NCBI GenBank assembly: GCA_038858525.1 | Contig: JAWCFL010000002.1 | Span: forward strand, 1-13,090 | Source of the DNA: Candidatus Jordarchaeales archaeon | Lineage (GTDB): Archaea; Asgardarchaeota; Jordiarchaeia; Jordiarchaeales; Freyrarchaeaceae | Length of the DNA: 13,090 nucleotides | Reading direction: 5' to 3' | The notes under the pieces: model-generated | Told to the model about the DNA's origin: nothing | The model's input: the letters and a program-made list of their open reading frames with translations, nothing else | Database searches by the model: none | Program-made: the position numbers and the translations under genes | Part shown: positions 1 to 13,090 of the stretch, one piece after another | How the letters are laid out: each line of letters begins with the position of its first letter | Numbering within the stretch: the first letter of the stretch is position 1

Positions 1-57
1 GTTTCTGATGAAAACGAATTGGTGAAGTGGCAAATAATGAAGAAAAAAGACGAATGA
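1..57 (+). CDS. Possible 3' end of an upstream gene (…VSDENELVKWQIMKKKDE*), product unknown
   Basis: Frame 1 is open from the window edge to TGA at 55-57 with purine-rich, protein-like codons. It is too short to identify. Confidence 0.3.
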   Translation, partial: VSDENELVKWQIMKKKDE

Positions 58-134
58 ACGAGGGACGAAATTGACGAGAGAAGACATGTTACCGCAGGCG
101 GAAAACCTTAAGGGCGCGAAAATATCTGAACGAT

Positions 135-147
135 GAATAAAAAAGAG
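135..147 (-). terminator. Oligo-T terminator candidate for the hydrogenase cluster
   Basis: Minus strand reads CTCTTTTTTATTC about 12 nt after the stop of the NuoI-like gene. Confidence 0.4.
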
Positions 148-158
148 GTTGGGGGGCT

Positions 159-536
159 TTAGTCTTCCACTTCGATCCAGTTCATTTCGTCCTTGGAGTA
201 GGCTGCAAGCTCGTAGTCCTTTGTCATCTCGATGGCGCCGTTCGGACACGACAAAGTACATTGACCACAGAACATGCAGGCCGCCAGGAATATTTTGGGT
301 CTTTTTCCTGTTTTTGTTCTTTGTCCTTCGGGTCTGGTGTCTGGCACCATTGTTATCGCTCCTGTGGGGCAGTCTCTGGCACATAGGCTGCATCCATTGC
401 ACTTGTTAACGTGGTATATGTGTCTCCCGCGGTATCCTTCTGGGACTGGGAGTTTTTCGAAGGGATAGAATACTGTTGCCGGCTTTTTAGGTAGGTGTTT
501 GAGGAGTAAGGGGATTATGGCGGCTGGTCGAGGCAT
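159..536 (-). CDS. NuoI/MbhN/EchF-like 2x[4Fe-4S] ferredoxin subunit of a membrane-bound hydrogenase
   Basis: Two CxxCxxCxxxCP motifs (CNGCSLCARDCP, CMFCGQCTLSCP), N-terminal PATVFYPFEK…YRG, and SD GGGGAGGTG upstream. Confidence 0.93.
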   Translation of the reverse strand: MPRPAAIIPLLLKHLPKKPATVFYPFEKLPVPEGYRGRHIYHVNKCNGCSLCARDCPTGAITMVPDTRPEGQRTKTGKRPKIFLAACMFCGQCTLSCPNGAIEMTKDYELAAYSKDEMNWIEVED

Positions 537-551
537 CTTTATACACCTCCC

Positions 552-1844
552 CTATATAACACTTAAAGCGATCATTATTAGTATGGAGGCGGCTTTCCAC
601 TTGAAGAGGTCCAAGTAGACTGCTGCCTGTATAACTGCTATGTTAAGTATTGTTAGTGGGATAAGGTATTTCCATGCTCCGGCTTCTACTTGGTCTATTC
701 TAAACCTCGCAAACGCTGTTCTCAGGAGAGTTATCAGGAAGAGTACTGCAAAGAGTTTGATGAGGAACCAGCCTAGACCTATCATGTATCCTAGTGGTAG
801 GGCGCCGAGCATCCTTTCAAGGGGGGTTACTCCTATAGTGCTCCCCGGACCGTAAGGTCCTCCCAGGAATAGTGCGGCGGCCAAGCCTGCCCCAAATATC
901 ATTTCGAGGTCTCCTGCTGCCCTGAAGAGCGCCAGTTTCTTGCCTGAGATCTCAGTCTGCCATCCTGCAACTATCTCTGTGTGGGCCTCAGGTATGTCAA
1001 ATGGAACTTTCTCCATTTCAGCCATAAGTGATATGAGGAGCGAAGCGAATGATATCGGTGCCACCAGTATTATCGGCATCCTGGTGACTGCTTGGAACGC
1101 CGTAATGTTTCCTATAGTCAACACTTGCAGAGCTGAGAATGGCTGAAGCTGTAATATAGGAGCCACGTAAAAGGTCCAGAGCTCCGGCGCGAAGGTTGAA
1201 AGCAACAGGTATTGCTCGAAGGTTAATGCTGGAAGCTTCAACACTCCAATTAATGTTAGTATCTGAGCGACTTGTTGGGGGGTTGCCATGTAGCTTGCAA
1301 CGACAAACGCCGGCGTTATTGCGGATAGGGCTAATGGGACTTCGAAGGCTACAAGCTGCAAGCCCGACCTAACAGTTCCGATTTCTCCAAACCTGCTAGT
1401 CGTAAACCACCCTGTGAGGATCACTGTAACAGTGTACATTGTTGCCAGGAATATCACGAAGATAAGGTCTCCTTCGAAGCTTATTATTCCCGTTCCCTTA
1501 TAGACCGGCAGGAACATGACCATTGTGAGGGCTAAGGTGAAAGCCACTATGGGCGTCGCAGTCAGACTCTTAACGTCGGCCGCCCTATCTACGACGTCCT
1601 CTTTCGCCAGAAGCTTTATGAAGTCTGCCAGAGGCTGCAGGATGCCGTGCCATCCAGTGTAAAGGGGTCCAACACGGTGCTGAAGCCGCCCGTGAACCTT
1701 CCTGTCAAACCACTCGCCGAAGAGGGCTAGAGTAAACATGAAGAATGCTCCCGGAAACACTAGAATTTTAAATAGCTCCTTTACAGCTTCCAGAGCCGTA
1801 GGTTGTTGAGCGAACAAGTAAAGGAAAAGCATTTCCATGCTCAT
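552..1844 (-). CDS. NuoH/MbhM-like membrane subunit (about 430 aa, with a ~57-aa internal insertion)
   Basis: Motifs DRKVHGRLQHRVGP, GILQPLADFIKLLAKE, KVPFDIPEAHTEIVAGWQTE and RFRIDQ. The start was moved from 1910 to the ATG at 1844 because of the SD GGGGGATG and because the upstream 22 codons lie in an AT-rich promoter-like spacer. Confidence 0.92.
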   Translation of the reverse strand: MSMEMLFLYLFAQQPTALEAVKELFKILVFPGAFFMFTLALFGEWFDRKVHGRLQHRVGPLYTGWHGILQPLADFIKLLAKEDVVDRAADVKSLTATPIVAFTLALTMVMFLPVYKGTGIISFEGDLIFVIFLATMYTVTVILTGWFTTSRFGEIGTVRSGLQLVAFEVPLALSAITPAFVVASYMATPQQVAQILTLIGVLKLPALTFEQYLLLSTFAPELWTFYVAPILQLQPFSALQVLTIGNITAFQAVTRMPIILVAPISFASLLISLMAEMEKVPFDIPEAHTEIVAGWQTEISGKKLALFRAAGDLEMIFGAGLAAALFLGGPYGPGSTIGVTPLERMLGALPLGYMIGLGWFLIKLFAVLFLITLLRTAFARFRIDQVEAGAWKYLIPLTILNIAVIQAAVYLDLFKWKAASILIMIALSVI

Positions 1845-1945
1845 TTTTCCATCCCCCAGATAGGAGCACTGTCCTTCCTTCGTCCTCAACCATAATTTAT
1901 AGGTTTCCATTAAAAAATAAACTAAAAGTGTTTTTCATGGAGAAG

Positions 1946-3183
1946 TTACCACCGCTTCTCCTTCTCGTTGAACTCTCTGCTGTACCTTCGGAGCTCCTCC
2001 CTAGTCCAAGTCCAAGTCTTCTCCTTTTCAATGTCAATGAACGTGATCCTGTCCTCGCATGAGAAGCATGGGTCTATGGAAGCCAAAGCTATGGGTAAGT
2101 CTGCAATATAGCATCCCTTAAGGAGCTCTGCCACTGAGAGAATGTTCGCCATGGTCGGAGTCCTTATCTTAACCCTGTAAGGCTTATCAGTACCGTTGCT
2201 CTTCACGTAGTATATTAACTCGCCTCTCTGAGCCTCAAACCTAGCGTAAGCCTCCCCTTCAGGAACACGCCTTATGAGCTTCTCAGGCATAATGTCCCCC
2301 TTCTTAGGCATGTGGTCAAGGCACCACCTGATAATCTTAATGCTCTCGATAGTCTCAAGCACGCGCACAACCACTCTGCCAAAGGTATCACAAGTGTCCC
2401 ACGTGATAAGCTCAAAGTCCGCCTCGTCATACTTCAAGTGTGGGTCATTCTTCCTCACATCAAACTTGACTCCGGAAGCACGAATTGTAGGACCAACTGC
2501 CCCCAGCTTAACGCCAGTCACAGGGTCAAGGACACCCACGCCCTCAGTCCTCTTCCTCACCGTGCTCTCCTCAAGACACAGCTTCTTATAGTAGTTCGTT
2601 CTCTCCTCAAGGTAGTCGAGTCCCTTCCTAATTTTGTCAGCAAGCTCAGGAGAAATGTCCCGCCTCACACCGCCAAGAATATTCATTGCATAGTTAACCC
2701 TGTTACCCGAAATAGCCTCAAGCAGATCCATGACAACCTCTCTGTCCCTCCAAACATACATGAATAGCGTCTCAAATCCGATCTCCAGCCCAGCAGCACC
2801 AAGCCACAAAAGGTGACTATGAATCCTCTCCAACTCGGCAACTATAGTCCTAATGAAGTTCGCCTTTTCACTAACCTCGATCCCGCCAGCCTCCTCGGTA
2901 GCCATCATAAAAGTACACTGATGAGCGTTACTGCATATACCGCACACTCTTTCTACAAGGAAGGCCCCTTGAATATACGTCCTGTTTTCGAGTGCTTTCT
3001 CGATCCCCCTGTGGACGTATCCTATTCTGGGTTTTACGTCCACAACTGTTTCTCCTTCAACGAAGATCTGGAAATGCTCCGGCTCTTTTGCTCCCTTTAT
3101 TTGGTTTTTAGCTAAACGATGTTAGATAAAGGGATGTGCAAAGCCGGATGCTGCGGACCAACTGGTATTATTACTCGTGACAT
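1946..3183 (-). CDS. Group 4 [NiFe]-hydrogenase large subunit (NuoD/MbhL/EchE-like), two exons: join(3183-3136, 3085-1946), 395 aa after splicing
   Basis: L1 motif ERVCGIC and L2 motif DPCFSC are present, with an Mbh-like C-terminal extension and GYVHRGIEK. The ATG at 3183 has a perfect SD (GGAGGTG, 3200-3194) and encodes MSRVIIPVGPQHPALH. It rejoins EPEHFQIFVEGETVVDVKPRIG only after removal of 50 nt. Confidence 0.92.
3086..3135 (-). other. Predicted 50-nt BHB-type mRNA intron
   Basis: Minus strand: UCCGGCU-UUGC-AC|A-UCCCUUUAU…AUAAAGGGA-GCAA-AA|G-AGCCGGA. This gives a 7-bp exon helix, 4-bp central helix, two 3-nt bulges and a 9-bp intron helix. It contains an in-frame TAG (3114-3112) and shifts the frame. 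Confidence 0.88.
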
Positions 3184-3239
3184 TTTTTATTAGCACCTCC
3201 ATCAAGTTTAAAATATAAACGACCATATATTTGTTTTTC

Positions 3240-3719
3240 TTACTCCTGTGTTGGTTGCCAGTCCTTTCTGAGTGGGTAAACGCCTTCGGGCCAGTCTTCT
3301 GGGAGGATTAGGCGTTCCAGGTTTGGGTGTCCTTCGAACACTACGCCGAGGAGGTCATGGACTTCGCGTTCGTAGAAGTTGCTTGACGGCAGAATGTCGG
3401 TTATGGTTTCTAGTTTAGGGTTGGACTTGGGGACATATGTCCTCACCATGATGGCTGTTTGGGGTTCTTTGAACCTCCAGAGGTGGAATATTACTTCTAT
3501 GTTTTCTCCGAGGTCGACGCCTGTTATTGTGGAGACGTGCCATAGATCCCAGTTATCTCTCATGTACTCTACGGCTTTCCTGTGCGCTCCGGGCTTCACC
3601 TTTAGGTGGATTCTTCTTGGCCTTTTGATGTAAGCTTCTTCAAGTTGTGGTCCCAGGGCTGCTTTGAGCTCCTCGATAAGTTTTTCTTCGCTCTTAATTT
3701 CTTTCTTCTTTTTGCTCAT
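3240..3719 (-). CDS. NuoC/MbhK-like hydrogenase subunit
   Basis: Motifs HVSTITGVD, YEREVHDLLGVVFEGHP and LILPEDWPEGVYPLRKD, plus operon position. Confidence 0.93.
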   Translation of the reverse strand: MSKKKKEIKSEEKLIEELKAALGPQLEEAYIKRPRRIHLKVKPGAHRKAVEYMRDNWDLWHVSTITGVDLGENIEVIFHLWRFKEPQTAIMVRTYVPKSNPKLETITDILPSSNFYEREVHDLLGVVFEGHPNLERLILPEDWPEGVYPLRKDWQPTQE

Positions 3720-3729
3720 ATTACCCCCC

Positions 3730-4164
3730 CTACGATTTTTGGAGTTTGGCGAGGAGTTTGGCTACACCGTCTATTATTGCTTCAGGTTTGGGTGGGCATC
3801 CTGGGACGTAGACATCGACTGGGACGGCTGTGTCTATGCCTCCCTCTACTCCATAGCATCCCTTGAAGACCCCGCCTGTGCATGCGCAGTTGCCGACTGC
3901 CATAACGAACTTGGGGTCAGGAACTTGCTCGTAAAGCTTCCTAAATCTGGGTTTCATCTGCTTCGTGATTGGCCCTGTGCAGACGAGGACGTCGGCGTGT
4001 CTGGGGCTACCCATTAATATGATGCCGAAGCGTTCAACATCGAAGCGTGGCATTAACGCAGCTAGAATCTCTATGTCGCAGGCGTTACACCCACCAGTGT
4101 TTAGGTGAAGGATCCACGGTGATTTTGTTCTCGCCCACTTTACAAGCTTGCTGAGAAGACCCAT
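3730..4164 (-). CDS. NuoB/MbhJ/EchC-like [NiFe]-hydrogenase small subunit
   Basis: Motifs GGCNACDIE, SPRHADVLVCTG, AVGNCACTGG and YVPGCPPKPEAI. Confidence 0.95.
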   Translation of the reverse strand: MGLLSKLVKWARTKSPWILHLNTGGCNACDIEILAALMPRFDVERFGIILMGSPRHADVLVCTGPITKQMKPRFRKLYEQVPDPKFVMAVGNCACTGGVFKGCYGVEGGIDTAVPVDVYVPGCPPKPEAIIDGVAKLLAKLQKS

Positions 4165-4483
4165 TGTACCACTCCCAACGTGTTTACCATTTAAACTACC
4201 TTGACAGGGGAAGAATAGAATCGATCTCCCTTTTTTACTTTTTCGTTAAGAATATTTTGTTCGCTTTTTTGTTTGCATGGATAAGGAGCGTTAGCGCTAT
4301 AGTGCTTATCGGAACGATTCTTGTGATACAGGTTTACCGGATAGCTCTTTTTTCGAGAGTAGATTGTGTGTTTTGGCTTGTCATATGTAGGGGGTTAAGT
4401 GTCGTGTTATTTTTCTAGTTTATGTTAAAGTGCCCTTTTTGTTATTCTGGCATTTTCGTCATCATTACGAAAAAGTAAAAAGG

Positions 4484-4498
4484 GGGAAAGTTTTTAAT
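4484..4498 (+). promoter_or_regulatory. BRE/TATA promoter of the NuoA-like gene
   Basis: GGGAAAG-TTTTTAAT about 53 nt before the ATG at 4551. The same TTTTTAAT core preceded by purines recurs at 6044 and 7287. Confidence 0.5.
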
Positions 4499-4550
4499 TT
4501 GTGCGTCATAGTTGTTGATGGTCTTTCTTTGATTGCGTGGAGGTGGAGAA

Positions 4551-4868
4551 ATGTCTGGCCTGCTTACCTTGGGGATCGCTGTCCTAGTGAGTTTTCTGAT
4601 AGCGTGTGCGATTTACCTTACGGGAAGATTGATAGGTGCTAAGGGAGAGAAGACGCCGGGCAAGTTGGACCCTTACGCCTGTGGTGAGGATTATCCTCCT
4701 GAAAAGTTTCAGTACAGGGTGCACTTGGTTTACTACGCGATATTCTTCACATTGTTGGAGACCGCTGGTGTGATCGTGTTTACATCTTCTTTCAGTGACC
4801 CACTGTACGCGCTAATATACATGGTGTTCTTAGTAGTGGCGGCGCTCCTAGTCCTCTACAGGAGATAA
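4551..4868 (+). CDS. NuoA-like (complex I subunit A/3) membrane subunit, divergent from the hydrogenase cluster
   Basis: Three hydrophobic helices, loop KLDPYACGE (compare the YECG motif), YAIFFTLLE motif, and SD GGAGGTG before ATG 4551. Confidence 0.85.
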   Translation: MSGLLTLGIAVLVSFLIACAIYLTGRLIGAKGEKTPGKLDPYACGEDYPPEKFQYRVHLVYYAIFFTLLETAGVIVFTSSFSDPLYALIYMVFLVVAALLVLYRR

Positions 4869-4940
4869 TCTAATGAAGAGGCATCAATCCAGTTTGCCAC
4901 GCGAATAAAGTTCTTTTCCTCTTTTAAGTGCATGGTGATG

Positions 4941-4982
4941 TTTCTTTTTTGTTTTTTGTCTTTTGTTTCTGTTTTTTTGTTT
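4941..4982 (+). terminator. Long T-rich tract, likely terminator
   Basis: TTTCTTTTTTGTTTTTTGTCTTTTGTTTCTGTTTTTTTGTTT downstream of the NuoA-like gene. Confidence 0.45.
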
Positions 4983-5068
4983 GCGCGTTATTTCCCCTCT
5001 GCAGCTGACCATTGAGCTTTGGTTTCTCAAACGTAACAGTCATTTTAAGCGTGACTCTTAAGGCTGTC

Positions 5069-5081
5069 GAAAAATTATTTA
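5069..5081 (+). promoter_or_regulatory. Candidate BRE/TATA for the GcvH-like gene
   Basis: GAAAAA-TTATTTA about 40 nt upstream of the start. Confidence 0.35.
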
Positions 5082-5119
5082 GAGGGGTGGAAGCTACCTC
5101 TTTCGAGCGTTGATGGAGT

Positions 5120-5575
5120 GTGATTGGGTTGAAGTTTAAGTTTGAGCTTGAGGGCGAGACTGTTGAGGCGGAGCTTCCCGAGGATCTTTACTATCATCCT
5201 GACCATTGCTGGGCTAGAGTTGAAGGTGATAAGGTGAGGGTGGGCTTCGATGACTTTGGCCAGGTGACTGCTGGGCAGATCCTTTTCATCAGGCTTAAAC
5301 CTGCTGGCAAGGAGGTCAAGCAAAATGAGACCTTCGGCACTGTGGAGACGGGTAAGTGGGTTGGGCCTTTGAAGTCGCCAATCTCGGGGACGATAGCTGA
5401 GGTTAACCCGGAGATAAAGACGAACCCGTCACTGGTGAACAAGGATCCTTACGGAAAGGGGTGGCTAATACTGGTAAACCCGTCAAATTTAGAGAGGGAG
5501 CTCAAATCGCTCATTACGGGTGATGCTATAAAAGCGTGGATGGAGAAAGAAATTAAAGAAAGGCTGAAAAAATAA
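5120..5575 (+). CDS. gcvH: Glycine cleavage H-protein-like lipoyl carrier
   Basis: Motifs LYYHPDHCW, lipoyl-Lys motif VETGKWVGPLKSPISG, and NKDPYGKGW. The exact start is uncertain (GTG 5120 or TTG 5129). Confidence 0.9.
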   Translation: MIGLKFKFELEGETVEAELPEDLYYHPDHCWARVEGDKVRVGFDDFGQVTAGQILFIRLKPAGKEVKQNETFGTVETGKWVGPLKSPISGTIAEVNPEIKTNPSLVNKDPYGKGWLILVNPSNLERELKSLITGDAIKAWMEKEIKERLKK

Positions 5576-5745
5576 AACGAATTTATTCATCTGTTTTTCA
5601 TTTTTTGTGGTGGAAGGGTGGTGCGGTCTTCTAAACATTCAGAGGGGTTCCCCCTGTTTTTACATGCAAACTATTTTATGATGTGTCTGCTAGCGAGAAT
5701 GAGGTAAGTGTACTAACGGTTAATACGGTTAATATTATAATCCTG

Positions 5746-5924
5746 AGGGGGAAGCTTGTCTGCTTTTGGTTCAATGTGGAGGAAGGTGAGATAAAAGGAA
5801 CGTTAAACAATGATTTTGGGATGTACTAGGGGGAAGCTGAAAAGTTCGAGGAGAGATCAAGGAAGTTATGGGCTAGAAGGGGAAGCTGGTAGAAGTAATT
5901 TCCCATTACGATGAGGGGGAAGCA
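5746..5924 (+). repeat. Four dispersed copies of AGGGG(G)AAGC
   Basis: Copies at 5746, 5828, 5878 (4 G) and 5914, with an inverted partial copy TTCCCCCT at 5648-5655. Confidence 0.5.
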
Positions 5925-6036
5925 ATATTGTCCAGTGTAGTTTCAAAATGGGACCCATCAAGCTATACTTCGAGTAGTAGTGCAGAATTTTGAGTGGTAA
6001 AAAACAGTTTTCGTTATAGGTTTTATAGATTTTCTT

Positions 6037-6051
6037 GAAAAAATTTTTAAT
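6037..6051 (+). promoter_or_regulatory. BRE/TATA promoter of selD
   Basis: GAAAAAA-TTTTTAAT about 36-43 nt upstream of GTG 6087. Confidence 0.55.
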
Positions 6052-6086
6052 CGGTAGGAGAGAAGTGTTGCTGTGAAAGAAAGGGG

Positions 6087-7142
6087 GTGGAAAGGTTAGA
6101 GTACAGGATGACTAAGGTCGTAGCGCTTCACGGTTGAGCCTGCAAGGTCCCTCAAGCAAACCTAAGGATACTCCTGGAGAAGGCAGGAATCACCGTTCCG
6201 CGGAGTGTTCTGAGTGGCCCAGATGAGGACGCCGCCGTGATACGCATACGGGATGACATGGTTCTCGTGAAGACTATAGATTTCATAACGCCAAACGTTG
6301 ATGAAGGTTATGTTCAGGGGAAGATAGCGGCCGCGAATGCGACGAGTGACGTGTACAGCGCAGCCACGTGCGGGCTGCGTGCATAAGCAAAAGGAGCGAC
6401 GGAAATAGCTGGATTCTTAGCGGTTTTAGGAGTTCCTACTGATATGCCTTTAGAGATAGCGGTGGAGATTCTTCGTGGGATCAGAGATTACTTGGAAGAA
6501 GTTGGAGGATCCTTCGTTGGTGGGCACACCATATTTAACCCTTGGCCTCTTTCAGGTGGTGAAGTTACTGCTGTAGCTCACCCTGACCAGATCGTTTACC
6601 AGAGAGGCGCTAAGGTGGGGGATGTGTTCGTCTTGACCAAGCCGTTGGGGACTCAGCCAGCAATGGCCGTTTATAGGACCATTAAGGACCCAGATACTTG
6701 CGAAATGGTGCTTAGTGTGCTCTCAAGAAGAGAAGCGGAAGAGCTTGTTGAGAAGGCGATAAAGTTCATGACGACTTCTAATAAGCCAGTTGCTGAAGCT
6801 ATGCTGGAAGTTAAGCCCAACGCTGCAACGGACGTGACGGGCTTCGGGCTAGTGGGGCACGCTGAAAACATAGCTAGAGAAAGTGGAGTAGACGTTGAAA
6901 TACAGGCCATACCCGTTATGAAGAACGCGGTACAGGTTTCCGAGCTTTTTAGCTACGGGCTGGAGAGAGGTGAGGCGGCAGAGACGTCTGGTGGAATCTT
7001 AGTAGCACTGCCACGAAAAAGAGTTGACGAGTTCATGGATGCGCTAAGAAGCCGAGGAGTCACAGCTTACATCATTGGGGAAGCTAAGCAGGGCAATGGG
7101 AAGGTCACCGTGAAGCCGGATGTCGAATTAATAGAGGTTTAG
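6087..7142 (+). CDS. selD: Selenophosphate synthetase (selenoprotein, UGA 6135-6137 = Sec), two exons: join(6087-6356, 6387-7142), 341 aa after splicing
   Basis: MERLEYRMTKVVALHG-U-ACK matches the archaeal SelD LHGUACK motif. Also present: DEDAAV, KTIDFITP, AAANATSDVY|AKG, GGHT, LTKPLGTQ, TDVTGFGLVGH and AETSGG. The alternative start is ATG 6108. Confidence 0.93.
6357..6386 (+). other. Predicted 30-nt relaxed-BHB mRNA intron in selD
   Basis: GUGU-AC|A-GCGCAGCC-(ACGUGCG)-GGCUGCGU-GCAU-AA|G: an 8-bp intron helix and a 4-bp central helix with two G-U pairs. It contains an in-frame TAA (6384-6386). Removal restores SDVYAKG. Confidence 0.8.
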
Positions 7143-7164
7143 GTGATGAAGGGGGAAGATAAAG

Positions 7165-7213
7165 GCTGTTTCCTTCCACCAGAACCCCCACAGCAGTGGG
7201 CTGAGTAGACAGC
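7165..7213 (+). promoter_or_regulatory. Candidate archaeal-type SECIS in the selD 3' UTR
   Basis: Imperfect hairpin closed by GCTGT/ACAGC with core CA-GAA-CCC…GGG-C-TG. It resembles the archaeal GAA-SSS-loop-SSS-A core but has C in place of the 3' A. Confidence 0.4.
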
Positions 7214-7279
7214 AACAGGGCTATGCTAATTTTGGAATTTCATGGTCCAGCTGACCGTAACGTCTCGGAAGGAGGAAAA

Positions 7280-7294
7280 GGAAAAATTTTTAAT
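7280..7294 (+). promoter_or_regulatory. BRE/TATA promoter of the MarC-family gene
   Basis: GGAAAAA-TTTTTAAT about 41-48 nt upstream of ATG 7335. Confidence 0.5.
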
Positions 7295-7334
7295 TTCTGT
7301 CGCTTTTTTTCCCTAAAAACAATGACGTTGATTG

Positions 7335-7970
7335 ATGGTGGAATTTTTGCTTCCAGAAACCATAATGATAAACTTGATCTGCTCCCTGCCAGATTTGGTG
7401 AGAGCGTTCATTTCGTTGTTCGTGATAATGGACCCTGTAGGTAACATTCCGATCTTTCTGAGTCTTACGGAAGATATGAAACCAGAGGAAAGAAAGCGCA
7501 CGTTTCACCTCGCTCTTGTAACAGGGTTTATTCTGCTGATGTGCTTCGCCGCCCTAGGAAATTACATTTTGTTCCTTTTCGGAATAACCATAGAGAGCTT
7601 CATGATCGCCGGCGGAATACTCCTACTGGTGATCGCTTTGCGAATACTCATTCTCGGATGGAAAAGGGAGGAGTCGCTACCCTCCGAGAGCGTTGGTGTT
7701 GTCCCCATAGCTTGTCCCCTCCTAGTTGGCCCCGGAGCAATAACTACCGCCATAATGTACCTTCAAGCTTCAGGCGTCATAGTGACTACAACAGCAGTGA
7801 TTCTTTCGTTCATCGTCACTTGGCTCGTACTCAAGTTTATAGACCCGTTCAGCCGCTTTCTAGGCAAAACGGGAAGCCTTGTAATAGCACGAGTCATGGC
7901 GCTCATAATAGCAGCAATAGCAGTAGAACTCATAATTAAGGGAATAACATATATATTTAAGCCGTTTTGA
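7335..7970 (+). CDS. marC: MarC-family integral membrane protein
   Basis: Motifs FVIMDPVGNIPIF, FGITIESFMIAGGILL, VPIACPLLVGPGAIT and RVMALIIAAIAVE. The start could also be 7332 or further downstream. Confidence 0.9.
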   Translation: MVEFLLPETIMINLICSLPDLVRAFISLFVIMDPVGNIPIFLSLTEDMKPEERKRTFHLALVTGFILLMCFAALGNYILFLFGITIESFMIAGGILLLVIALRILILGWKREESLPSESVGVVPIACPLLVGPGAITTAIMYLQASGVIVTTTAVILSFIVTWLVLKFIDPFSRFLGKTGSLVIARVMALIIAAIAVELIIKGITYIFKPF

Positions 7971-8011
7971 GGGAGGCGCCCTCACAGTTTAACGTAAATT
8001 TTCCCTTTTCC
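7968..8011 (+). terminator. Hairpin plus pyrimidine tract after marC
   Basis: TGAGGG-AGGCG-CCCTCA followed by TTTTCCCTTTTCC, in the spacer between convergent genes. Confidence 0.3.
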
Positions 8012-8103
8012 TTCAAAGATGCTAAAACCAAGAAGTATTGTTACTTAAACGAAGTTGTCTGGAGAAAAGGAGGGATTTAACAAAAAGAGGGGGGAATCAG
8101 GGT

Positions 8104-9381
8104 TTACAGTTTCTCTATAGCTTTCCGAGCGGTCTTGCCACGTCCAAGCCGCTCATGTGCCTTAGCTAAGTGCCCTGCTGCTAAGGCACCAATCAGTGAG
8201 ACTTCGCCAGCTAGTGCTGCTGAACACGCTATTTCGGCGAATTTCCTTGCAAGTGTTCCGGGAGGCGCGCCTCTAATAAAGCCGCCTCCACAATCCATTA
8301 TGGACAGGGCCTCTTGATACTGTGGCAGCCACATGCCTCCCCCGATCGTTCCACATATCATCGACGGTAGTGTTAACGAGACATACAGGTCTCCGTTTTC
8401 GAGTACCTCAGCGGTCACTATCCCCATGCTACTCTCGCCTATGTGTGCTGCATCCTGTCCTGTAGCTAGCCATATGGCTGCAATTATGTTTGCGACGTGA
8501 GCGTTGAGGCCGTAGGCTGCAGCTTGTCCTGTTCCTATGTAAAGCTTCCTGTAGACTACTTCGACCATATCTTCGGGGGTGGTTTTCAGTACTTCTTTGA
8601 TGTATTCTCTTTTTAGCACGGCTTCCGCTTGCACGGTCTTTCCTCGGCCGAGGATGTAGTTAAGGGCTGAGGGCTTCTTGTCGACGCACATGTTGCCTGA
8701 AAGGGCTATGGTCTTCGCCCATGGGAACTGCTGTTCTATGTAGTTGCACACCTTGTCGCTTGCTGATGTAGCCATATTCATGCCCATGGCGTCTCCAGCT
8801 TCTGCCACGAACCGTACGAAGACGTTGCGCCCAATTATCCAGTGCTGGACGTCGACGAGTTTGAGAAATGGGTCGTCTCCTTCGAAAACCCTTTTTATTT
8901 CTTCGAAGTTTTGGTGTATCCACTCGACGAGTTTTACCGCGTGCTCCGTGTCAGGGACACATATGCATGGAGCTCTAGTTATCCCTGACTTTAGTACCCT
9001 TGCTCGCGCGCCGCCACTGGCTGTTATAGTGCGGCATCCCCTGTTAACGCTGGCTACGAGGGCGCCTTCAGTTGTGGCGAGCGGGATGAAATACTCGCCG
9101 TCCGCCACTTCACCTTTCACTCTTAGTGGTCCAGCTACTCCGAGGGGGATTTGCTGGACACCTATTGGGTTCTCGATGTTCCGGGATGCTGTCTCGTCGA
9201 GATTTATGGAGTAGCTTCCGATATGCCTAAGCTCTTTTCCCGTGATTTTTTCTATTGCCCTCCTCCTCACCCGCGCGGCGGCGTCTACACTACCCGTGTA
9301 TTTCTCTACTTCGTGAAGTTTTAATTCTCCTTTAACGAGTTTTTCGACAAGTTCTTCCTCCGACAACTCGAGACTAGTCAT
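8104..9381 (-). CDS. hmgA: Class I HMG-CoA reductase
   Basis: Motifs NIENPIG, LATTEGALVASVNRG, GDAMGMNM, SGNMCVDKK, TGQDAAH, GTIGGG and the C-terminal catalytic His (AHERLGR). Confidence 0.96.
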   Translation of the reverse strand: MTSLELSEEELVEKLVKGELKLHEVEKYTGSVDAAARVRRRAIEKITGKELRHIGSYSINLDETASRNIENPIGVQQIPLGVAGPLRVKGEVADGEYFIPLATTEGALVASVNRGCRTITASGGARARVLKSGITRAPCICVPDTEHAVKLVEWIHQNFEEIKRVFEGDDPFLKLVDVQHWIIGRNVFVRFVAEAGDAMGMNMATSASDKVCNYIEQQFPWAKTIALSGNMCVDKKPSALNYILGRGKTVQAEAVLKREYIKEVLKTTPEDMVEVVYRKLYIGTGQAAAYGLNAHVANIIAAIWLATGQDAAHIGESSMGIVTAEVLENGDLYVSLTLPSMICGTIGGGMWLPQYQEALSIMDCGGGFIRGAPPGTLARKFAEIACSAALAGEVSLIGALAAGHLAKAHERLGRGKTARKAIEKL

Positions 9382-9395
9382 TTTTTCACGCTCCT

Positions 9396-9815
9396 TTACT
9401 TTTTCTTTTCCACTTCTATTATTCCTTTTGATGAGTCTACTTTGACCCAGTCGCCTGTTTTTATCGATTCGACCGGGTCTGGGGTGACACGATGAATGAG
9501 GGGGATTCCCGCTACGACCGCTCCTATTAGTGTTACGGTGTCTGCTTTTCTCTGGATCATTGCTCTGGGAGCTAACCCCTTCTCTGCAAGGTTTATGATA
9601 ACATACGTGCCAACAGTTGAGCCGACACCCGTAGGGAAGACGAGCACGCGCCCAGCTACGCTCTCGCCCTCTAGGGGGTGGTTTTGGATGATGCCCGTCT
9701 CCGGGTTAACGTTGCCCAGAAAAGATATTGGAGACTCCGATACGAGGGCTTCCCCCTCAGCAACAGGTGACTTAAGGGCCTTTAAACCAAAACCCTTCAA
9801 GACGATTTTCGTCAT
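9396..9815 (-). CDS. DUF126 / AcnX swiveling subunit; probable phosphomevalonate dehydratase small subunit
   Basis: Motifs GEALVSESPISFLG, GRVLVFPTGVGSTVG and GAVVAGIP, adjacent to DUF521. Confidence 0.88.
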   Translation of the reverse strand: MTKIVLKGFGLKALKSPVAEGEALVSESPISFLGNVNPETGIIQNHPLEGESVAGRVLVFPTGVGSTVGTYVIINLAEKGLAPRAMIQRKADTVTLIGAVVAGIPLIHRVTPDPVESIKTGDWVKVDSSKGIIEVEKKK

Positions 9816-10984
9816 TGTTTAGACCCCAATGCCGCTTTCACACATTTCTCAGTTGGCTGAAGAGAAGCTTCCATCTTGTTCATTGAGGGAGCGTAATGGG
9901 CTGCTTTGGCGGAATCCGTCAACAGACCACTGAAGCCTTTTAACGGGGCAACTATGGGGCATGTGTCGCAGAAGACCTTTCCTCCAGCCCGCTCTATTTT
10001 CTGGACGAAGCCCATTTGCTCCCCGAGGCACTTAACCTGCCGGGAAGTGAAGATCCAGAGAGGAGTCTTAACCCGCTTCCCCTCAACGATTTCAGCCACT
10101 CTCCTCAACTCATATATTGAGTAGTGAGGGCAACCTAGCATAACGACGTCCGGTTCTCCCGTCAGGCTAAATGATTCAAAAACCTCATTAATTTCTCCTT
10201 TACCTATTTCTATTTTTTCTAGGTTTTCAGTTACCTCCACTGACCCCCAATAATACAAAGCAACTGCACCAGATGCTGCCGCGGCAGATGACAGGTGCTT
10301 TGCTTCAACTAGTGGGAGAGGATTATCGCTCTGTATCAGGGGGACTGCATCTCCGAAGTCTTTTCCGATAAGGTATCCCAGGGCGCCGTAATGTGTTGGG
10401 GACTCTAGGGCAACGTTGACTTTCACCCTTACGGTGGGAAGCCTGTTTTCATCTAAGTGGAGCCCGTAAAGAGGGGTTTTTCCCGTTATTGCTGATGCGA
10501 GGGCTGAAAGACCGCTTTCTCTGTTTGTCCGCGCGTTCAAGTATGAGTTGATGAAAGCGACAGCTGACGACTCTGCGAAGGAGACGTGAGCACCCCTAGC
10601 TGGAATATTTCCAGCTTCATACGGAGTGCAGCTACACGTCGCAAAAACACCCATTCTCTCGTAAAGAGAAATGATCTCCTTCTGCTTCTCAAAAAACGTT
10701 TCCTCGACCCCCATCTCCCTCCACCTTTCAAGATCCACTCCTCCCGGATTCAGTGTGGCGGGGATTAGCGTCCTGGATCCCAGAGAAGAGAATTTTTTTA
10801 GTGTTGTTAGGAGAGCGTCTCCCCCCGTTTTGTACGACACACCTGAAATGTGGGCGCTTTGTATTGGTATAAGGCGCTCTGCCTCAAAGAAGTCCCCTAA
10901 GGAGCAGAGCACCCTCATCGCTAGGCTTACCGCCTCGCCGTATTCGCCGTCCAGTGCCTTCTCCTCTTCTTTAGTCAGATACAT
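9812..10984 (-). CDS. DUF521 / AcnX catalytic subunit; probable phosphomevalonate dehydratase large subunit
   Basis: Motifs MYLTKEEE, AHISGVSY, TLNP, CSCTPY, AESSAV, NRESG, LGCPH, DTC and DSAKAAHY. The start is placed at ATG 10984 (MYLT). Confidence 0.9.
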   Translation of the reverse strand: MYLTKEEEKALDGEYGEAVSLAMRVLCSLGDFFEAERLIPIQSAHISGVSYKTGGDALLTTLKKFSSLGSRTLIPATLNPGGVDLERWREMGVEETFFEKQKEIISLYERMGVFATCSCTPYEAGNIPARGAHVSFAESSAVAFINSYLNARTNRESGLSALASAITGKTPLYGLHLDENRLPTVRVKVNVALESPTHYGALGYLIGKDFGDAVPLIQSDNPLPLVEAKHLSSAAAASGAVALYYWGSVEVTENLEKIEIGKGEINEVFESFSLTGEPDVVMLGCPHYSIYELRRVAEIVEGKRVKTPLWIFTSRQVKCLGEQMGFVQKIERAGGKVFCDTCPIVAPLKGFSGLLTDSAKAAHYAPSMNKMEASLQPTEKCVKAALGSKQ

Positions 10985-12272
10985 AATCCTCAACTCTTAT
11001 TAATTCATACCCGGGGATCCTAGCGGGAAGAAACTTCTCTCGCGGCTTGTCGAAGGGTATAGTGGCGTCAACCCCAACTTTAGTTGTCTCCCGTGTTCTC
11101 TGGTCAGCGGACGGGTCGAGCGATGACCCTTTGCCAGCAACTACGACGAGGTTCTTTGATGCTTGGAAGCGCGTAGCTATAGCGTACTCGACTGAGTATG
11201 GGTCGTGAATATCTATGTCTTCATCAACCACTACCACGTGCTTCAGTGACTTGTGCGCTCTGAAGGCCGCCTCTATCGCCTTCAATCCGTCGTCAGGATT
11301 CCTTTTCTTTATTTTAACAACGCAGTGGAGCCACGAGCACCCTCCAGGTGTTAGGAGGACATCCAGGCACTCGCAAAACTTACCGACTTCCCGGTATATT
11401 GCCGGTTCCCTAGGTAGACCCATGAGGATTCTATGCTCCATCCCTCCTGGAAGTATTGCTTGGTATATCGCGTCCTTCGCGTGAGTGAAGCGGCGCACCT
11501 CGACCACGGGTTGCTCCCGCACTATATCATATGTCCCTGTTATGTCTGGAAAGGGACCTTCCTCCACTAGTTCCTTGGTTATTCTTGCCTCTAGAAGTAT
11601 TTCAGCGTCGGCTGGAACCTCCAAGTCGACGGTCCTACATTTAGTGAGCTTCAATGGCTTTAAGCTGTTGGCTATAGTGTACTCGTCGACGTCGGGTGAA
11701 AGCGAGGTGGCTGCTGCAACGAGGACTGAGGGAGGGTTTCCTATGGTTATGGCGGCATCGAGCTCGCCTCCAGCCCGCTTAAGATACAAGTCTAAGTCCC
11801 TGTCTTCTACAACCCTTATAGCAAAGCGCTTTTCATCTAAAAGCATAAGTCTATGAAAGCTAATGTTACGTCCGTACTCAGGATCACGCACAGTGACCAC
11901 GCCAGCAGTCACGTATGGTCCACCATCTCGCTCCATATGGGTCAGTATAGGGAGGCGGGTCAGGTCTAGGGGCTCAACAACCTCGAAGCAACGTCCGTCG
12001 CTTACTACTTCTGGCTCTGTCGGGTTTTCCATGGCTTCAGCGATCCTTCTCAGAAGGCCTTGGACCGATACGCCAAGCCCTCCTGCCAGCAGTTCCCTGC
12101 TCGAACACAGATTTCCTGCCACCCTAAACTTGCTTCCCTTAACATTCTCGAAGATTATAGGTTTACCATCAACTTTCTTCATCAAAGCAGGGATTTCGTA
12201 TCTGGTTGATACAAGCTTCTTGACTTTGATAAGAAGCCCTTTTTCCTCTAGCCAAGACAGGAAGTTTCTCAT
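10971..12272 (-). CDS. UbiD-family prFMN-dependent decarboxylase; probable trans-anhydromevalonate 5-phosphate decarboxylase
   Basis: Motifs DGGPYVTAG, EGPFPD, VVVVDEDIDI, AIATRFQ, GSSLDPS and KVGVDAT. The specific function is inferred from the mevalonate-operon context. Confidence 0.88.
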   Translation of the reverse strand: MRNFLSWLEEKGLLIKVKKLVSTRYEIPALMKKVDGKPIIFENVKGSKFRVAGNLCSSRELLAGGLGVSVQGLLRRIAEAMENPTEPEVVSDGRCFEVVEPLDLTRLPILTHMERDGGPYVTAGVVTVRDPEYGRNISFHRLMLLDEKRFAIRVVEDRDLDLYLKRAGGELDAAITIGNPPSVLVAAATSLSPDVDEYTIANSLKPLKLTKCRTVDLEVPADAEILLEARITKELVEEGPFPDITGTYDIVREQPVVEVRRFTHAKDAIYQAILPGGMEHRILMGLPREPAIYREVGKFCECLDVLLTPGGCSWLHCVVKIKKRNPDDGLKAIEAAFRAHKSLKHVVVVDEDIDIHDPYSVEYAIATRFQASKNLVVVAGKGSSLDPSADQRTRETTKVGVDATIPFDKPREKFLPARIPGYELIRVEDYVSD

Positions 12273-12302
12273 GATACTCTAGGCACCTCTCGAAGTTACA
12301 GC

Positions 12303-12725
12303 CTAGCACTTTCTTTCTGGAGCACCATTAGCATTTAAAATTGGCCTAAACTTGTAGCCGTAGTATATGGGTCCTTCCCGCCCATTTTCCTTTACTTTCC
12401 TTATCACGGCTTCTACGTCTACGTCTAGGTCTAGCTTGTTAGGGTCTGCGTCAGTTATTTGTGCCGTTATATGTGTTCCGTCTTCAAGCCTGACGAGGCC
12501 AACTATGTAGGGAGTGTAAAGCTCAAACCCCTTGGGCGGGGTGTGTATCACGGTATACGTCACCAGTTTCCCTTTCGTTGGAAGCTTCTTCTTTTCTAGC
12601 TCCCTTGAACCGCACTCGGTGCACAGTTCCCTCGGAGGGAAGTATGTCGTTGAGCACTTAGGACAGAAAACCGCCTCGAGGCGGTACCTTTGAGGAATTT
12701 CTCTCCAGAGGTTGGACGGCAACAT
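12303..12725 (-). CDS. DUF35 Zn-ribbon/OB-fold scaffold partner of thiolase and HMG-CoA synthase
   Basis: CPKC…CTEC zinc ribbon, WREIPQRYRL and YGYKFRP motifs, SD GAGGTG before ATG 12725, and position directly after thiolase. Confidence 0.92.
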   Translation of the reverse strand: MLPSNLWREIPQRYRLEAVFCPKCSTTYFPPRELCTECGSRELEKKKLPTKGKLVTYTVIHTPPKGFELYTPYIVGLVRLEDGTHITAQITDADPNKLDLDVDVEAVIRKVKENGREGPIYYGYKFRPILNANGAPERKC

Positions 12726-12735
12726 ATTAAACACC

Positions 12736-13090
12736 TCACTTAGCTTTAAACACGTGAACTATAGCGGACGTACCAAATCCACTTGTGTTGTGTGACAGCC
12801 CTATTCGGGCATCCGGCACCTGCCTTTTACCAGCGTCACCACGCAACTGGAGAACTATTTCTGCGGCCTGGTATATTCCAGTCGCTCCTATCGGGTGGCC
12901 GCGCGCCTTTAATCCCCCGGATGGGTTTATCGGTATTTCACCGTCTAGGCTTATCAAGCCTTCCTCCACCGCCATCCATCCTTCACCCTTCCTCACGAAG
13001 CCAAGATCCTCTATGGCTAAGATCCCAGCTATCGAGAAAGAGTCGTGAACTTCTGCCACATCCACGTCCTCGGGGGTTATGTTAGCCATC
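12736..13090 (-). CDS. Acetoacetyl-CoA thiolase (archaeal type), C-terminal part; truncated by the window edge
   Basis: Motifs [27 protein letters not shown] and QLRG…RQV. Confidence 0.93.

What the first reader, a model, noticed from the sequence alone, without database searches (positions are those of the whole stretch)
3078..3149. Canonical bulge-helix-bulge intron inside the mRNA of a [NiFe]-hydrogenase catalytic subunit
Seen: a perfect SD and ATG (3183) begin MSRVIIPVGPQHPALH. A 50-nt AU-rich insert with an in-frame TAG then breaks the frame before EPEHF…GYVHRGIEK. The pre-mRNA folds into a complete hBHBh' motif: exon helix UCCGGCU/AGCCGGA, central helix UUGC/GCAA, bulges ACA and AAG, intron helix UCCCUUUAU/AUAAAGGGA. 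Established: archaeal splicing endonuclease (EndA) cuts after the second base of each 3-nt bulge. Applying that rule removes exactly 3135-3086 and yields GPQHPALH-EPEHF, in frame, 395 aa. The exon codons on both sides themselves base-pair to complete the motif. Archaeal mRNA introns are classically known from cbf5 of crenarchaea. Inference: an intron in an energy-conservation enzyme would be unusual, and gene callers would mis-annotate this gene as N-terminally truncated.
Basis: partly seen in the sequence, partly recalled or inferred. Interest (0 to 1): 0.93.

Follow-up and report, generated by a model that had tools for sequence, protein, structure and literature searches.

The report
tRNA-type intron splitting a hydrogenase gene
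The only membrane-hydrogenase catalytic-subunit gene of this uncultured Asgard (Jordarchaeia) archaeon is interrupted by a 50-base insert with the exact shape of a tRNA-type intron, so the enzyme can probably be made only after the mRNA is cut and rejoined, something documented in the literature I searched for only one archaeal protein gene (cbf5).

Summary
On the minus strand, ATG 3183 opens MSRVIIPVGPQHPALH. A 50-nt insert (3135-3086, in-frame TAG) follows, and the frame resumes at EPEHF. The flanks form a canonical hBHBh' motif of 7 + 4 + 9 base pairs, all Watson-Crick, with two 3-nt bulges. It is the strongest such motif in the whole 2.09-Mb genome and is the minimum-energy fold at 75-85 C.

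Cutting by the EndA rule gives a 395-aa protein colinear with the intronless orthologues of four related genomes. The alignment gap falls exactly at the predicted cut sites. The exon-exon helix is 7/7 paired here, against at most 6/7 in 99 intronless orthologous loci.

The insert is invariant across independent assemblies of this species (eleven checked). Gene callers call a truncated 365-aa or 384-aa protein. The genome encodes two EndA paralogues (catalytic-like and structural-like) and RtcB. Almost all of its tRNA genes are interrupted. I verified BHB introns in its cbf5, ppsA and selD genes.

The best reading is an EndA/RtcB-spliced mRNA intron, probably gained recently in this species (confidence about 0.8). 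The scan has noted similar mRNA introns elsewhere in this genome and in other archaea. The papers I found confirm only cbf5.

The parts
3194..3200 (-). Shine-Dalgarno GGAGGTG, 10 nt upstream of the ATG
   Evidence: Read directly. The sequence is conserved as GGAGGTG in the orthologues.
3136..3183 (-). Exon 1: ATG plus 15 codons, MSRVIIPVGPQHPALH
   Evidence: It aligns with residues 1-16 of the intronless orthologues.
3086..3135 (-). 50-nt BHB intron with in-frame TAG at 3114-3112. It contains the 9-bp intron helix (3134-3126 with 3100-3092) and the 3' strand of the central helix (GCAA, 3091-3088).
   Evidence: Single copy in the genome. Absent from all other Jordarchaeia species genomes searched.
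1946..3085 (-). Exon 2: 379 codons plus stop, EPEHF...; group-4 [NiFe]-hydrogenase large subunit with RVCGICSNAH and DPCFSCEDR motifs
   Evidence: P0001. Pfam Complex1_49kDa 1.2e-75 and NiFeSe_Hases 6.3e-14.
3142..3148 (-). 5' strand of the exon-exon helix h (UCCGGCU), lying in the His-Pro-Ala codons
   Evidence: It pairs 7/7 with 3084-3078, against at most 6/7 in 99 intronless loci.
3138..3141 (-). 5' strand of the 4-bp central helix (UUGC), followed by the 5' bulge AC|A at 3137-3135
3078..3087 (-). 3' bulge AA|G (3087-3085) and 3' strand of the exon helix (AGCCGGA, 3084-3078)
3041..3043 (-). GTG that gene callers take as the start, giving the truncated 365-aa product. In the spliced reading it is an internal Val codon.
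   Evidence: The orthologues have GTC at this codon.
3240..4164 (-). Upstream operon genes: NuoB-like small subunit (4164-3730) and NuoC-like subunit (3719-3240), both intact
   Evidence: Pfam Oxidored_q6 and Complex1_30kDa.
552..1910 (-). Downstream NuoH/MbhM-like membrane subunit, intact
   Evidence: Pfam NADHdh 1.1e-74. A ferredoxin-type (NuoI-like) gene follows in the other assemblies.

Best explanation
The 50-nt insert is a bulge-helix-bulge intron in the mRNA of the catalytic (MbhL/NuoD-like) subunit of a group-4 membrane-bound [NiFe]-hydrogenase of a Jordarchaeia (Asgard) archaeon.

Proposed mechanism:
- In the transcript, the His-Pro-Ala codons of exon 1 pair with the Glu-Pro-Glu codons of exon 2, forming a 7-bp helix.
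- The Leu codon plus the first base of the His codon pairs with the 3' end of the intron, forming the 4-bp central helix.
- The intron closes on itself with a 9-bp helix.
- This presents two 3-nt bulges to the splicing endonuclease, probably a two-subunit alpha-beta EndA. EndA cuts after the second base of each bulge.
- RtcB joins ...UUGCAC to GAGCCG... and probably circularises the intron.
- Only the spliced mRNA encodes the 395-aa protein with the conserved GPQHPALHEPEHF N-terminus.
- The unspliced mRNA gives a 23-aa peptide.

Shown here: the motif, the exact correspondence of the cut sites with the orthologue gap, presence of the enzymes, fixation in the species, and purifying selection on the gene. 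Inferred: cleavage and ligation in vivo. The intron was most parsimoniously gained on the branch leading to this species.
For: 1. Canonical hBHBh' with 20 Watson-Crick pairs. It is the strongest in the genome and is the MFE fold at 75-85 C.
2. Four related genomes lack exactly these 50 nt (G001, G003 and G002 in the same genus, G004 in the same family). The gap boundaries cannot slide and equal the EndA-rule cut sites.
3. The joined protein is colinear over residues 1-395 with the orthologues at 94-95% identity. A 95%-identical orthologue aligns across the junction with MbhL 6CFW_L.
4. The exon-exon helix is 7/7 paired and depends on five wobble positions. Ninety-nine intronless orthologous loci show 0-6/7, with a mode of 3.
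5. This is the only NuoD/MbhL homologue in a 92.7%-complete genome. The flanking operon genes are intact.
6. On the own branch I count 69 synonymous changes and, after collapsing one search's per-nucleotide list of 17 by residue and setting aside the AGT/TCA serine switches, about 10 conservative replacements. There is no stop or frameshift outside the insert. The pattern resembles that of the intronless relatives.
7. The insert was identical in all eleven independent own-species loci I aligned. In the protein cluster, own-species alleles are all called truncated. Intronless alleles (395 aa) are at most 95.9% identical in protein.
8. The machinery is present. One EndA paralogue resembles the A. 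pernix catalytic subunit and, as I read the alignment, carries Tyr/His/Lys. A second appears to lack the His. RtcB is present.
9. The organism evidently relies on BHB splicing. ARAGORN finds only 5 uninterrupted tRNAs.
10. Other protein genes of the same genome are split in the same way. cbf5 is split inside GTL|DP by a 30-nt BHB insert. ppsA is split by a 20-nt BHB insert, with Pfam PPDK_N positions 2-113 and 115-317 on either side. selD in this window carries a 30-nt one.
Against:
- The intron is invariant within the species, so covariation offers no support.
- The time of insertion on a long branch (about 15% nucleotide divergence) is unknown. The purifying-selection signal may therefore largely predate the insertion.
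- At 37 C the energy model prefers a slightly different pairing, by 1.5 kcal/mol.
- An SD-like GGAG lies 8 nt upstream of GTG 3043, so a truncated protein is not impossible.
- No donor copy of the intron was found.
Confidence: 0.8

Rival explanations
1. The insert is not removed. The gene is either a young pseudogene, or it yields only an N-terminally truncated large subunit (365 aa) started at GTG 3043, as gene callers annotate it.
For: - Gene callers choose GTG 3043.
- A GGAG lies 8 nt upstream of that GTG.
- Splicing has not been observed.
- Within-species diversity is too low (0-4 substitutions in 1270 nt) to show selection since the insertion.
Against: - The truncated form would lack the conserved GPQHPxLxEPExF segment and the stretch after it. 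Every orthologue and MbhL carry this segment.
- The orthologues have GTC, not a start codon, at that position, so the GGAG is simply the coding sequence for V-E-G-E.
- A random insertion would not land so that a perfect 20-bp BHB excises it to the nucleotide.
- It would not be expected to come with a 7/7 exon helix that is unmatched in 99 orthologous loci.
- Exon 1, its SD and the whole operon are intact, and this is the only copy in the genome.
- cbf5, whose catalytic-motif Asp codon is split in the same way in this genome, cannot plausibly be a pseudogene.
Confidence: 0.13
2. The ribosome bypasses the 50 nt by translational hopping, as in phage T4 gene 60, which also has a 50-nt coding gap.
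For: The gap length is the same (50 nt) and a stable hairpin is present.
Against: - There are no matching take-off and landing codons. Take-off would be CAC, and the codon before the resumption is AAA.
- No stop codon directly follows the take-off codon. The next codon is AUC, and the TAG comes 7 codons later.
- The geometry is specifically that of an EndA substrate.
- Other inserts in the same genome have quite different lengths (20, 30, 30 nt) but the same BHB geometry.
Confidence: 0.02
3. The insert is an assembly or sequencing artefact, or a rare variant of a single sample.
For: The genome is a metagenome-assembled draft of 63 contigs.
Against: The identical insert occurs in independent assemblies. 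These come from at least three SRA runs, two ENA assemblies, five other NCBI MAGs and one JGI metagenome contig.
Confidence: 0.01

Closest known systems
cbf5 pre-mRNA BHB intron of Crenarchaeota (Aeropyrum, Sulfolobus; Watanabe 2002; Yoshinari 2006; Yokobori 2009, PMC2738675)
   Same: - A short intron inside a protein-coding frame.
- BHB motif built partly from exon sequence.
- Excision by the tRNA-splicing endonuclease of a host with two EndA subunits.
- Gene callers mis-annotate the gene.
- Lineage-specific presence and absence.
   Different: - The host gene is an energy-metabolism enzyme, not an RNA-modification enzyme.
- The host is an Asgard archaeon.
- The intron is restricted to one species, which suggests a recent gain.
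- Splicing here is not yet shown experimentally.
- This same genome also has its own cbf5 intron.
BHB introns of tRNA genes in Freyarchaeia/Jordarchaeia and Atabeyarchaeia (PMC11291895; bioRxiv 10.64898/2026.10.13.758758)
   Same: - Same lineage and same presumed enzymes.
- Same motif rules.
- Very high intron load: 92-95% of tRNA genes in the published genomes, and only 5 uninterrupted tRNAs found here.
   Different: - Those papers describe tRNA genes only. I found no mention of protein-coding genes in them.
- This intron interrupts an ORF, so splicing must precede or compete with translation.
HAC1/XBP1 unconventional mRNA splicing in eukaryotes (IRE1 cleavage, tRNA-ligase/RtcB joining; from general knowledge)
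   Same: - Spliceosome-independent removal of a short mRNA intron by a protein endonuclease that recognises RNA structure.
- Joining by a tRNA-type ligase (RtcB in metazoa).
- Removal of the intron changes the reading frame.
   Different: - The endonuclease is different (IRE1, not EndA/Sen) and so is the recognition structure.
- That system is regulatory. No regulation is shown here.
Membrane-bound hydrogenase large subunit MbhL of Pyrococcus furiosus (PDB 6CFW chain L)
   Same: - It is the best solved-structure match of the 95%-identical intronless orthologue (E 8e-87).
- The alignment starts at IPxGPxHPxLxEPExF, that is, across the junction.
- The Ni-Fe cysteine motifs are the same.
   Different: The P. 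furiosus match is an uninterrupted protein sequence. The operon here shows only the NuoB/C/D/H/I-like module in this window.

Membership tests
Archaeal bulge-helix-bulge (BHB) intron, canonical hBHBh' form | Two 3-nt bulges on opposite strands, separated by a 4-bp helix | tested here: met
   UUGC/GCAA with bulges ACA and AAG. This is the MFE structure at 75-85 C.
Archaeal bulge-helix-bulge (BHB) intron, canonical hBHBh' form | Flanking helices h (exon side) and h' (intron side) | tested here: met
   h is 7 bp and h' is 9 bp, all Watson-Crick. It is the strongest such motif in the genome.
Archaeal bulge-helix-bulge (BHB) intron, canonical hBHBh' form | Cutting after the second base of each bulge yields the functional, uninterrupted sequence | tested here: met
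   The excised 3135-3086 equals the gap against four intronless orthologues. The product is 395 aa and colinear with them.
Archaeal bulge-helix-bulge (BHB) intron, canonical hBHBh' form | Host encodes the splicing endonuclease EndA and the ligase RtcB | tested here: met
   PF01974 matches twice, at 110.7 and 80.6 bits. PF01139 matches at 601.5 bits.
Archaeal bulge-helix-bulge (BHB) intron, canonical hBHBh' form | Excision and exon ligation observed in RNA (spliced junction, circular or linear intron) | not testable with these tools
cbf5-type archaeal pre-mRNA intron | The intron lies inside a protein-coding frame and blocks translation unless it is removed | tested here: met
   The in-frame TAG at 3114-3112 ends the frame, and 50 nt is not a multiple of 3.
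cbf5-type archaeal pre-mRNA intron | Host has a hetero-oligomeric (two-subunit) EndA | tested here: inconclusive
   There are two paralogues of 191 and 198 aa. The first is closest to the A. pernix EndA chain 3P1Z_B (E 1.6e-48) and shows Tyr/His/Lys by my reading of the alignment. The second appears to lack the His. The chain's catalytic-subunit role is from general knowledge. The oligomeric state itself is not shown.
Group 4 membrane-bound [NiFe]-hydrogenase large subunit | NuoD-like fold with N-terminal RxCGxCxxxH and C-terminal DPCxxCxxR/H nickel-iron ligand motifs | tested here: met
   Pfam Complex1_49kDa and NiFeSe_Hases. RVCGICSNAH and DPCFSCEDR are present in P0001. The best PDB match of the orthologue is MbhL 6CFW_L.
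Group 4 membrane-bound [NiFe]-hydrogenase large subunit | Operon with NuoB-, NuoC-, NuoH- and NuoI-like subunits | tested here: met
Programmed translational bypass (T4 gene 60 type) | Matching take-off and landing codons, with a stop codon directly after the take-off site | tested here: not met
   Take-off would be CAC followed by AUC. The codon before the resumption is AAA.

The most novel reading that the evidence does not exclude
This is a recently gained, species-specific intron, and it is one visible event in an ongoing spread of EndA-dependent introns from tRNA genes into many protein-coding genes of Jordarchaeia. Energy metabolism (hydrogenase, ppsA), selenium metabolism (selD) and RNA modification (cbf5) are all affected. 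A congener has independently acquired a different 59-nt insert in the same hydrogenase gene. If so, a close prokaryotic relative of eukaryotes routinely needs mRNA splicing before translation and still gains mRNA introns. Splicing could then also gate expression of the hydrogenase.
Probability: 0.55. Interest if true: 0.88.

Novelty: new member of a known kind. Interest (0 to 1): 0.72.

Why it matters
- In the literature I could search, archaeal pre-mRNA splicing by the tRNA endonuclease is experimentally confirmed only for cbf5. Other cases are merely predicted (PMC2738675). Asgard papers report the flood of tRNA introns but not mRNA introns (PMC11291895; bioRxiv 10.64898/2026.10.13.758758).
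- This case is unusually clean. The motif is perfect, the cut sites match intronless orthologues to the nucleotide, and the exon sequence is tuned to the helix.
- The host gene is a core energy-conserving enzyme, and the lineage is Asgard.
- It gives a simple, directly testable target for RT-PCR or in-vitro EndA/RtcB assays.
- It shows that automatic annotation truncates such genes. Every database allele of this species that I found is called as a truncated protein of 365 or 384 aa, or as a shorter fragment.
- Because close relatives lack it, it offers a dated example of intron gain into a protein gene.
- It also raises the question of how an organism with presumably coupled transcription and translation avoids translating unspliced messages.

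Tried and rejected
2. Genome-wide count of mRNA introns: I combined a relaxed BHB motif (G-U pairs allowed) with an ORF-merging test and compared it with decoy geometries. There was no enrichment (2611 hits against 2629). The test is swamped by gene starts and by pairs of adjacent genes. I draw no count from it.
3. Reversed-sequence null: invalid, because the BHB geometry is symmetric under reversal and gives identical counts. Decoy geometries were used instead.
4. Donor or related copies of the intron: none in the own genome, none in the other 10 Jordarchaeia species genomes, and only the same allele in the metagenome contig scan.
5. Covariation: impossible, because the intron is invariant in all alleles.
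6. Rfam: no family matched anywhere in the window. By eye I saw no C/D-box motif in the intron.
7. Translational bypass and assembly artefact were both considered and rejected (see the rival explanations).
8. Three other strong motifs near gene starts (C15:3202-3311, C11:34768-34835, C8:12976-13102) were inspected and left unresolved.
9. The spliced protein was not submitted to the exact-look-up tools, because it is not a letter-for-letter product of the window.

Full report
**What is there**

The gene lies on the minus strand.
- A strong Shine-Dalgarno sequence (GGAGGTG, 3200-3194) and ATG 3183 open MSRVIIPVGPQHPALH.
- The frame then runs into IPLSNIV and a TAG at 3114-3112.
- From 3085 a 379-codon frame begins EPEHFQIFVEGETVVDVKPRIGYVHRGIEK.
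- Pfam assigns this frame to Complex1_49kDa (1.2e-75) and NiFeSe_Hases (6.3e-14).
- It carries both nickel-iron ligand motifs, RVCGICSNAH and DPCFSCEDR.
- It sits between NuoB- and NuoC-like genes upstream and a NuoH-like gene downstream. A ferredoxin-type gene follows.
- Together these form the module of a group-4 membrane-bound hydrogenase.
- The closest solved structure to the 95%-identical orthologue is P. furiosus MbhL, 6CFW chain L (E 8e-87).

**The motif**

- Between the two frames lie 50 nt (3135-3086) of 32% GC in a 47% GC genome.
  - exon helix UCCGGCU/AGCCGGA (7 bp);
  - central helix UUGC/GCAA (4 bp);
  - bulges AC|A and AA|G;
  - intron helix UCCCUUUAU/AUAAAGGGA (9 bp).
- All 20 pairs are Watson-Crick.
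- At 37 C ViennaRNA prefers a near-identical fold with an internal loop. The BHB-enforced structure is only 1.5 kcal/mol higher. At 75 and 85 C the unconstrained MFE is the canonical BHB.
- In a Watson-Crick-only scan of both strands of the whole 2.09-Mb genome this is the top-scoring hBHBh' (h+h' = 16, the next best 13).
- The true geometry gives 20 hits with h+h' of at least 10, against 1 and 9 for two decoy geometries.

**Comparative test**

- The genome belongs to the Asgard class Jordarchaeia, called Freyarchaeia by some authors. Its congeners include MAGs QC4 and LHC_1308 (PMC11291895).
- Orthologues from three congeners and a sister genus all lack the 50 nt.
- MAFFT places the gap at cac|gag. 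The boundaries cannot slide, so the gap coincides with the EndA-rule cut sites.
- The joined 395-aa protein aligns over residues 1-395 with two of these orthologues at 94-95% identity.
- The junction region HPALHEPEHF matches HPGLEEPEKF of MbhL.
- Sixteen more distant orthologues are also uninterrupted at this site.

**Exon tuning**

- Five of the seven exon-helix pairs depend on wobble positions, and all five are pairing-compatible here.
- Across 99 intronless orthologous loci the same two exon segments pair at 0-6 of 7 positions, with a mode of 3.
- Among the 43 loci with identical P-A...E-P-E residues none reaches 7.
- Either the exon sequence adapted to the intron, or the intron could settle only where such pairing existed.

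**Is the gene alive?**

- It is the only NuoD/MbhL homologue in a 92.7%-complete genome.
- The neighbouring subunit genes are intact.
- On the branch leading to this allele I count 69 synonymous changes. One search lists 17 non-synonymous nucleotide changes. Collapsing these by residue, and setting aside the AGT/TCA serine switches, leaves about 10 conservative replacements.
- This pattern is like that of the intronless relatives.
- The timing of the insertion on that branch is unknown.

**Population evidence**

- The truncated 365-aa product that gene callers derive from GTG 3043 is on record on 21 contigs.
- All eleven loci I aligned carry the identical insert. They come from Logan, ENA, NCBI and JGI assemblies.
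- In the 90% protein cluster, the full-length calls for alleles at least 98.7% identical to this one are truncated at GTG 3043 (365 aa), or start inside the intron (384 aa). Three shorter fragments are also listed.
- The 395-aa uninterrupted members are at most 95.9% identical.
- Thus the intron is fixed in one species and absent from its nearest relatives. Parsimony favours a gain on this branch.
- Within-species diversity is 0-4 substitutions in 1270 nt, none in the intron. Covariation cannot be assessed.

**Machinery and context**

- The genome has two EndA paralogues.
  - One is closest to the A. pernix EndA chain 3P1Z_B (the catalytic subunit, from general knowledge) and retains Tyr/His/Lys as I read the alignment.
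  - The other appears to lack the His, consistent with a structural subunit.
- It also has RtcB.
- ARAGORN finds only five uninterrupted tRNA genes. This fits the published 92-95% intron-bearing tRNA genes in this group (PMC11291895).
- I verified three further mRNA inserts with BHB geometry in the same genome.
  - cbf5 (C1:177182-177211, 30 nt) is split inside GTL|DP, with h = 4, H = CACU/GGUG and h' = 10.
  - ppsA (C1:42657-42676, 20 nt) is split with Pfam PPDK_N positions 2-113 before the insert and 115-317 after it.
  - selD in this very window (6357-6386, 30 nt) also carries one.
- So the organism evidently depends on BHB splicing of mRNAs.

**A second, independent insert**

- The congener G002 carries a different insert in the same gene. 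It is 59 nt long and lies inside CGICSNA|H of the nickel-binding motif.
- It has the central helix CGCG/CGCG, bulges CA|A and AA|U, and a long intron helix, but no outer helix.
- Excision by the same rule restores GICSNAHTTC.

**Rivals**

- A pseudogene or a truncated product from GTG 3043 cannot be excluded without RNA or protein data.
  - It would require a chance insertion that is excisable to the nucleotide by a perfect BHB.
  - It would also remove a universally conserved N-terminal segment.
- Ribosomal bypass lacks matching take-off and landing codons.
- An assembly artefact is excluded by the independent assemblies.

**Literature**

- Searches found cbf5 as the only confirmed archaeal mRNA BHB intron (PMC2738675). 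Asgard papers deal with tRNA introns only.
- Notes from this scan list many more candidates in this genome and follow-ups in other archaea.
- I tested the ppsA, cbf5 and selD notes myself. The others are untested leads.

**Limits**

- My genome-wide ORF-merging census failed to separate signal from noise.

Noticed in passing
window 6357-6386 (+), within selD (ATG 6108 to stop 7142): A second BHB-type mRNA insert of 30 nt, in frame, with a TAA inside. It has central helix GUGU/GCAU, bulges AC|A and AA|G, and an 8-bp intron helix GCGCAGCC/GGCUGCGU, but no clear outer helix. Excision gives SDVY|AKGATEIA, matching the SelD consensus as recalled from general knowledge.
   Followed up: partly
window 6135-6137 (+): In-frame TGA at what I recall as the catalytic Cys/Sec position of SelD (MTKVVALHG-U-ACKVP). 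The organism probably uses selenocysteine, so selD would need both Sec recoding and splicing.
   Followed up: no
L005 2532-2474 (minus strand; G002:C1, about 549.9 kb): The congener's orthologous hydrogenase gene lacks the 50-nt intron. It has its own 59-nt relaxed BHB insert inside the CGICSNA|H nickel-binding motif. It also shows no obvious ATG/GTG/TTG start after its SD.
   Followed up: partly
G000:C1:177182-177211 (+): The cbf5 gene of this Asgard genome carries a 30-nt in-frame BHB intron with a TGA inside. It splits the conserved GTL|DP motif; that the Asp is the catalytic residue is from general knowledge.
   Followed up: yes
G000:C1:42657-42676 (+) = L114 658-677: PEP synthase (ppsA) is split into two frames by a 20-nt BHB insert. 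Pfam PPDK_N positions 2-113 and 115-317 lie on either side of it.
   Followed up: yes
whole genome G000: ARAGORN finds only 5 uninterrupted tRNA genes, and 11 when anticodon-loop introns are allowed, in a 92.7%-complete genome. Nearly all tRNA genes must therefore be interrupted, often at non-canonical sites.
   Followed up: partly
G000:C15:3202-3311, C11:34768-34835, C8:12976-13102 (+): Three further strong Watson-Crick hBHBh' motifs of 68-127 nt lie just upstream of long open frames. They could be long introns near the 5' end like the one studied here, or chance or UTR structures. They remain unresolved.
   Followed up: partly
window 4533-4868 (+) and 5114-5575 (+): By eye, a NuoA-like small membrane protein and a GcvH-like protein lie divergently upstream of the hydrogenase operon. 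The 4170-4530 spacer has no long frame on either strand.
   Followed up: no

What the first reader, a model, noticed from the sequence alone, without database searches (positions are those of the whole stretch)
3078..6395. Two mRNA introns within 3.3 kb share a splice signature: possible genome-wide EndA-dependent mRNA splicing
Seen: the two unrelated inserts have near-identical junctions. The 5' sites are UGYAC|A (UUGCAC|A, GUGUAC|A) and the 3' sites are GCAWAA|G (GCAAAA|G, GCAUAA|G), while the intron interiors share no evident similarity (one AU-rich, one GC-rich). Two in one 13-kb housekeeping window suggests many more genome-wide. Inference: this lineage may carry a population of short BHB introns in protein genes, spread by reverse splicing or using tRNA-splicing machinery as a post-transcriptional control layer. 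Established: relaxed motifs outside a tRNA body are cleaved mainly by heteromeric (alpha-beta)2 or epsilon2 endonucleases, so the host is predicted to encode such an enzyme.
Basis: inference. Interest (0 to 1): 0.92.

Follow-up and report, generated by a model that had tools for sequence, protein, structure and literature searches.

The report
tRNA-type mini-introns in protein genes
Two housekeeping genes of this hot-spring Asgard archaeon (a hydrogenase/complex-I-type subunit and selenophosphate synthetase) are each split by a tiny intron of the kind normally cut out of tRNAs, and at least nine other protein genes in the genome carry the same kind of intron; published work describes such coding-region introns for only one archaeal gene.

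Summary
Both inserts are real. A 50-nt insert (window 3086-3135, minus strand) splits a NuoD-like [NiFe]-hydrogenase large-subunit gene. It folds as a perfect bulge-helix-bulge (BHB) motif. All 29 related genomes inspected lack it and read straight through at exactly the predicted cut sites. A 30-nt insert (6357-6386) splits the selenocysteine-containing selD gene. It sits at the same codon boundary in all 10 order genomes where that region is assembled, with lengths of 30, 31 or 34 nt, and 7 of its 8 stem pairs show compensatory changes. It is absent from the outgroups. One public read assembly of a relative lacks exactly those 30 nt.

My genome scan, checked by Pfam profile continuity, finds nine more such introns: cbf5, kae1, pcm, gatE, EF-2, ppsA, hypD, a FAD oxidase gene and an Fe-S gene. 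The genome encodes a two-subunit EndA whose alpha subunit has the broad-specificity loop lysine, and RtcB.

The "shared signature" reduces to A-rich bulges (A-N|A and A-A|N). The central helices differ between introns. I found no RNA evidence for these two introns in this species. Earlier agents of this scan reported similar introns elsewhere in this genome.

The parts
3136..3183 (-). Exon 1 of the NuoD-like / group-4 [NiFe]-hydrogenase large-subunit gene (16 codons, MSRVIIPVGPQHPALH), preceded by a GGAGGTG ribosome-binding motif
   Evidence: Translation. The same N-terminus is continuous with exon 2 in 29 related genomes.
3086..3135 (-). 50-nt BHB intron, AU-rich, with a 9-bp internal stem
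   Evidence: It is absent from all other genomes inspected. It is identical in 6 loci from several independent assemblies.
1946..3085 (-). Exon 2 of the NuoD-like gene (379 codons; both CxxC nickel-binding motifs are present)
   Evidence: Pfam Complex1_49kDa and NiFeSe_Hases; translation.
3078..3148 (-). Strict hBHBh' motif: outer helix UCCGGCU/AGCCGGA (exon-exon), central helix UUGC/GCAA, bulges AC|A and AA|G, inner helix 9 bp
   Evidence: Own scan, score 50; fold.
6108..6356 (+). selD exon 1 (83 codons; selenocysteine TGA at 6135-6137)
   Evidence: Translation. Pfam AIRS profile positions 2-48. HG-U-xCK is conserved in relatives.
6357..6386 (+). 30-nt intron, GC-rich, with an 8-bp stem and a terminal in-frame TAA
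6387..7142 (+). selD exon 2 (251 codons plus stop)
   Evidence: Pfam AIRS profile positions 49-100 and AIRS_C.
6351..6387 (+). Relaxed HBh' motif: central helix GUGU/GCAU, 5' bulge AC|A, inner helix 6358-6365 / 6373-6380, 3' site AA|G with no outer helix
   Evidence: RNAalifold and pair counts on 10 genomes.

Best explanation
Both inserts are archaeal bulge-helix-bulge (tRNA-type) introns inside pre-mRNAs. After transcription, the two-subunit splicing endonuclease EndA cuts two nucleotides into each 3-nt bulge, and RtcB joins the exons. For the hydrogenase/NuoD-like gene this gives ...PQHPALH|EPEHF..., and for selenophosphate synthetase ...SDVY|AKGAT.... The unspliced messages can only give truncated proteins.

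The nuoD intron is a canonical hBHBh' motif gained recently, in this species only. The selD intron is a relaxed HBh' motif inherited from the ancestor of the order (Jordarchaeales: Freyr- and Jordarchaeaceae).

They belong to a set of at least 11 mini-introns (14-50 nt) in protein genes of this genome. These introns share geometry and A-rich bulges but no sequence.

Shown here: the structures, the boundaries, their conservation and the presence of the enzymes. Inferred: cleavage and ligation in vivo.
For: nuoD insert
- The BHB is perfect and ranks top in the genome for introns under 200 nt.
- Its 50 nt lie exactly between codons that are adjacent in all 29 other genomes inspected, including congeners with 94-95% identical protein.
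- The exon helix forms only with this species' synonymous codons.
- The allele is identical in 6 loci shown, out of 27 contigs from several assemblies.
- It is the only copy of the gene in the genome.

selD insert
- It sits at the same codon boundary in all 10 order genomes where the region is assembled. Its lengths are 30, 31 or 34 nt, so in two species it shifts the frame. It is absent from 9 outgroup loci.
- All 120 pair cells are paired, 7 of 8 stem pairs carry compensatory changes, and 0 of 500 shuffles reach the observed score. RNAalifold predicts the same fold on its own.
- The Pfam AIRS profile runs 2-48 | 49-100 across the junction.
- All Jordarchaeales selD gene calls in the protein database are truncated at the insert.
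- A Logan contig (SRR28530378) lacks exactly the 30 nt that the sibling-run contig has. The flanks are 100% and 99.9% identical.

Genome context
- Nine further BHB-bounded inserts show Pfam profile continuity across the junction.
- ORF-restoring strict motifs number 8 against 1 for a mirror-geometry control at score 40 or more.

Machinery
- The EndA alpha subunit carries the specific-loop lysine (PMC5829648).
- A second EndA paralogue lacks the catalytic His.
- RtcB is present.
Against: There is no RNA-level evidence for either intron in this species.
- Exact spliced-junction searches of JGI metagenome contigs found nothing.
- No spliced protein form of this species' NuoD, SelD or EF-2 is in the protein collection.

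I do not know the library type of the intron-less selD contig. It could be a precise intron-loss allele rather than RNA.

The selD motif lacks the outer helix, and its central helix has two G-U pairs, so cleavage at the 3' site rests on the broad-specificity enzyme.

The nuoD intron occurs in one species only, so it cannot be tested by covariation.
Confidence: 0.86

Rival explanations
1. The nuoD insert is a recent disruptive insertion. The gene would be a young pseudogene, or would be expressed only as the 365-residue form that starts at GTG 3043.
For: The insert is found in one species only. Gene callers in several assemblies call the 365-residue ORF. No spliced form was found.
Against: A random 50-nt insertion would not create a perfect hBHBh' motif whose canonical cut sites restore the ancestral codon junction to the base. 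The start codon, ribosome-binding motif, exon 1 and the 14 codons between the junction and the GTG are all intact. The allele is fixed across samples, in a single-copy gene of an intact operon. Ten other genes in the genome carry the same device. They include EF-2, kae1 and gatE, which I take to be indispensable from general knowledge, not from a test here.
Confidence: 0.05
2. The inserts are skipped during translation (ribosomal bypassing as in phage T4 gene 60, frameshifting or stop read-through) rather than removed from the RNA.
For: The nuoD gap is 50 nt, like the T4 gene 60 gap, with a hairpin and an early stop. The selD insert of this species is in frame, with one stop.
Against: There are no matching take-off and landing codons at either insert (sequence). 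The selD inserts of 31 and 34 nt in congeners would need a different recoding event in each species. The conserved feature is BHB geometry with cuts 2 nt into 3-nt bulges, which no bypass mechanism needs.
Confidence: 0.03
3. selD is a genuinely split gene. The N- and C-terminal pieces would be translated separately and assemble, and the conserved hairpin would serve another purpose, such as a selenocysteine-related RNA element.
For: Databases annotate only the 232-250-residue C-terminal piece. The gene is itself a selenoprotein gene.
Against: The break falls inside the AIRS domain at profile position 48|49. There is no conserved start codon after the insert: the called starts differ between species. 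A SECIS-like element already sits in the 3' UTR. An intron-less version with the exact predicted junction exists. The same geometry and bulges recur in 10 unrelated genes.
Confidence: 0.04
4. The two introns are copies of one mobile intron family that targets a TGYAC...GCAWAAG site (homing or reverse splicing), as the shared junction letters suggested.
For: Both have identical bulges (ACA and AAG), and 2 of 4 central-helix pairs are the same. Introns are gained and lost between congeners.
Against: The interiors are unrelated, and neither intron has any other copy in the genome. Nine other introns share only the A-rich bulges and have different central helices. The two introns differ greatly in age: order-wide against one species.
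Confidence: 0.04

Closest known systems
BHB intron in the cbf5 pre-mRNA of Crenarchaeota (Watanabe 2002; Yokobori 2009, PMC2738675)
   Same: A short BHB-bounded intron inside a protein-coding region, removed by the tRNA-splicing enzymes, and gained and lost between lineages. This genome also has a 30-nt BHB intron in its own cbf5.
   Different: The genes are different (a NuoD-like hydrogenase subunit and selD) and the phylum is different (Asgard). There are at least 11 interrupted protein genes per genome instead of one. The literature I could search states that cbf5 is the only coding-region case (PMC7714728).
Non-canonical tRNA introns of Freyarchaeia/Jordarchaeia and Thermoproteales
   Same: Same host lineage, which is known for 92-95% intron-containing tRNA genes (PMC11291895; bioRxiv 10.64898/2026.10.13.758758). 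Same strict and relaxed (HBh') motifs, and the same (alpha-beta)2 EndA with the L1 loop (PMC5829648).
   Different: The substrate is an mRNA with no tRNA body. The exon halves of the motif are built from codons, so protein and RNA constraints overlap. Neither paper mentions mRNA introns.
BHB element in the 5' UTR of Haloferax volcanii HVO_1309 mRNA (PMC7714728)
   Same: An mRNA cut by EndA at a BHB motif.
   Different: That element lies in an untranslated leader, not in the reading frame, and is a single case in a genome with a homodimeric EndA.
Unconventional HAC1/XBP1 mRNA splicing in eukaryotes (IRE1 plus an RNA ligase: RtcB in animals, Trl1 in yeast)
   Same: A very short intron in a coding region whose removal changes the frame, with ligation by the tRNA ligase (own knowledge).
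   Different: The cut is made by IRE1 at paired stem-loops, not by the tRNA endonuclease at a BHB motif, and it is a regulated stress switch.

Membership tests
Archaeal BHB intron (EndA/RtcB substrate) | A 4-bp central helix flanked by two 3-nt bulges on opposite strands, closed by outer helices (hBHBh') | tested here: met
   nuoD insert: outer helix 7 bp, central helix UUGC/GCAA, bulges ACA and AAG, inner helix 9 bp.
Archaeal BHB intron (EndA/RtcB substrate) | The same motif for the selD insert | tested here: inconclusive
   The central helix GUGU/GCAU, the 5' bulge and the inner helix are present and conserved. There is no outer helix after the 3' site, so this is the relaxed HBh' form, not the strict motif.
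Archaeal BHB intron (EndA/RtcB substrate) | Cuts 2 nt into each bulge give the functional mature sequence | tested here: met
   The predicted junctions equal the uninterrupted codon junctions of intron-less orthologues. They also give Pfam AIRS continuity 48|49. An intron-less contig has exactly this selD junction.
Archaeal BHB intron (EndA/RtcB substrate) | The structure, not the sequence, is conserved (compensatory changes) | tested here: met
   selD: 7 of 8 inner-helix pairs have changes on both sides, 100% of cells are paired, and 0 of 500 shuffles reach the observed score. nuoD: not testable, because only one species carries it.
Archaeal BHB intron (EndA/RtcB substrate) | The host encodes an endonuclease able to cut relaxed motifs, and the ligase | tested here: met
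   EndA alpha matches A. pernix 3P1Z_B at E = 1.6e-48 with an ungapped specific loop, and its K46 aligns with K44 (PMC5829648). The second paralogue has Ala at the catalytic His. RtcB matches at E = 5e-181.
Archaeal BHB intron (EndA/RtcB substrate) | Excision and exon ligation observed in RNA | not testable with these tools
   No spliced junction was found for this species. One intron-less selD contig comes from a relative, but its library type is unknown.
cbf5 pre-mRNA intron family | The intron lies in the cbf5 (pseudouridine synthase) gene | tested here: not met
   The two inserts lie in a Complex1_49kDa/NiFeSe_Hases gene and an AIRS/AIRS_C (selD) gene. They work like the cbf5 intron but are not members of that family.

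The most novel reading that the evidence does not exclude
In this Asgard lineage, tRNA-type introns may be actively colonising and leaving protein-coding genes. Differences between congeners include a species-specific nuoD intron, a different 59-nt nuoD intron in a sister species, and an EF-2 intron present in three species and precisely absent in a fourth. The introns sit preferentially in the most conserved catalytic motifs. Expression of translation, energy and selenium-metabolism genes would then depend on, and could be gated by, the tRNA-splicing machinery. That would be a prokaryotic precedent for an intron-burdened proteome in the closest relatives of eukaryotes.
Probability: 0.3. Interest if true: 0.92.

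Novelty: new variant of a known kind. Interest (0 to 1): 0.8.

Why it matters
The literature I could search treats coding-region BHB introns as a curiosity of one crenarchaeal gene (cbf5). Here a single Asgard genome carries at least eleven. They lie in genes as central as EF-2, kae1, gatE, PEP synthase, a respiratory hydrogenase subunit and selD. One of them is conserved across an order, and others are gained or lost within a genus.

This has three consequences.
- Standard annotation systematically truncates these genes. Public databases list selD as 232-250 residues and this NuoD-like protein as 365 residues.
- Essential gene expression in these archaea must depend on EndA and RtcB.
- Intron gain, loss and site preference in protein genes become testable in the prokaryotic lineage closest to eukaryotes.

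Tried and rejected
- **Junction searches.** Exact spliced-junction searches of JGI metagenome contigs for selD and nuoD gave 0 hits each.
- **Spliced protein forms.** I looked for spliced forms of this species' NuoD, SelD and EF-2 in the protein collection. Only truncated calls or orthologues from other species turned up. The 734-residue EF-2 (P0302) is the intron-less genomic gene of a congener, not RNA.
- **Library type of SRR28530378.** Not found in the paper library.
- **Relaxed genome-wide scans.** Scans for HBh' and hBH motifs, and for A-rich bulges, with a coding-potential filter gave real counts about equal to mirror or control counts. They are dominated by gene-to-gene junctions, for example secE|spt5 and cdc6|HTH. 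Only high-scoring short hits were kept, and each was then verified.
- **Bulge comparison with tRNA introns.** ARAGORN finds only 11 tRNAs with unreliable intron boundaries, so this comparison was not made.
- **Rfam.** No family matched in the window.
- **Intron paralogues.** BLAST of all 11 introns against the genome gave only chance 12-14-mers.
- **T4-type bypass, read-through and split-gene readings.** Considered and rejected (see rival explanations).
- **The search for related loci on genome contigs.** It returned only distant selD genes, because the near relatives are masked.
Full report
**What is in the window.** The window is the first 13 kb of contig C2 of a 2.09-Mb, 63-contig MAG that is 92.7% complete. 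Source names on its closest proteins (Candidatus Jordarchaeales, Freyarchaeota and Jordarchaeia) and earlier notes of this scan place it in the Asgard class Jordarchaeia/Freyarchaeia.

On the minus strand lie nuoB-, nuoC-, nuoD- and nuoH-like genes. The 'nuoD' has both CxxC nickel motifs and matches NiFeSe_Hases, so it is a group-4 [NiFe]-hydrogenase large subunit. On the plus strand lie gcvH and selD. selD has an in-frame TGA at 6135-6137 that aligns with TGA in the relatives and with Cys in one outgroup, so it is a selenocysteine codon.

**Insert 1 (window 3086-3135, minus strand, 50 nt).**
- Reading the minus strand from ATG 3183, sixteen codons (MSRVIIPVGPQHPALH) are followed by 50 nt that shift the frame. 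The gene then continues as EPEHFQIFVEGE....
- The RNA forms an outer helix UCCGGCU/AGCCGGA made of exon sequence, a central helix UUGC/GCAA, bulges AC|A and AA|G, and a 9-bp inner helix. This is a textbook hBHBh' motif.
- The fold energy is -29 kcal/mol against -13.9 +/- 2.6 for shuffles.
- In my scan of both strands of the whole genome it scores 50. That is third of 18,492 matches and the best with an intron below 200 nt.
- In 29 other genomes, including congeners whose protein is 94-95% identical, the codons CAC and GAG are adjacent (...PQHPALH|EPEH...). The insert therefore occupies exactly the interval predicted by cutting 2 nt into each bulge.
- The outer helix forms only with this species' synonymous codons (CCG GCU ... 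GAG CCG G). The congeners' codons pair at 4 of 7 or fewer positions.
- The allele is not an assembly artefact. Truncated 365-residue calls occur on 27 contigs from NCBI, ENA, JGI and Logan assemblies, and the insert is identical in the six loci I read.
- The genome has one copy of the gene.

**Insert 2 (window 6357-6386, plus strand, 30 nt).**
- In this species it is in frame but ends in TAA.
- It sits at the same codon boundary (DVY|A) in all ten genomes of the order for which the region is assembled: four from the window's family and six from the sister family. Its length is 30 nt in eight of them, 31 nt in one and 34 nt in one, so in two species it shifts the frame.
- Nine outgroup loci read ...ND(L/V/I)(Y/F)|A(K/M)... 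without it.
- The stem sequence is entirely different in the two families (GCGCAGCC/GGCUGCGU against AUGUAAAU/AUUUACAU), yet every pair is kept. All 120 cells are paired, 7 of 8 inner-helix pairs have changes on both sides, and 0 of 500 shuffles reach the observed covariation. Sliding the partners by one column drops pairing to about 20%.
- RNAalifold independently returns the same structure: a 4-bp helix GUGU/GCAU, a 3-nt bulge and an 8-bp helix.
- The two variable positions of the central helix also change in the pairing-compatible direction: G-U to G-C in one congener and U-G to U-A in a metagenomic relative.
- No outer helix follows the 3' site, so this is the relaxed HBh' form.
- The Pfam AIRS profile runs 2-48 in exon 1 and 49-100 in exon 2.
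- Every Jordarchaeales selD in the 5.8-billion-protein collection is called as a 232-250-residue fragment that starts just after the insert. More distant Asgard SelD proteins are 298-326 residues and continuous.
- There is one exception. A 311-residue protein (P0355) reads ...NDVY|AIGATD.... Its contig (Logan SRR28530378, 3,490 nt) is 100% and 99.9% identical to a 3,520-nt contig of the sibling run SRR28530379, but lacks exactly the 30-nt insert. I could not determine the library type. It is either a spliced transcript or a precise intron-loss allele. Both confirm the predicted boundaries.

**Is there a genome-wide population?**
- I scanned the genome for the BHB geometry and, as a control, for its mirror image (bulges on the wrong sides).
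- Total motif counts are equal in the two geometries. Motifs whose removal joins two long open frames are enriched at high scores: 8 against 1 at score 40 or more, and 20 against 9 at 36 or more. With a codon-usage filter, the count is 7 against 1 for introns of 40 nt or less with helix score 34 or more.
- I then tested the top hits by Pfam on each exon separately. The profiles run on across the junction as follows.

| Gene | Intron (nt) | Pfam profile across the junction |
|---|---|---|
| ppsA | 20 | PPDK_N 2-113 \| 115-317 |
| kae1 | 14 | TsaD 2-61 \| 64-264 |
| pcm | 31 | PCMT 2-59 \| 61-208 |
| EF-2 | 29 | GTP_EFTU 2-80 \| 82-187 |
| gatE | 30 | GatB_N 2-37 \| 47-276 |
| FAD-linked oxidase | 24 | FAD_binding_4 1-80 \| 93-139 |
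| hypD | 16 | exon 2 starts at profile position 29 |
| cbf5 | 30 | TruB_N from position 17 |
| Fe-S/CCG protein | 27 | Fer4_8 from position 11 |

- With nuoD and selD that makes eleven.
- Hits that failed the test were ordinary gene junctions (secE|spt5, cdc6|HTH).
- Relaxed scans give no excess over controls. The population is therefore of the order of one to two dozen, not hundreds.
- Four of the eleven lie on contig C2, which is 6% of the genome. Two in one window is partly luck.

**The 'shared signature'.**
- Across the eleven introns, the first and third bulge positions at the 5' site are A in 10 of 11. The first two positions at the 3' site are A in 10 and 9 of 11. Genome A content is 0.26, which gives a binomial P of about 2e-5 and 2e-4. 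My scans did not use bulge identity.
- The central helices are all different (UUGC, GUGU, CACU, GGGG, CGCC, GACG, ACGU, CGGG, UCAG, GGCU, GAGG).
- No intron has a second copy or a recognisable relative in the genome, so I see no evidence for a copy-and-paste family.

**Turnover.**
- The nuoD intron is confined to this species.
- A congener (G002) has instead a 59-nt BHB intron elsewhere in the same gene, after ...VCGICSNA and inside the His codon. Its central helix is CGCG/CGCG, and its removal restores the protein.
- The EF-2 intron is present in three species of the genus, with compensatory stem changes. It is precisely absent in a fourth species and in the sister genus.
- All eleven junctions fall in strongly conserved motifs, for example GPQHPALH|EP, DTPGHV|DF, GTL|DP, GPG|LG and SSASAED|LPG. 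This is my reading of the junction peptides.

**Machinery.**
- The genome has two EndA paralogues of about 190 residues each.
- One matches the catalytic alpha subunit of the Aeropyrum pernix (alpha-beta)2 enzyme at E = 1.6e-48. It keeps Tyr/His/Lys and an ungapped specific loop in which K46 aligns with the lysine K44 that confers broad specificity (PMC5829648).
- The other has Ala at the catalytic His in its alignment to the M. jannaschii enzyme.
- RtcB is present.
- This agrees with published statements that Asgard archaea have (alpha-beta)2 EndA with the L1 loop (PMC5829648). It also agrees with reports that Freyarchaeia/Jordarchaeia tRNA genes are 92-95% intron-containing (PMC11291895; bioRxiv 10.64898/2026.10.13.758758). 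ARAGORN recognises only 11 tRNAs here.

**Comparison with the literature.** The library I could search states that, apart from a 5'-UTR element in Haloferax, only the cbf5 mRNA of Crenarchaeota carries a BHB intron (PMC7714728; PMC2738675). The two Asgard tRNA-intron papers do not mention mRNA introns, and further searches found nothing. Earlier agents of this scan reported similar introns in other windows of this genome (gatE, ppsA, an Fe-S gene, a 29-nt case, EndoQ, SRP RNA) and in sister genomes. I re-found and tested gatE, ppsA and the Fe-S gene independently. The 29-nt EF-2 intron I tested may be their 29-nt case. I did not examine EndoQ or the SRP RNA.

**Verdict.** What remains inferred is the act of splicing itself for these two introns in this species. 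The mode of spread and any regulatory use are open.

Noticed in passing
window 7143-7200 (+): Directly after the selD stop lies a hairpin with AUGA...AAA...GA features. It is followed by a second small hairpin (CCCCCACAGCAGUGGG). It is conserved in position, with changed stem sequences, in 12 genomes. It looks like a eukaryote-like SECIS element for selD's own UGA. Rfam gave no hit.
   Followed up: partly
window 5744-5923 (+): There are four copies of TGAGGGGGAAGC-like 12-mers (spacing 82, 49 and 37 nt) and a tandem ACGGTTAAT x2. They lie in the 530-nt gene-free spacer between gcvH and selD, which has a strong G-over-C skew. There are C/D-box-like AUGAUG and CUGA motifs nearby. The function is unknown.
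   Followed up: partly
L008 (G002 C1, nuoD-like gene), oriented positions 1525-1583: A sister species lacks the window's nuoD intron but has a different 59-nt BHB intron in the same gene. It lies inside the His codon after VCGICSNA, next to the N-terminal nickel-binding CxxC motif.
   Followed up: yes
G000 C4:81118-81146 and L157-L163: The 29-nt EF-2 intron (in the DTPGHV|DF switch motif) is present in three species of the genus, with compensatory stem changes. It is precisely absent in a fourth species and in the sister genus, which suggests intron loss or repeated gain.
   Followed up: partly
G000 C7:355-370, C18:37597-37612, C12:6353-6368; also C43:195-351, C33:17313-17471, C55:351-507: A repeated IS-like element at contig ends carries a 16-nt BHB-like motif (UUGC UG|A ... 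GCAA GU|U). The motif sits between two reading frames (..EGVKKLIA | VKLQPNDEQ.., TnpB-like N-terminus). There is a further BHB-like pairing of about 157 nt around it. This may relate to the circular IS200/IS605 omega-RNAs described in PMC12558985.
   Followed up: no
G000 C21:5929-5956 (+), C25:8156-8184 (-), C1:130679-130707 (+): Further candidate mini-introns with A-rich bulges. One appears to split a radical-SAM CxxxCxxC motif (..PSGT|IFFNMCTFKCVFCQN). None was verified by profile continuity.
   Followed up: no
G000 contig C2: Four of the eleven verified mRNA introns (nuoD, selD, the Fe-S gene at 18526-18552 and gatE at 68773-68802) lie on one 123-kb contig, which is 6% of the genome. About 0.65 would be expected.
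   Followed up: no
whole genome G000: ARAGORN recognises only 11 tRNA genes in a 92.7%-complete genome, most of them with odd intron calls. This is consistent with heavily interrupted tRNA genes that standard tools miss.
   Followed up: partly

What the first reader, a model, noticed from the sequence alone, without database searches (positions are those of the whole stretch)
6345..6395. Second candidate BHB intron, in selD, with an in-frame UAA
Seen: the 30-nt insert AGCGCAGCCACGTGCGGGCTGCGTGCATAA sits between the Tyr and Ala codons of the conserved SelD segment N-x-x-S-D-V-Y-A-x-G. It forms an 8-bp GC-rich hairpin flanked by the central helix GUGU/GCAU and bulges ACA and AAG. Canonical cleavage (AC|A, AA|G) removes exactly 30 nt and restores NATSDVYAKGATEIAG, collinear with Methanococcales SelD as I recall it. 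Unspliced RNA gives only a 99-aa fragment. Caveats: no exon-exon helix can be drawn, so this is a relaxed (BHL-like) motif. A competing register (UGUA/UGCA with bulges CAG/UAA) would excise 28 nt and frameshift.
Basis: partly seen in the sequence, partly recalled or inferred. Interest (0 to 1): 0.88.

Follow-up and report, generated by a model that had tools for sequence, protein, structure and literature searches.

The report
tRNA-type intron splitting Asgard selD
The only selenophosphate synthetase gene (selD) of this Asgard archaeon (Candidatus Jordarchaeum) is interrupted by a 30-base hairpin shaped like a tRNA intron. The insert is kept at the same codon, with compensating base changes, throughout its class, so the mRNA almost certainly has to be cut and rejoined by the tRNA-splicing enzymes, something published for only one other archaeal coding sequence (cbf5).

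Summary
selD (6108-7142, Sec TGA at 6135-6137) carries a 30-nt insert (6357-6386) between Tyr83 and Ala of the conserved SDVY|AKG motif. Pfam and solved SelD structures align without a gap across the junction.

There is no exon-exon helix, so this is the HBh' class.

- **Conservation:** twenty distinct sequences from Jordi- and Freyrarchaeaceae carry an insert at the same codon, 30, 31, 32 or 34 nt long.
- **Covariation:** all 240 pair cells are paired, and 6 of 8 hairpin pairs show compensatory changes.
- **Selection:** both exons have dN/dS of 0.04-0.10, although synonymous sites are near saturation.
- **Distribution:** every listed selD match outside the class, in five other Asgard families, has an open frame of 300-330 aa.
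- **Host enzymes:** a catalytic EndA with the broad-specificity loop lysine, a paralogue lacking the catalytic His, and RtcB.

The competing 28-nt register fails in 5 of 20 sequences.

This scan has already noted the same selD intron in other genomes, and other mRNA introns in this genome. The papers I searched do not report it.

The parts
6108..6356 (+). selD exon 1 (83 codons, MTKVVALHG-U-ACK ... NATSDVY)
   Evidence: Translation. Pfam AIRS profile positions 2-48. Aligns to SelD structures 2YYE residues 14-94 and 3FD5 residues 23-114. dN/dS 0.04-0.06 among intron-bearing species.
6135..6137 (+). In-frame TGA, the selenocysteine codon (catalytic Sec/Cys position)
   Evidence: TGA is kept at this position in every Asgard selD homologue examined, with or without the intron.
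6351..6354 (+). 5' strand of the central helix H (GUGU, exon: Val codon plus the first base of Tyr)
   Evidence: Pairs with 6381-6384. All 20 sequences are paired. The Val codon is GTG in 20 of 20 sequences although dS is above 1.
6355..6357 (+). 5' three-nucleotide bulge ACA; inferred cut after C6356
   Evidence: The bulge is A-Y-A in all 20 sequences. Only this cut restores the frame in the 30, 31, 32 and 34-nt variants.
6357..6386 (+). The 30-nt intron
   Evidence: Absent from the intron-less homologues read at the junction (L016-L019). Single copy in the genome.
6358..6380 (+). Intron hairpin h' (8 bp, 7-nt loop)
   Evidence: Six of 8 pairs show compensatory double changes and 160 of 160 cells are paired. 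RNAalifold predicts the same helix. Length variation is confined to the loop.
6381..6384 (+). 3' strand of the central helix H (GCAU, intron)
   Evidence: The only changes are GCAC and ACAU, and each turns a G.U pair into a Watson-Crick pair.
6385..6387 (+). 3' cleavage triplet AAG (cut after A6386), not closed by an exon-exon helix
   Evidence: It is A-A-G in 19 sequences and A-G-G in one. The adjacent columns (9 and 51) cannot pair in any sequence. RNAalifold finds no outer helix.
6387..7142 (+). selD exon 2 (251 codons plus stop)
   Evidence: Pfam AIRS positions 49-100 and AIRS_C. 3FD5 residues 116-375. dN/dS 0.05-0.10. No start codon lies before the conserved AKGATEIAGF segment.
7142..7200 (+). 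Conserved structured 3' UTR element (GGUGAUGA...CCAGAACC helix plus a small CCCAC/GUGGG hairpin), candidate SECIS
   Evidence: RNAalifold on 7 Jordarchaeales sequences gives 17 pairs, 4 of them with compensatory changes. No Rfam match. The layout resembles the eSECIS-like elements described for Asgard selD (PMC11227280).

Best explanation
The 30 nt at 6357-6386 are an archaeal endonuclease-type (bulge-helix-bulge, class HBh') intron inside the coding sequence of selD.

In the transcript, the exon bases GUGU pair with the intron's last GCAU. The intron's own 8-bp hairpin stacks on this helix across the 3-nt bulge ACA. The second cut site, AA|G, lies just 3' of the helix.

The host's hetero-oligomeric splicing endonuclease consists of a catalytic alpha subunit with the broad-specificity loop and a structural beta subunit. 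It cuts after the second nucleotide at each site, and RtcB joins the exons. The result is UAC|GCA, which encodes the uninterrupted 334-residue selenoprotein SelD.

What is shown: the structure, its conservation and covariation, the need to remove it at exactly these positions, and the presence of the enzymes. What is inferred: cleavage and ligation themselves.

The intron was most likely gained once in the ancestor of the class Jordiarchaeia (Jordi- plus Freyrarchaeaceae) and has been kept since.
For: 1. The insert lies exactly where Pfam AIRS (48|49) and solved SelD structures (3FD5 residues 114|116) are contiguous.
2. It is the only selD in a 92.7%-complete genome.
3. Every class genome held whose selD junction is assembled (9 besides the window; an 11th, G001, is cut by a contig end), plus 10 further metagenome-contig sequences (11 loci, two identical), carry an insert at the same codon.
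4. Insert lengths are 30, 31, 32 and 34 nt. Three of these shift the frame and two variants have no stop, so the insert cannot be translated through.
5. For the structure H + 3-nt bulge + h', 240 of 240 cells are paired, 6 of 8 h' pairs show compensatory changes, no shuffle out of 500 reaches the covariation score, and slid controls collapse to 13-64% paired. RNAalifold predicts the same structure on its own.
6. H and the bulges are nearly invariant, and the Val codon is always GTG, while synonymous sites elsewhere are near saturation (dS 1-2). dN/dS is 0.04-0.10 for both exons.
7. Exon 2 has no start codon before its conserved first 19 residues.
8. The host has two EndA paralogues. One is closest to the A. 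pernix catalytic subunit (3P1Z_B, E = 1.6e-48) and keeps the loop residues equivalent to K44 and R46, here K-P-K (PMC3241643, PMC12397907). The other has Ala at the catalytic His position. There is one RtcB.
9. The same window holds a canonical hBHBh' intron in a hydrogenase gene with identical bulges, ACA and AAG.
10. The host's class has the most intron-rich tRNA genes reported among Asgard families, and two-paralogue (alpha-beta)2-type EndA is common across Asgard genomes (bioRxiv 10.64898/2026.10.13.758758).
Against: - No RNA evidence was obtained.
- There is no exon-exon outer helix, and two of the four central pairs are G.U, so the substrate is a weak one.
- The fold is not more stable than shuffled sequence (z = 0.28). 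Motifs of this strictness occur about 4 times per shuffled genome.
- The specificity of this lineage's EndA has never been assayed.
Confidence: 0.88

Rival explanations
1. Translational bypass (ribosome hopping, as in phage T4 gene 60). The ribosome takes off at the Tyr codon, skips the hairpin and lands just before GCA. The mRNA is never cut.
For: A stable hairpin starts right after the would-be take-off codon, and most variants have a stop codon in the gap. The triplet before exon 2 is UAA, which resembles the Tyr codons UAC and UAU in two of three bases.
Against: There is no matched take-off and landing pair. The landing triplet is UAA in most sequences, UAG in one and CAA in at least two. 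Those changes are exactly the ones that strengthen or preserve the helix H and bulge geometry. The conserved 4-bp helix and 3-nt bulge spacing has no role in bypassing. The gap length varies from 30 to 34 nt. A canonical BHB intron with the same bulges lies 3 kb away.
Confidence: 0.03
2. A split gene. The N-terminal 83-residue piece and the C-terminal 251-residue piece are made as two polypeptides that assemble, and the hairpin serves as an intercistronic element.
For: Gene callers and public annotation treat the 3' part as a separate 232-250-aa SelD. Both parts are under purifying selection.
Against: Exon 2's conserved first 19 residues (AKGATEIAGFLAVLGVPTD) begin at the first base after the insert, with no start codon or ribosome-binding site before them. 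The break falls two residues after the Asp of the SDVY motif, which is invariant in all homologues aligned, inside one AIRS domain. The tails that exon 1 would acquire differ completely between species: SAATCGLRA, SAATVIGVARTSEGG... and NVNHNDLHA. Compensatory evolution of a BHB-shaped fold is not expected of a spacer.
Confidence: 0.05
3. A pseudogene or a sequencing or assembly artefact. selD is broken and decaying, or the insert is not in the real DNA.
For: An in-frame TAA in a conserved motif. The genome is a 63-contig MAG.
Against: The same insert occurs in 20 distinct sequences from NCBI, ENA, JGI and Logan assemblies, including a closed 3.6-Mb genome. dN/dS is 0.04-0.10 on both sides. 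The Sec codon is kept and a conserved structured element follows the stop in the seven Jordarchaeales sequences compared. No other selD was found in the genome.
Confidence: 0.01

Closest known systems
cbf5 pre-mRNA intron of Crenarchaeota (Aeropyrum, Sulfolobales, Desulfurococcales; Watanabe 2002; Yokobori 2009, PMC2738675)
   Same: A short BHB-type intron inside a protein-coding sequence. It is removed, or here presumed removed, by the tRNA-splicing endonuclease of a host with hetero-oligomeric EndA. It is inherited vertically across a whole clade.
   Different: A different gene (selD, not cbf5) and a different phylum (Asgardarchaeota, class Jordiarchaeia). There is no outer exon-exon helix (HBh' class). 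No loss was seen in any lineage sampled, whereas cbf5 shows losses. Splicing has been shown experimentally for cbf5 but not here.
Non-canonical tRNA introns (HBh'/BHL motifs) cut by (alpha-beta)2 EndA with the Crenarchaea-specific loop (PMC3241643, PMC12397907)
   Same: The same motif geometry and size (the tRNA introns of this class have a median of 22-23 nt). The same enzyme type: the host alpha subunit is closest to A. pernix alpha and keeps the loop lysine.
   Different: The substrate is an mRNA that is also translated and recoded at UGA. The exon half of the motif is constrained by codons (Val-Tyr), not by tRNA structure.
BHB intron in the 5' UTR of Haloferax volcanii HVO_1309 mRNA (PMC7714728)
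   Same: EndA acts on an mRNA.
   Different: That intron lies in the untranslated leader and does not interrupt the reading frame.
HAC1/XBP1 unconventional mRNA splicing (Ire1 plus RtcB) in eukaryotes
   Same: A small, spliceosome-independent intron (26 nt in XBP1) is cut at hairpin-defined sites, the exons are joined by RtcB, and this restores or changes the reading frame. This is a resemblance in how it works.
   Different: A different nuclease (Ire1, not EndA) and regulated by stress. Nothing here shows regulation. This is not a membership claim.
Other BHB introns in protein-coding genes of this same genome and its relatives, noted earlier by this scan (e.g. hydrogenase large subunit at 3078-3149 of this window; selD of other Jordiarchaeia genomes)
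   Same: The same host, size range and bulge sequences (ACA and AAG). The selD intron itself was already seen by the scan in other genomes of the class.
   Different: The hydrogenase intron has a full 6-bp exon-exon helix (canonical hBHBh'), and selD does not.

Membership tests
Archaeal EndA-dependent (BHB) introns | A 4-bp central helix formed by the last exon bases before the 5' site and the intron bases before the 3' site | tested here: met
   GUGU/GCAU at 6351-6354 and 6381-6384. 80 of 80 cells are paired in 20 sequences, and the only changes turn G.U into G-C or U-A.
Archaeal EndA-dependent (BHB) introns | A 3-nt bulge carrying the 5' cut, flanked by an intron helix h' | tested here: met
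   A-Y-A bulge in 20 of 20 sequences. The 8-bp h' has 6 covarying pairs.
Archaeal EndA-dependent (BHB) introns | A second 3-nt bulge closed by an exon-exon helix h (strict hBHBh') | tested here: not met
   The columns next to H on the exon side cannot pair in any sequence, and RNAalifold finds no outer helix. The motif is therefore the accepted relaxed class HBh' (Marck and Grosjean nomenclature, scored as canonical), not strict hBHBh'.
Archaeal EndA-dependent (BHB) introns | Symmetric cuts after the second nucleotide of each 3-nt site give a functional product | tested here: met
   AC|A and AA|G restore SDVY|A(K/M/I)G in frame for the 30, 31, 32 and 34-nt variants. Shifting both cuts by -1 creates TAA. 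Shifting by +1 replaces the Ala that is invariant in all homologues aligned. The cut position itself is established knowledge, not assayed here.
Archaeal EndA-dependent (BHB) introns | The host encodes an endonuclease able to cut relaxed motifs, and an RtcB ligase | tested here: met
   Two EndA paralogues. The alpha-like one has Tyr/His/Lys and the loop K-P-K and is closest to 3P1Z_B. The beta-like one has His replaced by Ala. RtcB scores 601 bits. The activity of these proteins was not assayed.
Archaeal EndA-dependent (BHB) introns | A spliced RNA (exon-exon junction) or an excised or circular intron is observed | not testable with these tools
Programmed translational bypass (T4 gene 60 type) | Matched take-off and landing codons flanking the gap | tested here: not met
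   The take-off codon is UAC or UAU. The triplet before exon 2 is UAA, UAG or CAA.
Selenophosphate synthetase SelD (host gene) | AIRS and AIRS_C domains, an N-terminal Sec/Cys-x-x-Lys loop, and collinearity with solved SelD | tested here: met
   Pfam, HG-U-ACK, PDB entries 2YYE, 3FD5 and 3U0O.

The most novel reading that the evidence does not exclude
Removal of the selD intron is not merely constitutive housekeeping but a control point. SelD supplies selenophosphate for every selenoprotein, itself included. The amount of EndA/RtcB-spliced selD mRNA would then set the cell's capacity for selenocysteine, an archaeal counterpart of Ire1/RtcB-controlled HAC1/XBP1 splicing. That would explain why the weak, outer-helix-less motif has been kept unchanged across a whole class.
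Probability: 0.1. Interest if true: 0.9.

Novelty: new member of a known kind. Interest (0 to 1): 0.76.

Why it matters
Published work documents endonuclease-type introns inside an archaeal coding sequence for a single gene, cbf5 (PMC2738675, PMC7714728). Here a core gene of selenium metabolism cannot be expressed without such splicing, in the archaeal phylum closest to eukaryotes, and this has held since the origin of a whole class.

- **Scope of the tRNA-splicing machinery.** Together with the second intron 3 kb away, it suggests that this machinery acts routinely on mRNAs in Jordiarchaeia. That bears on how intron-tolerant gene expression could exist before the spliceosome.
- **Annotation.** Every public SelD protein of this class that I saw is annotated as a truncated 232-250-aa product. 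The dedicated Asgard selenoproteome study does not mention an intron.
- **Layered recoding.** One mRNA needs both UGA-to-Sec recoding and splicing.

Tried and rejected
**RNA evidence**
- A degenerate exon-exon junction pattern covering most Jordi- and Freyrarchaeaceae variants found nothing in the JGI metagenome contigs.
- No protein spanning the junction appeared among close relatives. The 120 best hits and 10 clusters are all truncated at or after the insert.
- The one longer member, P0127 (268 aa), turned out to read through a stop-less 31-nt intron variant in a shifted frame. It is not a spliced form.
- A search with exon 1 for longer proteins found nothing, but its sensitivity is low.

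**Other checks**
- The 28-nt register is rejected.
- Thermodynamic significance of the fold is absent.
- A genome-wide scan with the strict ACA/AAG signature gave 9 hits against 3-4 in shuffles, which is too weak to serve as evidence.
- Mobile or repeated origin of the intron: there is no second copy in the genome.
- Rfam gave no match for the intron region or the 3' UTR.
- ARAGORN found no tRNA in the window.
- tRNA-Sec (Rfam RF01852) matched only below threshold in the genome. SepSecS matched at 88.8 bits, but the family also hits non-Sec organisms. I therefore did not rest the case on these.
- Marck and Grosjean 2003 could not be read.

Full report
**What is in the sequence**

The window (about 48% G+C) encodes a selenophosphate synthetase gene on the + strand from ATG 6108 to TAG 7140-7142. 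An in-frame TGA at 6135-6137 sits in the loop HG-U-ACK, the Sec/Cys position of SelD.

Thirty bases, 6357-6386, sit between TAC (Tyr83) and GCA (Ala) and end in an in-frame TAA. Without them the protein reads ...NATSDVY|AKGATEIAGF.... Three results place the break precisely.

- The Pfam AIRS profile is matched at positions 2-48 by exon 1 and 49-100 by exon 2.
- Human SPS1 (3FD5) aligns up to residue 114 with exon 1, and from residue 116 with the second residue of exon 2.
- Aquifex SelD (2YYE) ends its exon-1 match at ...ALSDVY94.

The insert is therefore a clean addition at one phosphodiester bond of an otherwise collinear gene. Read without splicing, the gene gives 92 residues from ATG 6108.

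**Structure**

- Helix H is G6351.U6384, U6352-A6383, G6353-C6382, U6354.G6381.
- The bulge is A6355-C6356-A6357.
- The hairpin pairs 6358-6365 with 6373-6380, with a 7-nt loop.
- A6385-A6386-G6387 follows.

This is the bulge-helix-bulge geometry, with the exon supplying the 5' strand of H and the intron its 3' strand. There is no exon-exon helix, so the class is HBh'. The energy is no better than that of shuffled sequence (z = 0.28). A strict scan for this motif gives 9 hits in the genome against 3-4 in shuffled genomes. The single sequence on its own would therefore prove little.

**Who the host is**

The closest named record is a Candidatus Jordarchaeum MAG. Public names for the nearest proteins are Jordarchaeales, Freyrarchaeum and Freyarchaeota.

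The genome held is 2.09 Mb in 63 contigs and 92.7% complete. It has one selD only; the two other weak hits are different AIRS-family proteins.

**Comparative evidence**

Of the 10 other genomes of the class that are held, 9 have the selD junction assembled. The tenth, G001, is cut by a contig end at residue 61 of exon 2. All 9 carry an insert at the same codon. So do 11 further metagenome contigs reached through truncated SelD proteins, two of them identical.

The inserts are 30 nt in most sequences, 31 nt in G002, 32 nt in L029 and 34 nt in G003. All the length variation lies in the hairpin loop. The 31, 32 and 34-nt forms shift the frame. G003 and the contig behind P0127 have CAA instead of TAA. 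So neither the stop codon nor an in-frame reading is the conserved feature.

On 20 distinct sequences the structure H + bulge + h' has 240 of 240 cells paired. Six of the 8 hairpin pairs show changes on both sides; the Freyrarchaeaceae hairpin AUGUAAAU/AUUUACAU shares almost no sequence with GCGCAGCC/GGCUGCGU. None of 500 shuffles reaches the covariation score. Sliding the partners by 1-3 columns drops pairing to 13-64%. RNAalifold, given only the alignment, predicts the same 12 pairs and no others.

The two changes seen in H (GCAC and ACAU) each convert a G.U pair into a Watson-Crick pair. It would also shift the frame, so it can be set aside.

**Selection**

Between species of the same genus, synonymous sites are near saturation (dS 1.0-2.4). 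dN/dS is nevertheless 0.04-0.06 for exon 1 and 0.05-0.10 for exon 2. Both parts are therefore translated in their own frames in every lineage.

The Val codon that forms part of H is GTG in 20 of 20 intron-bearing sequences, while neighbouring third positions vary freely. Intron-less relatives use CTC, GTG or GTC there. Exon 2's first 19 conserved residues start at the first base after the insert with no start codon before them. They can only be made as a continuation of exon 1.

**Distribution**

Among 301 sampled genomes of the phylum, 142 have a selD match. Only the two families of the host's class show the 251-256-aa truncated frame. Every listed match in the five other families (f7, f9, f13, f16, f23) has an open frame of 300-330 aa running from the Sec codon (15 weaker matches were not listed). 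The simplest history is one gain at the base of the class and no loss since.

**Enzymes**

The genome has two EndA paralogues of 191 and 198 aa.

- The first is closest to the catalytic alpha subunit of the Aeropyrum pernix heterotetramer (3P1Z_B, E = 1.6e-48). It aligns through the Crenarchaea-specific loop with K-P-K where A. pernix has K44-P-R46. That lysine is the residue shown to confer cleavage of bulge-helix-loop substrates (PMC3241643). Position 46 is Arg or Lys in such enzymes (PMC12397907).
- The second has Ala at the catalytic His position in the alignment to the Methanopyrus enzyme, as expected of a structural beta subunit.

There is one RtcB. A recent preprint reports that Jordi- and Freyrarchaeaceae carry the heaviest tRNA-intron load among the Asgard families it compared, and that two-paralogue EndA is common across Asgard genomes. 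The earlier genome paper reports 92-95% of tRNA genes interrupted in Freyarchaeia and Atabeyarchaeia.

**Context in the window**

On the minus strand at 3078-3149, the N-terminus of the group-4 hydrogenase large-subunit gene is interrupted by an insert with a full hBHBh' motif. The exon helix is CCGGCU/AGCCGG, H is UUGC/GCAA, and the bulges are the same ACA and AAG. Cutting in the same register gives GPQHPALH|EPEHF. I only read this one through by eye; another agent of the scan followed it up.

**Rivals**

- **Bypassing** lacks a matched landing codon and does not explain the BHB spacing.
- **A two-polypeptide SelD** lacks a start for exon 2. It would also give exon 1 unrelated tails in each species.
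- **Pseudogene or artefact** is excluded by conservation and selection.

I put the intron reading at about 0.88. What is missing is the RNA.

**What could not be done**

Indirect hunts for a spliced form were empty or low in power: a junction pattern in JGI contigs, proteins spanning the junction and longer proteins matching exon 1.

**Literature**

Searches for BHB introns in archaeal protein-coding genes returned cbf5 as the only coding-sequence case, plus a 5'-UTR intron in Haloferax.

- The Asgard selenoproteome paper covers Jordarchaeia and SelD but never uses the word intron.
- The Freyarchaeia and Atabeyarchaeia genome paper lists SPS among its selenoproteins and discusses only tRNA introns.

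Within this scan, however, the same selD intron has already been noted in other genomes, and several other mRNA introns in this genome. I used those notes as leads and re-derived the selD case independently.

**Verdict**

This is a real, conserved HBh'-type intron in selD, and it very probably requires EndA/RtcB splicing. It is a new member of a kind known from cbf5, in a new phylum and in a gene that also needs Sec recoding.

Noticed in passing
window 3078-3149 (- strand): A second insert, about 50 nt, with a canonical hBHBh' motif lies at the N-terminus of the group-4 [NiFe] hydrogenase large-subunit gene (1946-3043 plus upstream exon). The exon helix is CCGGCU/AGCCGG, H is UUGC/GCAA, and the bulges are ACA and AAG. 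Cutting in the same register gives GPQHPALH|EPEHF.
   Followed up: partly
window 7142-7200: Directly after the selD stop lies a helix conserved in the seven Jordarchaeales sequences compared. It has GGUGAUGA on the 5' side and CCAGAACC on the 3' side, which resembles tandem G.A pairs, and is followed by an invariant small hairpin CCCAC-AGCAG-GUGGG. It is probably the eukaryote-like SECIS described for Asgard selD, but Rfam gives no match.
   Followed up: partly
public protein records (P0001-P0026, P0121-P0159): Every public SelD protein of Jordarchaeales or Freyrarchaeaceae that I saw is annotated as a truncated 232-250-aa product starting inside exon 2. One 268-aa call (P0127) reads through a stop-less intron variant in a shifted frame.
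   Followed up: yes
G000:C12:55570-55679 (-), locus L041: The best tRNA-Sec (RF01852) match in the genome is below threshold (31 bits) and spans 110 nt for a 91-position model. This may be a tRNA-Sec gene that is itself interrupted by an intron.
   Followed up: no
G000: C3:27677-27716 (+), C4, C11, C13, C22, C43:2342-2374 (+), C52:441-475 (-): These are seven further hits of the strict motif (4-bp H, AYA bulge, stem of at least 7 bp, ARG). About four are expected by chance, so most may be noise. None was checked against a reading frame.
   Followed up: no
window 6087-6110: The start of selD is ambiguous between GTG 6087 and ATG 6108. Freyrarchaeaceae and other Asgard homologues have Leu (CTG or TTG) at the position of Met1, preceded by a conserved Arg codon. 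This suggests a non-ATG start in those lineages.
   Followed up: no
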